From contig OY970208.1 of the NCBI GenBank assembly GCA_963713865.1, positions 1,184,001-1,248,000 on the forward strand: DNA of 64,000 bases, read 5' to 3'. The DNA is from an uncultured candidate division Zixibacteria bacterium (lineage in GTDB: Bacteria; Zixibacteria; MSB-5A5; RBG-16-43-9). This document shows, piece after piece, positions 1 through 64,000 of this stretch. The notes under the pieces are model-generated. The model worked only from the letters and a program-made list of their open reading frames with translations. It had not been told where the DNA came from and searched no databases. How positions within the stretch are numbered: the first letter of the stretch is position 1; every line of letters begins with the position of its first letter. Both the position numbers and the translations under genes were made by a program.

Positions 1-358
1 TTAATCCGTCCTCCAGAGCAAGTTTATAGATCTTCAGTTTTTTCAAGAACTCCAGGATAAATCGGCTGGCAACATAATTTTCGAAATCGAATCTCAGACG
101 GGCTTGATTTAAAAACAGATAACCTTCCTGGGTGCTTAAGTTAAGCTCACCCTCCTTTTCAATTAACTCCCTGACTAAATCCATCAGGGGATGGATCTGT
201 TTCTGGAAAGCGGCATTATTCGGTTCGTATATAAGGGAGGTCTTAAGGGTAGAATAGAATAGATTTATAAACACCTTCCCTTTTTCTAAAAGATGTAAAG
301 ACGCCTCTTTCTTCTCTTTTCTTTCCTGAGCATTAACCGGTTCAACTAACTTATTCAA
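1..358 (-). CDS. Partial CDS running off the window edge; N-terminus resembles that of HD-GYP-type proteins often paired with HEAT-repeat genes
   Basis: Hand translation: GGGAG RBS, TTG start at 358, open frame MNKLVEPVNAQERKEKKEASLHLLEKGKVFINLFYSTLKTSLIYEPNNAAFQKQ...; HD domain itself is not in the window. Confidence 0.6.
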   Translation of the reverse strand, partial: MNKLVEPVNAQERKEKKEASLHLLEKGKVFINLFYSTLKTSLIYEPNNAAFQKQIHPLMDLVRELIEKEGELNLSTQEGYLFLNQARLRFDFENYVASRFILEFLKKLKIYKLALEDGL

Positions 359-372
359 ATTTCATACTCCCG

Positions 373-2121
373 TTATTTGCCGAGATCTTTTCGGCTCCTC
401 TCCGAGGTGGAGACTTTTTCCCACAAAGCTTTAGCTTGTTTCTGGATTTTCTTTTTACTTTTTAAACCAAACTCTTTTAGACTCTCCTGGCTTAAGGAAG
501 TCCCGATTGAGGCTAAAGATTTTAAAGCCAGAGAAGAAGTCTCCGTTTGTTTTTCTCTTTTGAACCAGACTTTTTTCAGGATCAGCTTCTTGAGCAAGGG
601 GATAGCCTCATCTTTACCTATCTTGGCCCAGGTTTCCAAAAGGGTCTCTTTCTCCACACGATTTTTATCTCTGAAATCTTTTCTCAAAAATAGAGCTGAG
701 ACGTAATCCAGAGCCTCCTGGGTAGGTAACCTCTGGCTTAATACTTTCGCTGCTTTGAGCCTGAGCCTTTCATCCGGATCCGCTAAGACATTCAAAAGAA
801 TGGAAGTTCCCTCTTTTCCCTCGATGTGAGAGAGAGCTTCTAAGGTCTCTTTCCTTACTCTTATATCCTCATGGGCAATGGTTTTCTTCAGATAGGGGAG
901 GGCAAGGGGGGAGCTGATTCTTCCGAAGATACCTACGATATTTCTGACCACATACCATCTGCGGTCATAAATCCCTTTGCTTAAAAGATTGATATTCTTT
1001 TCCCCTACATTCTCCAGAATCGAGCAGACCATCTTCCGGCTGGCAAAATTTTCCAGTTCACCTAACATATCTACAAAATCAGGGATACTGTTCCAGCTTA
1101 AAAGGCTAAGATATTTTTTAACTGAGAAAAGGTCTAAACTTATTTTCTGATTCAAAATCTGGGTCAGGATTCTCATCCTCTCTTTATCTCCAGCCCGGTC
1201 AGCTGCTTCTTTAATCCTTATGGTTCTATTTGACTGACCTGTATCAGCTTCAGTTTTCTCTAAGTTTTTCAGAAGAAGCAATAACTCTGAGGCTAAATAG
1301 AAGTCCCCTTGACCGATCAGGGAGTCCAAAAGTTTTTCAAAAAGCTTAACTGTCTCTGAAAACTCGTGGTATTCCTTTTCGCTGAAAAGGATTTCCTCTA
1401 AAACGGCGAAGCTCTCTTTTAAGGGTTCGAAGCTTTCGTCTTTCTCTAAAAGGGTTTTTAGCTCTTCTAATTCCTTCTCCGGAACAAGGTCTAAATCCCG
1501 GAGAAACCTATCGACTTCAATTTTATGGGGTAGCTCTTTCAAATTTTCAGTTTTTCCTTCTAAATTTACCTCAGAATAATAAAGCTTCTTTAAGTCTTTT
1601 TCCCCTACCGGTTGAGGTAAATCGACAAGTTCCTCGCTTAAGAATTCATCCACCACTAAAAATTTTATATGCGCTAATTCTTTTTCCCAGAAAAGGGTAA
1701 CCAGATCGTCCTCTGGCAGAGTAGATTTCAGACCACGGCTTATTATCTCCAGAAAAGCAAAAAGCTCTTCCTGGTCCATTCCTTTCTGGAAAGCGATCTC
1801 CCTGATCCCATCCCGGTAAAAGGCAAAGGAGATCCCTTCATCTTTTTTCTCCTCTTTTACGACAACTTTATCTTTATATAATAGTTGAGATTGAGCCACC
1901 CTGAATTTAAGCTCCTCGTTTTCCTGCAGGTAAGCTGAGAGTTTTTTGAACAGGTTATTCTTGAACTCTTTAGGTATAGGATTATCCGCTGGATAGATGC
2001 AGAAGATCTTGAGAGTCTTGATCAAAAGGTTGGTTATCTCCTGAACCCCTTTGGGGAGCTCAACTGAGAAGTTCTGGAACTCTTCTGATTCCGCTTTAAC
2101 AATTCTTGATTCTTCAAGCAT
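373..2121 (-). CDS. HEAT-repeat (PBS lyase-like) domain protein
   Basis: 582 aa; C-terminal repeats DRRWYVVRNIVGIFG, HEDIRVRKETLEAL, DPDERLRLKAAKVL. Confidence 0.8.
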   Translation of the reverse strand: MLEESRIVKAESEEFQNFSVELPKGVQEITNLLIKTLKIFCIYPADNPIPKEFKNNLFKKLSAYLQENEELKFRVAQSQLLYKDKVVVKEEKKDEGISFAFYRDGIREIAFQKGMDQEELFAFLEIISRGLKSTLPEDDLVTLFWEKELAHIKFLVVDEFLSEELVDLPQPVGEKDLKKLYYSEVNLEGKTENLKELPHKIEVDRFLRDLDLVPEKELEELKTLLEKDESFEPLKESFAVLEEILFSEKEYHEFSETVKLFEKLLDSLIGQGDFYLASELLLLLKNLEKTEADTGQSNRTIRIKEAADRAGDKERMRILTQILNQKISLDLFSVKKYLSLLSWNSIPDFVDMLGELENFASRKMVCSILENVGEKNINLLSKGIYDRRWYVVRNIVGIFGRISSPLALPYLKKTIAHEDIRVRKETLEALSHIEGKEGTSILLNVLADPDERLRLKAAKVLSQRLPTQEALDYVSALFLRKDFRDKNRVEKETLLETWAKIGKDEAIPLLKKLILKKVWFKREKQTETSSLALKSLASIGTSLSQESLKEFGLKSKKKIQKQAKALWEKVSTSERSRKDLGK

Positions 2122-2226
2122 AATTACTCACGCGGCGAATCCTTTAAAGGGATTTCTACCTTTCTTATTAATTATCGTCAGATTTGAGAAGCTATTTAGA
2201 GAAGAAAGGAAGGTATAAGAGTGAAA

Positions 2227-2254
2227 GTAGGGGTTCAAAATTTTGAACCCCTAC
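2227..2254. repeat. GTAG-headed REP-like perfect palindrome
   Basis: GTAGGGGTTCAAAATTTTGAACCCCTAC; degenerate copy at 14762-14789. Confidence 0.8.
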
Positions 2255-2306
2255 TCGTGATTGCCATCCGCCTGCGACGGACTGAACCTGGTTAGTCAAG
2301 ATTCTT

Positions 2307-2332
2307 CCGTCAGGTTGGGGGGGACCTGACGG
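2307..2332. repeat. REP-like palindrome, GTCRGGTC-loop-GACCYGAC family
   Basis: Related copies at 11237-11261, 28368-28391, 39822-39845, 56553-56574, 62503-62526. Confidence 0.75.
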
Positions 2333-2457
2333 TCACGTGAAACCATCAGAGCTGTTATACTGAGCCCGTAGGGTGAGGTATCTAAAACCAAAAAGAATAG
2401 ATTCTTCCTCCCGTAGGGGGTGACAAAAAATGGTTTTCTACTTTTTAGATTGTATTT

Positions 2458-2802
2458 TCAGATATGATTCAGCATCTCATCTGCTATCTGGTTAGCCTTT
2501 TCCCAGTCTTCTTCTGAAACCCAAAGGCTAACCTCTACAAGTGAAGTAGTTGAATAGCTCCCTAACATTATCCCGATATCCTCACCTTTGATTATGGCGG
2601 AAATTCCTGAATTCTGAAGCGATTCTTTAAGCATTTCTGCATAGAGTCTACTGGGCAGGTTTCGCAGGAGTTTATATTTTATTTCCCCTGGCGTTTCTTC
2701 TGGGGACTCCTCCGGAAGTTCTTCAACTAAAGGCAGGTCGCAGTCACTGCATTTTTCTATACCGGGATTATATTCTGTTTTGCATTTGGGACAGTAGGGC
2801 AT
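2458..2802 (-). CDS. Zinc-ribbon plus DUF2007-like (putative signal-transducing) protein
   Basis: MPYCPKC...CSDC N-terminus followed by AEMLKESLQNSGI...VSEEDWEKA pattern. Confidence 0.7.
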   Translation of the reverse strand: MPYCPKCKTEYNPGIEKCSDCDLPLVEELPEESPEETPGEIKYKLLRNLPSRLYAEMLKESLQNSGISAIIKGEDIGIMLGSYSTTSLVEVSLWVSEEDWEKANQIADEMLNHI

Positions 2803-3027
2803 AAAGCTCCTTTTTTATTTTTTGGAGTGTCCCGCCTTTGGCGGGGTTAATGCATAATATTTAATCGTAGCGGAGGTCTTCAGACCTCCAATTTTCTCAT
2901 AGTGTGACCCTTTTATGGTCGCAAGAAGCGAGGCTGAAGCTTCGCATTAGAACTCATACCCACCTTGCGCGCAAGGTGGGTTTACCGATTGAGGCAGGAG
3001 TTCAATTCCTGCCCCAGCTAAGAGGGT

Positions 3028-3960
3028 TTACCGATTCGGAAGGCTGAAATCTTCCGCTACAGCTTTTCTCACAAATCCACCTGCTTTTCTTAATCTTTTT
3101 TCTGCTTCAATTTTTTCAACTTTAGCAAGTATCATTACCAGAGCGGTTTTTACTTTACCTCCTGAAAGACGGAGATATTTTTCAGCCTGTTTATAATTGA
3201 CTCCAGTAACCTCCATAATAATACGCTTTGATCTTTCGGATAGTTTCTGACTTTTTACCTGCAGGTCAACCATCAGATTCTGATAAACTTTGCCCATTTT
3301 TATCATAGAGCAGGTGGTGAGCATATTCAAAATCAGCTTCTGGGCAGTTCCGGCTTTCATCCGGGTAGAGCCGGTTATAACCTCAGGACCTAAGACCGGG
3401 GAGATTGTTACATCTGGCTTAACTTTGAGCTTTTTCCCAGGGTTACAGAAAACAAATATAGTTTTTGCTCTTACTTTTTTAGCATATTTCAAAGCACCCA
3501 GGACATAAGGGGTTCTTCTGGATGCGGCTATTCCCACTACTACATCTTGTTTTTTTAATCCCACTTTTTTTAAATCTGTAGCTCCGGCTTTGAGATTATC
3601 CTCTACTCCTTCTCTTGACCTTATCAAACATTTATATCCACCCGCGATGATTCCCTTTATCATTCTCGGGTCAGTTCCAAAAGTCGGAGGACATTCTGCC
3701 GCATCCAATACTCCTATTCTCCCGCTGGTCCCGGCTCCGATGTAAAAAAGTCTGCCACCTTTTTTAAAAGATTTTACAATAAGCTCAACACCTCTGACTA
3801 TCTGGGGAATGACTTTTTCAATAGATTTAGGGACTGTTTTATCCTCAGCATTAATCAGTCTCAAAATCTGTAGGGTGGATTTCGAGTCAATGTCAAAAGT
3901 AGCAGGATTTCTTGCTTCGGTAATTAAATTTTTGATCTCGTTAAAGACTTTTCTGGACAA
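3028..3960 (-). CDS. murQ: N-acetylmuramic acid 6-phosphate etherase
   Basis: TEARNP, GAGTSGRIGVLDAAECPPTFG, GPEVITGSTRMKAGTAQK motifs. Confidence 0.95.
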   Translation of the reverse strand: MSRKVFNEIKNLITEARNPATFDIDSKSTLQILRLINAEDKTVPKSIEKVIPQIVRGVELIVKSFKKGGRLFYIGAGTSGRIGVLDAAECPPTFGTDPRMIKGIIAGGYKCLIRSREGVEDNLKAGATDLKKVGLKKQDVVVGIAASRRTPYVLGALKYAKKVRAKTIFVFCNPGKKLKVKPDVTISPVLGPEVITGSTRMKAGTAQKLILNMLTTCSMIKMGKVYQNLMVDLQVKSQKLSERSKRIIMEVTGVNYKQAEKYLRLSGGKVKTALVMILAKVEKIEAEKRLRKAGGFVRKAVAEDFSLPNR

Positions 3961-3979
3961 AAAATATTGCTCCAGTTAC

Positions 3980-4726
3980 TTAAAAAGTAGTTACATATAT
4001 GATGGCTTTTCGAGCAATAACTCCAGCACCAATTGTTCCTTTTGCTCCGGATATATTATTAGCCGGCAGACCCGTAGGGAGATCAAATGGTGTATCAGGA
4101 TAACTTACAAAACTTTTGTTGTAGGCTACGATATAGATCAAGTAATAACCATATACTGGATTCCCCATTCCTGTTGTATAAAAAGCCTGTTGGGGGATGC
4201 TTATGGGTGAGCCATCAACCGTGGCACTGTACAATAGAGCTCCAGAAATAGTATCACCCTTGGCAACACCAATTATATATCCATCAGCATTATTTGAGGT
4301 TGTCCAGCTTACTTGAATAGGAAGGTCCTGTATCCTAAAAGTATCTTTGTTTGGAGAAGTTTGAGCACTAAAAGTATCCGGCATAGTAAAACCGAAAGTT
4401 ATAGTTACAGTATCCTGTGAACTTATGATGGAATCAGTATAGGCGGTTTTCACATGGAAAGTAGTATCCGCAAAAAGAGAATCATATAAACCGGAACCGC
4501 TATTGAGTATGGTTTTATTTCCTACTTTGACAGTTGCACTATTGTAAAGAGTGTCATTTCTCGAAATGGTGAAATAGACAATATCTTTTGAGAAATTCAT
4601 ATCCTTAACCACTGCTCCATAGATAGTGAAAGTCGGTTTTTTAGAGCTTGGTCCAGTGGGTTTCTTTCCGCAGGAGTAACCAAATAATAAAACTGCAGTC
4701 ATCAAAAATAAAATTATCTTTCTCAT
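3980..4726 (-). CDS. Hypothetical lipoprotein, Thr/Ser-rich and beta-rich
   Basis: Signal peptide ending LLFGYSC; start overlaps the upstream aminotransferase stop. Confidence 0.7.
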   Translation of the reverse strand: MRKIILFLMTAVLLFGYSCGKKPTGPSSKKPTFTIYGAVVKDMNFSKDIVYFTISRNDTLYNSATVKVGNKTILNSGSGLYDSLFADTTFHVKTAYTDSIISSQDTVTITFGFTMPDTFSAQTSPNKDTFRIQDLPIQVSWTTSNNADGYIIGVAKGDTISGALLYSATVDGSPISIPQQAFYTTGMGNPVYGYYLIYIVAYNKSFVSYPDTPFDLPTGLPANNISGAKGTIGAGVIARKAIIYVTTF

Positions 4727-5952
4727 CTTAACCCCTCCAATCCGCCTACGGCGGATTTAAAGTTTTTCATCCTCTCTAAAGCTTCTTTTATCTTATCCTC
4801 AGGTACGGTCAAAGAGAATCTTAAATACCCTTCACCTTCAGAACCCAAGCCAGAGCCGGGTGTGGTTAATACCCCGGCCTTTTTTAAAAGCTCTAAACTA
4901 ATCCTCTTTGAACTTTTTTTACCGGGTATTTTAGCCCAGACAAAAATTCCTCCTCTGGGTAATTCAACTTCCCAGCCTAAGGATTTCAAAGCCGGAACTA
5001 AAATATCTCTCCTATTCTTATATGTTCGACATAATTCTTTCGTAACTTGAGGAGGAAGTGAAAGTGCAGTTATGGCAGCTTTTTGAATCACGTGAAATAC
5101 CCCTGAATCCAGATTTGCTTTCAAATTCCGTAAAACCCGGATAAGTTTTCTGTTCCCCACTACAAATCCCAGTCTCCAGCCAGTCATAGAGTAAGTCTTG
5201 GAAAAAGAATGAAACTCCAAAGTATGTTCTTTTGCACCGGGAATCTCTAAAAGGCTAAAAGATTTCTCCCTATCAAAAGTTATCTCCGAATAAGCCATAT
5301 CGTTGCATAAAATTATTTTATTCTTTCTGGCAAAGCTTGTTGCTTTTTCCAGGAATTTTTCTGGAGCTAAAGCCCCGGTGGGATTATTAGGATAATTCAG
5401 GTATAAAAGTTTTGTTTTAGCTAAGACTTTCTTATTGATTTTATCTAAATCCGGAAGCCAGTTGTTTTTCTTTAAAAGAGGGGTTTCATAGATTTTCCCT
5501 CCTGAAATAATGACTCCTCTTTTATAGGCAGGATAAGCTGGGTTAGGAACAATAGCATAATCCTGGGGATTCAAAAAAGCCAAAGGCAGATGAGTCAATC
5601 CCTCTTTTGAGCCTATTAAAATTAAAACCTCTTCTTCCGGATCAAGTTTGACTTTGAATCTGCGGTAAAACCAATCAGCGATTGCTTTCTTTAGCTCGAC
5701 TATCCCTTCATAAACCGGATGACGGTGATTTTCCGGGTTGTCTGCTTCTTTTTTTAGAGTCTCGATAACCTCTTTAGGCGGAGGCAGGTCCGGATTACCA
5801 GCAGATAAGTCGATTACTTCAATTCCAGAGTTTATGGCTTTTCTTTTCGCCTCAGCCATCTCGGAGAAGACATATTTGCCTAAGGAGGATAAGTTTTTCA
5901 TTCGGTCTGAGATTTTCTCTTGGAGATTAGTTTTCTTTTTCATTTTGTTCAA
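4723..5952 (-). CDS. PLP-dependent class I aminotransferase (LL-diaminopimelate aminotransferase/AlaC-like)
   Basis: GSKEG, YLNYPNNPTG, DMAYSE, SFSKTYSMTGWRLG. Confidence 0.85.
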   Translation of the reverse strand: MNKMKKKTNLQEKISDRMKNLSSLGKYVFSEMAEAKRKAINSGIEVIDLSAGNPDLPPPKEVIETLKKEADNPENHRHPVYEGIVELKKAIADWFYRRFKVKLDPEEEVLILIGSKEGLTHLPLAFLNPQDYAIVPNPAYPAYKRGVIISGGKIYETPLLKKNNWLPDLDKINKKVLAKTKLLYLNYPNNPTGALAPEKFLEKATSFARKNKIILCNDMAYSEITFDREKSFSLLEIPGAKEHTLEFHSFSKTYSMTGWRLGFVVGNRKLIRVLRNLKANLDSGVFHVIQKAAITALSLPPQVTKELCRTYKNRRDILVPALKSLGWEVELPRGGIFVWAKIPGKKSSKRISLELLKKAGVLTTPGSGLGSEGEGYLRFSLTVPEDKIKEALERMKNFKSAVGGLEGLR

Positions 5953-6228
5953 AGTTAATCACTCTTAATTTCATAATGTAATATGAACTCTATTCAAAGC
6001 AAGCCTTTTTTGAAGTTTAAAAATGCGATTGAAAGAGGATGTTTTCCCCCTTTCATTATAGGGAAGGGTCAGGGTGAGGTCAAAATAAATAAAAAAGGAC
6101 AGGATAATGTTCTATCCCTGCAAGAACTGTAACATACGATGTTTCTGTCCGAGAAGTGGATCTGTAGGATCAGACGTTAAAAGTGAAAAATATAAGGGAC
6201 AGGACGCTATCCTGTCCCTACAGAAAAT

Positions 6229-8994
6229 CTACTCCGTTACCTCTTTACTTATCTTTCCCAGAGTCGCTTGCGCAGCAGCTAAGCGGGCAATCGGGACTCT
6301 GAAGGGTGAACAACTTACATAGTCTAAGCCTAATCTGTGGCATATCATAATCGAATCCGGGTCTCCACCGTGTTCTCCGCAGATACCGATCTTCAAATCT
6401 GGCCTTTTTCCTCTTCCCTTTTTCACTCCCAGCTCCATCAACTGCCCCACACCATTGGCATCAATAGATACAAACGGGTCTTTGGGAATAATTTTATGCT
6501 CGACATAATATTTGATAAATTTACCTGAATCATCCCTGGAAAATCCATATACGGTCTGGGTTAAATCATTGGTGCCGAAGGAGAAGAACTCCGCCTCTGA
6601 GGCGATCTCATCTGCGGTTAAGCAGGCTCGGGGTATTTCGATCATTGTGCCGACTAAATATTTTAGTTTAACCTTATATTTCTTCATAGTCTCTTCAGCT
6701 ACTCTTACCACAACCTCCCTCTGATTTCTAAATTCATTTATATGACCCACTAAAGGAATCATCACCTCTGGCACAACCATCTTTCCTGCCCTGGCTAACT
6801 CGCAGGCAGCTTCAAAAATAGCTCTGGCTTGCATCTCAGTTATCTCAGGAAATACAATGCCCAATCTGCAACCCCGGTGTCCTAACATGGGGTTGAACTC
6901 ATGCAGCTCCTCTATCCGGGCTAAAAGCTTTTCCTTTTCTTTAATTTTTTCCTCATCTTCACCTTTAACTTTCATCACTGCTATCTCCACCATCAGCTCC
7001 TCGCGGTTAGGAAGGAACTCGTGCAGAGGAGGGTCTAAGGTGCGAATGGTTACTGGATGGCCTTTCATGGTTTCAAACAGTCCTTTGAAATCGCTCTTCT
7101 GAAAAGGTAAAAGCTTATCTAAGGCTATCTCTCTTTCCTCTTTAGTCTTGGCTAAAATCATCTCCTGTACAATGGGAAGTCTATCCTTGGCAAAGAACAT
7201 ATGCTCGGTCCGGCAGAGTCCTATCCCTTCGGCCCCGAATTTCATAGCCTGAGCCGCATCCCTGGGAATATCTGCATTTGTCCTGACCTTGAGTCTCCTC
7301 ACCTCATCTGCCCATTTCATAAATTCACCGAACTCACCGGTTAACTCTGGCTCGATAGTAGGAACCTCACCCAAGATCACCTCACCCGTCGAACCGTTTA
7401 AAGAGATGATATCCCTTTCCCTTATAACCAACCCGCCAACGCTGAAAACTTTCCTCTGTTCATTGACTTTGATCTCCTCACATCCAGCCACACAGCATTT
7501 TCCCATACCCCTGGCAACCACTGCTGCATGAGAGGTCATTCCACCTCTGGCAGTTAAAATCCCTTGAGCTACTGCCATTCCGTGAATATCATCCGGATTG
7601 GTTTCCTGGCGTACCAGTATTACTTTTTCACCACTCTGGGTTAATTTAACTGCATCCTCTGCTGAAAAGACTACCTTACCAGTAGCCGCACCCGGTGAGG
7701 CGGCTAATCCCTTGGCAATGACATTTGTCTGTGCTTTGGGATCGATCCTTTTATGCAGAAGCTGGTCTAATTGGGCTGGCTCTATTCTCATTAATGCTTC
7801 TTCTCTGGTGATCAGTTTCTCCTTCACCATATCTACAGCTATTTTAACTGCGGCTGGAGCAGTTCTTTTTCCAGTACGGGTCTGAAGCATATAGAGTTTA
7901 TTTTCCTGCACGGTGAACTCGAAGTCCTGAATATCCCGGAAATGTTTTTCCAATTTGGTAGTTATCTCTTTCAATTCTTTAAAAACCCTGGGCATCTCCT
8001 TTTCCAATTCCTCTATCGGCTTGGGTGTTCTAATCCCGGCTACTACATCCTCACCCTGAGCATTTATTAGATATTCACCGTAAAACCTTTTTTCTCCCGT
8101 AGAAGGGTTTCGGGTAAATCCTACGCCAGTACAGGAATTCTCACCCATATTCCCGAAGACCATAGTCTGAATATTAACTGCAGTCCCTAAATCTCCCGGG
8201 ATATTATTTAACCGGCGATAAGTAATAGCCCTGGGATTATTCCAGGATTTGAAAACTGCCTCAATTGACATCTCTAACTGCTTGTAAGAATCCTGCGGAA
8301 ACTCCTCTCCGGTTTTATGTCTTATCTTGTTTTTATATTTCTGAATGATCTCCTTTAAGTCCTCCACACTCAATGAGGTATCCAGCTTGATATTCTTGTC
8401 CTCTTTTTTCTTCTGGATTATCTCTTCGAACTCAGATTTATCCAGGCTCATTACCACGTTTCCGAACATCTGGATAAACCGGCGATAGGAATCATAGGCA
8501 AACCTTTCGTTCCTGGTCTTCTTGATTAATCCCTGGACGGTTTTATCATTCAAGCCCAGGTTCAGAATAGTATCCATCATACCGGGCATAGAGAATTTTG
8601 CACCGGAGCGGACTGAAAGGAGGAGGGGATGTGTGATGTCTCCGAATTTCGTTCCATATATTTTCTCCAATCTCAACATATTCATTTTAAGCTCTTTAAG
8701 AAGCTCTCTGGGAAGTCTCATATCGTTTTTGTAGAATATGTTACATACTTTGGTAGTGATGGTGAAACCAGGTGGAACTGGAGTACCGATGTTGGTCATC
8801 TCAGCCAGACCTGAGCCTTTGCCTCCTAAGAGGTCTTTTAACTCTCTACCTCCATCCGCTTTTCCTCCACCAAAAAAGTATATATATTTATCAGCTTTAT
8901 GGGAAAGAGGGGCTGGCTTAGCTACCTTCATACTTTTACCTGCCTTCTTAGTGGGCTTTTCCTTCTTTGTTACTTTTTTCACTTTCTTTGGCAT
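6229..8994 (-). CDS. ppdK: Pyruvate, phosphate dikinase
   Basis: LLGGKG, SVRSGA..SMPGMMDT, GGMTSHAAVVARG (phospho-His), GICGEHGG. Confidence 0.97.
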   Translation of the reverse strand: MPKKVKKVTKKEKPTKKAGKSMKVAKPAPLSHKADKYIYFFGGGKADGGRELKDLLGGKGSGLAEMTNIGTPVPPGFTITTKVCNIFYKNDMRLPRELLKELKMNMLRLEKIYGTKFGDITHPLLLSVRSGAKFSMPGMMDTILNLGLNDKTVQGLIKKTRNERFAYDSYRRFIQMFGNVVMSLDKSEFEEIIQKKKEDKNIKLDTSLSVEDLKEIIQKYKNKIRHKTGEEFPQDSYKQLEMSIEAVFKSWNNPRAITYRRLNNIPGDLGTAVNIQTMVFGNMGENSCTGVGFTRNPSTGEKRFYGEYLINAQGEDVVAGIRTPKPIEELEKEMPRVFKELKEITTKLEKHFRDIQDFEFTVQENKLYMLQTRTGKRTAPAAVKIAVDMVKEKLITREEALMRIEPAQLDQLLHKRIDPKAQTNVIAKGLAASPGAATGKVVFSAEDAVKLTQSGEKVILVRQETNPDDIHGMAVAQGILTARGGMTSHAAVVARGMGKCCVAGCEEIKVNEQRKVFSVGGLVIRERDIISLNGSTGEVILGEVPTIEPELTGEFGEFMKWADEVRRLKVRTNADIPRDAAQAMKFGAEGIGLCRTEHMFFAKDRLPIVQEMILAKTKEEREIALDKLLPFQKSDFKGLFETMKGHPVTIRTLDPPLHEFLPNREELMVEIAVMKVKGEDEEKIKEKEKLLARIEELHEFNPMLGHRGCRLGIVFPEITEMQARAIFEAACELARAGKMVVPEVMIPLVGHINEFRNQREVVVRVAEETMKKYKVKLKYLVGTMIEIPRACLTADEIASEAEFFSFGTNDLTQTVYGFSRDDSGKFIKYYVEHKIIPKDPFVSIDANGVGQLMELGVKKGRGKRPDLKIGICGEHGGDPDSIMICHRLGLDYVSCSPFRVPIARLAAAQATLGKISKEVTE

Positions 8995-9266
8995 TTTTTA
9001 CCTCCAAATAATTGTTTAACCAGACCAACTAATTCAAAAGATTACATTAATACGGAAAATCTTATAAAAATCAAGTAAATTCTGAAAGAATTTGAAAAAT
9101 GGGGAGGAATAAATAGCGATTATTTAGACAAAAATAGTCTAACCTATTGGGTGTCAACGACTTGATTTAGAGTAATTATGGGGTGCGTCATATGGATGCT
9201 GCATCCGTAGGATACACTCCAAAGGTAAAAAGGCATTAACATGGTTAATGCACTCCAAAAAATATT

Positions 9267-9770
9267 TTACTCTGCTTTCTGGATGGTTCGGATTATCTCG
9301 TATTCGGAGTTTGCATTAAGGAGTTCTTCCCTGAATGAATCTGAGTGGAGAAGCTCTGCTAAGGCTTTGAATACCTTTAAGTAAAGGACATCGTCATAGG
9401 GTGGAGCGGCGGAGATGAAAAAAAGGTGAACTGGCTCTTTATCTAAAGAATCAAATTCATACCCTTCTTTTGAGCGTGCAAAACCAATAACAAAATCCCG
9501 TACCTGCATAGTCCTCACGTGAGGTATGGCAATCCCTTTGCCTATGGCAGTGGAGGCTTTTTTCTCCCGGTTTAGAAGATCCAAGAAGAGCTTATGTTTA
9601 TTGCAGACCTTGCCAGATTTATCTAAAAGCTCAACTAAATCCTCTAAAATAGCTTCTTTTATGATCCAGAGCTTTTTTTGCTGAGAGATTTCCTTTTCCG
9701 GATCGAACTCGACTTTCGTATCCAGCTCTAATTTGATAAGCTCTGGTTTAAAAAATCGGGACAGGTTCAA
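9267..9770 (-). CDS. PTS IIA (fructose/nitrogen-type) domain protein
   Basis: REKKASTAIGKGIAIPH motif; FDSLDKEPVHLFF. Confidence 0.85.
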   Translation of the reverse strand: MNLSRFFKPELIKLELDTKVEFDPEKEISQQKKLWIIKEAILEDLVELLDKSGKVCNKHKLFLDLLNREKKASTAIGKGIAIPHVRTMQVRDFVIGFARSKEGYEFDSLDKEPVHLFFISAAPPYDDVLYLKVFKALAELLHSDSFREELLNANSEYEIIRTIQKAE

Positions 9771-10399
9771 TTCAAAATCTCCTTTTATCCACTCTTATCG
9801 GAAAACCAAAGAAAAACTTTTCAAAAATTACTTGAATTCATAATCCAGAATATAATTTTATTCTTTCCAGAGGTAAGATAATAAGTAATTTATATTATCT
9901 CAACTTATTAATTATATTTTCGAGCCAGGGAGTAATTTTTATTTTATCTATAATGAATTGTGGGAGAAGGATAGAAATTTAAAGTCTAAAGATAGAGTCT
10001 TCCTTTCTAGGACAGTAAAAAGGTTTAGTCTATAAATTTAATTTGGAGTGTATTGACCATGTCAATGCTCCCCTCTCACTACCCGCGAAACGGGTCTGTA
10101 GAACGGGAGAGGGTCAGGGTAGGGTCATCGTAGAGAGCAGACAAGATGTCTGATATACCGACACTTTGTAAAAACAGGTTCTTTGGAGTACATCCTACAG
10201 ATGTAGCATCATTACGGATGATGCACTCTATAAGTTACTATCCTGAAAGGGTCGCACTACATTTCCCCCCTCCCTGTCCGAGAAGCGGAGACTACATCTG
10301 GCGTCCTACGGACGGGCTGGCTCGTAGCCACCGTAGGATAGGAGAGGGACAGGGTGAGGTAAGAGAAACGAACAGACAAGATGTCTGTTCCACCAATTG

Positions 10400-11185
10400 T
10401 CAAGGTAGAAGTTCACCACTGAAAATTGTTACTGCCTGCCCACCCAGATATACTCGATTCCCAGCTACCCGAACCTTTACAATCCCTCCACGAGCTGAAG
10501 CTTGATATGCTATAAATTCACTCTTATTGAGCTTGCGACTCCAATAGGGTCCGAGACAGCAATGCGCCGAGCCAGTTACTGGATCCTCATTAATACCTAC
10601 TGCAGGTGCAAAAAATCTTGAGACGAAATCATATCCTCTGGTAATTGCCGAGCTGGTGACAATGACGCTTCCAATTTCCGGTTTTCCCAGGATTGAAAAA
10701 TCTGGTTTTAAATTTCTGATTGACTCCTCCGATTCCAGTTCTACAAGATACATAAACCCGCATTTTCCAACATGCAGAGGTGTACTCCTTAAGCCCCTCT
10801 CAAGATCAGGTGGAGCTTTTACTGTCTCCTCATACAGGGCTGGGAAATCAAGCTCGATCCATTGGCTCTTTAATTTAGCTTTCAAAAGTCCGCTAAGGGT
10901 ATGAAATTTTGCTTCTTCCTCCGCTTTCAAATATCCTTCGGTGAAAAGAATATGGGCACTGGCTAAAGTAGCATGACCGCAGAGATTAACCTCGAGCTTT
11001 GGAGTAAACCAGCGCAAATTGTATCCCTCAGATTGTCTGAGTAAAAATGCAGTCTCGGATAAATTCATCTCACTGGCTATATTCTGCATCCAGTTTTCGT
11101 CTTTCGGTTCAGGCAATATGCAGACTGCAGCCGGATTTCCTGAAAATGGTTTATCGGTAAAGGCATCCACCTGATAAATTTTCAC
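10400..11185 (-). CDS. PhzF family isomerase/epimerase
   Basis: VDAFTDKPFSGNPAAV, SETAF, LCGHATLA, EDPVTGSAH. Confidence 0.93.
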   Translation of the reverse strand: MKIYQVDAFTDKPFSGNPAAVCILPEPKDENWMQNIASEMNLSETAFLLRQSEGYNLRWFTPKLEVNLCGHATLASAHILFTEGYLKAEEEAKFHTLSGLLKAKLKSQWIELDFPALYEETVKAPPDLERGLRSTPLHVGKCGFMYLVELESEESIRNLKPDFSILGKPEIGSVIVTSSAITRGYDFVSRFFAPAVGINEDPVTGSAHCCLGPYWSRKLNKSEFIAYQASARGGIVKVRVAGNRVYLGGQAVTIFSGELLP

Positions 11186-11265
11186 TTTTTGCTCCTTTAA
11201 GTTGTGTCATGAGCTACTCCTGACATTGTATTATTCTCTGTCAGGTCCGGGACCTGACAGAACTA

Positions 11266-11664
11266 CTAATTCGGCTTGCATTTACAGTGCTCCTTATACA
11301 TACACTTATCCATGACTACGGTTAAACCTGCATCCGAAGCCTTTTTAGCTGATTCCTCATTTACTATCCCTTCCTGCATCCAGATAACCTTTGCCTTGAT
11401 CTTAATTGCCTGCTCTACTACTGGAGGCACATCCTCTGATCTTCTGAAAATATCCACGATATCTATTTTATCCGGAATGGAGATTAAATCCGGATAAGAT
11501 TTCTCACCTAAAATCTCTTTTTCATTCGGATTCACCGGGATAATTTTATAACCCTGGGATTGCAGATATCTTGCTACTGAATAGCTGGGCCGGGTAGGGT
11601 TGGAGGAAAGTCCTACTATAGCTATAGTTTTGTTATCATTAAAGATTTTCTCCATTATATTCAT
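11266..11664 (-). CDS. CoA-binding protein (YccU-like)
   Basis: IAIVGLSSNPTRPS, IIPVNP, VDIFR, WMQEG; ATGA overlap with the Lon-like stop. Confidence 0.9.
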   Translation of the reverse strand: MNIMEKIFNDNKTIAIVGLSSNPTRPSYSVARYLQSQGYKIIPVNPNEKEILGEKSYPDLISIPDKIDIVDIFRRSEDVPPVVEQAIKIKAKVIWMQEGIVNEESAKKASDAGLTVVMDKCMYKEHCKCKPN

Positions 11665-13385
11665 TTACCCTCCGTTTTATTCTTCCGTTTCCTTCTTTTT
11701 TTCGCTTTGTCAATTTTTTTCATTTCTTTTTCTATTACCTGTAAAATTCTTTTCTGCTCCTCAAAACCGATCAGCGCCTTTTCAAACACCTCCTCCATCT
11801 TTTCCACCCAGATTATTTCAAGGTCGTTTATCAATTCTTCTGGTAAATCCGGAAGATTTCTACGATTGGCTTTTGGCAGGATAATCTTTTTTATACCTAC
11901 CCTCCTTGCTGCAGAGAGCTTCTCCTTGATTCCGCCGACCGGCAGGATGTTCCCCCTCAAGGATACCTCTCCGGTCATAGCTAAATCGTTTCTTATCGGC
12001 TTTTCACTCATCACCGAGGCAATTACCAGGGTAATGGTTAATCCGGCTGAAGGACCATCTTTGGGAATTGCCTCTGAGGGAAAATGGAGATGAATATCGT
12101 AATTGGTAAAATCTTTATAATTTATACCCAAATGTGGTGCCTGTGAGCGGACGTAACTATGAGCGGTTTGGATGGTTTCACGAATGATCCCACCTAACTG
12201 ACCGGTAGAGAAGATCTGACCGCTTCCTTTCATCTTTAAACCCTCGATCAACATAATATCACCACCGGAAGCAGTCCAGGCTAAGCCGCAGGCAACCCCT
12301 ACCTCAGGTTTTTTCTCTACTATTTCCGGGATGTAGACCGGGGTGCCCAGATAGTCTGTTAAGTTCTCTTCGGTTATTCTCCAGAAATCCCCGCTTCCTG
12401 AAGCTCTCATCCATGCTATTTTGCGGCAGATGATCTCGATCCCCTTTTGCAGATTTCTCAATCCCTCTTCGATGGCATACTCCCGGATGATCTTTTTTAT
12501 AGCTTCATCTGTAATCTGAAGCTCTTTCTCTGAGAGCCCGTGTCTTTCAAGCTGAGAAGGGAGCAGGTATTTTCTGGCAATCTGCAGCTTTTCCTCCTCA
12601 ATAAATCCGGTAAATTCAATCATCTCAAAGTAATCCAGAAACGCATCCGGGATCTCCTCCGGGTTTTTAGCCGTGGCTACGAATAAGACCTGTGAAAGAT
12701 CAAAGGTAAGACCTAAATAGTTATCTGTAAAACTGGAATTATGCTCTGGATCCAAAACCTCAAGCAGGGCAGAGATAACTTCCCCTTTTGGAGCTCCATT
12801 CCCTAAATTATCAACCTCTTCCAGCAGAAATAAGGGATTGTTACAGGCCGCATCTTTAAGAAGTCTCAGGATAGCACCAGGATAGCCGCTGGGGATACCA
12901 AACCTTTCTCCTTTGATCTCCTGGCTGGTGGAAAATCCAGCCAGGCTTAAGCGTACAAATTTTCGGTTTAAAGCTATAGCTATGGACTGTGCCAAGGATG
13001 TCTTCCCAGTGCCGGCTGGACCAACAAAACATAAGATCGATCCTTTGATATCTCTTCTCAGCTGGCGGATGGAGAAATATTCACAGATTTGCTCCTTCAT
13101 CTTTTTCTGCCCGAAATATTCCTGGTCTAAAACTCTCTTCAATTTCTCCACATCTATCTCCTCGGCACAGCTTTGGGTCCAGGGCAAAGAGATCAGGTAG
13201 TCGATATATTCCCGAATCATCTCGTATTCGCTGGAGGCGGGAGAAATGAATTTTAATCGCTTTGCTTCTAATAAGGCTTTTCTCTCCACGGGCAAAGGCA
13301 GACCTGCATCTTGAATCTTCCCATTCAGATTCCCTATCTCCTTTTTCTGCATATCCTCTATACGGTTTGTTTCTGGCTCCTCCAT
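11661..13385 (-). CDS. Lon (S16) protease lacking the N-terminal domain, with a degenerate AAA+ module
   Basis: Walker A GPAGTGKT; catalytic PKDGPSAG and GGIKEK; only about 25 aa precede the pre-AAA helices. Confidence 0.85.
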   Translation of the reverse strand: MEEPETNRIEDMQKKEIGNLNGKIQDAGLPLPVERKALLEAKRLKFISPASSEYEMIREYIDYLISLPWTQSCAEEIDVEKLKRVLDQEYFGQKKMKEQICEYFSIRQLRRDIKGSILCFVGPAGTGKTSLAQSIAIALNRKFVRLSLAGFSTSQEIKGERFGIPSGYPGAILRLLKDAACNNPLFLLEEVDNLGNGAPKGEVISALLEVLDPEHNSSFTDNYLGLTFDLSQVLFVATAKNPEEIPDAFLDYFEMIEFTGFIEEEKLQIARKYLLPSQLERHGLSEKELQITDEAIKKIIREYAIEEGLRNLQKGIEIICRKIAWMRASGSGDFWRITEENLTDYLGTPVYIPEIVEKKPEVGVACGLAWTASGGDIMLIEGLKMKGSGQIFSTGQLGGIIRETIQTAHSYVRSQAPHLGINYKDFTNYDIHLHFPSEAIPKDGPSAGLTITLVIASVMSEKPIRNDLAMTGEVSLRGNILPVGGIKEKLSAARRVGIKKIILPKANRRNLPDLPEELINDLEIIWVEKMEEVFEKALIGFEEQKRILQVIEKEMKKIDKAKKRRKRKNKTEGK

Positions 13386-13453
13386 TTTTTCCCTCTATCT
13401 TTGGGGTGAAGTCGGATGTTGTTTTTCTCAGTTTAAACCAACCCTCTGAGGTG

Positions 13454-13482
13454 AATATATTTTAACCTTAAATCCCTGTCAA
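13454..13482 (-). promoter_or_regulatory. Sigma70-type promoter for the Lon-like gene
   Basis: TTGACA-N17-TATATT on the minus strand. Confidence 0.6.
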
Positions 13483-13681
13483 GAGGATTAGATTATAAAA
13501 ATAAAAGTGGTGAGTGAAATAAAAATTATATCCCCCTCTTCTTAGTCACCTCCCACAAGCCGATAGAAGCTTTACGGCTCGTAGAGGGAAGAGGAATATT
13601 TACATCACCCTGTCTCTCTCCTTCGAGAAGAGGAGATTAACATTACTGTTCAGACAGTTGCTACTGACGTGACTACCCGAG

Positions 13682-13718
13682 AAAAAAGCTGGGATAGGAG
13701 TGTAACCCCTATCCCAGC
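13682..13718 (-). terminator. Rho-independent terminator after the cyclophilin gene
   Basis: GCTGGGATAGG-loop-CCTATCCCAGC followed by a T-run on the minus strand. Confidence 0.8.
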
Positions 13719-13758
13719 AAAATCTGCTTTCCTCTTGCAAAAGCTGTTCAATGGTGCT

Positions 13759-14442
13759 TTATTTACCCTTCTCCTTATTTTCTGTCTTCTTCTCAGATTC
13801 ACTCCTCTCATACACTTTTTTCATCACCACTTTTTCCAGGGGATATGATCCTGAATCGGTCTTAACCTGGGCGATCTTATCCACTGCCTCCATCCCTTTA
13901 ATCACTTTACCAAAGATTACATAGTTACCATCCAAACTGGGAAGGTCTTTTAGACAGATGTAAAACTGGCTTCCGGCAGAGTTCGGATCCTGCGAACGAG
14001 CCATACCTAAAGACCCTCTGAGATGCTTGGTCTTTGCCTGTTCAAAAGGTATGGAATAACCTGGACCACCTCTACCAGTTCCCTCTGGATCTCCTCCCTG
14101 GATGACGAAATTGGGAACTATGCGATGAAAAGTTAAACCATTGTAAAAGCCCTTATTTACAAGTTTCAGCATATTCCCTGCAGTTATTGGTGTTTCCTTC
14201 CAGAACAATTCAAGCTCTATGTTCCCGAAATCGGTCTCTATGACCACGATCGGGTTTTTATCCCGGACTAACTTCTCTGTAGTATCAGCCTTAACCTTAG
14301 CTTTTCCTGTATCTGCCATAACCTCGTTTTCTCCCATTCCGGTTTGTGAGTTTTCCTTCTTGGCGGATCCGTTCTCAGATTTACATCCAGCCATAAAAAA
14401 CATTAAAATAAAAATCAACGCAAAACATGCTATCTTCTTCAT
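13759..14442 (-). CDS. Cyclophilin-type peptidyl-prolyl isomerase, lipoprotein
   Basis: MAGC lipobox; FHRIVPNFVIQGGDP, MARSQDPNSAGSQFYI. Confidence 0.93.
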   Translation of the reverse strand: MKKIACFALIFILMFFMAGCKSENGSAKKENSQTGMGENEVMADTGKAKVKADTTEKLVRDKNPIVVIETDFGNIELELFWKETPITAGNMLKLVNKGFYNGLTFHRIVPNFVIQGGDPEGTGRGGPGYSIPFEQAKTKHLRGSLGMARSQDPNSAGSQFYICLKDLPSLDGNYVIFGKVIKGMEAVDKIAQVKTDSGSYPLEKVVMKKVYERSESEKKTENKEKGK

Positions 14443-14785
14443 CTTTACTCCTTAAAAAGTTTTTGGGTTATCTTTCTTCCACCTTCTTTTTCAGTTCACC
14501 TCCTTTAAAGCATAATATTTTTTCATCTTCGCATTATAAAGAAATATAAAAGCAAACTGGCTTTATGTCAAGAAGTTTAGAGTTGAACAGGAACTAAACT
14601 TAGTGCAGATTTTTTTGTCAGGGGATAAGGGTACTATAGAACTTGTTTTACAGGGCTGGTCCATCCCTGGCGGATGCCTGCGATCACAGATGGTATTGGG
14701 TCTTCGTAGCTCGGGCACCCTGCCCGACTATTTAAAACTGCGTCAGGAATTTTTAAAGAGAGTAAGGGTTCAAAATTTTGAACTC

Positions 14786-15319
14786 CTACTTCTCCGTTAT
14801 CTTTATCCTGGTTAGTTTCCCTCTTTTTTCTTTAACCCTCTCTATTCCCTTATAAGCGGCTTTATTATCCGGGTTAAGTGAATAAGCTAATTGATATTGC
14901 ACCTCAGATTTATCTAATTCTCCGGTCATTTCAAAGGAATAAGCCAATGAGAACCTGACCTTAGAAATAAATAGCTTGTCTCCATTTTCTACCTCCATAC
15001 AAAGTTCAAACTCGGAGATAGACTCTTTATAGTGGTCTAATTTCTGGTAGCAGAGACCTAAATAATAACGCGCTTCAAAGTTCCGGGGGTCAGCTATCAC
15101 GGCCTTCTTAAATTCCTGAAGCGCGTTGGCATATTTACCCTGGTGATAAAATTTTTTCCCATTAGCCAGATGATTTTGAGAAGCGACTTCTTGGCCATAA
15201 TTTCTGGTAGGTGGAGGAAGTGAAACTGGACTTGGCCTTTCTATTACTATCATCCTCTCGGCGCAGTTCAAGGAGAACAATAAAAGCAAAATTGAAAAAA
15301 GATTGAATATTCTTAACAT
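14786..15319 (-). CDS. TPR lipoprotein
   Basis: Signal peptide ending SLNC; TPR pattern ARYYLGLCYQKL. Confidence 0.8.
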   Translation of the reverse strand: MLRIFNLFSILLLLFSLNCAERMIVIERPSPVSLPPPTRNYGQEVASQNHLANGKKFYHQGKYANALQEFKKAVIADPRNFEARYYLGLCYQKLDHYKESISEFELCMEVENGDKLFISKVRFSLAYSFEMTGELDKSEVQYQLAYSLNPDNKAAYKGIERVKEKRGKLTRIKITEK

Positions 15320-15369
15320 ATCCCTCCTTTCGGTCTTTATAATTATATCGGAAATAAGAGGATTTACTT

Positions 15370-16549
15370 TTAAGCTTTTTTTCCTGACGGATCCATTTCT
15401 GACAAAACCCAGATTAGTTTTTCTATATCCTCAAGTGAATTGTAGAAATGAGGAGATACTCGTATTGAGTTCTCCCTGAAGGAGGTCAGTATTTTTTTCT
15501 GTGAAAGAGCTCGGTGCAGTTTTGGACAATTTTTACCAGAAAAAGAAAGTATACCTGATCGGTACAGGGGCTCAAGTGAGCTTTTGATCTGGTAAGGGGT
15601 ATTTTTTAGATAATCTATTAGAAGGTCTAAAAGTTTTATGACCTGATTCTCGATAGCTTTAGTTCCAATTTCGGATATAAGCTCTAAAGAGGAACACATC
15701 GTCCATAGATTTGAAAAAGGGTAAGTCCCTATCTCAAACCTTCGACTGGAGGAGAAGCGGGGAAGGTCATATTTCAAAAGATCAGAGAAATTCAATTTCC
15801 AGTCAACACTCATCCAGCCGAAAAAAGCAGGATCGATTTTCATCTTAGCATTATCTGAAAGATAGAAAAAGCCTGTGCCCAGAGAGGAGAGCAGCCACTT
15901 CTGACCTCCACAGGCTAAGAAATCTATTTTACATTTTTTAACATCTAAATCCAGAACAGCCTACTCCCTGGATTCCATCTACAACAAAGAAAATATTTTT
16001 TTCCTCACAGATTTTTCCAATAGTCTCCAAGTTATTTTTAAAACCATTGAAAAACTGAACATAGGTTATCGATAAGACTTTGCACTTTGAATCGATAGCT
16101 TTAAGGAGATCATCTATGCAAAAAAAACCGTTCTGGCTTTTAATAAATTTTATCTTCACGCCCTTCTTTTTCAGATTCAGCCAAGGATAAACATTTGCCG
16201 GAAACTCCACATCTGAAAGCAAAACCTTATCCCCATATTTAAAGTCCAGTCCATTTGCCACGATATTTAAACCATAAGAAGTGTTGGGCACCAATCCAAT
16301 TTCTTTCGGTTTTGCGTTTACCATTTTAGCCAGATATATTCTGATCTGGTCCATCATCTCAAAAGTCAACTTATCCATATCCACAACTTTTTTAAGGGTC
16401 AAAGCATCATAATATTCCATTGTTTTTTTCAAAGCTCTTAAAGGAATGGGACCAAATGAGGCGTGATTAAGAAAATTAACTTTTTGGGTGAAGGGGAATT
16501 CCCTTCTGTATCTTGCTAACTCTTTTGATTTGGTCTTTCTTAGAGCCAT
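15370..16549 (-). CDS. Class V PLP aminotransferase/cysteine desulfurase-like protein; frameshifted (+1) at about 15954
   Basis: FLNHASFGP...VDGIQGVG; removing one base in CCAGAAC (15951-15957) gives GVGCLDLDVKKCKIDFLACGGQKW and a 392-aa ORF ending RVSPHFYN. Confidence 0.85.
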
Positions 16550-17527
16550 TTATTCTCCTTATACCATTTTATAGTTTCTAAAGCACCCTTTTCTAAATCA
16601 TACTCCGGCGAAAATCCTAATTCATTTTTTGCTTTTGAAATGTCGCAGAGCCAGTACCTCTGGCTTAGCTCATTTGCTTTCTGAAGATTTACCAGAGCAG
16701 ATTCCCCTTTCAGGTGAGAGACCATTTCGGAGAAAGAGGCAAATGTGAACAAAAAGAATTTAGGGATTCTTAATTTAAAAGCTCTTATACCTAAGGATTT
16801 CTGGATGATCTTTCCAGCTTCTGTCCAGGAATAAACCTTTTCATCTGCTATAAAGTAGATCTGTCCGGAACTCTTTTGGTTTTCTGCGGTTAAAATTATC
16901 CCCCGGGTTAAATCTTTAACATATATCAGGGAAATATAACTTTCTTTGAATCCAAAGAGAGGAATTATCCTTTTGTTCACCGTCTGGAAAAAAAATAAAA
17001 TATCTTTATCTCTTGGACCATAAACCGCAGGTGGTCGAACTATAGTAACCGGAAACTTCTCCTTAAAACTCAATACCTCTTTTTCTCCCTGAAGCTTACT
17101 TCTGCCATAATCGGTGATCGGCTCGCATTTTGCATCTTCATTTAAAGGGTAAAAATCTTTGCAGGGACCAACTGCGGCTTGACTGCTGACATAAACAAAC
17201 TTCTTAATATGAGAATTGATCTCCAGAACAGGTTTGAATCAGGTTTTTAGTTCCCTGGGCATTTGCTTTAAAATAATCCTCTTTATTTTTCGCTCGGGTT
17301 AAACCAGCCAGATGGAAAACGAAATCTACCCCTTCTAAAGCTTTTCTTAAGGACTCAACCTCTGTTATATCTCCGTATCTATATTCAGTTTCCAGTCCTG
17401 AAAGAAAACTTAAGTTGCTCGTTTTCCTGACCAGGCAGAAAACCTCATAACGCTTGTTTAACAGAGCTTCAACTAAATGGCTCCCCACAAATCCATTTGC
17501 ACCGGTAACTAAGGCTTTAGGGCTCAA
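16540..17527 (-). CDS. NAD-dependent epimerase/dehydratase (extended SDR); frameshifted (+1) at about 17226
   Basis: VTGANGFVG; removing one base in CCAGAAC (17223-17229) restores TCLEINSHIKKFVYVSSQAA...YGRSK; 328 aa. Confidence 0.85.
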
Positions 17528-17808
17528 GTTTTCCTTTTCCTAATTACTGTACGGTAAAGCTTTAGCTTTACTTTCAAAGAATTTTGGGTAAACCTAAAGG
17601 CTTACACCGCAAAATATCTTTCAGAACATTGAGACGTAGGCAGTGCTTCTCTACTTATTTAAAATTTTCTCTTGACATTCTTTTTAAAAAAACTTAAATA
17701 AATCCTGATTTGTGAAGATATTAAACTTAAAACAGCTTTGCAAGTTAAAACTGAAGACTAAATTTTAAAAAGCCGGTAAATGCATTTCGGCTCGTAGAGA
17801 GGTAAAAG

Positions 17809-18990
17809 TTGGATCTGTTCGAAAAGTGCAAAAGGTTTACCGAGGCAAAAAAGGTAATGGCAACTGGCTATTACCCTTTTTTCATCCCCATATCCTCCGG
17901 ACAGGATACCCAGGTAACGGTGCGGGGGAAAGAGATGATAATGATAGGCTCCAATAACTACCTGGGCTTGACCTCTCACCCTGAGGTTAAACAGGCGGCT
18001 ATAGATGCCATCAAAATCTACGGCTCCGGCTGTACCGGCTCTCGCTTCTTAAACGGAACCTTAGATATTCACGAGGATCTGGAAAGAAAGTTAGCCCAGT
18101 TTATGAACAAAGAATCTGCCCTTGTTTTCTCTACCGGATTCCAAACCAACCTGGGCACTATCTCTGCCTTAGTCAACAAAGGGGAATATATCATAACCGA
18201 CAGGTCTGACCATGCCAGCATAGTGGATGGATGCCGGCTTTCCTTTGGCAAGGTTTTGAAGTTCAGACACAATAACATGTCAGATTTAAAAAGGGTCCTT
18301 TCCACCTGTCCTAAACATTCCGGAAAACTTATCGTGATAGATGGAGTCTTCAGTATGGAGGGGGATATAGCCAAACTGCCGGATATAGTGGAACTGGCCA
18401 GGAAATACCACATGCGGGTTATGGTGGATGATGCCCATTCCATCGGGGTACTGGGTAAAAATGGCAGAGGTACGGCTGAGCATTTTAAATTAGAAGATGA
18501 AGTGGATATCATAATGGGGACATTCTCCAAATCTTTTGCCTCCATCGGAGGATTTATTGCGGCCAAAGAAGAGGTTATCCATTATATAAAACATTTCTCT
18601 AGGGCATTGATTTTCTCAGCCAGTCCACCACCGGCTGCAGTTGCCACAGTTTCCAAAGCTTTAGACATAATCATTGCAGAGCCAGAGAGAAGAGAAAGAC
18701 TCTGGCAAATAGCCCGCAAGATGCACGAGGGTTACAGAGCATTAGGATTTGATATCGGAGATACCGAAACTCCGATAATCCCGATACTAATCGGTGAAAA
18801 TATGAAGACCTTCAAGTTCTGGAAGCTGCTTTTCGATGAGGGGATCTTCGCCAATACCGCCATCAGCCCCGCAGTCCCACCCGGCACCGCCCGCATCCGC
18901 ACCAGCTACACCGCCACCCATACCGATGATCAGATGAATAGAGTCTTAGAAGTTTTTGAAAAAGTGGGGAAAAAGATGGGGGTAATATAA
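17809..18990 (+). CDS. Alpha-oxoamine synthase family enzyme (serine palmitoyltransferase/AONS-like)
   Basis: GSNNYLGL, GSRFLNGT, DGVFSMEGD, DDAHSIG, GTFSKS. Confidence 0.88.
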   Translation: MDLFEKCKRFTEAKKVMATGYYPFFIPISSGQDTQVTVRGKEMIMIGSNNYLGLTSHPEVKQAAIDAIKIYGSGCTGSRFLNGTLDIHEDLERKLAQFMNKESALVFSTGFQTNLGTISALVNKGEYIITDRSDHASIVDGCRLSFGKVLKFRHNNMSDLKRVLSTCPKHSGKLIVIDGVFSMEGDIAKLPDIVELARKYHMRVMVDDAHSIGVLGKNGRGTAEHFKLEDEVDIIMGTFSKSFASIGGFIAAKEEVIHYIKHFSRALIFSASPPPAAVATVSKALDIIIAEPERRERLWQIARKMHEGYRALGFDIGDTETPIIPILIGENMKTFKFWKLLFDEGIFANTAISPAVPPGTARIRTSYTATHTDDQMNRVLEVFEKVGKKMGVI

Positions 18991-19198
18991 AGAAAGTTTA
19001 AAGGTTCAAAAGTTCAAGGGAAAAAGAATGATATGGAATGCATCCCGCCATAGGCGAGGCTCGCTAAAGGCGGCATCCGTGATGATGCTTTGGTTCGGGA
19101 ATTGGAATTCCCGAACCAACTTTAAAAAATATTTTGAGTGCATCCCGCCTTTGGCAGGATGCAGGCATTAACACGGTTAATGCACTCCAAATAAATAT

Positions 19199-20287
19199 AT
19201 GCCTAAACTTATAAAAAAACGCTCTGAAAAAGCCGGGCTTCCGCCGGGGAGTCTGGTACACATCGGGGAGAAGAGGGTCGAGGAAGTAAAAATAACCATA
19301 ATCGATTACGATGAAACCCATTTTCAGGAAAAAGAGGTAAAAGCGATTGACGAATGCTTCATCTTTAAGGATAAGCTTACTGTTACCTGGATAAATGTGG
19401 AGGGGATACATCAAGTCGATATCTTAGAGAGATTAGGCGAGTGCTATGGATTCCATCCCCTTATCTTAGAAGATATCTTGAACACGGACCAGCGCCCGAA
19501 AATGGAGAATTTCGGTGAGTATCTCTATATCGTCCTGAAAATGCTTTACCCGAATAACAAAAATACTCCTGCGGATCCAAAAGCAGAAGAAATAGTAACC
19601 GAGCAGATAAGTTTGATCCTGGGCACTAATTTTGTCATCTCTTTCCAGGAAGGGATGAAAGGAGATGTGTTCGAGCCGGTTAGGGAGCGGCTCAGGAGCT
19701 CCAAAGGGCTGATAAGGAAAATGAGAGCAGATTATTTAGCTTATTCCCTGATGGATGCCATCGTGGACAACTATTTTATAATTCTGGAAAAGCTCGGAGA
19801 TAAAATAGAGTTCCTGGAGGAGAAATTAATCGCCAGTCCAGGCTCAGAGACTCTAAAGACAATTCATGACTTAAAAAGGGAGATGATCTTCTTGCGTAAA
19901 TCGGTATGGCCATTAAGGGAGGTGCTGGGCGCTTTGGAAAGAGGTGATTCCTCTCTGGTCCAGGATTCAACCCGCATCTACGTAAGAGATATTTACGACC
20001 ATACCATTCAGGTCATAGATACAATAGAGACTTTCCGGGATATGCTTTCCGGGATGCTGGATATATATCTTTCCAGTGTGAGCAATAGATTGAATGCGGT
20101 GATGAAGGTATTGACTATAATCGCTACAATATTTATGCCGCTCACCTTTCTGGCTGGAATCTACGGGATGAATTTTAAATTTATGCCAGAACTTGAGTGG
20201 CGCTGGGGTTATCTTTTAATCTGGATGGTTATGCTTGGCATCGGGGTTTTTATGCTTTTTTATTTTAAGAAAAAGAAGTGGTTATGA
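19199..20287 (+). CDS. corA: Magnesium/cobalt transporter CorA
   Basis: GLPPGSLVHIG N-terminus; YGMNF..MPEL signature between two TM helices. Confidence 0.95.
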   Translation: MPKLIKKRSEKAGLPPGSLVHIGEKRVEEVKITIIDYDETHFQEKEVKAIDECFIFKDKLTVTWINVEGIHQVDILERLGECYGFHPLILEDILNTDQRPKMENFGEYLYIVLKMLYPNNKNTPADPKAEEIVTEQISLILGTNFVISFQEGMKGDVFEPVRERLRSSKGLIRKMRADYLAYSLMDAIVDNYFIILEKLGDKIEFLEEKLIASPGSETLKTIHDLKREMIFLRKSVWPLREVLGALERGDSSLVQDSTRIYVRDIYDHTIQVIDTIETFRDMLSGMLDIYLSSVSNRLNAVMKVLTIIATIFMPLTFLAGIYGMNFKFMPELEWRWGYLLIWMVMLGIGVFMLFYFKKKKWL

Positions 20288-20646
20288 AAAATATGGAGTG
20301 CATCATCCGTGATAAGGCACTTTAGTTCCTCTCCCCTGGTGGGAGAGGATTAAGGAGAGGGGAAAGATAAGGATAATCGGTAAACCCATGTTGTTCTCAA
20401 CATGAGTTACACTCCTGCTCTTACGGATCCGTTTATAAGATTTGAGGGAAAGGCGGGAATAGGTAGCTTATAAGTCTATGAAGCGTATCCATTGGATACG
20501 TACGCTGATTCATTCGATATACTCGCAAATCCCTCTTTTAGACTCTGAGAGAAGAGATTTACAAAAACTCTAATGAATTAACCAATATGGGTAGAAAGTA
20601 TCCAGGGGTGTAAGATAAATCATCAATTCATTTTAAAACAATCTGG

Positions 20647-21675
20647 ATGAAAATGACTAAGACGAAAATAATCTGTACCTTGGGACCCTCGAGCGGAAAT
20701 GTCAAGGTGCTGAAAAAGATGATGTTAGCCGGGATGGAGGTAGCAAGGCTTAATTTTTCTCATGGGAACTCTGCGGAACATCAAAACCGAATAAATCTAA
20801 TAAAAGGTTTGAATAGTAAATATAAACGCAATATAAAGATATTGCAGGACTTAGAAGGCTACCGGATAAGAATCGGCAGGTTCAAGGATAAAAAAGAAAT
20901 TGAATTAAAAAAAAGACAGATTGTTCTGTTAACTAATAAAGATCAAGCAGGAGATAAAGAGATTATACCATTCGATTACCAGGGTGAATTAAGCGATATC
21001 AAAATTGATAGTTTCATCTATATAGACGATGGATATATCGCTCTAAAAGTAAAATCCAGGTCCAGGAATTATATCCAAGCAGAGGTAGTTATTCCGGGGG
21101 TCTTAAAGGAAAACAAGGGGGTTAATATTCCAGGAGCCAATTTGAGATTTAAAGATTTAACCGAAAAAGATAGAACGGATTTAAGATTTGGTATAAAAAA
21201 TAAAGTGGATTTTATTGCCCAGTCGTTTGTAAGAAACAAACAGGATATTAAAAACATCAGAGATTTCATCCGGGGCAACGATTTTAACTGCCGGATTATT
21301 GCCAAGATCGAAAACCAGGACGGGATCAGGAATATCGACAAGATATTGGAAGTGTCTGACGGTATCATGGTCGCGCGGGGAGATATGGGAGTCTCTTTGC
21401 CCATATATGAGGTTCCAATATGGCAGAAGATTATAATAGAAAAATGTAACCTTGAAAATAAATTTGTCATCACCGCTACCCAGATGCTGGAAAGTATGAC
21501 CGAACATATAAGGCCAACGCGGGCAGAGGTAAGCGATGTGGCTAATGCGATAATGGATGGATCTGATTATTTGATGCTTTCGGCTGAGACGGCAGTTGGA
21601 AAACTTCCGGTTGAGGCAGTGAAGATGATGCACCAGATTATCAAATATACTGAAAAGTTCCTGAAGAAGGATTGA
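20647..21675 (+). CDS. pyk: Pyruvate kinase, short form without the C-terminal domain
   Basis: [48 protein letters not shown]; 342 aa. Confidence 0.9.
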
Positions 21676-21927
21676 AAGCTGTAATATTTTTTCATCCATT
21701 GTAAAGCTGGTGAGGAAATTCTGACTCTTGCACCGGTAAAGATGACCCTAAATGTTATCCGAGCAAAAGCGAGGAATCTGTGGAATCTTCAGTCGTTACG
21801 TTACTTCAGAATGACGTAGAATCGGAAATCACACAGTGTGCCCTCAAAGAAGATAAACACTTCTGAAGCAACTGGAGAACCGCATTGACACGGTCAATTC
21901 ATCTCAAAAACCACTCCCAAAACAAAA

Positions 21928-22000
21928 TGCGCCTTGCAGGAATCGAACCTGCGACCCACTGATTAAGAGTCAGTTGCTCTACCAGCTGAGCTAAAGGCGC
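21928..22000 (-). tRNA. tRNA-Lys (anticodon CTT), CCA not encoded
   Basis: GCGCCTTTAGCTCAGCTGGTAGAGCAACTGACTCTTAATCAGTGGGTCGCAGGTTCGATTCCTGCAAGGCGCA; canonical cloverleaf. Confidence 0.96.
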
Positions 22001-22268
22001 AATTTATCTATAATATTAGCCAAACTCTAAAAGTTTAGCTGCATAATTCAAAACAGCTCAATCTTCTTTCAAATATAGTGCATCAAAAGGATTTTTGTCA
22101 AGCTTTTTCCAGAGAAGACCTCTGAAAAGCTCGTAATGCGGGGCTGGGAGCCCAGCCTACGAGGATTTTAAGCGGAGAGATTAGTAGTTGCTCGATTTGT
22201 CAAGCTAAAAATACCTATTGAATCAGGTAACTGTATATTAAAAAATGTTATTAATCGATTTGGGGGTT

Positions 22269-25164
22269 TTACTTTTGAGGGACCTGAAGCTGATATTGTT
22301 TCATCTTGAATCTCAGGCTGGACTCAGGTATTTTCAAAGCTTGAGCGGCAAATTTTTTCACCCAGTTATTTTCGATCAAGGCCTTAAGAAGATACTGTTT
22401 CTCTAATAAGGAGAGCCTCTCATATAAAGATAGACTCTCTTTTTTGAATTCTTTGGGCAGAGGGAACTTATCCGATAGTAGCTCTTCCAACTTGAATTCG
22501 TCGCTCTGGCTGTAAGCTAAAATACGCTTGGTCTCATTTTCTAACTCCCGTACATTCCCGGGCCAATCATATTCAGAACAGAGCTCCAGGATTAAAGGTT
22601 TTAAAGAGAACGCCTTCTGGTCTCCTTTAGAATGGGTTTTTATGAAATAGTCAACTAAAAGAGGTATATCTTCTCTTCTTTCCTTTAAAGGGAGAAGCTT
22701 GAGATTAACTGCATTCAATCTAAAATAAAGGTCCTTGCGGAAGCGGCCTTGTGCGACTTCTTCTTCTAAATTCTTATTGGTGGAAGCGACAATCCGGATG
22801 TCGATCTTCTTGGGTTTGGTCTCTCCTAAGCGGGTGATAACCTTCTCCTCCAGTACTCTAAGTAGTTTTACCTGAATAGATGGGCTTAAATCTCCGATCT
22901 CGTCTAAATAAAGAGTTCCTCCATCCGCTTCCTCGAAAAGCCCCTTTTTGTCAAAGGTGGCACCGGTATAGGAACCTTTCTTATGCCCGAAGAGTTCGGA
23001 TTCTAACAAAGGCTCAGGCAGAGCCGCACAGTTAACAGCCACAAAATTCTTATCTTTACGGTTGCTGGAATAATGCAATGCCTTAGCCAAGAAGTCTTTA
23101 CCTGTTCCGGTCTCCCCTTCGAAAAGGACCGAGAGATTAGTATCCTTGATCTGCTCCAGCTTCCACAAGATCTTGAGCATCTGACTGTTGCGGGTGATGA
23201 TCTGGGAGAAGGAGCATCTTTCTTCCAAAAGCTTTCTTAACCTTAAATTATCTTCCTGCAGATTTCTCTTCTGAAGCTCAGAGAGTTTCAAAGCTAACAG
23301 ATCCGAAAAGGCTACTGCGAAATTCAGCTCTTTCTGGGTGAAGGATGAAATATCATTAACCCGGTCAAGATAGATGAAGCCGCAGACCTCCTCTCCGGTT
23401 AAAAGAGGTATGAGCAGGAGAGAGTTTATCTTCCCATTTTCTAAAACCTTCTGAACAGATGTGGGGTGAGTAAAGATCAAAGGCTTAAAGAGATTATCCT
23501 TAGTATCAGCAGAGGAGAGATTAAAGGAATTAGAAGGGACTAAACTCTTAGCCAGATTCCTGGCTTTGTCTGGCTCGATGTTATAGAGTGAAGGGCAAGA
23601 AGGCTCTTCTGCTACTCCGTTTCTATAAACTATAAAACCTCTTTCAGCCTGAATCTTAGAAGCCAAAACTATTAATCTTTCTTCCAGAACTTCCTTCCTG
23701 TATATCCTGATATTCAGTATCAGAGAAGTACTTCCTGAAAAGCTTGAATTCGTTTTCCGAGGAAAGGCTTTTCAGGCTTAAACTCTTTTCTATTTCATCC
23801 CGCAAATCACTGCAAAGGGAAAGATTCTCCTTTTCTTCAAGTTCTTCAAATATTTTTTCAGCTTTATTCAGAGAATAGAGAGAGTTTTCAAAATTTTCCT
23901 GTTCAAGTTCAAGTTTAGCATGAGTAAACTCAGTTAATCCTTCAAGATATCTCAAATTCAATTCAGCGGAAAGCTTCTTCGCCTTTCCCAAACAATTCAG
24001 TTTTTCCGGATAATCGAAACCCTGGTTACGAGATAAGGAGATATATACCTTGATCTGCTCATATTTAGCATCGATTTCCTCTAAGAGGCTAACCCCTTTC
24101 TCAAAGGCTTCTCTGGCTTTATCCTTTTCATTTTTCAGGCTGTAGATTTCGCCGGAGATCTTATAAGCCAATCCCTCCTCTAATTTTTCACCCAAGGCTT
24201 TAGAAACTTTTAAGGATTTCTCAACATCCTCTGAGGCTTTTTCTAATTCATTTCCCCTTAGCTCTAACTCGGCTAAAAGCCTGTAGCTCTGGCTGATAAT
24301 GCCACCTTCTGGTGCTATCTTTTCTCCGATTTTAATAGCATTCAGATAACAGGATTTAGCCTCCTCTAACTTTTTCTGTTGAAAATATAGTTCCCCTTGA
24401 TACTCGTAATAGATGGCTAAATCTCTTAAGGATTCGTTTCTGCTAAGAAGCTGAAAAGCTCGGAGAAAATAGGAAGAGGCTTTTTTAAACTCTCTTTTTA
24501 AAATCTTAAGATAACCTAGGGAGAGGAGGCAACGAGATAAATTAATTTTCTGGCCAGCATTCTTAGTTTCCTTTATGTTGGATAAAAGATGCTTTTCAGC
24601 TAAGTCCAGTTCACCGCTCAGGGTGTAAATTCTACCCAAGTTTCTCTGGAATATACCGAGGGTTACCCAATCCCGGCTTTTTTCTAAATAGGAGATGCAT
24701 TCCTTAAGGTATTCTACAGCCTGCACATAATCCGAACGGATGAAACAGATCTGGGCAAGTTTGTTATAGCTCTGGACAATCCCTCTCTCCTCGTCTATCC
24801 TTCTACAAGTGGCAATTGAATCCCTGAACTCATTTTCTGCCTGTTTCAATCTCCCTGAAGCAAGATAAGATTTGCCCAGGATTGATTGTACCTGGGCAAT
24901 CCTTTTGTTCTCTATGGTGTTCCTGAAGAGTTCAAAAGATTTTTTACCGCTCTCCAGCGATTCGTCGTATCTGCCCAGACCGTATAATGCCACTGCGGAA
25001 AGATAATAGAATACCCCCATATCCAAAGAGCTGGTATTTAAACCTCCTTGGGTTTCAACCTCCTTGAGCTGTTGCCCGGCCTCCTTGAATTTATCTTTTT
25101 CTAAGAGGTGTTCAATCTGCTCAAGTCTTTCCTTAATTGATAAACCTTCTAATTTCTCCTTCAT
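22269..25164 (-). CDS. TPR-GAF-sigma54 AAA+-HTH transcriptional activator; frameshifted (+1) at about 23687
   Basis: About 490 aa of TPRs, GAF-like LIPLLTGEEVCGFIYLD, GETGTGKD, ESELFGH..GSYTGA, LDEIG, WPGNVREL, Fis-like HTH; removing one base in CCAGAAC (23684-23690) gives 964 aa. Confidence 0.88.
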
Positions 25165-25466
25165 TTCTTCCTAGGTAAAGAAACGTTTTTGACTGACACA
25201 TCCTTATTGACAACTTCCTGACTTTTCTCTTTCACTACCACGATGATAACTCCAGAATTAAGAAGTGGTGATGAGAAGATATAGACTTGACTGGTGGACG
25301 GGGTTAGATCCGGATTCCTGATAATTGGGGGCTGTGGTCGCTTTACTTCCTCCCACGGGTGTTCTAATACAGGAATATCTGAACCATCGCCCGCGTAAAC
25401 AAGCGGAACTGAGAATGAGAATATGAGAAGTATCAAAAAGGGTGTCAGGCACTTCCTTAAAGTCAT
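25161..25466 (-). CDS. Small secreted protein with an EHPWEE motif
   Basis: AAGGAGG RBS; Sec signal ending VYA; ATGA overlap with the regulator start. Confidence 0.75.
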   Translation of the reverse strand: MTLRKCLTPFLILLIFSFSVPLVYAGDGSDIPVLEHPWEEVKRPQPPIIRNPDLTPSTSQVYIFSSPLLNSGVIIVVVKEKSQEVVNKDVSVKNVSLPRKK

Positions 25467-25764
25467 CTTTTTCGCCTCCTTTGCGCTTTTTTGGTTTTCT
25501 TTACCTTACTACTTCTTTCAAAAATGAGCTTTAAAACATCAATACAAAATAGATTTCTTACCACTAAAAATTTAGTCTATTTTAAAATATTGTCAAGTCT
25601 TTTTTTCAAAAATCTAACCAGAGAATCTTTTTATCTTACAATAAGTTATACGAACGAAGGGATTGATTTTGGAGCCAATTTCAGGATTGGTATTTCCAGG
25701 GGGAACAACTTAGATTTAAATTGCAGTGAAAGACTAATTTTAAAAGGATAGTTGATTAGATAAA

Positions 25765-26214
25765 CTACATCCCAGTTACTCTCAAGTTATATATTTTCCA
25801 CTTTCCATCTTTGAAGTAAAGACCCATGTTAGTATAATTCTTAATCCCGGTTATTTTGCTGACATAGGTAACTTCAACTGCGGCTGAATCCCTTTTAACT
25901 TTTGATTTCCCTATTACTACCAAACTGTTTTTCCAGCTCATCCGGGTAGATCCATCTCCGGTTAAATCTCTCAAAATTTCCTGTCTGATGTTAGGATAAA
26001 GTTCCTCCTTCTCTTTTACCGAAAAACCTTTCAGATTTTCACCTGCAATGTACTCCAAATCCAGATATTCCTTTAAAGCGGTGGTATCAGATTGATCCAC
26101 TGCGGTCATAAGTTTTTTTACCTCTTCCCTGGGATCAGGTTTATTAGAGCAGGAAGTCAAGGAGATTATAAAAAGTAAAAGGGATAAACCGATCATTTGA
26201 AAAAGCCTTTTCAT
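25765..26214 (-). CDS. Lipoprotein, NTF2-like/DUF4878-like
   Basis: LTSC lipobox; C-terminal KDGKWKI. Confidence 0.7.
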   Translation of the reverse strand: MKRLFQMIGLSLLLFIISLTSCSNKPDPREEVKKLMTAVDQSDTTALKEYLDLEYIAGENLKGFSVKEKEELYPNIRQEILRDLTGDGSTRMSWKNSLVVIGKSKVKRDSAAVEVTYVSKITGIKNYTNMGLYFKDGKWKIYNLRVTGM

Positions 26215-26679
26215 CTTTTCCTCACTTTCTTTTTGGCTGCCAATTTTTTAGGCTTAAACTTTTTAATTGAATCAAACAACTTGTTTTCTTCAGAAGAAAA
26301 TATCACTCAAACTTAAAGGTCTGTCAATACCTATTTATAGAATATTTTTGTTTAAAAGGTATCAGGGGCAGGCACAGGGGCCTGCCCCTACCTCTTTCTG
26401 TCATTCTGAAGGAATCCCACCAAAAGCTGGCGACTGAAGAATCTACTTCAAAGCAAAATTCAATAGATTCTTCGATTGACAAGGCGTGATCAGAATAACA
26501 GTAGAAGTAAGGTTATAGTTAAACGTTCCTACAAAACATCTTCAAATCATAAGGGTTAATATAGGGTTTGCTCCTGCATAATTCTGCAATATTAAAGGTT
26601 AATTCTGGTTGACAACTTCAGGATTTGTTACTTACTTTAGCAAAAGGCTTTTTGAAAGAAGGCGGAGGAGATAAAACGA

Positions 26680-27336
26680 ATGGAAAAAGAACTTAAAGTT
26701 TTTATGCAAAGATGTTACAATTCGGTCCTGGAGGGGAATAAAGAGGAGGTTATAAAGTTATCCAGAGAAGCTATTAAATTAAAATACGACCCCTATCTTG
26801 TAGTTGAGAAAGGTCTGGTCGAAGGCATTAAGAAGTTAGGAAAAGAATGGGAGCAGGGGAGTTGTTTTCTACCTGAACTGGTCTTAGGAGCAGAGGCGGT
26901 AAAGGCTGGTATCTCAATTCTACAAAAACAGATTTTAAAAGTAAAGGCTGAAAAGAAAAGATTGCCCCGGCTGATAATCGGCACCATCGAAGGGGATATA
27001 CATGATATCGGAAAGATGTTGGTTGCCACTATGCTCTCAGCCAACGGGTTTGAGGTGATCGATTTAGGCGTGGATGTCAAAGCTGAGGTTTTTGTCAAAT
27101 CTGCAAAAAGGTACGAGCCGAAATTCCTCTGTATTTCGTCTTTACTTACTACTACTATGCAGAATGAGATTCAGGTCATGGAGGGATTAAAAAAAGCTAA
27201 TCTAAGAAAAAAGATCAAAGTTATGGTGGGTGGGGCACCAGCCAGCCAGGGCTGGGCAAAAGAGATCGGAGCAGATTTCTACGGGGAGAATGCTATTTCA
27301 GCAGTAAAAATTGCTCGAAAAGAGATGAGCGAATGA
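26680..27336 (+). CDS. Corrinoid (B12-binding) methyltransferase protein, MttC/MtbC-like
   Basis: Cap domain FLPEL; GDIHDIGK (DxHxxG); SSLLTTTM; VGGAP. Confidence 0.92.
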   Translation: MEKELKVFMQRCYNSVLEGNKEEVIKLSREAIKLKYDPYLVVEKGLVEGIKKLGKEWEQGSCFLPELVLGAEAVKAGISILQKQILKVKAEKKRLPRLIIGTIEGDIHDIGKMLVATMLSANGFEVIDLGVDVKAEVFVKSAKRYEPKFLCISSLLTTTMQNEIQVMEGLKKANLRKKIKVMVGGAPASQGWAKEIGADFYGENAISAVKIARKEMSE

Positions 27337-28244
27337 AAGGAACGCAAGGTAAAAAATCTATATTAGAATTGGGCAGGGAAAAGGTGGTTTTATTGGATGG
27401 GGCAATGGGAACGATGCTTTTCTCTGCGGGTCTGCCCTACAATAAACCGCCTGAACTGTGGAACCTTTCACATCCAGAAATAATTTTAAAGATTCACCAG
27501 AGATATATCCGGGCAGGTGTAGATATAATCCAGACCAATACTTTCGGAGCAAGCAGCCTGAAGTTAAAAAAATCAGGAAATGAAAAGAAGGTGGGGAAAA
27601 TCAATCTATCTGCAGTGAGGATTGCAAATGAAGCCTGTCCGGTTGACAAGTATGTTGCCGGGAATATCGGACCCAGCGGTGAATTTTTTGAGCCTTTAGG
27701 TAAGGCAAAATTTAGAGAGCTAAAAAAAGTTTTTTCCAGACAGGCTGAACTGCTTTTGGGAGGTGGAGTTGACCTTTTTTCTATTGAGACGATGTTTGAT
27801 TTAAGAGAAGCCTTATCCGCAGTTGAAGGAGTTAGGGAAGTATCTTCACTTCCCCTTTTCATCTGTATGACCTTTGAAAAAAAAATCAAGGGGTATTTTA
27901 CGCTGATGGGGGATGAGGTTTCATTCTCTTTGAAAAAGCTCGAAGAGGCAGGTGCGGATGTGGTTGGGGCTAACTGTACCCTGGGTAGTGCAGAGATGAT
28001 AGGATTGATCCCGGTAATGAAGAAAAGCACAAATCTACCGCTAATAGTTCAGCCAAATGCTGGAAAACCGGTGATTCGCAAAGGGAAAACGGTTTATCTT
28101 CAAAAACCAGATTCTTTTGCTAAGGATATATTTAGGATGATAAAGTCAGGGGTTAATTTTGCAGGAGGGTGCTGTGGCACTACCCCGGAATTTATTAGAA
28201 AGATTAAGGAAGGTTTGGAAAACTGTGAAAGACGGAAGTGCTGA
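27333..28244 (+). CDS. Homocysteine S-methyltransferase domain (stand-alone MetH N-terminal module)
   Basis: LLDGAMGT, TNTFGA, ETMFD, GANC, PNAG, GGCCGTTP (Zn ligands). Confidence 0.92.
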   Translation: MKGTQGKKSILELGREKVVLLDGAMGTMLFSAGLPYNKPPELWNLSHPEIILKIHQRYIRAGVDIIQTNTFGASSLKLKKSGNEKKVGKINLSAVRIANEACPVDKYVAGNIGPSGEFFEPLGKAKFRELKKVFSRQAELLLGGGVDLFSIETMFDLREALSAVEGVREVSSLPLFICMTFEKKIKGYFTLMGDEVSFSLKKLEEAGADVVGANCTLGSAEMIGLIPVMKKSTNLPLIVQPNAGKPVIRKGKTVYLQKPDSFAKDIFRMIKSGVNFAGGCCGTTPEFIRKIKEGLENCERRKC

Positions 28245-28256
28245 GTAGTAAAGGGT

Positions 28257-28284
28257 GTAGAGACGCATTGCTATGCGTTTCTAC
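28257..28284. repeat. GTAG-headed REP-like palindrome
   Basis: GTAGAGACGCATTGCTATGCGTTTCTAC; related copy at 31239-31263. Confidence 0.75.
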
Positions 28285-28451
28285 GAAAGAATAATCGCGT
28301 AAGGGTGGGTGAAGAGCTGGTTGAGCGAAGCGAAATCCCGCTTTAGCGGGATCTCCACCCTTCACCCTTGTCAGGTCGGGGGACCTGACAAACACTGAGT
28401 ATTTTTTAATGATTAAAGCTAAAGCTTTACACTCCAGTTTGAAGATAAAAT

Positions 28452-29090
28452 ATGTTTGAGATAATTGAGAATTTCAAGGTAACAGTTGATCATAAGGAAA
28501 TATTAAGGCTTTTAGGGCATACCCCAGAAGATAAAAAGATAAAAGATAGCTCAAGGAAATTGATTGTGGAGATGATAGAGCTTTCTTTTGAGCTGACTAA
28601 ACCTAAAGGGATTTATACTGTCAAAGATATAAAAGAATTGCCAGAAGAATGCTCTTTTAACTCAGGTGAAAAAGTTGCATTCGGAATATCTACTATCAGT
28701 GAGAAGTTAGAGAAAAAGGTTAAGAGTTTAAGTTCTAAGGGTGAACAAACCAGAGCGGTTATTTTGGATGCCATTGGTTCTGTGGCGGCTGAATATACAG
28801 CAGAATATCTGAATCAGATTATCATAGATAAAGCTGAAGAAGATAATCTATATCATAGCCCCAGGTTCAGTCCGGGATATGGAGGATGGAAGTTAGAAGG
28901 GCAGAGACTTATCTTCAATTTATTACCAGCAGAAAAGATCAGAGTGAGTTTAAATCAATTTTATATGATGGTACCTAAAAAATCGGTCTCCTTTGCAGTT
29001 AATTTGAGCAGAAATCGTTTTAAAGGGAAAAACCTGTCACCCTGCGAAATCTGTGGATTAAAAGAGTGCCATTTTAAAAAAGAAAAATGA
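28452..29090 (+). CDS. Stand-alone MetH reactivation (AdoMet-binding) domain
   Basis: LDAIGSVAAE, RFSPGYG, MMVPKKSVS, C-terminal CxxCxxxxC. Confidence 0.85.
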   Translation: MFEIIENFKVTVDHKEILRLLGHTPEDKKIKDSSRKLIVEMIELSFELTKPKGIYTVKDIKELPEECSFNSGEKVAFGISTISEKLEKKVKSLSSKGEQTRAVILDAIGSVAAEYTAEYLNQIIIDKAEEDNLYHSPRFSPGYGGWKLEGQRLIFNLLPAEKIRVSLNQFYMMVPKKSVSFAVNLSRNRFKGKNLSPCEICGLKECHFKKEK

Positions 29091-29100
29091 AGGAGGGAAC

Positions 29101-30579
29101 TTGAGGATATTCAGGCGTCCTGAATTAGAACTCTTAGATAAGAAAAGGGTTGAGCATATTATAGATGAAGCTTTGGAGCTGCTTTTAAAGGTTGGAGTTT
29201 TTGTGGAGAACAAAGAAGGGCTTGCTCTTTTGGGTGATGCTGGAACAGGGATAGATAAGAAGAAGAAAAGAGCCTATCTTAAAAAAGAGTTGGTTGAAAG
29301 ATGTCTTAAAACTTGTCCAAAGGTAATTGAGGTTTATGACCGTGAAGAGAGGTTAGCTCTAAATCTAAAAGAAGATAAAGTCCATTTCAATCCCGGCTCT
29401 GCGGCTCTTTGGATTTATGACTTAAAAAAAGATGTGATCAGAGAACCAGTAACTTCTGATCTGATTAAATTTGCCCAGCTGGTGGATGGGTTGGATTACC
29501 TGAAAGCCCAGAGCACTGCTTTAATCCCTTCGGATGTGCCCAAGAAAATGGCAGATCGGTATCGGCTTTTCATTTCACTTTTATTTTCAGTTAAGCCAGT
29601 TATCACCGGGACATTTGAGAAAGATGCTTTTAAGATTATGAAAGATATGCTGGTTTGTATTAGAGGTGGCGAGGGTAATTTAAGAAAAAAGCCCTTAGCC
29701 ATTTTCGACTGTTGTCCATCGCCCCCTTTGAAATGGAGCGATTTAACCTGCCAGAACTTGATCGATTGTGCGAAAAGCGGGATCCCGGCTGAGCTGGTCT
29801 CTATGCCTTTAAGCGGGGCAACTGCACCGATTACCTTAGTTGGAAGCTTAGTTCAGCATACGGCGGAGAATCTAAGCGGGATCGTTATCCATCAACTTAC
29901 TCGCAGAGGTTCGCCGATTATCTACGGTGGCTCACCCTCCGGTTTTGATATGAGGACCGGGACAACTCCCATGGGGGCAATCGAGACTATGATGATAGAT
30001 TCAGCTTTTAACCAGATCGGGAAGTATTTTGGACTCCCCACCCATGCCTATATGGGGCTTAGCGACTCCAAGACAATGGATTATCAAGCCGGTTTAGAAT
30101 CAGGGATCGGTGCGATTTTAGCTGCCTTATCCGGGATAAATGTTGTTTCCGGACCAGGTATGCTCGATTTTGAAAGTTGCCAGAGTTTAGAGAAGCTGGT
30201 TATAGATAACGAGATCTGCGGGATGGCATATCGATTGATTGAGGGGATTAATTTTAAAGATAAAACTCCTTCTTTAGACCTGTTCAAGGAGGAGTTTTTA
30301 GAAAAAGGGTTTTTGACCTCTCCTTATACTCTTAAATGGTTTAAAAAGGAGTTTTTCTTTCCCAGCCAGGTGATAGACCGGTCAAATTTAGGTGAATGGA
30401 TCAAGAAAGGTAAAAAGAGCGCGATCTGGAAAGCCAGGGAACTGGTTGAGAAAATAGTTTCTCTTAAAAGCTTTAACCAGGTTCCGGTAGAAAAAAAGAA
30501 AGAGCTTCAGAAGATTATCCTGATGGATGCGAAGAACTATGAATTTGATCAGGAGTTGAAGAAGAGGTTTAAGAATTGA
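29101..30579 (+). CDS. Trimethylamine methyltransferase (MttB) family protein, non-pyrrolysine
   Basis: SPPLKW, GATAPITL, DMRTG, GLSDSK...QAGLES, GPGML; no in-frame TAG. Confidence 0.9.
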   Translation: MRIFRRPELELLDKKRVEHIIDEALELLLKVGVFVENKEGLALLGDAGTGIDKKKKRAYLKKELVERCLKTCPKVIEVYDREERLALNLKEDKVHFNPGSAALWIYDLKKDVIREPVTSDLIKFAQLVDGLDYLKAQSTALIPSDVPKKMADRYRLFISLLFSVKPVITGTFEKDAFKIMKDMLVCIRGGEGNLRKKPLAIFDCCPSPPLKWSDLTCQNLIDCAKSGIPAELVSMPLSGATAPITLVGSLVQHTAENLSGIVIHQLTRRGSPIIYGGSPSGFDMRTGTTPMGAIETMMIDSAFNQIGKYFGLPTHAYMGLSDSKTMDYQAGLESGIGAILAALSGINVVSGPGMLDFESCQSLEKLVIDNEICGMAYRLIEGINFKDKTPSLDLFKEEFLEKGFLTSPYTLKWFKKEFFFPSQVIDRSNLGEWIKKGKKSAIWKARELVEKIVSLKSFNQVPVEKKKELQKIILMDAKNYEFDQELKKRFKN

Positions 30580-30795
30580 TAATAAATGTCATTTTGAGCG
30601 AAGCGAAAAATCTAAGGCTAAAAGGAAGAAGACTCTTTGCCCATTTTTCCCAGAATGACAGAATGAAACAGAAGTATCCAACTTTGACGGACTGTACCTT
30701 TACAATTTCAGTATAATTCTTTACTATTTTACTAAGAAAATTCAAGTTTTCCCTGATTTTGCCGATAAAAACAATAGAACTTTCAAGATTTTTAC

Positions 30796-30823
30796 TTGAC
30801 AAAACCGGTTTTTTACGTATATT
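30796..30823 (+). promoter_or_regulatory. Sigma70-type promoter for the csp gene
   Basis: TTGACA-N16-TATATT, followed by a long leader with hairpin ACCATGAGAG...CTTTCATGGT and a T-run. Confidence 0.55.
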
Positions 30824-30971
30824 GATATTGTAAGGGATTAGAAGGAAAGAGTTAGTTGATTTTAAAATACCTTAAAAGATTTTAATTGACCATGAGAGTT
30901 TTTAGTTTTGTAGTATCTTTCATGGTTTTTTTGTTTTAACGTCAGGTTAGTGAAAGGTGGTGAATAAGATT

Positions 30972-31175
30972 TTGGCAGAAGGGAAAGTGAAGTGGTTCAA
31001 CGAGGCTAAGGGATTTGGATTTATCGAGCCCAAGGAAGGGGGGAAGGATGTCTTTGTGCATTATTCCGCGATAAAGTCGGAGGGATATAAGTCCCTGAAA
31101 GAGGGAGACGAGGTTAGCTTCGATACTACCGAGGGTCCTAAAGGACCGCAGGCAATTAATGTAGTTAAATTATAA
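30972..31175 (+). CDS. Cold-shock protein (probable TTG start at 30972)
   Basis: GKVKWFN, KGFGFI (RNP1), DVFVHYS (RNP2). Confidence 0.95.
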
Positions 31176-31197
31176 TATAAGATTTAACCGCATTATC

Positions 31198-31230
31198 AAC
31201 CCTCCCGTATAAAAGCGGGAGGGTTTTTTA
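31198..31230 (+). terminator. Rho-independent terminator after csp
   Basis: AACCCTCCCG-loop-CGGGAGGGTT followed by T-run. Confidence 0.85.
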
Positions 31231-31457
31231 TTTTATTTGTAGAGACGCATAGAATGCGTCTCTTTATTATTCCCCTCCTTTTCAAGGAGAGGGTCAGGGT
31301 GAGGTCATAGTACTAAAAAAGGAACAGACAAGATGTCTGTTATACCATTTTTTGTGACCCTGAAAGGGTCACACTACGAAATGCTACCAGGAGTGCATCA
31401 GCTTGTCGAGATTGACCTTGAGGCTGATGCAAACAAAAGCAAGCTTTTGCACTCCAA

Positions 31458-32714
31458 CTAAAACAATCCCAACTGCTCGGTATCTTTTTTTACTTCTACT
31501 TTCTCTCTTTCTTCAAATATTTTTATCTTACCATAGACTCCGTCGTGGCCCGGAATTATAGTCAAATTTCTCTCACTTACTCTTTTGATACCTTCAAGTA
31601 TTTTAGGTGGTGTTTCTAAAGATAATTCCTCCAGCGAAAGGTCAAGAAGGATTTTAAACTCATTTCCGAAGTTCTGGATCATTTTTTTATACTCTTCTTC
31701 CACACCTTTGGTATCCGGTGCTTGACCCAGGGCTTCTGCAATTATTTCTTGTAGCGGAATCAAATTTTTGAAGGGTATAGAATTGGGTGGGATAAACCCT
31801 TCGGGTCTATCGGCTAAATCCTCTACCCGGTGCATCACTCCAACTGTGATCCTTTTATGACAGACCGGACAGAGGTATTTATTTTTTTTGGTCTCTGCTG
31901 GCGAGAATAATACCCCGCAGTTTCTATGTCCATCAAAATGGTATTTCCCTTCTTCGGGGAAAAATTCGAGGGTATATAAAAATTTATTTTTATCCTTTGA
32001 TTTTATTGTGTCTACTATCTCCCTATAATCTAACTCGCAGTCAAATAGATTCGCCTCTCTTCCGAGCTTGGATGGTGAATGAGCGTCTGAATTAGAGATT
32101 AATGTAATCTTATCTAACTTTGATAATCTCCAGTTCATCTGCGGATCTGAGGAAAGTCCGGTTTCGATTGAATAAATATATTTAGAATATTCACCAAAGC
32201 ATTCTTCAATTGAATCGAACCCGGAATTTGCTCCGAAGATGGAAAACCAGGGGGTCCAGGCATGAGCCGGAATGATCAAACATTCCTGGGATACTCCCAA
32301 TATGATTTTTAATAAATCCTTAGCCGGGAAGGTGAAAACAGGCCTGCCATCTGAGGACAATTTACCTAAATTTTCCAGTTTTTTATTGATTTTTTCAACT
32401 ATCTCAAAAGACGGGGCGAAAACCAGGGTATGGATTTTTCTCAATCTTCCATTTTGATGAAAGATGTTGTTCAACTCTGCAGTGAGGATGAATCTGACGG
32501 GATATTTTTTATTTTTCAATTGAAAGAGCCCGTTCCCCAGAGGCTCTAACTTCTCTTTCAATTCAGAAAGATAGGACGGATGAGTGAAATCCCCGGTTCC
32601 TAAAAGGGATATTCCCTTTATCTCTGCCCATTTGGACAGGGAGTCAACCTCCATCTCCTGAGAGGTTGCCCGGCTGTATTTGGAATGGATATGAAAATCT
32701 GCGATGAAACGCAT
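31458..32714 (-). CDS. Endonuclease Q family (PHP domain plus Zn finger) DNA repair nuclease
   Basis: ADFHIHSKYS, GTGDFTHP, PAHAWTPW, SNSDAHS, GKYHFDGHRNC...CPVC. Confidence 0.88.
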   Translation of the reverse strand: MRFIADFHIHSKYSRATSQEMEVDSLSKWAEIKGISLLGTGDFTHPSYLSELKEKLEPLGNGLFQLKNKKYPVRFILTAELNNIFHQNGRLRKIHTLVFAPSFEIVEKINKKLENLGKLSSDGRPVFTFPAKDLLKIILGVSQECLIIPAHAWTPWFSIFGANSGFDSIEECFGEYSKYIYSIETGLSSDPQMNWRLSKLDKITLISNSDAHSPSKLGREANLFDCELDYREIVDTIKSKDKNKFLYTLEFFPEEGKYHFDGHRNCGVLFSPAETKKNKYLCPVCHKRITVGVMHRVEDLADRPEGFIPPNSIPFKNLIPLQEIIAEALGQAPDTKGVEEEYKKMIQNFGNEFKILLDLSLEELSLETPPKILEGIKRVSERNLTIIPGHDGVYGKIKIFEEREKVEVKKDTEQLGLF

Positions 32715-32729
32715 AGGGTTATGTCCTTG

Positions 32730-34440
32730 CTATTTCTTAAACGCCCAAGGGAAATTGCACCAGGGTGGTTTTATAACCCAGCATTGTGAGGTCTTGAGAT
32801 CCCGAGCCTTAACTTCTGTCACATTCATGGACCTGGGCTCAAGCTTCACTTCGTTAATGTAGACTTCATATTTTTTACCTTTGGTCAGTGCAGGTTTTTC
32901 CAGATATTTTTGAAGTTCCCTCACTTCAGCCCTGTCCTCAGAGATCTGCCAGAATTTCCCCTTACTTTTGACCACCACATCTTTCTCATTTATCCAGTTC
33001 GGCTCAATCCCTCTTCCTAAAGTAAAGTAGGTGAATTTTCTTTTATCGAGGTCGGCTTCTACCAATGAACCGTTGCTGATGAATAGAACAGTTTTATCAT
33101 CCTGCAGCCACTGAGGATTCAATCCGCCATTAAAAGTGAGCTGATATAGTTTTTCCGTCTCAGTATTTAAGGTCCAGATATTATTCCCCTTAGTGAAAGC
33201 TAATATATGACCATCCCCAGAACAAACTTAAGTGAGCAGAAGGCTCTGAGTGATTAATTATGAATCTACACTCCTTATTTTTAAAATCATAGACTTTAAG
33301 ATCTGAGAAATTTTCATCCGATGTTATCCGACCATCTCCATTCCGGTCCCCCCCCAATGACGAGATAAAAAAGATTTTACTTTGATCGATCGTAATCACC
33401 GCTTCGCTGATGGGAATCGAGTCGAGAAAGAGAGGGACATATGAGGAATCGGAGAGATCGTAAATCCAGAGTTCGTTAGGTCCCTTAATTAAGAGTCTAC
33501 GGCTATCGCTTAACCAGCTCACCTTTACCTGAGAGATTGAGCCATCCAGTAGAATATAGTCAGTTTTCTTCAAAGGTTTCTCTTCTCCAAACCAAAGTTT
33601 CTTAGTAAGCTCATCTGAAGCCCAGTTAGGTATATCCTTGACTTCACAGATGACTATTTTCTGCGGACGTTGTCTATGATCCTTATAGTATGGAGATCCC
33701 AACCTTATCTTATACTGATCTGTATATTGATATAACATTTTCTGCTTGTCCGGACTCATGAGTGGATTAGTGCAAGATTCATTGGGATAACCTGATACAA
33801 GTAATTCCCCCTCTCTGGTTAAATAGTTATAGCTCAATAGCTCATTATCTTTTTCGAAGATAATGGTGCTGTCATCGATCCATTGGATCCCTTTCCAGAA
33901 ATTTCCTAAATTAGGATCAAAGACTCTTTCCTCTAAAGACTCAATACCCAAAATAGAATACTTCCTTTCCCAGTTAATCCCAATAGCTCTAGCGAAGAAA
34001 AACTTCTTACTGCTCAGTGACCAAGAGATTTGTTCTACGGAACCGTACCTTCCATCCAGATTATCGTCTGGGAAACGATTGAAGATTTGGCGTGGAGTTG
34101 ACCTTTTGTCTAAGTCCAGCAGATACATTCCATAATAGGTCTGTAAAAGCACTTTGGATTTGTCCGGGGAAAGATAGAAATGGTCAGCATAAAAGGTTAA
34201 TGGTCTTAGATTGGGACCTTTGATATCGGCTAAGAAGATATCATTTCCCCTTAAAGAATCGTACTCCGCTTCCATACCAGTATTCCAATCCCGACATTCA
34301 AAAGCAATCTGTCTTTCATCTGGAGACAGCGCAGGATTACTATAAATGGCGAGTTCATTCTCAAACCCCTGGAGAGGCTGTCTCAGCCAGAAAATTGCCG
34401 CAACTAAAAAGCAAAAAATAAACCATTTTCGCATTTTCAT
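32730..34440 (-). CDS. Secreted TolB-like beta-propeller protein; frameshifted (+1) at about 33220
   Basis: Signal peptide; SPD repeats; removing one base in CCAGAAC (33217-33223) gives HLSLSGDGHILAFTKGNNIW and 569 aa. Confidence 0.75.
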
Positions 34441-34908
34441 ATCAAGAAAGCTTATGAATCTTCAAAAGTATAGCAAGTAATTATTTATTTGTCAACATAA
34501 ATTACCAAGTGGTTAAATTGGAGTGTCAAGCTTTAACTTTACAATTTAATAGTAGAAAATTTGCATTAAGATTCACCTTTGGGTCAGGGGACCCAACGGG
34601 TTCAATATGGGTAAATAACACTGTTCTGTCCCTACAGGAAGTAGTGGCTCAATCCGCTAGATACGGATGAACCCCTATCTTCCTGATGGTAAGGCGGGAT
34701 TACGAACTGTCAACTGAGCGCAGTAAAGCATTCCATCCGCCTGAGGCAGATTCGATTGTCCCCATAGGGACTTCCCCAGAATGGAAAATGGAGCAGGTGT
34801 GTGTCGCGCTACTTTTTTTTGGCTCTACCCAAACACCATAGCGGAATGGTTCCATCCCCAACTAACAAACTCTAAACTCATCCCGCTAAAGGCGGGAATT
34901 CGCTTCGC

Positions 34909-37122
34909 TCAGCAGGGAGGGGGTCCACCTTTGAAAAGGTAGTTTATGAGATAGACTATATCTGCGATGCTTATAGTTCCATCACAGTTAGTATTGGCTT
35001 TGTCCAGGGGTGAAGGTGCAGGTCCTCCTTTAAAAAGATAGTTAATTATATAGACAACATCTGCGACTGATATCTTAGAGTCACCATTAGCATCCCCTCT
35101 TAAGAAAGTTGCACCGGGCTGGATAGTTAAAGTTAAATTCTGGGTATCACTTTTCTGAGGAGCGCTGGAATCTTTTACTAAAACGGTGAAGGTGGAAGTC
35201 CCGGTATCTAAAGCTGTTCCTGAAATTATACCAGTTAAGGAATCAAGGATTAAACTATCAGGAAGAGTTCCGCTTGAAATCTCCCAATAATAAGGTGAGG
35301 TTCCACCCTTAGCTATCAGAGTATCAATATAAATATAAGGTTTGAACCCATCCGATAATGTAGTGGATACGATATTAAGACCATAACTCACAGTACTTGA
35401 GTATTTTAAAATCCATTTATCTTTGTCTAAAGCTAAAGCAGTTGGCTGGGAAGATAGATCGAACTGGAAATCCTGGCTCCTCTGGTTGTTAAAAACTACA
35501 AAGGTGGTATTGCTCTGTGCTGTGGTGATGGTTACATCTATGGGCATAGTGAAGATTTGAGGTGGAGTGGTCTGAATTTGATCGATATGCAGGTAAACCC
35601 GATAAGTCCCGTCAAGGTTCTCATACATCCAGGAGACCCGGTAGTTAGGTCGATATGTTCCGTAAATCCACTCCTGGAAAAACCAGTCCAGATCCATTCC
35701 GGAAACCGATTCGCATACCTCCTGGAAATCCTCAGTTAAGGCACTTTTATTAGCAAATCTCGGATCTGCATAATAGGACCTGAGAATGTCAAAAAAGGTT
35801 GAATCTCCAACTACATGTCTTAACATATGCAATACCCAGCCGCCTTTGTCATAGACCAAACCGCTGAATATCTCATAGACATCAGTGGTATCCTGGACAT
35901 AGATAGTACCTCCACCAGCATATTCCAAGTTGTTCATATAAGAGTGGTAGTAACTTGTTCCATAGATATTCTCATAATACAAAGCCTCACAATAGGTGGC
36001 AAAACCTTCATTTAGCCAGATATGGTGCCAGCTCCCGCAGGTGATATAATCCCCCCACCACTGGTGAGACAACTCATGCACTATAACGTAAGAGTCATAC
36101 CAGGAATAAAGGAGAGAAGTACAGGTCTGGTGTTCCATGCCACCACCCCAGGGGAAATGTGCCATTCCGTACTTTTCTGTCACAAAAGGGTATTCTCCAA
36201 AGGTCTGGGCAAAAAATTCGATTGCTCCAACTGTTATTCCATAATTTGCCACTGCCTCTGAATAATATTCCGGATAGACAAAATATCTTACCTCCATTGA
36301 ATCAGTAGGGGAATAATGATAATAATCTGAAAAAATCTGATAATTGGTGATAGCAACTGAGACAAGATAGGTAGTGATGGGGTAGCTTTCATGCCATTTA
36401 TAAGTCTTGGTTTCATCTCCGTTGTCTATGACTGTCCTTAACACACCATTAGAAGCTACTATCAGGTTAGAAGGGATGGTTACATTGATATCTGCAGAGT
36501 CAGCCTTATCAGAGGGATGGTCTTTACAGGGCCACCAGGTTCGGGCAAAATAGGGCTCGCTCAAAGAGGAGATAATGGGCATAGACGGACTCCCATGATA
36601 GCTGAAATCGAAAGCCTGAAACCCACCTTCGACTGGATGTCCATGATAATAGACAGTTAAAAGAAAGCTCTCGTCTAAGGTATAGGTTCTATCAAGGGTG
36701 ATATTGATTAAATCTGCGGAATGAGTATAGGAAAGATTGGTTGTCTCCATCTTTATAGAGTCAACCGTCATATTGTCATACAAATCTAGAGCTACTGTAT
36801 TCAAGTTTGTTACCTTACTTTTAGCCTGCATGGTCACTGCTCCGTAGATTATCTCTGTGGCAACATTGATCTTTAAATCCAGCCCGTAGTAGATTGCATC
36901 AAAGTCCCCCTGACTGGCAAGAACTTTAGAACTATAAGCCTCACGCACTTTAGCCAAGGTCCTGGCTTTGCCTTCAGCCAATATCCTGTGACCTTCACTT
37001 GGGGGGATGGAAAAGACCGGCTCTGGTTGGGAAGCAGGTTTCTGTTGAGAAAAGCCAAAACTAAAAGGGGATAATAAAAAAATAATCAGCGATAAAAGAA
37101 AAATATTTTTAGACACGGGCAC
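34909..37122 (-). CDS. Secreted M1 family zinc aminopeptidase with Ig-like and dockerin-like C-terminal domains
   Basis: [14 protein letters not shown]...LNEGFA (HExxH-18-E); [19 protein letters not shown] Ig repeat; paired [16 protein letters not shown] / [15 protein letters not shown]. Confidence 0.92.
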
Positions 37123-37545
37123 CTCATTTTTTGAAGTTTTTATTAAGGTTTCAATTTTATCTTCGGGGTTTTCTTGTAAAGATTAACGAAAAAAGAAAAT
37201 GTCAATTCTTATTAATATACGATAACAATTTTTAAACTGTAAAAAAGCAAAACATCTTTTCAATTTATTATTGTTTTCTAAAGTCCTATCAGGTCATAAA
37301 CCTGACAGGAGAAACTGTGTCAGGAATAGTTCCTGACACAACTTGAATAGTAGGTAAAGGCTTTGATTTTAAGTTATTTTTTATAACGCGTGGCCGAGCC
37401 TTTAGGGTTTGGCAAAGGTCTGAAACCTCTGCTACGCGACTATATATATCCGCAAGCTGAAGCTTGCGACTACCTCTTCAATAAAAAGAGAAATTTCTTG
37501 TCTTTTTAATTGACTATATATATTATATTAGAATTGGAGTGAGAT

Positions 37546-38082
37546 ATGAGATTTCCGGGGAAAATATATTTTATATTTTTGTTCATATTTATATTTACCA
37601 GATTCTCTTATGCTCAAGAGAAGAAGGTGTTGCCAGAAATAGCTCAGACCGATTCAGCTCAAGCTATGGTGTTTAAGAGTAAATCCCCTATGGGAGCACT
37701 TCTACGGTCGGTGGCTTTCCCGGGCTGGGGACAGTTTTATAACAAGAAATATCTTAAAGCCGGACTTGCATTCGGAGCTGAGACAACATTTTTAACCCTG
37801 ATGGCTATCGAATGGAAAAGGATGGATGATCACAAAAAACTTTTTGATTCTATGTCCCAGAACCATCCGGATAAATCCTGGGAGTACGAGCAGTATAAAT
37901 TTTACCAGGATAGAAAAAATCTTTTTCTCTGGTCGGCCATAGCCACAATTTTTGTAAGTATGTTCGATGCCTATGTGGATGCCCATCTTTATGATTTCGA
38001 TAAGGAGATGGAGAGGATCGGATTTGAAATCTATCCGGATTCGGGAAACAAGTTAAGCTTTAAACTTAGTTTAAAGCTTTGA
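37546..38082 (+). CDS. DUF5683-like membrane/secreted protein
   Basis: Signal peptide; ALLRSVAFPGWGQFYNKKY, DAYVDAHL. Confidence 0.75.
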   Translation: MRFPGKIYFIFLFIFIFTRFSYAQEKKVLPEIAQTDSAQAMVFKSKSPMGALLRSVAFPGWGQFYNKKYLKAGLAFGAETTFLTLMAIEWKRMDDHKKLFDSMSQNHPDKSWEYEQYKFYQDRKNLFLWSAIATIFVSMFDAYVDAHLYDFDKEMERIGFEIYPDSGNKLSFKLSLKL

Positions 38083-38131
38083 AAAATATAAACGGAACTA
38101 ATTTTATCTACCGAATAGAAGGAGAAAAGAA

Positions 38132-39058
38132 ATGGAAGAGTTCGATTTAGGAATTGCCTGGTGCTGGGAATATGACCGGGAGCTGGTATTCGAGTTAGAG
38201 GACTATATTCATCGGAAAGGGCTTACTATTTACCAGATAGCACCCTATAATTTAGAGGAGACTTTAAATAGGCTTAACTCTAACCAGCTAAAGTTCAAAC
38301 TTTTTCTGGACCGGGCTTCAGACCAGAACGAAGAATTTGAGAGGCTGGTTCAATTTATCAAGACTTCCGGGATAAAAATGCTGAACGATTTTGATAAAGC
38401 CTTATGGTCTTCAGACAAAGCCACTATGCACCTGGAGTTTCTCTCTTCCGGGATCGAGGTTCCCTATACCATTATCCTTTCTCCTTATGAAGAGGAGCCG
38501 GATTTAAGAATAGAGAACTTAGAGAAGGTGGGAATACCCTTTGTTCTAAAGCCTGCCCGGGGTGGAAGCAGTGAAGGGGTGGTTATGGATGCTAAGGGGG
38601 TTGAGGATATCAGAAAAGCCCGGGAGGAGTTCTGGGACGATAAATATCTGATTCAGCAAAAGATCGACCCGGTAAATATCTCAGGAAAAAGGTGCTGGTT
38701 CCGGATCTTCTATTCTTGTGGAGAAGTATTTCCCTGTTTCTGGGATGATCTGACCAAGCTTTCTGAAATACTCATCCCTGCACAGATTGGTGAAAAGGTT
38801 TATAAAGGTGTAGATGAATTAACTAAAAAGATTTCCCAGGTTTGTGGATTAGACCTTTTCTCTACAGAGATTGCCCTTACGGAAAATTATAAGCTAATAG
38901 TGGTTGACTACGTGAACGACCAGTGCGACTTGAGAAAAAAATCCTTACATTATGATGGTATCCCGGATGAGGTAGTGCAAAAGGTGCTTTGCTCTCTGGT
39001 TGAGTATGTTTATTCTTATGTTGGAACCGGTCTGAGAGAGGATCTAAAAAGCTTTTGA
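38132..39058 (+). CDS. Uncharacterised ATP-grasp-fold protein
   Basis: DKATMH, PFVLKPARGGSSEGV, YLIQQ, TEIA...VDYVND. Confidence 0.7.
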   Translation: MEEFDLGIAWCWEYDRELVFELEDYIHRKGLTIYQIAPYNLEETLNRLNSNQLKFKLFLDRASDQNEEFERLVQFIKTSGIKMLNDFDKALWSSDKATMHLEFLSSGIEVPYTIILSPYEEEPDLRIENLEKVGIPFVLKPARGGSSEGVVMDAKGVEDIRKAREEFWDDKYLIQQKIDPVNISGKRCWFRIFYSCGEVFPCFWDDLTKLSEILIPAQIGEKVYKGVDELTKKISQVCGLDLFSTEIALTENYKLIVVDYVNDQCDLRKKSLHYDGIPDEVVQKVLCSLVEYVYSYVGTGLREDLKSF

Positions 39059-39126
39059 GGATAACAGAAAGGTTTCTCATGTGGTCGTCCACAGGACGAA
39101 AAACTTAACTGAAAGAAACTTAAGAT

Positions 39127-39837
39127 ATGGATGATATACTCAAGCAGGAAATGGCGTCATATTACGATGAGAGAGCACGAGAATATGATGAAATCTATCT
39201 CGGAAAGGGTCCTGCAATTCCTGATCCTATTGCTTATAAAAAAGATGTGAAAAGAATTGGTGAAATTGTGTCATCCTTTGGAAGGGGACATTTAATCGAT
39301 ATAGGATGCGCGACTGGATTCTGGTTACCCTATTATGCGCGAAATTGTTCACAAATAACATTAATCGATCAATCTGAAAAGATGCTTTCAGAATGTAAAA
39401 GAAGAGTTGATGAACTGGGAGTAAAAAGCAAGTGTCATTTTGTTCAAGGAGACTTTTTTGAAATTGGCTTTGAAAACTGCTTATTTGAGAGTGCCCTTGT
39501 AGGATTCCTTATAAGCCATCTCACCTTAGAACAAGAGCAGTTATTTTTTGGAAAACTTAAAAAGATTCTCAAGCCCAATGGACAGTTAATACTTATCGAC
39601 TCTACGTGGAGCAGTAAACGGCAAGAATATCGTAAAAAAGAAGGTATGCAAGAACGGGTCTTGAATGACGGTCGTATATTTACTATATACAAGAGATATT
39701 TCGATAAATCCGATATCGAGGGAATATTCAAGAAGTATGGTTTTAAGTTACAATCATATTATATAGGCGACCTGATGCTGGCGGTAATAGGAGAAACAGA
39801 ATCAAGGGAGATTTCATGTGGTCGTTGGGTCCCCTGA
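39127..39837 (+). CDS. Class I SAM-dependent methyltransferase
   Basis: YYDERAREYD, LIDIGCATG, IDQSEKML, LKPNG. Confidence 0.88.
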   Translation: MDDILKQEMASYYDERAREYDEIYLGKGPAIPDPIAYKKDVKRIGEIVSSFGRGHLIDIGCATGFWLPYYARNCSQITLIDQSEKMLSECKRRVDELGVKSKCHFVQGDFFEIGFENCLFESALVGFLISHLTLEQEQLFFGKLKKILKPNGQLILIDSTWSSKRQEYRKKEGMQERVLNDGRIFTIYKRYFDKSDIEGIFKKYGFKLQSYYIGDLMLAVIGETESREISCGRWVP

Positions 39838-39881
39838 CCCGACGATAAATTAATTTATCTGAACTTGCCAGATAGAGGGAC

Positions 39882-40448
39882 TTGTCAAGTACTAAAAGGA
39901 GTAACCAGTTGAGCACATTTATATTAATAATAGTAGCAATTATTGTAGTTGTAGTCATTTATATACGTTTTAATTACTACAATGCCACCAAGGGTATGAT
40001 TAGAGCTAACTTAAATGCTTTCTTCTCTGCAAAATACCAGAGTATGAATTCAGAGGATGCACTAAATATTATGATTTCAACAAGATATAGCGTGTTTCCG
40101 CAGAAAAGAGGTGAATTTATAACATTGTATGCAATGTTTCTATCTTACCTTGAGAATCCTGAAACTGTTGTTAAAGATATCCCAGATGCTCTTGGTGTTT
40201 TATGTGTAGTCCTCTCCTCTTTTGACCTACATCATGAGACTCCAGAAAATATAGATGAGAGAGAAAAAGAAGAGTTAGAAATGCTTAGACGAGTTATTTC
40301 TCTAATGCATATATACGAAGCTGGTGCTGTATTTAAATCACCGAGATCCTTTAGTTCTCCAACACTCAAATTTCTTGATAACTTTATTTACCATATAGAC
40401 AAAGAGTATTATAATAGAATCGGAAAAGCTTTATCTAAGATAGAATAG
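39882..40448 (+). CDS. Hypothetical membrane-anchored protein
   Basis: 188-aa ORF with one N-terminal TM segment; AT-rich. Confidence 0.6.
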   Translation: MSSTKRSNQLSTFILIIVAIIVVVVIYIRFNYYNATKGMIRANLNAFFSAKYQSMNSEDALNIMISTRYSVFPQKRGEFITLYAMFLSYLENPETVVKDIPDALGVLCVVLSSFDLHHETPENIDEREKEELEMLRRVISLMHIYEAGAVFKSPRSFSSPTLKFLDNFIYHIDKEYYNRIGKALSKIE

Positions 40449-40533
40449 AAGTTTTTATAAAAGCGATATTACCCTTCACGTGGTCCAATGTATTAGAAAA
40501 TGGTTCAAGTAGAATCTAAAGAGGTTATAAAGA

Positions 40534-41875
40534 ATGCAAGAAAAACTTCTGAAAAGTATCTCCGGGATTAGAGGGATAGTTGGAAAAACCCTTACGCCAG
40601 AACAAGGTTTTAAAATATTCTTCTGCCTTTGGAAACTATTGTAAGGGAGGAAGGATTGTATTAGGCAGGGATACCCGTAAATCCGGAGAAATTTTCAAGA
40701 ATAGTGTGTTGGATGGACTTTTTTCTGCTGGCTGTGAAGTGATAAATTTAGGGATTTGTCCAACCCCGACTGTGGGGATGGCAGTTAAAGGTCTGAAGGC
40801 TAAAGGTGGGATAATGATTACTGCCAGCCATAATCCTGCAGAGTGGAATGGTTTAAAATTTTTCAATGCAAAAGGGGTTTTCTTAGATGAAAAAGAGGGT
40901 AAAAAGTTCTTTTCTTTAGCGGAGAAGGAGATAAAATATTCAGAGCGAAAAAAGTCAGGTAAAGTTCATTCAGATAATAGGTGGATTGAGAAACATATCC
41001 AGAGGATTTTAGGGTTATCCTATATAGACAAGAACAAGATTAAGAAGAAAGGATTCAAAGTTGTGCTTGACTGTAATAACGGTGCTGGTGCAAAGATTGC
41101 TCCTTTGCTTCTCAGGGAATTAGGATGTCAGGTGATTGAGTTAAATTGTGGTTTAAGCGGAGAGTTCGTTCATTCACCAGAACCTGTGCCGGAGAATTTG
41201 GCTTTGCTCTGTAAAAAAGTAAAAAAGACTAAAGCAGATTTGGGTTTTGCCTTAGATCCGGATGCGGATAGATTGGCTATAGTCTCAGAGAAAGGGGTTC
41301 CTCTGGGCGAGGAATATACCCTGGCTTTATGTGTGGATTTTGTTTTGAGTAAAAAACTTTCGGACGTGGCAGTGAATAATTCTACTTCTATGGTTATGGA
41401 AGATATTGTCAGAAAATACGGGGTTGAAGTTTTCCGCAGTAAAGTAGGTGAGATATATGTAGTCTCACTCTTGAAGAAGATTAAAGGGGTAATTGGAGGA
41501 GAAGGGAATGGGGGGGTAATTCTGCCAGAAAATCATTATGGCAGGGATGCGCAGGTGGGTATGGCTCTGATTCTGCAGTATTTAACTGAATCCGGCAAAA
41601 AGATAAGCCAGCTAAAGCAGAGCTTGCCTCAATATTTCATACAAAAAGATAAGTTAAAGCTTTCGAGTAATTTTGATAATAAATTAAAAATATATCTAAG
41701 AAAGTTCAAACAGTCAGAGATAAATTATTTAGATGGAGTGAAAGTAAAGCTCGAAAATTCCTGGATCAGTATCCGTAAGTCAAATACTGAACCGATCATC
41801 AGAATTATGGCAGAAGCTACTATCAGAGAAGAAATAGAAAAACTGGTGCTTGAGGCTAAACGGGAATTAAGTTAA
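40534..41875 (+). CDS. glmM: Phosphoglucosamine mutase/phosphohexomutase; frameshifted (+1) at about 40600
   Basis: True start ATG at 40534 (MQEKLLKSISGIRGIVG); removing one base in CCAGAAC (40597-40603) gives 446 aa; TASHNP, DPDADR, GGEGNGG, RKSNTEP. Confidence 0.8.
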
Positions 41876-41895
41876 ATTACTATTAAAAATCTGCT

Positions 41896-42573
41896 TCATC
41901 TGCCTTTTTCTTCTTCGATATGATGTCTGATATCTTTACCCTGCACCAAATAGATAACATCTTCAGCTATATTAGTAGCATGGTCTCCTATTCTCTCTAA
42001 ATGTCTGGAGACTAAGATTAATTCCAGAGCCCGGGGTATAGTGGATTGGTCACTGAGCATAAAGGTCAGAAGCTCACGAAAAATCTGGTCTTTTAATCCA
42101 TCGACTTGATCATCCCGGGTCAAAATCGAACGAGCTAAGTCTACATCCCTTTTAATGAAAGCATCTAAACTGTCTTTCACCATCTTTTGAGTCAGTTCCG
42201 CCATTCGGGGTATGTCGATCAAGGGCTTGAGCTGAGGCTGTTTAATCAGAACTTCAGTCCGCTGAATAATATTTACCGCTAAATCCCCAATCCTTTCCAG
42301 CTCGCTGTTGATCTTCATAGCCGAGGTGATAAACCTCAAGTCCGTTGCCATCGGCTGTTTCAGAGCCAAGAGCTTAAGGCAGAGATCGTCGATCTCTATT
42401 TGAAGATAGTTAACCTTTTTCTCGTCCTGATTAACCACTTCGAATAGAGACTCATCTCTTTCCGATAGAGATTTAACCGCCTTGTAGATCATCATTTCAG
42501 CCAAGCTGGCCATAGATAGCAATTTTTCTTTTAGGAGATTTAACTCCTCATCGAAATGTTTGTGAATCGTCAT
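41896..42573 (-). CDS. phoU: Phosphate signalling protein PhoU
   Basis: QPMATDLR, ELERIGD, LERIGDHATNIAE. Confidence 0.96.
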   Translation of the reverse strand: MTIHKHFDEELNLLKEKLLSMASLAEMMIYKAVKSLSERDESLFEVVNQDEKKVNYLQIEIDDLCLKLLALKQPMATDLRFITSAMKINSELERIGDLAVNIIQRTEVLIKQPQLKPLIDIPRMAELTQKMVKDSLDAFIKRDVDLARSILTRDDQVDGLKDQIFRELLTFMLSDQSTIPRALELILVSRHLERIGDHATNIAEDVIYLVQGKDIRHHIEEEKGR

Positions 42574-42594
42574 TTTCTTCTTCCTTTCAAATTA

Positions 42595-43437
42595 TCATCC
42601 AAATCGCCCGGTTACATAATCCTCGGTCTTTTTATCTCTGGGATTGGTGAAAATCTTAGAGGTCTGGTCAAACTCCACCAGCTCTCCCAGGAAGAAGAAA
42701 CCGGTATAATCCGAAATCCGGGCAGCCTGCTGCATGTTATGGGTCACAATTACAATAGTATAGTTTTTCTTCAAATCTAAAATTAACTCCTCTATCTTTC
42801 CAGTAGAAATCGGATCTAAAGCCGAGGCTGGTTCATCCATTAAGAGAACCTCCGGTTCTACAGCTAAAGCCCGGGCAATGCAGACCCTCTGTTGCTGGCC
42901 TCCGGAAAGCTTCAAAGCAGACTGGTCTAATTTATCTTTGACCTCGTCCCATAAAGCTGCATCTTTCAAAGTCCTCTCCACAGTTTCCTCCAGGATGTTC
43001 TGATTACCAATCCCCTGAATCCTCAGACCATAAGATACGTTCTCAAAGATTGACTTGGGAAAAGGGTTCGATTTCTGGAAAACCATCCCTACTTTTCTTC
43101 TCAATTCCGAGAGCTCGATGCCCCTGGAGTAGATATCTACTCCATCCAAAAAAACCTTACCTGAACTGTTAGCTCCCGGAATTAAATCGTTCATCCGGTT
43201 CAAGCATCTCAAGAAGGTCGATTTCCCACAGCCAGAGGGACCAATAAAGGCGGTGATCTGATTCTCCTGAATACCGATGGAGATGTCTTTCAAAGCCTGA
43301 GTTTTGCCATAGTAGAAATTCAGTTTCTCAACCAAGATTTTGGGAGTAAAGCTCTCTATTTTCTTTCCTGATATCTCAGGAGTTTTAGGTTCGATTTTAG
43401 CTTCTGTTTCTTCTCTCATTATGCTCTCTTCGTTCAT
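42595..43437 (-). CDS. pstB: Phosphate ABC transporter ATPase
   Basis: [41 protein letters not shown]. Confidence 0.97.
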
Positions 43438-43440
43438 ATT

Positions 43441-44346
43441 TCAAACGTTATGTCTCATCTGTCTTCTTACCTTAGACCTGATAAATATAGCGATGAAATT
43501 CAAAAGTAAAGTTAAAATTAAAAGTACCAGCACAGTTCCGTAAAGGATCGGCTTGGTAGCTTCCACATCAGGAGATTGGGTCGCCATCACGTAGACATGA
43601 TAACCCAGTTCCATAAACTGGTCAGTGGGCTTATGCGGCAGGTAGGGTAAAAAGTAAGCCGCACCGGTGAACATTATAGGAGCAACTTCTCCAGCCCCTC
43701 GACTGATGGAAAGGATAGCACCGGTCAAAACCCCGGGAAGTGCCTGAGGAAGGACTACCCTGCGAATAGTCTGCCACTTGGTTGCACCTAAGGCAAAAGA
43801 TGCCTCCCGAATTTCCGAGGGAACTGCTCTCAGGGCTTCCTCTGAAGCAACTACAACTACCGGAAGGTTCAAAAGGGCTAAGGTTAAAGCCGCCCACATA
43901 AGACAGGGTTGTCCCCAAACCACCTCCAAACCAAAAAACTTATCTATTCCTGCCCCGACAAATTGTATAAAAAATCCTAACCCAAATAACCCGAAGACAA
44001 TCGAAGGCACACCAGCTAAGTTGTTCACGGCAAAACGAATTGTTTTAGTCAGAGCAGATTCAGGCTTTGCGTATTCGTGTAAATAGATTGCAGTCATAAC
44101 CCCAACCGGGAGTACAGCGATTATCATTAAAATAACTAAAGCCACAGTCCCGAAAATTGCCGGGAAAATCCCGCCTGCGGTCATCCCTTCACGGGGAGCT
44201 TTGGTAATGAAATCCCAGCTTATGATCTTATGTCCCTGCAGAACTATATTCCCGATAATCACAAACAGGATGGCAAAGATAATCAGGGTCGCAAGTAAGG
44301 TTAGACCGGTAAAGAAAGAACCGAATAAGTTAATCCTGAGTTTCAT
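43441..44346 (-). CDS. pstA: Phosphate ABC transporter permease
   Basis: LAGVPSIVFGLFG, EAA loop REASFALGATKW; operon position. Confidence 0.94.
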   Translation of the reverse strand: MKLRINLFGSFFTGLTLLATLIIFAILFVIIGNIVLQGHKIISWDFITKAPREGMTAGGIFPAIFGTVALVILMIIAVLPVGVMTAIYLHEYAKPESALTKTIRFAVNNLAGVPSIVFGLFGLGFFIQFVGAGIDKFFGLEVVWGQPCLMWAALTLALLNLPVVVVASEEALRAVPSEIREASFALGATKWQTIRRVVLPQALPGVLTGAILSISRGAGEVAPIMFTGAAYFLPYLPHKPTDQFMELGYHVYVMATQSPDVEATKPILYGTVLVLLILTLLLNFIAIFIRSKVRRQMRHNV

Positions 44347-45309
44347 TTAAATTTTTCCCGCTAATTTCCTTTGCAACCTTCCCACAACCAGCTGGGCTAA
44401 GGAATTGATAATCAAAGTGAAGACAAAGAGGGAGGCACCGATGAAAAATAAAACATTGTAATGTGCACTGCCGTGTACCACCTCTCCTAATTCTGCGGCG
44501 ATGGTGGCAGACATCGTGCGAACCGAATCAAAAATATTAGCAGAGAGCAGGGAGGCATTTCCAGAAGCCATTAAAACTATCATTGTTTCACCTACTGCCC
44601 TTCCTAGTCCTAAGATAATCCCTGCCAGAACACCAGGCATTGCCACTGAAAGAGAAACTCGAAAGGCAGTCTGCCAGCGATTGGCTCCTAATGCCAGAGA
44701 GGCTTCCTTTAAACTCCGGGGCACAGAGTTCAAAGCATCCTCAGCTATGGAATAGATAACCGGGATGATGGCAAAGCTTAATGCCATCCCGGCATTAAAG
44801 GCGTTTAAACGCATAGTTGAATGAAAGATACTGTGAAAAAACGAAGCCATAACCATCAGAGCGAAAAAACCCAAGACCACAGAAGGTATTCCAGCCAAAA
44901 TCTCAACAATCGGCTTGATAAATTCTTTTAATTTGAGAGGTGCAAATTCTGAAGTAAAAATAGCAGCTCCTACAGAAATAGGAATTGAAAAAAAGAGGGC
45001 TACCACCACGACTTTGAAGGTTCCTAATATGATAGCAATCAAACCATATCGAGGAAAATCCGAAATCGGTTGCCAGATTTTTGTGGAAAAGAAAAGCCTT
45101 AAACTGGCTTCTTTTTTGACTTCAGGACTAACTAGGATTGGCAAAGCCTCCCGGAAAACAAAAACAAAGATCAGAATAACAGCTAAGATCGCCAAGAAAG
45201 AGGAAAAAAAGATTACCTTTTCAATAATGAATTCAGAAAGGCGGAATCTTTTCTTGGAAATGACAAATTCCGATTGGCGTTTCTTTTCTATGGTCTTCAA
45301 GTTTTCCAT
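44347..45309 (-). CDS. pstC: Phosphate ABC transporter permease
   Basis: EILAGIPSVVLG, EASLALGA, GRAVGETM. Confidence 0.94.
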   Translation of the reverse strand: MENLKTIEKKRQSEFVISKKRFRLSEFIIEKVIFFSSFLAILAVILIFVFVFREALPILVSPEVKKEASLRLFFSTKIWQPISDFPRYGLIAIILGTFKVVVVALFFSIPISVGAAIFTSEFAPLKLKEFIKPIVEILAGIPSVVLGFFALMVMASFFHSIFHSTMRLNAFNAGMALSFAIIPVIYSIAEDALNSVPRSLKEASLALGANRWQTAFRVSLSVAMPGVLAGIILGLGRAVGETMIVLMASGNASLLSANIFDSVRTMSATIAAELGEVVHGSAHYNVLFFIGASLFVFTLIINSLAQLVVGRLQRKLAGKI

Positions 45310-45497
45310 ATTTCGAAAAGTTAGTGATACTTCCTTCTAAGTCTATCCTCGCATGGTGATAGTATCTTGTTTCTGATTCCCTTCCTCGATGGGAGGGGAT
45401 AAAGGGAAGAGTGAAGTCGCATCATATTTTACTTCTCTCTAACCTTCTTCCGCAAGCTGCTGCTACTGTTGTTATGTAAAGTTGCAGGAATCCTCCA

Positions 45498-45968
45498 TTA
45501 AGATGATATTGATCTGTCAAGGTACTGTGAGTAATCTGTCAACCTCTGGGTGTATCTTTCTCTTATTAAATTAGATGAAATAATAAAATCTGCTGTAGAT
45601 CTGTTACAAGCTGTAGGAATATTATAAAGAACAGAGATCCTCAGCAAAGCTTTTACATCAACATCATGCGGGTGTGGTTGCATGGAATTCCAAAAGAAGA
45701 TCAGAATGTCAATATTTCCTTCTGCAACCATCGCTCCAAGTTGTTGATCGCCTCCAAATGGACCTGATTTTAGTTTAACTATACTATGGTTCAATGACTG
45801 CCCTTTTTCTAGTTTCTTGGATATTACTTCCTCAACTAAGCGACCAGTAGTCCCTGTACAGATCAACCTGTGATTTAAAAGTACTTTCCAGTTCCATTCT
45901 ACCCATTCGACTAAGTCACTTTTACAGTTGTCGTGTGCAACCAAAGCAACTCGCTTCGATATTTCCAT
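45498..45968 (-). CDS. mgsA: Methylglyoxal synthase
   Basis: VALVAHD, TGTTG, SGPFGGDQQ, PHDVDVKALLR, ACNRSTAD. Confidence 0.92.
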   Translation of the reverse strand: MEISKRVALVAHDNCKSDLVEWVEWNWKVLLNHRLICTGTTGRLVEEVISKKLEKGQSLNHSIVKLKSGPFGGDQQLGAMVAEGNIDILIFFWNSMQPHPHDVDVKALLRISVLYNIPTACNRSTADFIISSNLIRERYTQRLTDYSQYLDRSISS

Positions 45969-46126
45969 GACCTCTCCTTATATCTATTCTGTTTCATAAG
46001 ACTTGATTGATACGAGCCTATGTTGTGTCATAGTCAAGCATATTATTCTGTGCCCAGCAATTTTGCATAACATCTGCACCCTTACGCAGTAAGGCTGTTT
46101 GTTAGCGGTAGACATTCACAGCAAAC

Positions 46127-47077
46127 CTATATTACACCTGATTGTTTAAAATAACTTACCGTTTCTTCAATTCCCTTTTCATAAGGGGTGGGCTTATGGT
46201 TGAAATGTTTTTCAAATTTCGACGAATCAAACACATAATCATATTTATTTTGATACAACATTTCATAAGCTTCCCGTGTCCGCTTATCAAATACGCCTGC
46301 CAGCTTTACCATCCACTTCTTTAGAACAGTGAAGTCGGGATTTACTCCCAGCTTTTCAGCCACATTTCTTATGAATTCCTCACCGGTTAGAGGAGGGCTT
46401 GCGGTTGGTAGATGCCATACCTGATTATTCGCACTCTCTGCCTTAGCTAAGAGGTACAAAGACTTTCCACAGTCGCCTGTATACGTGTAAGAGTGTTTGG
46501 CTTTGACATTTACTAACCATTGTGCTTTTCTGCCTTTTGCTAGTCTTTCAATCACGAGCATAAATGGAAGGCTTGTTTTATCTGCATAAGGTCCATAGAA
46601 ATCAGCAGCCCTTGCGATGATAGCAGTGATATTGTTGCTCCTTATTTCTGAGAGAAGGTAGTCGGCTATTTGAGCCCTCACTTCGCCTTTTTTACTGCAA
46701 GGATTAATGGGGGAATCTTCCTTCATAATACCTTTCACTTTCCCATACATATACACGTTGTCAAAAAAGATCAGCCGGGCATTTTTCGATTTGCAAGCCG
46801 CAACAGTATTTTGCATTATTATGGGCCATTGTTCTTGCCAGATTGATGTATCGTAAGGAAGTCCAACAAGAAGATAAACAACAGATGATTCTTCAAGGGC
46901 ATGATTTGTTTCCTGGAAATTAGTTAAGTCAGCTTTTGACGATTCTGTCCGCTGAACACTGTGTCCACTGCGGGATACTAGTTTTACACTTTCATTATTT
47001 GAAAGCAATTCTTTTGTCAGGATATTACCAATAGCACCACCCGCTCCAAGAATAATGTGTTTTGTAATTGTTTTCAT
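46127..47077 (-). CDS. NAD-dependent epimerase/atypical SDR
   Basis: ILGAGGAIG, FFDNVYMYG, KKGEVRA, RAADFYGP. Confidence 0.88.
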   Translation of the reverse strand: MKTITKHIILGAGGAIGNILTKELLSNNESVKLVSRSGHSVQRTESSKADLTNFQETNHALEESSVVYLLVGLPYDTSIWQEQWPIIMQNTVAACKSKNARLIFFDNVYMYGKVKGIMKEDSPINPCSKKGEVRAQIADYLLSEIRSNNITAIIARAADFYGPYADKTSLPFMLVIERLAKGRKAQWLVNVKAKHSYTYTGDCGKSLYLLAKAESANNQVWHLPTASPPLTGEEFIRNVAEKLGVNPDFTVLKKWMVKLAGVFDKRTREAYEMLYQNKYDYVFDSSKFEKHFNHKPTPYEKGIEETVSYFKQSGVI

Positions 47078-47173
47078 TTGATCTTGCTCTTAGACGGATG
47101 TTATCATCCGACTTATCTCCTGCTGGATGAGGGCATCCAGCAGGAGCTTGAAAAAACTACTAACTTCCTACGA

Positions 47174-48008
47174 CTACTTGACTGGGAAATACCCAACCTT
47201 ACTTACAATCTGCTGTCCCTGTTCAGACAGGGCGAAATCGACTAATTTCTTTATTTCACCAGTAGGTTTATTGCGAACATACCAGTATAGATAGCGGGAA
47301 ATAGGATATTTTCCATTTTTTATATTCTCCAGAGTCGGCTCATAGCCAAGTGTTTGAGCATCCTTCTTAACTTTGCAATATTTCACTCCTTTGGCATAAG
47401 CGGCTCCTCCATAACCGATTCCATATTCGTCCTTTGCCACTGCATTCACAATCGCCGCAGTTCCCGGAAGGGTCTCGGGTCTGGGATGCAAAATCTGCAC
47501 CCGTTAAGACATTGTCCTTAAAATAAGCATAAGTGCCGGAGCTATTATCCCTGCCATAGAGGACTATTTTGGTATCATCTCCGCCTAAGTCCTTCCAGTT
47601 GGTAATCTTTCCGGTGTAAATTCCTTTAAGTTGATCCAGGGTGAGTTCAGAGATCTTGTTTTCTTCGTTCAGATAGATAGAGAGTCCATCTCTTGCTACT
47701 GCGATTTCAACTCCTTTAGTGTTAAACCGCTCTTTCAATTTGTCAACTTCAGAGCTTTTAATAGGTCTTGAGGCTTCGCAGATGTCAGTCGAGCCATTGA
47801 TTAAAGCGGCAATCCCTACTCCAGAACCTCCACCAGTTACCTGAATAACTACTCCCGGATTCTGATTCATATAGATTTCTGCCCATCTTTGACCCAAAAT
47901 GAGCAAAGTGTCAGAGCCTTTTATGGTAATAGTCTTAGCGGCAAAAACTGATAACATAACTGTAAATGATAAAGATAGAATTCCTATAACGGCTATTAGC
48001 TTTTTCAT
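47174..48008 (-). CDS. pstS: Phosphate ABC transporter substrate-binding protein; frameshifted (+1) at about 47478
   Basis: KGSDT, GGGSGVG, RDNSSGT; removing one C after CCAGAC gives ASQTETLPGT...IGYGG...YPISR; 277 aa. Confidence 0.9.
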
Positions 48009-48030
48009 TTTATTCTCCTTTCTTTAATAT

Positions 48031-49298
48031 TTAAAACATAAACTGAAATTGCAAGGTAAATCTGTTGTCTTTTCTGTCGCCATCATATTTGGAGAAAATA
48101 GAGTTGTTTTTAAGTTGATGAGGTATATCATATGCTGCCGTTATCCTTACATAAGAATCCCAGAAATAATGCAGGGCTAAAGACAAGGTTCCAGTGGCGT
48201 CGTTCTTTGCGTTCTCATCTGTATTGGGGTCCCAGTAATCATATCTGGCGGCAGCTCCAAATTTAGTGGTTAAATTCTGGGATAACCAGAGATACCAGCC
48301 CATTTCGTCGGCTAAAGAATCCTTTGCATTTTTATTATAGTCCTGAGCCAGGTAAAGCTCTCCCCTGATTCCGGTTCCGCCGATTGGCAAGAAATCAAGA
48401 TAGACCTGGGCATCAGCACCATACCTGATCTTGTCTTTTTCCACTGCTGGGACTGCAGCTTTTGGAGCAGTGGTTTTAAACTCGCCCGGGTCTATTACTC
48501 CATTTCCATTCACATCATACCAGCTGGTAACACCAGAAACAGCCGCGCTTCCAGGAAAATAGGTTTTACCCCAGTAACCGGAGAATCCTAAATCGACCAT
48601 TCCTAATTTCGCCTTTGCCCGAGCAATTACATCTTTTGCCTTAGTAGGATCAAACCAGGTGAAGTTTTTGTCCTCTATCCCGTAACCTTGGAAAAGACCT
48701 AAGTTGAACTGGAGATATTTCGGAAGAGCCCAGGTAAGATTTGTTCCTCGGTCTCGTTCCCCTTTGAAAAGGTTATTCTCTGCCAGACTTCTTTCCGGGA
48801 AATCTCTTTTGGACGAAGAATATTCGATCTCGTACCCGAAAGGCCAGTTGAATTGTCCAAAAGTTAGCGCGAGATTATGTTTTCCGATACTCTTGTAAAG
48901 CTCAACATAAGCTTCTTTCAATGAAACGGTATTCTTTGAAGCATCAAAATAGATAATATACTTGCTGGAAGAACCGGGCTGGACCGTGAACTTTATCCTT
49001 CCTCTCCTGATATAGAAGTTATTGGCATTTAGGTTTTTAGTGGCATCATAACCACCTGCAACTCCATTCTGGGAACTGTCATTATACTCATACCGCATCT
49101 GGATGTAGCCGGATATTTTCACCCATTTCAGGATAGCAACATCGCTGTTCAAAGTTGCCATGTTCTCCGAAATCCCATCCAGACGGTCTTTCGTTTCCTG
49201 AAGCGCAGCCTTAATGCTGTCTTCTGGGTCTGCGCCCAGGAATGATTTAGACTTATAGCTACTAATAAAAGCAAGATCAGCAAAATTTTTGTTTTCAT
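48031..49298 (-). CDS. Outer-membrane porin (phosphate-selective OprO/P-like); frameshifted (-1) at about 49227
   Basis: AAGGAG plus ATG at 49298, signal MKTKILLILLLLVAISLNHSWA; adding one base after GCAGAC joins the 48031-49161 ORF (422 aa); FYIRRGRIK, GQF..PFGYE, C-terminal FQFMF. Confidence 0.8.
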
Positions 49299-49489
49299 GT
49301 TTTCTCCTTTTTTGTTCTGGTTTCTTAAGTCCTAACTCGTCAGGCTTTCAAGCTTAACTTCTCATACCACCTCCTCGAAATATTTTCCAATTAAACTTTT
49401 TAACTTTACTTTCATATTTCCTCCTTTAATATTTTCTAATAATTGCAAAATTCATCGTCTTTCAAACTACAAATTAAACGTTCACCATA

Positions 49490-49527
49490 TTACGCCTGTA
49501 TTAACTCAGTGTTAATTCTGGGTTAAC
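49490..49527 (-). promoter_or_regulatory. Putative Pho box array upstream of porin-pstS
   Basis: TTAA-core units at 49501, 49512, 49523 plus a weaker TTAC at 49490, exact 11-bp pitch. Confidence 0.65.
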
Positions 49528-49919
49528 AAACATTCACCGGATAATCTGCCTGGGGAAGATGATAGAATACACTTAGAGGGCTAAATTTGCCTCATATCTG
49601 TCTTAAAATGTGGTAATAGTTTAGACTAAAGAGATGACTGGCTGGCAGAACTTTACTTCGTCCCAAGGATGTTTTTTTCAGATTTGTCACCTGAACCAGC
49701 ATGAGCTATTGATACTAAGGGTAAGACTAAAAGAAGAATCAAAAAGACTATTAGGTACTTCCTGAAGGTCATTTCTAAACTCCTCTGATATAAAAGTTTT
49801 TTACCTTAAAACACTCACCTGCAGAACAAAATCCTTAAAATTGAGTTAGACAGATTTTACATCATTATTAATGATAAAAACCTGTTGTACTTCTTCCTCT
49901 CCGCAACCTCGAGCTGCCG

Positions 49920-50135
49920 TTAATTCTCGTTCATAAAATCTGCCTCAGGTACTTCAAATTCCTCGAATTCCTCAAGTTCCTCTAACTCGATTACTGGAGG
50001 TTTAATAAGGGTATATTCACCCTCTATGATTTTTTCCACCACCTTAAGGAACTTCTCCGTGCTTAACCCCTGTAACTTGTAGGTTATCCAGCATGTTCTT
50101 GGGGGTGGCTTGCTTTTCTCCTTCGATTCAAGCAT
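49920..50135 (-). CDS. Small hypothetical protein with acidic C-terminus
   Basis: 71-aa ORF directly downstream of the Cys-rich ORF, same strand. Confidence 0.45.
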   Translation of the reverse strand: MLESKEKSKPPPRTCWITYKLQGLSTEKFLKVVEKIIEGEYTLIKPPVIELEELEEFEEFEVPEADFMNEN

Positions 50136-50150
50136 AAGTTCTACCCTGGG

Positions 50151-50372
50151 TTAATGGCTAACCAGCTCGCGATGAAATACACTCCAGTCAGAAGCAGATT
50201 GATTAACTTTCTCACAGTTTACCAATTCCTTGGTGCCGAGAAAGAACGGGCAGTGGCAATATTCGGTGCTATGGCAGAAGCTCTTGAGTTCCAAAAGATT
50301 TGGCACCATGCCGTCGAACATCTCAGAATCACACATCTCTATTTTCCCCTGGATCAGTTTGGGACATTCCAT
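50151..50372 (-). CDS. Small Cys-rich (putative metal-binding) protein
   Basis: GAGGAGGTG RBS; MECPKL...C...FCHSTEYCHCPFF. Confidence 0.65.
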   Translation of the reverse strand: MECPKLIQGKIEMCDSEMFDGMVPNLLELKSFCHSTEYCHCPFFLGTKELVNCEKVNQSASDWSVFHRELVSH

Positions 50373-50558
50373 TTTCTTTCACCTCCTCTGTTGATGAATC
50401 TTTTTCATTAAATATTTTCTCAAGTAATTCAAAAACCCACTCAGAATCATCCGTCTTTGTTTTGTCCTGGATTAGCTTGGGACATTCCATTTTCTTTCAC
50501 CCCCTCTGTTGATGAATCATTTTCGTCAAATATCTTCTCTATCAGATAAAAGACCCAC
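50323..50558. repeat. Imperfect 118-bp tandem duplication
   Basis: 50323-50440 versus 50441-50558; shared core TTGGGACATTCCATTTTCTTTCACCYCCTCTGTTGATGAATC. Confidence 0.9.
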
Positions 50559-50662
50559 ATACTTGGAGAAAACAGTTGCTTCCCCTTCATTTTCCTTGAA
50601 AACAGGTAAGTTAAGGAAACAATAGCGGCAAGCGCTATACTCATCAGGATAAATGTCTGCAT
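50447..50662 (-). CDS. Small membrane-anchored hypothetical protein
   Basis: AAGGAAG RBS; N-terminal hydrophobic helix; lies just below the second Pho-box array. Confidence 0.5.
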   Translation of the reverse strand: MQTFILMSIALAAIVSLTYLFSRKMKGKQLFSPSMWVFYLIEKIFDENDSSTEGVKENGMSQANPGQNKDG

Positions 50663-50758
50663 ATCTTTTAATCTTCCTTGCGAATCATTTTCTCATTCAT
50701 AAAGTCATAAAGTCCATTTGAACTCGCTAAAGTAAACGATAGCTTGATTTCAGTGAGA

Positions 50759-50785
50759 TTAACTAAAGGTTAAATCTATGTTAAA
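50759..50785 (-). promoter_or_regulatory. Second putative Pho box array
   Basis: TTAA cores at 50759, 50770, 50781 (minus strand TTAAC, TTAAC, TTAAT), 11-bp pitch. Confidence 0.65.
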
Positions 50786-50840
50786 AAGGTTGGATTAATT
50801 AAAAATGTCAGTTGAAGGATATGTATGCTGGCAAAAAAGA

Positions 50841-52610
50841 CTATGCTTTTCTCAACCTGAAGCTAAATTCACTCCCCTTACTCAATTGACTTCTAACATT
50901 TACTGTTTCCCCGTGAGCTTCGATTATATGCTTGACAATGGAAAGTCCCAGACCGGTTCCACCCGATTCCCGGGAGCGGTCTTTATCAACCCGGTAAAAC
51001 CTTTCAAAGATTCGGGGCAGGTCTTTTTCAGGGATTCCGATTCCGGTATCTATTACCGCAATCTCGATATAGTCTCCTTTATCCCGGCTCTCGATTTTGA
51101 TCTTTCCATTTAGAGGGGTATATTTGACGGCATTATCCACCAGATTAGTCAATGCCTGAGCTATTCTGTACCTGTCACCTAAAACTCTCTGGTTTTCAGA
51201 ATTTAGTACTATTTCTATTTTTTGTGATTTCCCCTCTGCTAAAGACTTGAGAGCAGATAAAATCTCTTCAAAAAGCTCTTTGATCAAAAATGGTTCTAAT
51301 TTCAATTCAAAATCCTTGGATTCGATGAGGGAAAGCTGTAGTAAGTCAGAGATGATTTTGTTCATCCGGTCAGTATGCTGGGAGATTATGGAAAGGAAAC
51401 GAGCTGATTTTTCCGGGTCGTTTATGGCTCCATCTTTTAACGCTTCCACAAAGCCCTTGATTGAGGTGATGGGGGTTCTTAATTCATGCGAGACATTTGC
51501 CACAAAGTCTTTCCGTATCCTTTCAGTCTTCTTAAGTTCGGTTATGTCGTGAAAAACGAAAATCGCAAAAATCGCACCCTCCTTTTGTCTTTCTACCAGA
51601 GCAGACTGGACCATAAAATCTTTTTCCCTGGGATAGATAAAAGAGAATTCCATACTTTTACTCTCCTGGCTCGAAAGAACTGTCTGGATGAATTGGTTCA
51701 GTTCATGACTTCGGATCAGCTCAAAATAGGATTTACCGTAAAAAGATTTATCCAGCTCGAACATCAGGCACATAGCAGAGTTTGCCAGAATGACTTTACC
51801 CTGAGAGTCTATGGCTAATACCCCTTCGATCATACTGGAGAGGATGGACTGCATCTGTGATTTATCCTCAGTAATCTGCTCTATCTTCCCGGAAAGCTCA
51901 ACCGACATCCGATTTAAAATTTCAGCCAGCTCTCCGATCTCGTCTCTGGTTCTTACATTGACCTTTTGAGAGAAATCACCTTCAGACATCCTCCTTCCCA
52001 CTTGCATCATCTGTCTTAAAGGTCTGGTTACCCTGTATGAAAATCCGAAACTTAAGAGGAACGAGAAGATGAAAGCTACTACCAGTCCTAAAAGGACAAG
52101 TTTGATGATCATATTTTGCCTATGTCTTAACTCAATCAGAGGTAAGGATAAGCGAGCTACTCCGATGATTTTACCTTGGGCTTTTATAGGAAAAGCTACA
52201 TAGAGCATATCTTCTTTGATGGTATAGCTATAGCGAATACTTTTTCCAACTTTGCCCTGCAGGGCTTCTGCAACCTCAGGTCTATTTTTGTGGTTCTCCA
52301 TGTTTAAAAGCGCTTTTCCACTCTCATAGGAATCTGCGACCACTTTACCATTTCTGTCAATTATGGTTATCCGACCCTGTATTTTATTACCGAGCTCATC
52401 TGCCAGGCTGTCTGTTTTTGTTAAATCCAAGTTTTCTAATAGAGGGGAAGCAAATATATTAGATAAAAGCTGTGTTTCAAAGATCATACCCTGTTCGAGT
52501 TGAGTAAGTGAGCGCTTTCTTTCAGAGGAGGAGATTAAAATCCCGGCAAGGGAAAGCCCTAAAATACTCAGCAGAAGATAGGTCAAGAACAATTTCCACT
52601 GCATCTTCAT
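50841..52610 (-). CDS. phoR: Phosphate regulon sensor histidine kinase (sensor-HAMP-PAS-HisKA-HATPase)
   Basis: ENHKNRPEV, DFVANVSHELRTP, NAVKY, FERFYRVD, GGTGLGLSI; adjacent to pst genes. Confidence 0.9.
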   Translation of the reverse strand: MKMQWKLFLTYLLLSILGLSLAGILISSSERKRSLTQLEQGMIFETQLLSNIFASPLLENLDLTKTDSLADELGNKIQGRITIIDRNGKVVADSYESGKALLNMENHKNRPEVAEALQGKVGKSIRYSYTIKEDMLYVAFPIKAQGKIIGVARLSLPLIELRHRQNMIIKLVLLGLVVAFIFSFLLSFGFSYRVTRPLRQMMQVGRRMSEGDFSQKVNVRTRDEIGELAEILNRMSVELSGKIEQITEDKSQMQSILSSMIEGVLAIDSQGKVILANSAMCLMFELDKSFYGKSYFELIRSHELNQFIQTVLSSQESKSMEFSFIYPREKDFMVQSALVERQKEGAIFAIFVFHDITELKKTERIRKDFVANVSHELRTPITSIKGFVEALKDGAINDPEKSARFLSIISQHTDRMNKIISDLLQLSLIESKDFELKLEPFLIKELFEEILSALKSLAEGKSQKIEIVLNSENQRVLGDRYRIAQALTNLVDNAVKYTPLNGKIKIESRDKGDYIEIAVIDTGIGIPEKDLPRIFERFYRVDKDRSRESGGTGLGLSIVKHIIEAHGETVNVRSQLSKGSEFSFRLRKA

Positions 52611-52633
52611 AGCTATACCCTTTAGAATTAATT

Positions 52634-53320
52634 CTAAGTACTTTCTTTTAATTTATAACCCAGATTTTTCACGGTCTGAATTGCTTCAGTTAGAATAGGA
52701 ATTTTTTCTCTTAATCTCCTTATATGTACATCTACTGTTCTCATTCCGCCATAATAATCATATCCCCAAACCTCGTCCATCAGATAATCTCTGCTTAAAA
52801 CCCGGCCTTTGCTGCGTAAAAGACACTCTAACAAATCGAATTCTTTTGAGCTTAACTCAACTGTCTTATTATTAAAGGTAGCTTCATGTCTGGATAAATC
52901 TAAAGAGAGATTCCCATAACGATATACTTTTTCTTTTTCTGCCTTTCTTTCAATTCTGCGAAGCAGGGCTTTCACCCTTGCAACTAATTCCTTAGGACTG
53001 AAGGGCTTGGTTATGTAATCATCCGCCCCTAATTCCAGCCCAATGATTTTGTCTGTTTCCTCTCCCTTGGCAGTCAGCATGATTATCGGGACAGATTTGG
53101 TTTTAGGATCTGACCTTAATTCTCTACAAACCTCTAACCCGTCCATCTCCGGAAGCATTATATCCAGTATTACCAAATCGAAGTTTTCAGCTCGTGCCTT
53201 TTTAAGACCCGAGAACCCGTCCAGAGCATCTGTCAGAACGAAATTTTCTTTTTCCAGATAATGCCCTACCAGTTCAACGATATCTTTATCGTCCTCAATT
53301 ACTAAAATCTTTTTCGACAT
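52634..53320 (-). CDS. phoB: OmpR-family phosphate regulon response regulator (PhoB/PhoP)
   Basis: LDIMLP, GADDYITKPF, RTVDVHIRRLREK; paired with phoR. Confidence 0.85.
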   Translation of the reverse strand: MSKKILVIEDDKDIVELVGHYLEKENFVLTDALDGFSGLKKARAENFDLVILDIMLPEMDGLEVCRELRSDPKTKSVPIIMLTAKGEETDKIIGLELGADDYITKPFSPKELVARVKALLRRIERKAEKEKVYRYGNLSLDLSRHEATFNNKTVELSSKEFDLLECLLRSKGRVLSRDYLMDEVWGYDYYGGMRTVDVHIRRLREKIPILTEAIQTVKNLGYKLKEST

Positions 53321-53513
53321 AGATAATCTCCAGAAACCTCAAAGATATTATAATTATAATTTCTTGTCCTGGCAAATTAATTTTCGGAAAAAAGATGGAG
53401 ATGGAAAACCTTTGCCATATTAGGTAAGTTTTTCTTTTGACAATGAATGTCGAATTTATTAATATTATCAGAGGATAAGATCCGAAGGAATAGATAAGTA
53501 ATAAGGAGGAAAT

Positions 53514-55340
53514 ATGTGCGGGATCATTGGATATGTAGGTGATAAAAAAGCTGTGCCAATCCTCTTGGAGGGGTTAAGAAGATTGGAATATCGGGGGTAT
53601 GATTCAGCCGGGATTGCTATCTTAGAAGAGGAAGGGATAATCTTAGAGAAGTGTGCTGGGAAAGTCTCTGCTTTAGAGAATCTTTTAAAGGGAAAAAGTT
53701 TTCACAGTACCACCGGAATAGCCCATACCCGCTGGGCAACTCATGGAGAGCCAACAGACCTTAATGCCCATCCACATCTTGATTGCAAAAATAAGATTGC
53801 AGTCGTGCATAATGGTATCATCGAAAATTACAGGAGCTTAAAAGAGGTTTTATCCTCCAAGGGACATATCTTCACTTCAGACACAGATACTGAGGTCCTG
53901 GCTCATCTGATAGAGGAATATTATGAAGGAGATTTAGTAGAGGCAGTAAGGACTGCCTTGACCCAGGTGGAAGGGACCTATGGCATAGCAGTTATCTGCA
54001 AGGATAATCCAGAAGAGATAGTAGCAGCCAGGCATGGTAGCCCCCTGGTAATTGGTAGAGGAGAAGGGGAGAATTTAGTCGCCTCAGACTGCTCTGCGAT
54101 CATCCGGCATACTAACCAGGTGGTCTATTTAGAGGACAGGGAGATCGTTTATGTGACCAAAGATGGGTTTTCTATCTCTACTATAGACAAAGTTGAAGTA
54201 ACTCCTCATCTGCAGGAGATCTCCTGGAACTTAGATCAGATCGAAAAGGGTGGTTTCTCACATTTTATGCTAAAAGAGATCCACGAACAGCCTCTTACCC
54301 TGGTTAATGCTATGCGCGGAAGGTTGAACTACGAAGAAGGGATCTCCCGTTTGAATGGGTTAAACCTTCAATATGAAGAGCTTCACCATATAAATCGGGT
54401 TATCCTGACTGCCTGCGGAACCTCCTGGCATGCAGCTTTAATCGGCGAATATCTGATTGAGGATTTAGCCTCTATACCGGTGGAGGTGGAATATGCCTCG
54501 GAGTTCAGGTATAGAAGCCCGATAATTCAGGATGGATCAATCGTCTTTGTGATAAGCCAGTCAGGAGAAACTGCTGATACCTTAGCTGCAATGAAAGAAG
54601 CTAAGAAAAAAGGGGCAACGGTTTTAGGGATATGCAATGTAGTGGGCTCGACCATAGCGCGTGAAACTGATGGAGGAGTCTATATCCATGCTGGACCGGA
54701 GATAGGGGTTGCCTCCACCAAGGCTTTTACTTCCCAGATTTTAGTTTTGACCTTGATCTCTTTGCTTTTGGGCAGGATGAGAAACCTATCCTTAGAAAAG
54801 GGGAGGGAAGTAATAGAAGCATTGAGGACAATCCCGGAGCAGGTGGATTCTCTTTTGAAAAACGATTCTTACATAAAGGAGATTGCCAGAGAATATTATA
54901 AGAAAAATAATTTTCTGTATCTGGGTCGAGGAATCAACTATCCTGTGGCTTTAGAAGGAGCATTGAAGTTAAAAGAGATTTCCTATATCCATGCTGAGGG
55001 TTATCCAGCCGCAGAGATGAAGCATGGGCCAATTGCTTTAATTGATGAGAATATGCCAGCAGTGGTGATAGCCATAAAGGATAATGTTTATGAGAAGGTA
55101 TTATCTAATATCGAGGAGATAAAAGCCCGTAACGGTAGGGTTATAGCTATTGCAACCCAGGGAGATGAGGAGATCAACAAAAGAGTAAACCATGTGCTCT
55201 ATATACCCCAAACCTTAGAACAACTGACTCCTCTTTTAGCCATCATCCCCTTACAGCTTTTAGCTTACCATATGGCGGTCCTGCGTGGGTGTGATATCGA
55301 CCAGCCGAGGAATCTGGCGAAAAGCGTTACTGTAGAATAA
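53514..55340 (+). CDS. glmS: Glutamine-fructose-6-phosphate aminotransferase
   Basis: MCGIIG, EYRGYDSAG, HTRWATHG, SQSGETADT, PRNLAKSVTVE. Confidence 0.98.
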   Translation: MCGIIGYVGDKKAVPILLEGLRRLEYRGYDSAGIAILEEEGIILEKCAGKVSALENLLKGKSFHSTTGIAHTRWATHGEPTDLNAHPHLDCKNKIAVVHNGIIENYRSLKEVLSSKGHIFTSDTDTEVLAHLIEEYYEGDLVEAVRTALTQVEGTYGIAVICKDNPEEIVAARHGSPLVIGRGEGENLVASDCSAIIRHTNQVVYLEDREIVYVTKDGFSISTIDKVEVTPHLQEISWNLDQIEKGGFSHFMLKEIHEQPLTLVNAMRGRLNYEEGISRLNGLNLQYEELHHINRVILTACGTSWHAALIGEYLIEDLASIPVEVEYASEFRYRSPIIQDGSIVFVISQSGETADTLAAMKEAKKKGATVLGICNVVGSTIARETDGGVYIHAGPEIGVASTKAFTSQILVLTLISLLLGRMRNLSLEKGREVIEALRTIPEQVDSLLKNDSYIKEIAREYYKKNNFLYLGRGINYPVALEGALKLKEISYIHAEGYPAAEMKHGPIALIDENMPAVVIAIKDNVYEKVLSNIEEIKARNGRVIAIATQGDEEINKRVNHVLYIPQTLEQLTPLLAIIPLQLLAYHMAVLRGCDIDQPRNLAKSVTVE

Positions 55341-55468
55341 GAAAGCTCAAAGGTTCAAAGTTCAATAGTTCAAGGGGAAAGACGTAGGGCAAGGCTTCAA
55401 TCTTGTAAAAAATAACAGATGACAGATGGAAGATAACGGATAAAAAAACAAAGGATGGATAACGAAAT

Positions 55469-55822
55469 ATGTCAATTTTCGATGCATTAAAATCAACAGC
55501 CAAAGTTCTACAAGAGGCTGGTAAGATTGAACAATATCAGCAAATATTAGATGCCATGGCTAAGCTTTTGGAAATGCAAAATAGGATAACGGAATTAGAA
55601 AGTGAAAATAAAGATCTTGAAGAGAAGCTTAGAATTAAACAAAATCTGGCATACGAAAACAACGCTTATTGGATTAACAAAGAAGATCAGAAAGATGGAC
55701 CTTTTTGTCCAAGATGTTGGGATAAAGATAAAGCTTTAATAAGAGTACCTACTTATCCTACGGACATTTGGAGTATATGCCCTGAATGTAAAAATCCTGT
55801 TCAAACAAGACCTGATAGATAA
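55469..55822 (+). CDS. Hypothetical protein: coiled coil plus zinc ribbon
   Basis: GPFCPRCWD...CPEC; AT-rich accessory-like ORF. Confidence 0.7.
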   Translation: MSIFDALKSTAKVLQEAGKIEQYQQILDAMAKLLEMQNRITELESENKDLEEKLRIKQNLAYENNAYWINKEDQKDGPFCPRCWDKDKALIRVPTYPTDIWSICPECKNPVQTRPDR

Positions 55823-55916
55823 TATAGTTTATTTGATTGGTGAAAGAAGTCCTGTTCTTCAGAAAATTCAAATAATCGCGTAGGGGCGGAGCTTGTCTCC
55901 ACCCTTATATTTTGCT

Positions 55917-55939
55917 CGCAGACTAAAGTCTGCGGCTAC
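55917..55939. repeat. REP-like element (reverse complement GTAGCCGCAGACTTTAGTCTGCG)
   Basis: Near-identical copies at 56159-56181 and 62575-62597; related at 37451-37473 and 62542-62564. Confidence 0.85.
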
Positions 55940-56201
55940 CGAGCCAGCATCGTCACGGATTATGCACTCCATACCAAACCTCCCCTTTATCCCCTCCTTA
56001 TAAAGGAGGGGAAACTATTTCCCCTCTCCTCGTAGAAGAGGGTTAGGGTGAGGTCATCTTACTTCTTCTGTTTTCCGTCTTCCATCATAAATTTATCTTG
56101 TTTTTTCTTATTTTCGTATTATATTAGTCTGGAATTTTGACGTAGAATAGCTTAGTTACGCAGACTGAAGTCTGCGGCTACCAATAAAGGAGGAAGAGGT
56201 T

Positions 56202-56453
56202 TTGAAAGAGAAAATTCATCCGAAGTATTATGAGACCACGATTACCTGTGCCTGTGGGAATGTGATTCATACCCGCTCCACAGTTAAGGACATACACGTG
56301 GAAATATGCTCAGCCTGTCATCCGTTTTTCACCGGGAAGCAGAAGTTATTGGATACTGCCGGCAGGGTGGAGCGGTTCAGGAGGAGATATAAAAAAGAGG
56401 AGAAGAAACCCGAATCCGAGTCTAAGGTAGAGGAAAAAGCTGAAGGGAAGTAG
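56202..56453 (+). CDS. rpmE: 50S ribosomal protein L31 (Zn-binding type)
   Basis: [25 protein letters not shown]. Confidence 0.97.
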
Positions 56454-56464
56454 TTTTTCATACA

Positions 56465-56513
56465 AGGATTTACTGTTTTTCTCCCTTCGGGAGAATGACA
56501 GTAGATCCTTTTT
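56465..56513 (+). terminator. Probable terminator after rpmE
   Basis: AAGGATTTACTG...TCTCCC-TTC-GGGAGA...CAGTAGATCCTT followed by T-run. Confidence 0.6.
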
Positions 56514-56710
56514 ATTTGGGGACAATAGAAAGATCGATAGATCTTATATAATCGTCGGGTCCCCTGACCCGACGGATTAGACTAAAATGGATGACAGGTC
56601 AGGGGACCTGACATCTACTGGAAAGTTAAACAGATTTCTTGAACTTTAAGGCTTCAGCTTTATTTTTTTAACCCCGTCAAAGGCGGGACACTCCAAAAGC
56701 GATTTTTAAG

Positions 56711-57691
56711 ATGGATAAAATAGCAGAAAAAGAAAAACATATCGGCGGGCAGGCGGTGATTGAAGGGGTGATGATGAGGTCCTCTATTAGGGTCTCCACT
56801 GCGGTCAGGAAGCAGAGCGGGGAGATCGTGGTTAAAAATGAGGATTATATCCCTCTTTCCAAAAGGTATAAATTATTGAATATTCCTGTTCTTCGAGGGG
56901 TAGTCTCTTTTGTGGAGATGCTGGTTATTGGTATAAAGAGCCTGAATTTCTCCGCAGATATAGCAGTAGAAGAGATAGAAGAAAAGGAGGGGAAAAGCAA
57001 AAACAAATCCAGAAGTAAAGGATCACATGGTTTGATGCTTGGTTTGGCAGTGATCTTAGCTTTAGGTCTGGGCATTTTAATCTTTTTCTTTTTACCTTTG
57101 TTTTTTTCCAGCCTTTTAAGAATAAAAAGGGAAGCTTTAGCCTTTAACTTGGTGGCTGGAATGATAAGGGTGGCTATGTTTTTAATCTATGTCTGGGCTA
57201 TATCCAGATTTAAAGATTTCAAGAGAATATTTGAATATCACGGGGCAGAGCATAAATCTATCTATGCCTATGAAGCAGATGAGGATTTGACTTACGAGAA
57301 AGTAAAAAAATTCAGCACCAGGCATCCCCGGTGCGGAACCAGTTTTATCCTGATTGTGGCTATCTTTGCCATATTCATCTACTCGATCTCAGATACCGTC
57401 TATACCATAATCGCCGGTACCTATCCGCCACTTTTGAAAAGATTTTTACTCCACTTTACCCTCTTACCTTTAGTAGCGGGTGGCTCGTATGAGCTTTTGA
57501 AACTATCTGGAAAAACTAAAGATAATCGCATAACCAGGGCACTTTCCGCTCCTGGCATCTGGCTTCAGAAGATAACTACCCAGGAGCCGGATGAATCCCA
57601 GTTAGAGGTGGCGATTGTTGCCTTAGAGAGCGCTTTAGGGAAATCCATTTCCTCGAATGAGGATGATAAAAAGATAAGCGAGAAGATATGA
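56711..57691 (+). CDS. DUF1385 family membrane protein
   Basis: [39 protein letters not shown]; usual rpmE/prfA context. Confidence 0.92.
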
Positions 57692-58764
57692 TTGAACTTT
57701 TAGATAAAATTGAACAAAAACACAAAGAGCTTACCCAGCTACTGTCTGATCCTCAGGTCTTACAGGACCAGAACAGGTATAGAAAGATTGCCAAGGAGCA
57801 GGCGGAGTTTTCAGAGATAGTCGAGCTTTATTCAGAGTTAAAAAAGGTCTCATCCCAGATAGAGGAGGATGAGAAGATCAAAGCTCAATCAGAGGATAAG
57901 GAATTAATTGAGTTAGCTAAAACTGAAATAGAGGAGCTTAAAGATAAAAAGATAAAGTTGGAGGAAAAGCTCCGAGCCCTTTTAACGCCCAAAGACCCGA
58001 ATGATAGCAAAAATACCATTGTGGAGATAAGGGCTGGGACAGGAGGGGAAGAAGCGGGGCTTTTTGCATCAGATTTATACCGCATGTATATAAAGTATTC
58101 AGAGAAAAAAGGGTGGAAAACAGAGGTATTAAGCTCAAATCCTACTGGTCTGGGTGGTTTTAAGGAGATAATCTTCTCAGTGGATGGGGATAAAGTTTAT
58201 AAGAATTTAAAATATGAAAGCGGGGTGCATCGGGTTCAAAGGGTTCCGAAAACAGAAGCCTCAGGCAGGATCCATACTTCAGCCGCATCAGTAGCAGTTC
58301 TTCCAGAGGCAGAAGAGATAGAGCTTGCCATAAAACCGGAGGAGTTAAAGATTGATGTTTTCAGATCCTCCGGTCCTGGTGGTCAGTCAGTCAATACGAC
58401 GGATTCAGCCGTCAGGATAACTCACCTTCCTACAAATACTGTGGTAACCTGTCAGGATGAGAAATCACAGTTGAAAAATAAGAATAAAGCCTTGAAGGTG
58501 CTAAGGGCACGTCTTTTGGATAAAGCCCGAACCGACCAGGAGGAGAAGATTGCTCAAGAGAGGAAATCGATGGTTAAAACCGGGGATCGGTCTGAGAAAA
58601 TCAGAACTTATAATTTCCCCCAGAACCGGGTAACAGACCATCGGATCGGTTTAACCTTACACCGGTTAGAAGAGGTTCTGTCCGGGGATTTAGAGGAGTT
58701 AGTCGAATCTTTAGAAAAGGAAGAACAGGCGGAGAAATTAAAAGGTGAAAAGGTATTAAAATAA
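57688..58764 (+). CDS. prfA: Peptide chain release factor 1
   Basis: [15 protein letters not shown] (PxT), [16 protein letters not shown]. Confidence 0.97.
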
Positions 58765-58776
58765 AAGAGGGAGAAT

Positions 58777-59637
58777 ATGAAGATTTTTAAATTAATCTTA
58801 GCTTTCATAATCACCTTATTTCTACTTGTCATAGCCAGAAAGATTTCTACCCGGGAACCAGAATACAATGCAGTTATAAATGACGGCATCAGTCTTTCTC
58901 ATACAACGGTAACCCAGCAAGTTGGTTCAGGAAAGGTTAGGATTGATGCGACCCTGAAAACTCCAGAACCTCCGGGTAATTATTCCTTTAACCTTTTCTA
59001 TAAAATAGGGAAAGGGAAAGATGAATATAAAAGTTTAAAGATGGAGTTAGTTGAGGGGGCAACTGACCAGTTTGTTGCTTTTATACCCTCCCAGCCAAAG
59101 GGTAAAAGAGCCTATTATTATCTGTCTTTGGCGGATAATCAGGGCAAAGAGATTTTAACTTTACCGGAGAAGGTAAATCTTCTGAATGATCCTTATTTGA
59201 TTAAATTCAAGGGGAGAGTTTCACCGGTAATCTTAATCTTACATATACTGACTATGTTTGGTTCTGTTTTCTTTATATTTTTAGTTTTGTTTTCTGCTTT
59301 TGAGATATTGTGGAACAAAGATACGATCAGAAAACTCTCTGTTTATACTTTATGGGGCACAATCTTATCCTTCATAGGCGGAGTGCCTTTAGGGATTTTG
59401 GTAACCAACCAGACCTTTGGAGAGATCTGGGGAGGGTTCCCCATTTTCACTGATAGAACTGACAGCAAGACCTCGATTTTAATCTTTTACTGGGCAATTA
59501 TGCTTCTCCTGATGAAAGGCTCAGCTTTTAAAAAAGATAAAAATTTCAATCTTTTGCCAGAAAAAACCCTTGCCTGGTTTGCTATTTTAGGTTTTATTTT
59601 AACCTTAGCGATTTATCTTATACCCCATAGTATATGA
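58777..59637 (+). CDS. Membrane protein with an extracytoplasmic beta domain and four C-terminal TM helices
   Basis: N-terminal anchor, beta-rich domain, then hydrophobic helices; ATGA overlap with tldD. Confidence 0.7.
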   Translation: MKIFKLILAFIITLFLLVIARKISTREPEYNAVINDGISLSHTTVTQQVGSGKVRIDATLKTPEPPGNYSFNLFYKIGKGKDEYKSLKMELVEGATDQFVAFIPSQPKGKRAYYYLSLADNQGKEILTLPEKVNLLNDPYLIKFKGRVSPVILILHILTMFGSVFFIFLVLFSAFEILWNKDTIRKLSVYTLWGTILSFIGGVPLGILVTNQTFGEIWGGFPIFTDRTDSKTSILIFYWAIMLLLMKGSAFKKDKNFNLLPEKTLAWFAILGFILTLAIYLIPHSI

Positions 59638-61079
59638 TAGATTTAAAAAAAGCATCAGATATTGCTTTAAACGCTGCAAAATCCAAAGGGGCAAGTTATA
59701 CAGATATCAGGATTATCAATACTGAAGATGAGAATATCTCAGTTAAAAATGGTGCTACAGAGCTGATAGAGGAAAGCAGCTCTTTCGGATTTGGTATTAG
59801 AGTAATCGCGGATGGTGCCTGGGGTTTTGCCTCTTCACCGGATTTAGACGAAGTTAATCTCAAAAAGATTGCAGAGCTTTCAGTTAAAATCGCTAAAGCC
59901 TCAGCCAAGCTCAAGCAAAAAGATTTGGTTTTAGCTCCAGCGAGTAAGACTATAGATTCATATAAAACTCCTATTGAAAAAGATCCATTCACCATCCCAA
60001 TGAAGGAAAAATTAGATTACCTTTTATATTTAGATCAACTCCTGAGAAAAACAGAAGGGCTGACTTCAACTTCTGCCTTTATGAACTTCAGAAAGGAGAA
60101 TAGCCTTTTTATAAGTTCTGAGGGTTCTTCAATCGAACAGACCCTGATTCACAGCGGAGCCGGGATAGAGGCTTTATGTATGAAATCAAGAAAAGAGATG
60201 GGGAGAAGGTCTTTTCCGGATTCAAACGGTCAGTATGAATCCAAGGGTTATGAACTGATCAATGAACTAAAATTTGAGGAGAACTGCGAAAAAACTGCTA
60301 AACAAGCAATAGGACTTCTCTCAGCACTAGAATGTCCTTCAGGGACAAAGACTATAGTTTTAGATGGTCCTCAACTCTCCTTACAGATCCATGAATCCAT
60401 TGGTCATCCCTTGGAATTAGACCGGGTTTTAGGTGCAGAGAAAAACTTCTCTGGGACAAGCTTTGCCATACTGGATAAACTGAATAAACTTAAATATGGC
60501 TCAGAGATAGTGAATGTGGTTACTGATTCAATTTATCCTTCTGGTTTAGGGACTTTCGGTTATGATGATGAAGGGGTGAAGGCGCAGAGAAAAGATTTAA
60601 TCAAAAATGGAATTTTAGTGGGATATTTAACCTCAAGGGAAACAGCTCCTCTAGTTAAAACTTTATCCAACGGCTCGATGAGAGCAGATGGCTGGGGGAA
60701 TATACCGATTATCCGGATGACCAATACCATTCTTTTACCGGGTGATAAAAGTTTTGAGGATTTGATTTCAGAGATAGATGATGGGATTTATATGGAGACC
60801 GTTTCCTCCTGGAGCATAGATGATAACCGGGAGAATTTCAAGATGGGGTGTGAGATTGGCTGGGAGATTAAAAATGGAAAACTTGGTGATATGATAAAAA
60901 ATCCGACCTATTCCGGGAATACGGTTGAGTTCTGGAATTCCTGTGATGCGATTTGCAGTGATAAATATTTCAAGGTTTGGGGAACTCCTAACTGCGGTAA
61001 GGGCCAACCAGGACAAAATGCCCGTACCGGACAAGGTGCATCACCTGCGAGATTTAAGAATGTGAAAGTGGGAAGTTAA
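59634..61079 (+). CDS. tldD: TldD metalloprotease subunit
   Basis: GFGIRVI, HESIGH (HExxxH), GYDDEG, IRMTN, CGKGQP. Confidence 0.9.
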   Translation: MIDLKKASDIALNAAKSKGASYTDIRIINTEDENISVKNGATELIEESSSFGFGIRVIADGAWGFASSPDLDEVNLKKIAELSVKIAKASAKLKQKDLVLAPASKTIDSYKTPIEKDPFTIPMKEKLDYLLYLDQLLRKTEGLTSTSAFMNFRKENSLFISSEGSSIEQTLIHSGAGIEALCMKSRKEMGRRSFPDSNGQYESKGYELINELKFEENCEKTAKQAIGLLSALECPSGTKTIVLDGPQLSLQIHESIGHPLELDRVLGAEKNFSGTSFAILDKLNKLKYGSEIVNVVTDSIYPSGLGTFGYDDEGVKAQRKDLIKNGILVGYLTSRETAPLVKTLSNGSMRADGWGNIPIIRMTNTILLPGDKSFEDLISEIDDGIYMETVSSWSIDDNRENFKMGCEIGWEIKNGKLGDMIKNPTYSGNTVEFWNSCDAICSDKYFKVWGTPNCGKGQPGQNARTGQGASPARFKNVKVGS

Positions 61080-61083
61080 TTTT

Positions 61084-62406
61084 ATGCTCTCAAAAGAAAA
61101 AGCCTTTGAGATTTTAGAAAAGGGATTGAAATATTCTGATGCAGACCAAACGGAACTGCTTCTTATGGAGGAGGATTTTTATCTGACCAGGTTTGCGGAG
61201 AACGTTATTCATCAGAATATGGGAAGAGAAGACCATACAGTTATGGCAAGGGCAGTTTTTGACAAAAAAGTCGGGGTGGCAGTGACTAACAAGATAGATG
61301 AGGATGGAATTCAAAAAGTTATAAAGGATGCGATTGAGATTGCAAAAAACCAGGAAGAAGACCCGGATTTTGTCTCATTGCCTCAATCAAATCCAGCTCC
61401 AGAAATAAAAGGTTTTTACCAGAGCACAAATAATTTTACTCCTGAGGATAGAGCAAAAGGTGTTAAGATTGCTGTGGATAAATGCAAGACAAATAATTTA
61501 ATATCCGCAGGTGCTTTTCAGACTGAGTCTGATATTACAGCAGTAGTTAATTTCTTGGGGATAAGACAATATTTTCAGGAGACCAAAGCCAATTTCTCTT
61601 TAACTACAAGCAGGAATGAGCAATCCGGCTGGGCGCAGGGGTATTCCAGAGATGTTAATAATTTAGATATTGCTCGACTTAGTCAGATTGCAGTTGAAAA
61701 GGCTCTGCTATCAGCTAATCAGATAGAGCTTCCTCCAGGTGAATACACAGTTATCCTAGAAGAAGCGGCAGTGACATCTTTGCTTTTATTTTTAGCTTTC
61801 TTGGGATTTGGAGCCAAAACCTTTACTGAAGGTAAAAGTTATATGAAGTTAGGGGAAAAGCTGACCGGTGATAATATCACTATCATCGAAGATCCCTATG
61901 ACCCGGTGATGAGCGGAATCCCATTTGATTACGAAGGAGTAACCAAGAAAAAAGTTGTTCTGATAGAAAACGGAATCGGCAAAGGCGTGGTTTACAATTC
62001 CTATTATGCTAACAAGAACAAAACCGAATCGACCGGGCATGCGCTTCCTCCCAATAACACCTTTGGACCTTATCCCAAGAATATGATTATGTCGCCAGGA
62101 AACTCCACACTTCAGGAGATGATTGCATCTATTGAAAAAGGGATTTTAATTACCCATTTCTGGTATATCAATTATATGAATCCGATGAAGACGATGGTTA
62201 CCGGCACAACCCGGGATGGTACATTCCTTATAGAAAACGGGAAGATAAAATCTGCAGTTAAAAACATGAGGATCGGGCAGAGTATTTTAGAGGCATTCTC
62301 CAATGTGGAGCTGATGACCAGGGAAAGAAAGCTCTGTCCCCAGTATGGCGTTTTGATGTATGTCCCGGCAATGAAGATAAATAAGTTTAATTTCATCGGA
62401 GGATAA
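61084..62406 (+). CDS. TldE/PmbA-like partner subunit
   Basis: TRFAENVIHQ, LPPGEYTVILE, PFDYEG, TGTTRDG; no HExxH. Confidence 0.88.
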   Translation: MLSKEKAFEILEKGLKYSDADQTELLLMEEDFYLTRFAENVIHQNMGREDHTVMARAVFDKKVGVAVTNKIDEDGIQKVIKDAIEIAKNQEEDPDFVSLPQSNPAPEIKGFYQSTNNFTPEDRAKGVKIAVDKCKTNNLISAGAFQTESDITAVVNFLGIRQYFQETKANFSLTTSRNEQSGWAQGYSRDVNNLDIARLSQIAVEKALLSANQIELPPGEYTVILEEAAVTSLLLFLAFLGFGAKTFTEGKSYMKLGEKLTGDNITIIEDPYDPVMSGIPFDYEGVTKKKVVLIENGIGKGVVYNSYYANKNKTESTGHALPPNNTFGPYPKNMIMSPGNSTLQEMIASIEKGILITHFWYINYMNPMKTMVTGTTRDGTFLIENGKIKSAVKNMRIGQSILEAFSNVELMTRERKLCPQYGVLMYVPAMKINKFNFIGG

Positions 62407-62541
62407 TAAAGAAAAGTTCAAAGGTTTAACCGCTCAAAGGTTCGAAGGAGAAAGAACTATGTTGTGACCACCAGGTCCCTGACCTGGCGGGGAGATAAGA
62501 TTCTGTCGGGTCAGGGGACCCGACAGGCACAAATACAAGTG

Positions 62542-62597
62542 GTAGCCGCAACCTTTAGGTTGCGAGTAACTATACGCAGACTAAAGTCTGCGGCTAC
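62542..62597. repeat. Inverted REP doublet (REPIN-like)
   Basis: GTAGCCGCAACCTTTAGGTTGCG, 10-bp spacer, CGCAGACTAAAGTCTGCGGCTAC. Confidence 0.75.
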
Positions 62598-62609
62598 AAA
62601 ATAAAAAAA

Positions 62610-62852
62610 ATGAAAAGAAGAAAATTTATCAAAACTCTTGGATTTGGTAGTATCGGATTATACCTGCTACCATCATTTATTGCAAAGACTACCACTTCTT
62701 TTTTACCAGATAAATCAGATTTTATCCCACCGGTTAACTGGCTTTATGGCTCTCCCCAGAAAGGGTGCTCCACTTCGCTTCTTTCCTCTGAATTTCATGG
62801 AAAGCTCGAAAACGGTTTGGAGGACTGGGCTAATTTCAGATTTAGAGCATAA
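62610..62852 (+). CDS. Small ORF with a Tat-like signal; possibly a gene remnant
   Basis: MKRRKFIK twin-arginine motif plus hydrophobic stretch; no clear RBS; only 80 aa. Confidence 0.4.
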   Translation: MKRRKFIKTLGFGSIGLYLLPSFIAKTTTSFLPDKSDFIPPVNWLYGSPQKGCSTSLLSSEFHGKLENGLEDWANFRFRA

Positions 62853-62855
62853 TCA

Positions 62856-63728
62856 ATGGGCAAAACAATTTTAGAAGCCCTTCACTCTGCTACTGAAGTT
62901 TTCTGGAAAAAAGATATCGAAAGCCCGCGAATAGAAGCCGAGCTGCTTTTAGGTCATATCCTCAATTTAAAAAGGACCGAGCTTTATCTGAACAGCCAGA
63001 AAGTTTTATCTCCTGAAGAAGAGGGGACTCTTGATAGATTAATTAGAGATAGACTCTCGGGGAAGCCTTTGCAATATATCTTAGGCGAAGTGGAATTTTA
63101 TGGTCTAAAGTTTAAAATCGACCATAGGGCTTTGATTCCCCGCCCGGAAACCGAAATTTTAATCTCAAAGGTTACGGAACATTTCAAAAAAGAAAAAAGG
63201 GAATCAGATTTTTTAAAGATCGTGGATGTTGGCACCGGCTCAGGGAATATCGCGATTGCCTTAGCCTGTAATCTTAAAAACTCTTTTGTCTATGCTGCTG
63301 ATATATCCTCAGATGCTCTATCTCTTGCCAGAGAAAATGCGGAAATAAATAAAGTCGAAAAAAGAATTGAATTTCTATGCGGTGATCTTTTAACTACCTT
63401 GCAAAATAGAAATTTAGAGGGGAAGATCGATGCCATAGTCTCTAATCCTCCTTATGTTCAAAAAGAGGAAAAGGAGATTCTGCCCAGAGAGGTTAAAGAC
63501 TATGAGCCGGAAATAGCCTTGTTTATTGAAAAAGGATTATATCAAAGAATAATCAAACAATCTTCAATTTACCTGAAAAAAGAGGGAGGGATTTTAGCAC
63601 TGGAAACAGGTTATAATCAGGCACAGGCAGTTAAAAATTTAATTGAAGCCAAAGGGGATTATACCACTATCGAAATCATAAAAGATCTGGCAGGGATTGA
63701 AAGGGTAGTGTTTGCGATTAAGAGGTAG
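62856..63728 (+). CDS. prmC: Release factor glutamine methyltransferase
   Basis: PLQYILG, ALIPRPETE, DVGTGSG, SNPPY. Confidence 0.96.
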   Translation: MGKTILEALHSATEVFWKKDIESPRIEAELLLGHILNLKRTELYLNSQKVLSPEEEGTLDRLIRDRLSGKPLQYILGEVEFYGLKFKIDHRALIPRPETEILISKVTEHFKKEKRESDFLKIVDVGTGSGNIAIALACNLKNSFVYAADISSDALSLARENAEINKVEKRIEFLCGDLLTTLQNRNLEGKIDAIVSNPPYVQKEEKEILPREVKDYEPEIALFIEKGLYQRIIKQSSIYLKKEGGILALETGYNQAQAVKNLIEAKGDYTTIEIIKDLAGIERVVFAIKR

Positions 63729-63925
63729 CGCCGGTGTCATTGCGAGCCCTCTACGGGGACGACTGAAGAATCTCCCTCAAGGTCAAATTCGACAGATTTT
63801 ACCCCCGCCACAGGCTGGGGCAGAATGACACATTCACAGTTGTTTCCTTCTTGACAAATCCGGCTTATTCGTTATATTTTTCACGAATTTTTATTTGATA
63901 ATTAAAAATATAATAAGGAGTAAAG

Positions 63926-64000
63926 ATGGCAGATAAGATGATGGCGGTGATGAAGAAAAACAGAGCTCCAGGTGCAGAGTTAGATTACGTTGAAATCCCG
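63926..64000 (+). CDS. Partial CDS; start resembles Zn-dependent alcohol/L-threonine dehydrogenase
   Basis: TTGACA...TATATT at 63851-63878, TAAGGAG RBS, MADKMMAVMKKNRAPGAELDYVEIP. Confidence 0.5.
   Translation, partial: MADKMMAVMKKNRAPGAELDYVEIP

Follow-up and report, generated by a model that had tools for sequence, protein, structure and literature searches.

Four genes on the + strand at positions 26680-30579 of the window, the whole 64,000-nucleotide stretch of DNA that was analysed, probably encode a homocysteine methyltransferase system that depends on cobalamin but not on folate, in effect a methionine synthase in separate parts. The window lies on contig OY970208.1 of an uncultured Zixibacteria bacterium (GCA_963713865.1), the genome of which is a single contig of 2.72 Mb. 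The cluster and its reading are not new here; the same gene cluster was described by Williams et al. 2022 (Environ Microbiol 24:2576, PMC9324843) for Ca. Electryoneota and 'diverse bacteria', with methionine synthesis through a corrinoid, and from a donor other than folate, presented as a hypothesis, and a literature search found no experimental test of it. In 22 of 121 sampled high-quality Zixibacteria genomes, about a fifth, no methionine synthase route other than the cassette is recognisable. A fuller reading is given an even chance of holding in all its parts: the cassette would be a true methionine synthase needing no folate, and the sole one in that fifth of Zixibacteria, where MTHFR, MetE and MetH are missing; the donor would lie outside the range of compounds used by characterised MttB-family enzymes; and a methylamine-type corrinoid protein would be repaired by a SAM-dependent activation protein with a possibly metal-binding Cx2Cx4C tail, instead of the ATP-dependent RamA of all characterised methylamine and betaine systems.

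Table 1. Features of the four-gene cassette, with positions in the window.
Feature	Position	Strand	Basis
Corrinoid (B12-carrying) protein, MttC/MtgC-like, 218 aa	26680..27336	+	PF02607 + PF02310
Homocysteine-binding Zn methyltransferase (Hcy protein), MetH Hcy-module type, 303 aa	27333..28244	+	PF02574
Spacer, 207 nt, short palindromes, REP-like	28245..28451	.	blastn-short against genome
Stand-alone MetH activation (AdoMet-binding, reactivation) protein, TM0269 type, 212 aa	28452..29090	+	PF02965, Foldseek
Non-pyrrolysine MttB-family methyltransferase, 492 aa; proposed methyl donor:corrinoid methyltransferase	29101..30579	+	PF06253

A preliminary description of this DNA had proposed four co-oriented genes, and all four open reading frames are present with the expected Pfam domains (Table 1). 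The corrinoid and Hcy genes overlap by 4 nt, and the MttB gene starts 11 nt past the activation gene. The spacer between the two pairs contains recurrent palindromes, and blastn-short against the genome gives about 20 matches for spacer positions 10-40 and 17 for positions 170-190; it is no part of the enzyme. The Hcy and activation genes are almost contiguous in close relatives (loci L008 and L010). The gene order here is CoP-Hcy-Act-MttB (CoP, corrinoid protein; Act, activation protein), while most Zixibacteria loci have MttB-Act-CoP-Hcy.

What the analysis shows is the identity of the domains, the conservation of their catalytic motifs and of the linkage, and the lack of a folate module; the chemistry of every step, the nature of the donor and the way in which methyl groups flow are inferred. 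The MttB-family TIM-barrel enzyme would take a methyl group from a small methylated compound, probably N-methyl and not glycine betaine, and load it onto the MttC-like corrinoid protein at Co(I); the MetH-type Zn enzyme would then move it on from methyl-Co(III), so that homocysteine becomes methionine and Co(I) is regenerated. Upon oxidation to Co(II), the TM0269-type protein would restore the cofactor by reductive methylation with S-adenosylmethionine (SAM); the organism lacks a RamA-type ATP-dependent activase.

The Hcy protein matches S-methyl_trans (PF02574) with 225.9 bits, and its closest solved relative is the Hcy domain of Thermotoga maritima MetH (1q7m, 211.2 bits). Its NC motif (Cys215) and GGCCGT motif align with the same motifs of 1q7m; all 39 of 39 orthologues keep the Zn cysteines C215, C280 and C281, and E152/T153 are also invariant among the aligned orthologues. 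The corrinoid protein contains the B12-binding_2 (61.5 bits) and B12-binding (90.1 bits) domains of Pfam and scores 213.2 bits against TIGR02370, the methyltransferase cognate corrinoid protein model, for which the cut-off is 215.3. Its closest solved relative is the MttC chain of Methanosarcina barkeri (7xcn_M, 177.4 bits), whereas the MetH B12 domain 1bmt gives 89.8 bits; by these scores it is of the methylamine-methyltransferase type, nearer to MttC than to the MetH B12 domain. The DxHxxG motif is retained, with D106, H108 and G111 unchanged in 39/39 aligned orthologues.

The activation protein is a weak Pfam match to Met_synt_B12 (PF02965; 28.2 bits, cut-off 25), and aligns at E 2.6e-8 with PDB 1j6r, which is TM0269, the separate activation protein for T. 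maritima MetH. Its AlphaFold model has a mean pLDDT of 90.3, and in Foldseek the top match is TM0269 (1j6r; E 1.2e-13, TMq 0.77, TMt 0.82), followed by MetH reactivation domains; by its modelled fold it is a TM0269-type stand-alone MetH activation protein. Within RFSPGYGGW the residues S140, P141, G142 and W146 are invariant in 50/50 sequences, and at least 90% of the 50 have Y143; the SPGYG core is presumably the AdoMet-binding motif of the MetH literature. A C-terminal Cx2Cx4C (CxxCxxxxC) motif lies within the last 45 residues of 70/87 complete orthologues, and this tail is possibly metal-binding.

The MttB-family protein matches MTTB (PF06253) over residues 7-473 with 259.7 bits (cut-off 25); among solved structures it scores 192.8 bits against MttB (7xcl) and 183 bits against MtgB (9yce). 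The preliminary description had placed Leu, within MG-L-SDSK, at the pyrrolysine position, and in the HMMER alignment Leu320 (codon 30058-30060) does stand opposite the pyrrolysine X of M. barkeri MttB 7xcl; it is kept in 78/78 members of the subfamily. The protein is not the trimethylamine methyltransferase MttB proper, given Leu320, an open reading frame with no internal stop, and a score of 384 bits against TIGR02369, under its cut-off of 525. Glycine betaine is bound in MtgB by Y97, R312, H348 and F356, as reported by Picking et al. 2026 (PMC13080624); HMMER alignment to 9yce, a pairwise mapping of sequences and not of structures in which the chain number is the native number minus 2, places S100, H315, S350 and E358 at these positions. 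The replacing residues are themselves conserved (S100 in 78/78, H315 in 65/78 with Gln in 13, S350 in 77/78, E358 in 78/78). With the betaine-binding residues exchanged for this other, conserved set, the protein is not assigned as a glycine betaine methyltransferase of the MtgB type and glycine betaine is an unlikely donor; the donors suggested in the preliminary description are not supported. On the fuller reading, a pocket with an invariant Glu and no carboxylate-binding Arg would suggest that the donor has no acidic group. In the loci surveyed, neither a transporter nor a gene for making a donor was found conserved beside the cassette, and no BCCT transporter was found in this genome.

The folate module was searched for at several levels. 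The preliminary description had stated that no pterin-binding domain is present in the cluster or window, and PF00809 indeed has no match in the 46 further open reading frames of the window; it had also called for a check of the genome for a separate pterin-binding MetH module, and none was found. The single PF00809 match in the whole genome is a 296-aa folP-type open reading frame, the metH model TIGR02082 recovers only the Hcy, B12 and activation parts of the protein with nothing at model positions ~330-630, and MtrH (PF02007) has no match in the genome. RamA/RACo (RACo_C_ter) is likewise without a match in the genome, and the activation gene lies beside members of the MttB subfamily in 48/80 loci, RamA in 11/80 and both in only 2; the AdoMet-type rather than RamA/RACo-type reactivation proposed earlier fits this pattern. 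The genome also encodes a split MetE and an MTHFR fusion, so the cassette is here a second route and not the only one, and would be dispensable in principle. A cobalamin riboswitch upstream of a TonB-dependent receptor gene in the genome is a sign of B12 use.

Synteny was surveyed in 80 loci carrying MttB orthologues (50-95% identity) from many, including uncultured, phyla. All four genes are found in 27/80 loci, and the Hcy gene in 37/80, with none nearby in 43/80; when only the 47 loci with 3 kb or more on each side are counted, 21 have all four. In Zixibacteria all four stand together in 37/40 loci, and any further gene family is shared by four of these loci at most. The survey of synteny that the preliminary description had recommended thus finds the four-gene cassette conserved both across phyla and within Zixibacteria; it is a real and widespread gene set.

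Among the 121 Zixibacteria genomes the MttB orthologue is present in 44, and 36/80 genera have a match. Half of these 44 genomes (22) are without the MetE family and MetH, and MTHFR is found in 0/22 of them, compared with 67/70 Zixibacteria genomes that have MetE or MetH. These 22 genomes carry a single PF02574 gene apiece, and in 20 of them it sits on the same contig as MttB; all four cassette genes together were verified in 18/22, and AdoHcyase, the source of homocysteine, is present in 118/121 of the sampled genomes. Folate independence of the cassette is considered well supported by this genomic pattern, namely its conservation, the lack of MetE, MetH and MTHFR in 22/121 genomes and the one PF02574 gene in each of these. 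Possession of the MttB orthologue does not neatly mirror the lack of MetE and MetH, as 29/77 Zixibacteria genomes without an MttB orthologue are also without MetE and MetH. An orphan PF02574 gene is present in 22 of those 29, with corrinoid, MttB and activation genes absent within 6 kb in 14/14 examined loci, and a homocysteine methyltransferase of the PF02574 family therefore need not use corrinoid. Replacement of the folate module by the MttB-family enzyme, as the preliminary description proposed, fits this genome and the 28 Zixibacteria genomes with a complete cassette, in which folP is the sole PF00809 match, but it is not general: outside Zixibacteria a second pterin module is present in 27/32 genomes whose MttB locus also has the Hcy gene, and in loci L011 and L012 it lies between the MttB and Hcy genes. 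In many lineages MttB may accordingly be an added input and not a replacement.

The same chemistry could serve a different purpose, with the cassette demethylating an abundant environmental methylated compound for carbon or nitrogen while homocysteine/methionine and the SAM cycle act as a methyl sink only. This is considered unlikely: as a sink, methionine is stoichiometric and of limited capacity, the genome search found neither a methylcorrinoid:THF methyltransferase nor a Wood-Ljungdahl corrinoid protein that could carry the methyl group on to oxidation, and 22 genomes have the cassette as their sole recognisable methionine synthase. It would, however, agree with the MetE and MTHFR already encoded in this genome, with the patchy occurrence among the genera of the phylum, and with the catabolic role of the characterised MttB-family systems as those are described by Picking et al. 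2026 (PMC13080624) and Mausz et al. 2025 (PMC12478193). The pocket signature of the subfamily (S100, H/Q315, S350, E358), unlike that of both MtgB and MttB, could instead signal another substrate class, in which the acceptor thiol is not homocysteine or the donor is no amine (e.g., a methylated sulfur or oxygen compound), and both the Hcy-type and MttB-type proteins fall under the curated NCBIfam cut-offs. Such a change is improbable in view of the 211 bits shared with the T. maritima MetH Hcy domain, the invariant Zn cysteines and E152/T153, the occurrence of only one PF02574 gene in the 22 genomes and the near-universal AdoHcyase.

An ordinary split MetH, using methyl-tetrahydrofolate as donor through a pterin module elsewhere (cf. 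MtgD) or through the MttB-like barrel itself, is a very improbable reading and is already contradicted for this genome, which is without a pterin module. The folP-only pattern of the 28 complete-cassette Zixibacteria genomes speaks against it too, as does MTHFR in 0/22 cassette-only genomes, since the known enzyme making 5-methyl-THF is thereby absent from them; in its favour are the second pterin modules of other phyla, which L011 and L012 have within the cluster, and the pterin protein MtgD, reported as essential for methionine synthesis in Ruegeria (PMC12478193). Loading of a corrinoid for HgcA mercury methylation by an MttB-type enzyme has been proposed for some Zixibacteria from docking alone, according to the source (PMC12484752), but the CdhD/HgcA family has no match in the genome and the conserved partners are the Hcy methyltransferase and the MetH activation protein; the likelihood of this role is negligible.

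Relative to known systems, the Hcy, cobalamin and activation proteins are homologous to three modules out of the four in MetH (TIGR02082), with the Zn cysteines, the DxHxxG motif and the activation fold present; the differences are the missing pterin module, the placement of the modules on separate proteins, and a corrinoid protein closer to MttC, at 177 bits, than to the B12 domain of MetH, at 90. TM0269 and the activation protein have the same fold and size, are separate polypeptides and keep the SPGYG motif; the Zixibacteria protein differs in adjoining an MttB-type system and in carrying the conserved C-terminal Cx2Cx4C tail. In the MtgB/MtgC/MtgA system of Desulfitobacterium hafniense the methyl acceptor is tetrahydrofolate, reached through a pterin-type methyltransferase. 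As described for that system (2qne, 9yce; PMC13080624), an MttB-family enzyme in which Leu takes the place of pyrrolysine works with a cognate corrinoid protein, as proposed here, while its pocket residues Y97, R312, H348 and F356 differ from the S100, H315, S350 and E358 of this protein.

A precedent for sharing of the corrinoid protein is genetic: in Ruegeria, Mausz et al. 2025 (PMC12478193) report that a single corrinoid protein can work with an Hcy module as well as with a donor enzyme of the MttB family. In the MtgBCDE system of Ruegeria pomeroyi and the split MetH of Phaeobacter inhibens, from the same report, an MttB-family donor enzyme acts with a corrinoid protein and an Hcy module, both stand-alone and the former shared, to couple methylated-amine demethylation to methionine synthesis; however, the pterin-binding MtgD is described as essential for both functions and reactivation there is assigned to RamA and DUF1638, whereas the pterin module and RamA are absent here. 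MtgB also acts on glycine betaine, the binding residues for which are not kept here, and the present locus includes an activation protein of the MetH type. The cluster of Williams et al. 2022 comprises the same four protein families under the same hypothesis, and all four genes of that set are found in this locus; the Ca. Hatepunaea contig of that study is locus L079 of the present survey, with an orthologous MttB that is 52% identical and in the same subfamily tree. Their reported order is MttB-Act-CoP-Hcy, unlike the one here, and the MAGs described there also have full MetH, while this genome has none. The MesA-D core MetE-type synthases (Price et al. 2021, PMC7857596) likewise are described as producing methionine without methyl-folate, with the methyl group probably coming from corrinoid proteins; they belong to an unrelated catalytic family, MetE-like rather than of the MetH Hcy-module type, and the name MttB occurs nowhere in that paper.

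The four genes of the cassette encode a corrinoid protein (CoP, ORF 1), a homocysteine (Hcy) methyltransferase (ORF 2), a TM0269-type MetH activation protein (Act, ORF 3) and an MttB-family enzyme (ORF 4); the most likely reading, held with somewhat better than even confidence, is that they form a predicted folate-independent, B12-dependent homocysteine methyltransferase system with SAM-type repair. The gene assignments of the preliminary description are confirmed in every point by the open reading frames, the domain and structure matches, and the catalytic motifs kept throughout the orthologues. For ORF 1, the profile TIGR02370 ('methyltransferase cognate corrinoid protein') gives 213.2 bits, and among solved structures the protein is closest to Methanosarcina barkeri MttC, a trimethylamine corrinoid protein (7xcn_M, 177.4 bits), ahead of the E. 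coli MetH B12 domain at 89.8 bits. ORF 2 overlaps ORF 1 by 4 nt and is closest among solved structures to the Hcy module of Thermotoga maritima MetH (1q7m, 211.2 bits), with about 75 bits to BHMT and 48 bits to the S-methylmethionine-type enzyme 5dml. ORF 3, whose profile score lies narrowly above the cut-off of 25, matches TM0269 (1j6r) in sequence at E 2.6e-8; with its AlphaFold model (pLDDT 90.3) as the structural query, 1j6r ranks first (E 1.2e-13, TMq 0.77) and 17 chains of MetH reactivation domains come next. Almost the whole of ORF 4 can be aligned with MttB of M. barkeri at 192.8 bits and with MtgB of D. hafniense at 183 bits; opposite the pyrrolysine position of the former stands Leu320. 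The DxHxxG motif of CoP and the Zn cysteines C215, C280 and C281 of ORF 2 are kept in 39/39 orthologues, and residues S140, P141, G142 and W146 of the RFSPGYGGW stretch of Act in 50/50. At its C-terminus Act has a Cx2Cx4C tail (C198, C201, C206), which 70 of 87 complete orthologues share and for which model confidence is low (pLDDT about 60); the tail may bind Zn or an Fe-S cluster and might serve as an entry point for electrons.

Positions of the cassette genes and of related features in the window, in the rest of the genome (G000) and at two further loci
Feature	Position	Strand	Length and matches
Sigma-54 activator (GAF + AAA + HTH_8) and large TPR protein, upstream of cassette	22269-25164	-	
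ORF 1, CoP	26680-27336	+	218 aa; PF02607 61.5 bits (B12-binding cap), PF02310 90.1 bits (Rossmann)
ORF 2, homocysteine S-methyltransferase domain	27333-28244	+	303 aa; PF02574 225.9 bits
Spacer between Hcy and activation genes	28245-28451		207 nt
ORF 3, activation protein	28452-29090	+	212 aa; PF02965 28.2 bits
Cx2Cx4C tail of ORF 3	29045-29090	+	
ORF 4, MttB-family protein	29101-30579	+	492 aa; PF06253 259.7 bits
PYLIS_3 match	30060-30157		25 bits, threshold 38
Promoter of cold-shock gene	30796-30823		near-consensus
Cold-shock protein gene	30957-31175		72 aa
Terminator of cold-shock gene	31198-31225		
Hairpin resembling spacer palindromes	31241-31263		
Cobalamin riboswitch	G000:C1:1454321-1454506 (L135 522-707)		73.9 bits
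Tandem MetE-family ORFs, then YitJ-type fusion	C1:1912841-1916727 (locus G000:C1:1912829-1916802 = L006 4830-8803)		PF01717 113.8 and 309.9 bits
Pterin gene between MttB and Hcy gene, L011	L011 8495-9289		263-265 aa
Pterin gene between MttB and Hcy gene, L012	L012 4499-5287		263-265 aa

At gathering thresholds, the one Rfam match in the whole window is a tRNA, and a permissive scan of 26000-31600 gave no credible riboswitch or leader 5' of the operon; weak cspA and PyrR matches are due to the downstream cold-shock gene, which marks the end of the operon region. The sub-threshold match to PYLIS_3, the mttB pyrrolysine insertion element, begins directly after the Leu320 codon and is most simply read as residual coding homology to mttB. 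The short GC-rich palindromes of the spacer are REP-like, being found about 20 times elsewhere in the genome.

The window is part of a single 2.72-Mb contig that is 94% complete by marker count. The preliminary description noted that no pterin module lies in the cluster or the window, and searches with PF00809, TIGR02082 and MtrH extend this absence to the genome. PF00809 has one match, a folP-type ORF of 296 aa that spans the full profile (303 bits) and whose neighbours are read as folE-like and ftsH-like; a similar ORF of about 290 aa (256-311 bits) occurs in all sampled Zixibacteria genomes but one, broken by contig ends in three (G123, G124, G148), while the pterin domains of Zixibacteria MetH score 179-219 bits and lie within ORFs of 830-1293 aa. 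The metH model TIGR02082 finds the Hcy part twice, the B12 part twice and the activation part, with no match in the genome to model positions of about 330 to 630; genome searches also found neither MtrH nor RACo/RamA. A folate route to methionine is encoded elsewhere by two tandem MetE-family ORFs of about 320 aa each (a split or 'core'-type pair, a pattern seen in most MetE-positive Zixibacteria) and a YitJ-type Hcy-methyltransferase/MTHFR fusion, and the cassette is therefore a second route in its own organism. The fusion is split here into two overlapping ORFs of 302 and 387 aa; because the same gene is unbroken (619 aa) in G082, a genome of the same genus, either a recent frameshift or an error in the consensus sequence probably accounts for the split. 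A B12 riboswitch at the MetE locus, which would be an indirect sign of a B12-dependent alternative, was sought and is not there; the one cobalamin riboswitch in the genome lies ahead of a gene for a TonB-dependent receptor, evidence of corrinoid uptake by the cell.

The distribution of the cassette within the phylum was followed in 121 Zixibacteria genomes, each at least 90% complete. An MttB orthologue is present in 44 (45 matches at E <= 1e-30, less G114, which has 28-31% paralogues only), MetH in 30, a MetE-family match in 41 and MTHFR in 68. Retrieval covered 40 of the 43 MttB loci outside the own genome, leaving out G124 (= L008) and the fragmentary G123 and G143; the four genes stand together in 37 of the 40, two others being cut by contig ends and the last (G071) having its Hcy gene on a separate contig. 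In the 28 genomes with a verified complete cassette, own genome and G124 included, folP is the sole pterin-binding match.

MTHFR in 121 Zixibacteria genomes grouped by cassette and by MetE/MetH (related genomes do not count as independent)
Group	Genomes	With MTHFR
Cassette, no MetE/MetH	22	0
Cassette and MetE or MetH	22	19
No cassette, MetE or MetH present	48	48
No cassette, no MetE/MetH	29	1

Each of the 22 cassette-only genomes, which have the MttB orthologue and lack MetE, MetH and MTHFR, carries exactly one PF02574 gene, in 20 of them on the MttB contig. AdoHcyase converts SAH to homocysteine, and since it is found in 118/121 of the Zixibacteria genomes the cassette-only genomes make homocysteine; they thus have a lone homocysteine methyltransferase, encoded with MttB, CoP and the activation protein, and no enzyme that makes 5-methyl-THF. 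This pattern is the strongest evidence here that the cassette would work without folate. It also bears on the rival explanation that the MttB-like barrel itself binds methyl-folate, which is argued against by the cassette-only genomes that have no MTHFR.

A clean complementarity of the cassette with MetE/MetH was considered and rejected: both enzymes are lacking in 22/44 genomes with the cassette and 29/77 without it, so that 29 genomes have none of the three systems, and absence of MetE/MetH is common in the phylum anyway. An orphan PF02574 gene occurs in 22 of these 29; around all 14 orphan loci examined (L136-L149), about 6 kb of sequence holds no CoP, MttB, activation, RamA or pterin gene, and six of the orphan proteins are 39-43% identical to the cassette Hcy protein. 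PF02574 proteins can therefore stand alone, and the orphans perhaps use S-methylmethionine or SAM directly. Outside Zixibacteria, PF00809 was searched in the 32 genomes of the best-80 set whose MttB locus also has an Hcy gene. A second match besides folP was found in 27 (MetH-type ORFs of at least 816 aa in 14, solely stand-alone ORFs of 268-367 aa in 13) and folP alone in five (G001, G002, G006, G015, G021), so in these lineages MttB usually occurs alongside a folate module, and it may be an extra input there, as in the Ruegeria MtgBCDE system. Two Gemmatimonadota-type loci, L011 and L012, carry a stand-alone pterin gene flanked by MttB and the Hcy gene, and no activation gene, which gives an MtgBCDE-like layout inside the same MttB subfamily. 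Ten Krumholzibacteriota-type genomes (G003-G005, G007-G011, G014, G016; loci L014, L015, L018, L024, L025, L029, L030, L033, L041, L060) combine the full cassette with a stand-alone second pterin ORF (268-302 aa) at another site, which in at least four of them shares a contig with the YitJ-like gene at a distance of about 40-45 kb; in these genomes the ORF might supply the folate module that a four-part MetH would otherwise lack. The proposal that MttB replaces the folate module of a split methionine synthase is supported for the Zixibacteria without a pterin module and is not general.

The MttB pocket bears on the methyl donor. In the cited passages of Picking et al. 2026 (PMC13080624), mutagenesis and a ligand-bound structure assign glycine betaine binding by MtgB to Y97 and F356 (cation-pi) and to R312 and H348 (carboxylate), and R312 is stated to be retained in the enzymes for carnitine, proline betaine, butyrobetaine and phosphocholine. 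When aligned by HMMER to 9yce (chain number equals native number minus 2, confirmed on R312, H348 and F356), the MttB of the window places S100, H315, S350 and E358 at Y97, R312, H348 and F356. Across 78 sequences, the query and 77 of the 80 best loci (three had no full-length ORF of at least 430 aa), S100, Y317, L320 and E358 are present in all, S350 in 77, F357 in 74 and H315 in 65, with Gln in the other 13. By these alignments the pocket of the subfamily is fixed and distinct, holding an acidic residue but no arginine; this makes glycine betaine, named earlier as a candidate donor, unlikely and a compound lacking a carboxylate plausible as the donor. The genome search found no BCCT transporter, and a link to mercury methylation was dropped, there being no HgcA/CdhD match in the genome. 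Neither the best 80 loci nor the 40 Zixibacteria loci have, as a conserved neighbour, a transporter or a donor-producing gene from which the substrate could be read; recurring extra genes in the former are lineage-specific (RamA, a Sortilin/BNR protein, an isochorismatase, others), and extra gene families in the latter occur in at most four loci each.

The best 80 loci with MttB orthologues (50-95% identity) come from a scan of one genome per species, and the four window proteins served as tblastn queries for their neighbour genes; contig ends truncate many of the loci. The MAG labels include Zixibacteria, Krumholzibacteriota, Eisenbacteria, Aminicenantes/Acidobacteriota, KSB1, Gemmatimonadota, Calditrichia, Electryoneota and others, the nearest public locus (95% identity) being labelled Ca. 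Zixiibacteriota. The synteny survey bears out the cassette: CoP, Hcy and activation genes all stand beside MttB at 27/80 loci, 23 of them in the window's order CoP-Hcy-Act-MttB, and at 21 of the 47 that extend 3 kb or more in both directions. Counted singly, the Hcy gene is beside MttB at 37 loci, the activation gene at 48 and RamA at 11; RamA occurs with the activation gene at two and with the Hcy gene at one, and MttB is alone at 13. Aminicenantes-type loci have CoP, activation gene and MttB without an Hcy gene, or RamA, CoP and MttB, so the activation protein goes with the MttB/CoP pair; since it and RamA seldom share a locus, we infer that the two are alternative repair routes for the same kind of corrinoid protein.

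The lineage of this copy was considered with a FastTree phylogeny of 118 subfamily members rooted on four distant paralogues; placement relative to the characterised MtgB, MtcB, MtpB, MtyB and MthB was taken from PDB bit scores and a statement in Williams et al. 2022. One clade (support 100) unites 38 Zixibacteria and six others, including a Hatepunaea locus, and nearly all its complete loci have the order MttB-Act-CoP-Hcy. The window MttB groups apart from it, at support 100, with L007, L094 and L008 of its genus and family and with L010; next to this group stand a sequence labelled Ignavibacteria (support 97) and Eisenbacteria (support 86), and the neighbouring lineages, including Eisenbacteria and Krumholzibacteriota, have the order CoP-Hcy-Act-MttB. 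This position in the FastTree phylogeny, apart from the 38 other Zixibacteria and among lineages of the latter gene order, suggests that the cassette of this Zixibacteria family was acquired or replaced laterally.

If the predicted function is correct, an environmental methylated compound would supply methionine and SAM methyl groups directly through B12, bypassing folate one-carbon metabolism; this would be a third methionine synthase logic besides MetH/MetE and the core-MetE enzymes. It would apply to many uncultured sediment and soil phyla, Zixibacteria, Krumholzibacteriota, Eisenbacteria, Electryoneota and Acidobacteriota included, would link B12 demand to methylated-compound turnover in anoxic habitats, and would make methionine-auxotroph calls for such genomes in metabolic reconstructions wrong. 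The counts (in cassette-only genomes no MTHFR and one Hcy gene, within or next to the cassette; RamA and Act rarely together) sharpen the case for an experiment, for which glycine betaine is a poor first choice; the full-text literature, with most subscription journals outside its coverage, yielded no experimental test of a pterin-free cassette.

The cassette is real and well conserved, and is of a kind described before rather than a new kind: the cluster and the same methionine-synthesis reading appear in the cited passages of Williams et al. 2022 (PMC9324843), whose contig is L079 of the best 80 loci and whose MAGs are stated there to encode MetH also. Added here are the genome-wide absence of a pterin module, the absence of MTHFR in 22/22 cassette-only Zixibacteria with a single Hcy gene in each, the near-exclusive alternation of activation protein and RamA, the conserved non-betaine pocket and the Cx2Cx4C tail of the activation protein. 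For Ruegeria, genetics by Mausz et al. 2025 (PMC12478193) showed that demethylation of glycine betaine and synthesis of methionine share one corrinoid protein; that system differs from the cassette, however, in that the same source reports the pterin protein MtgD to be essential and reactivation to be of the RamA type.
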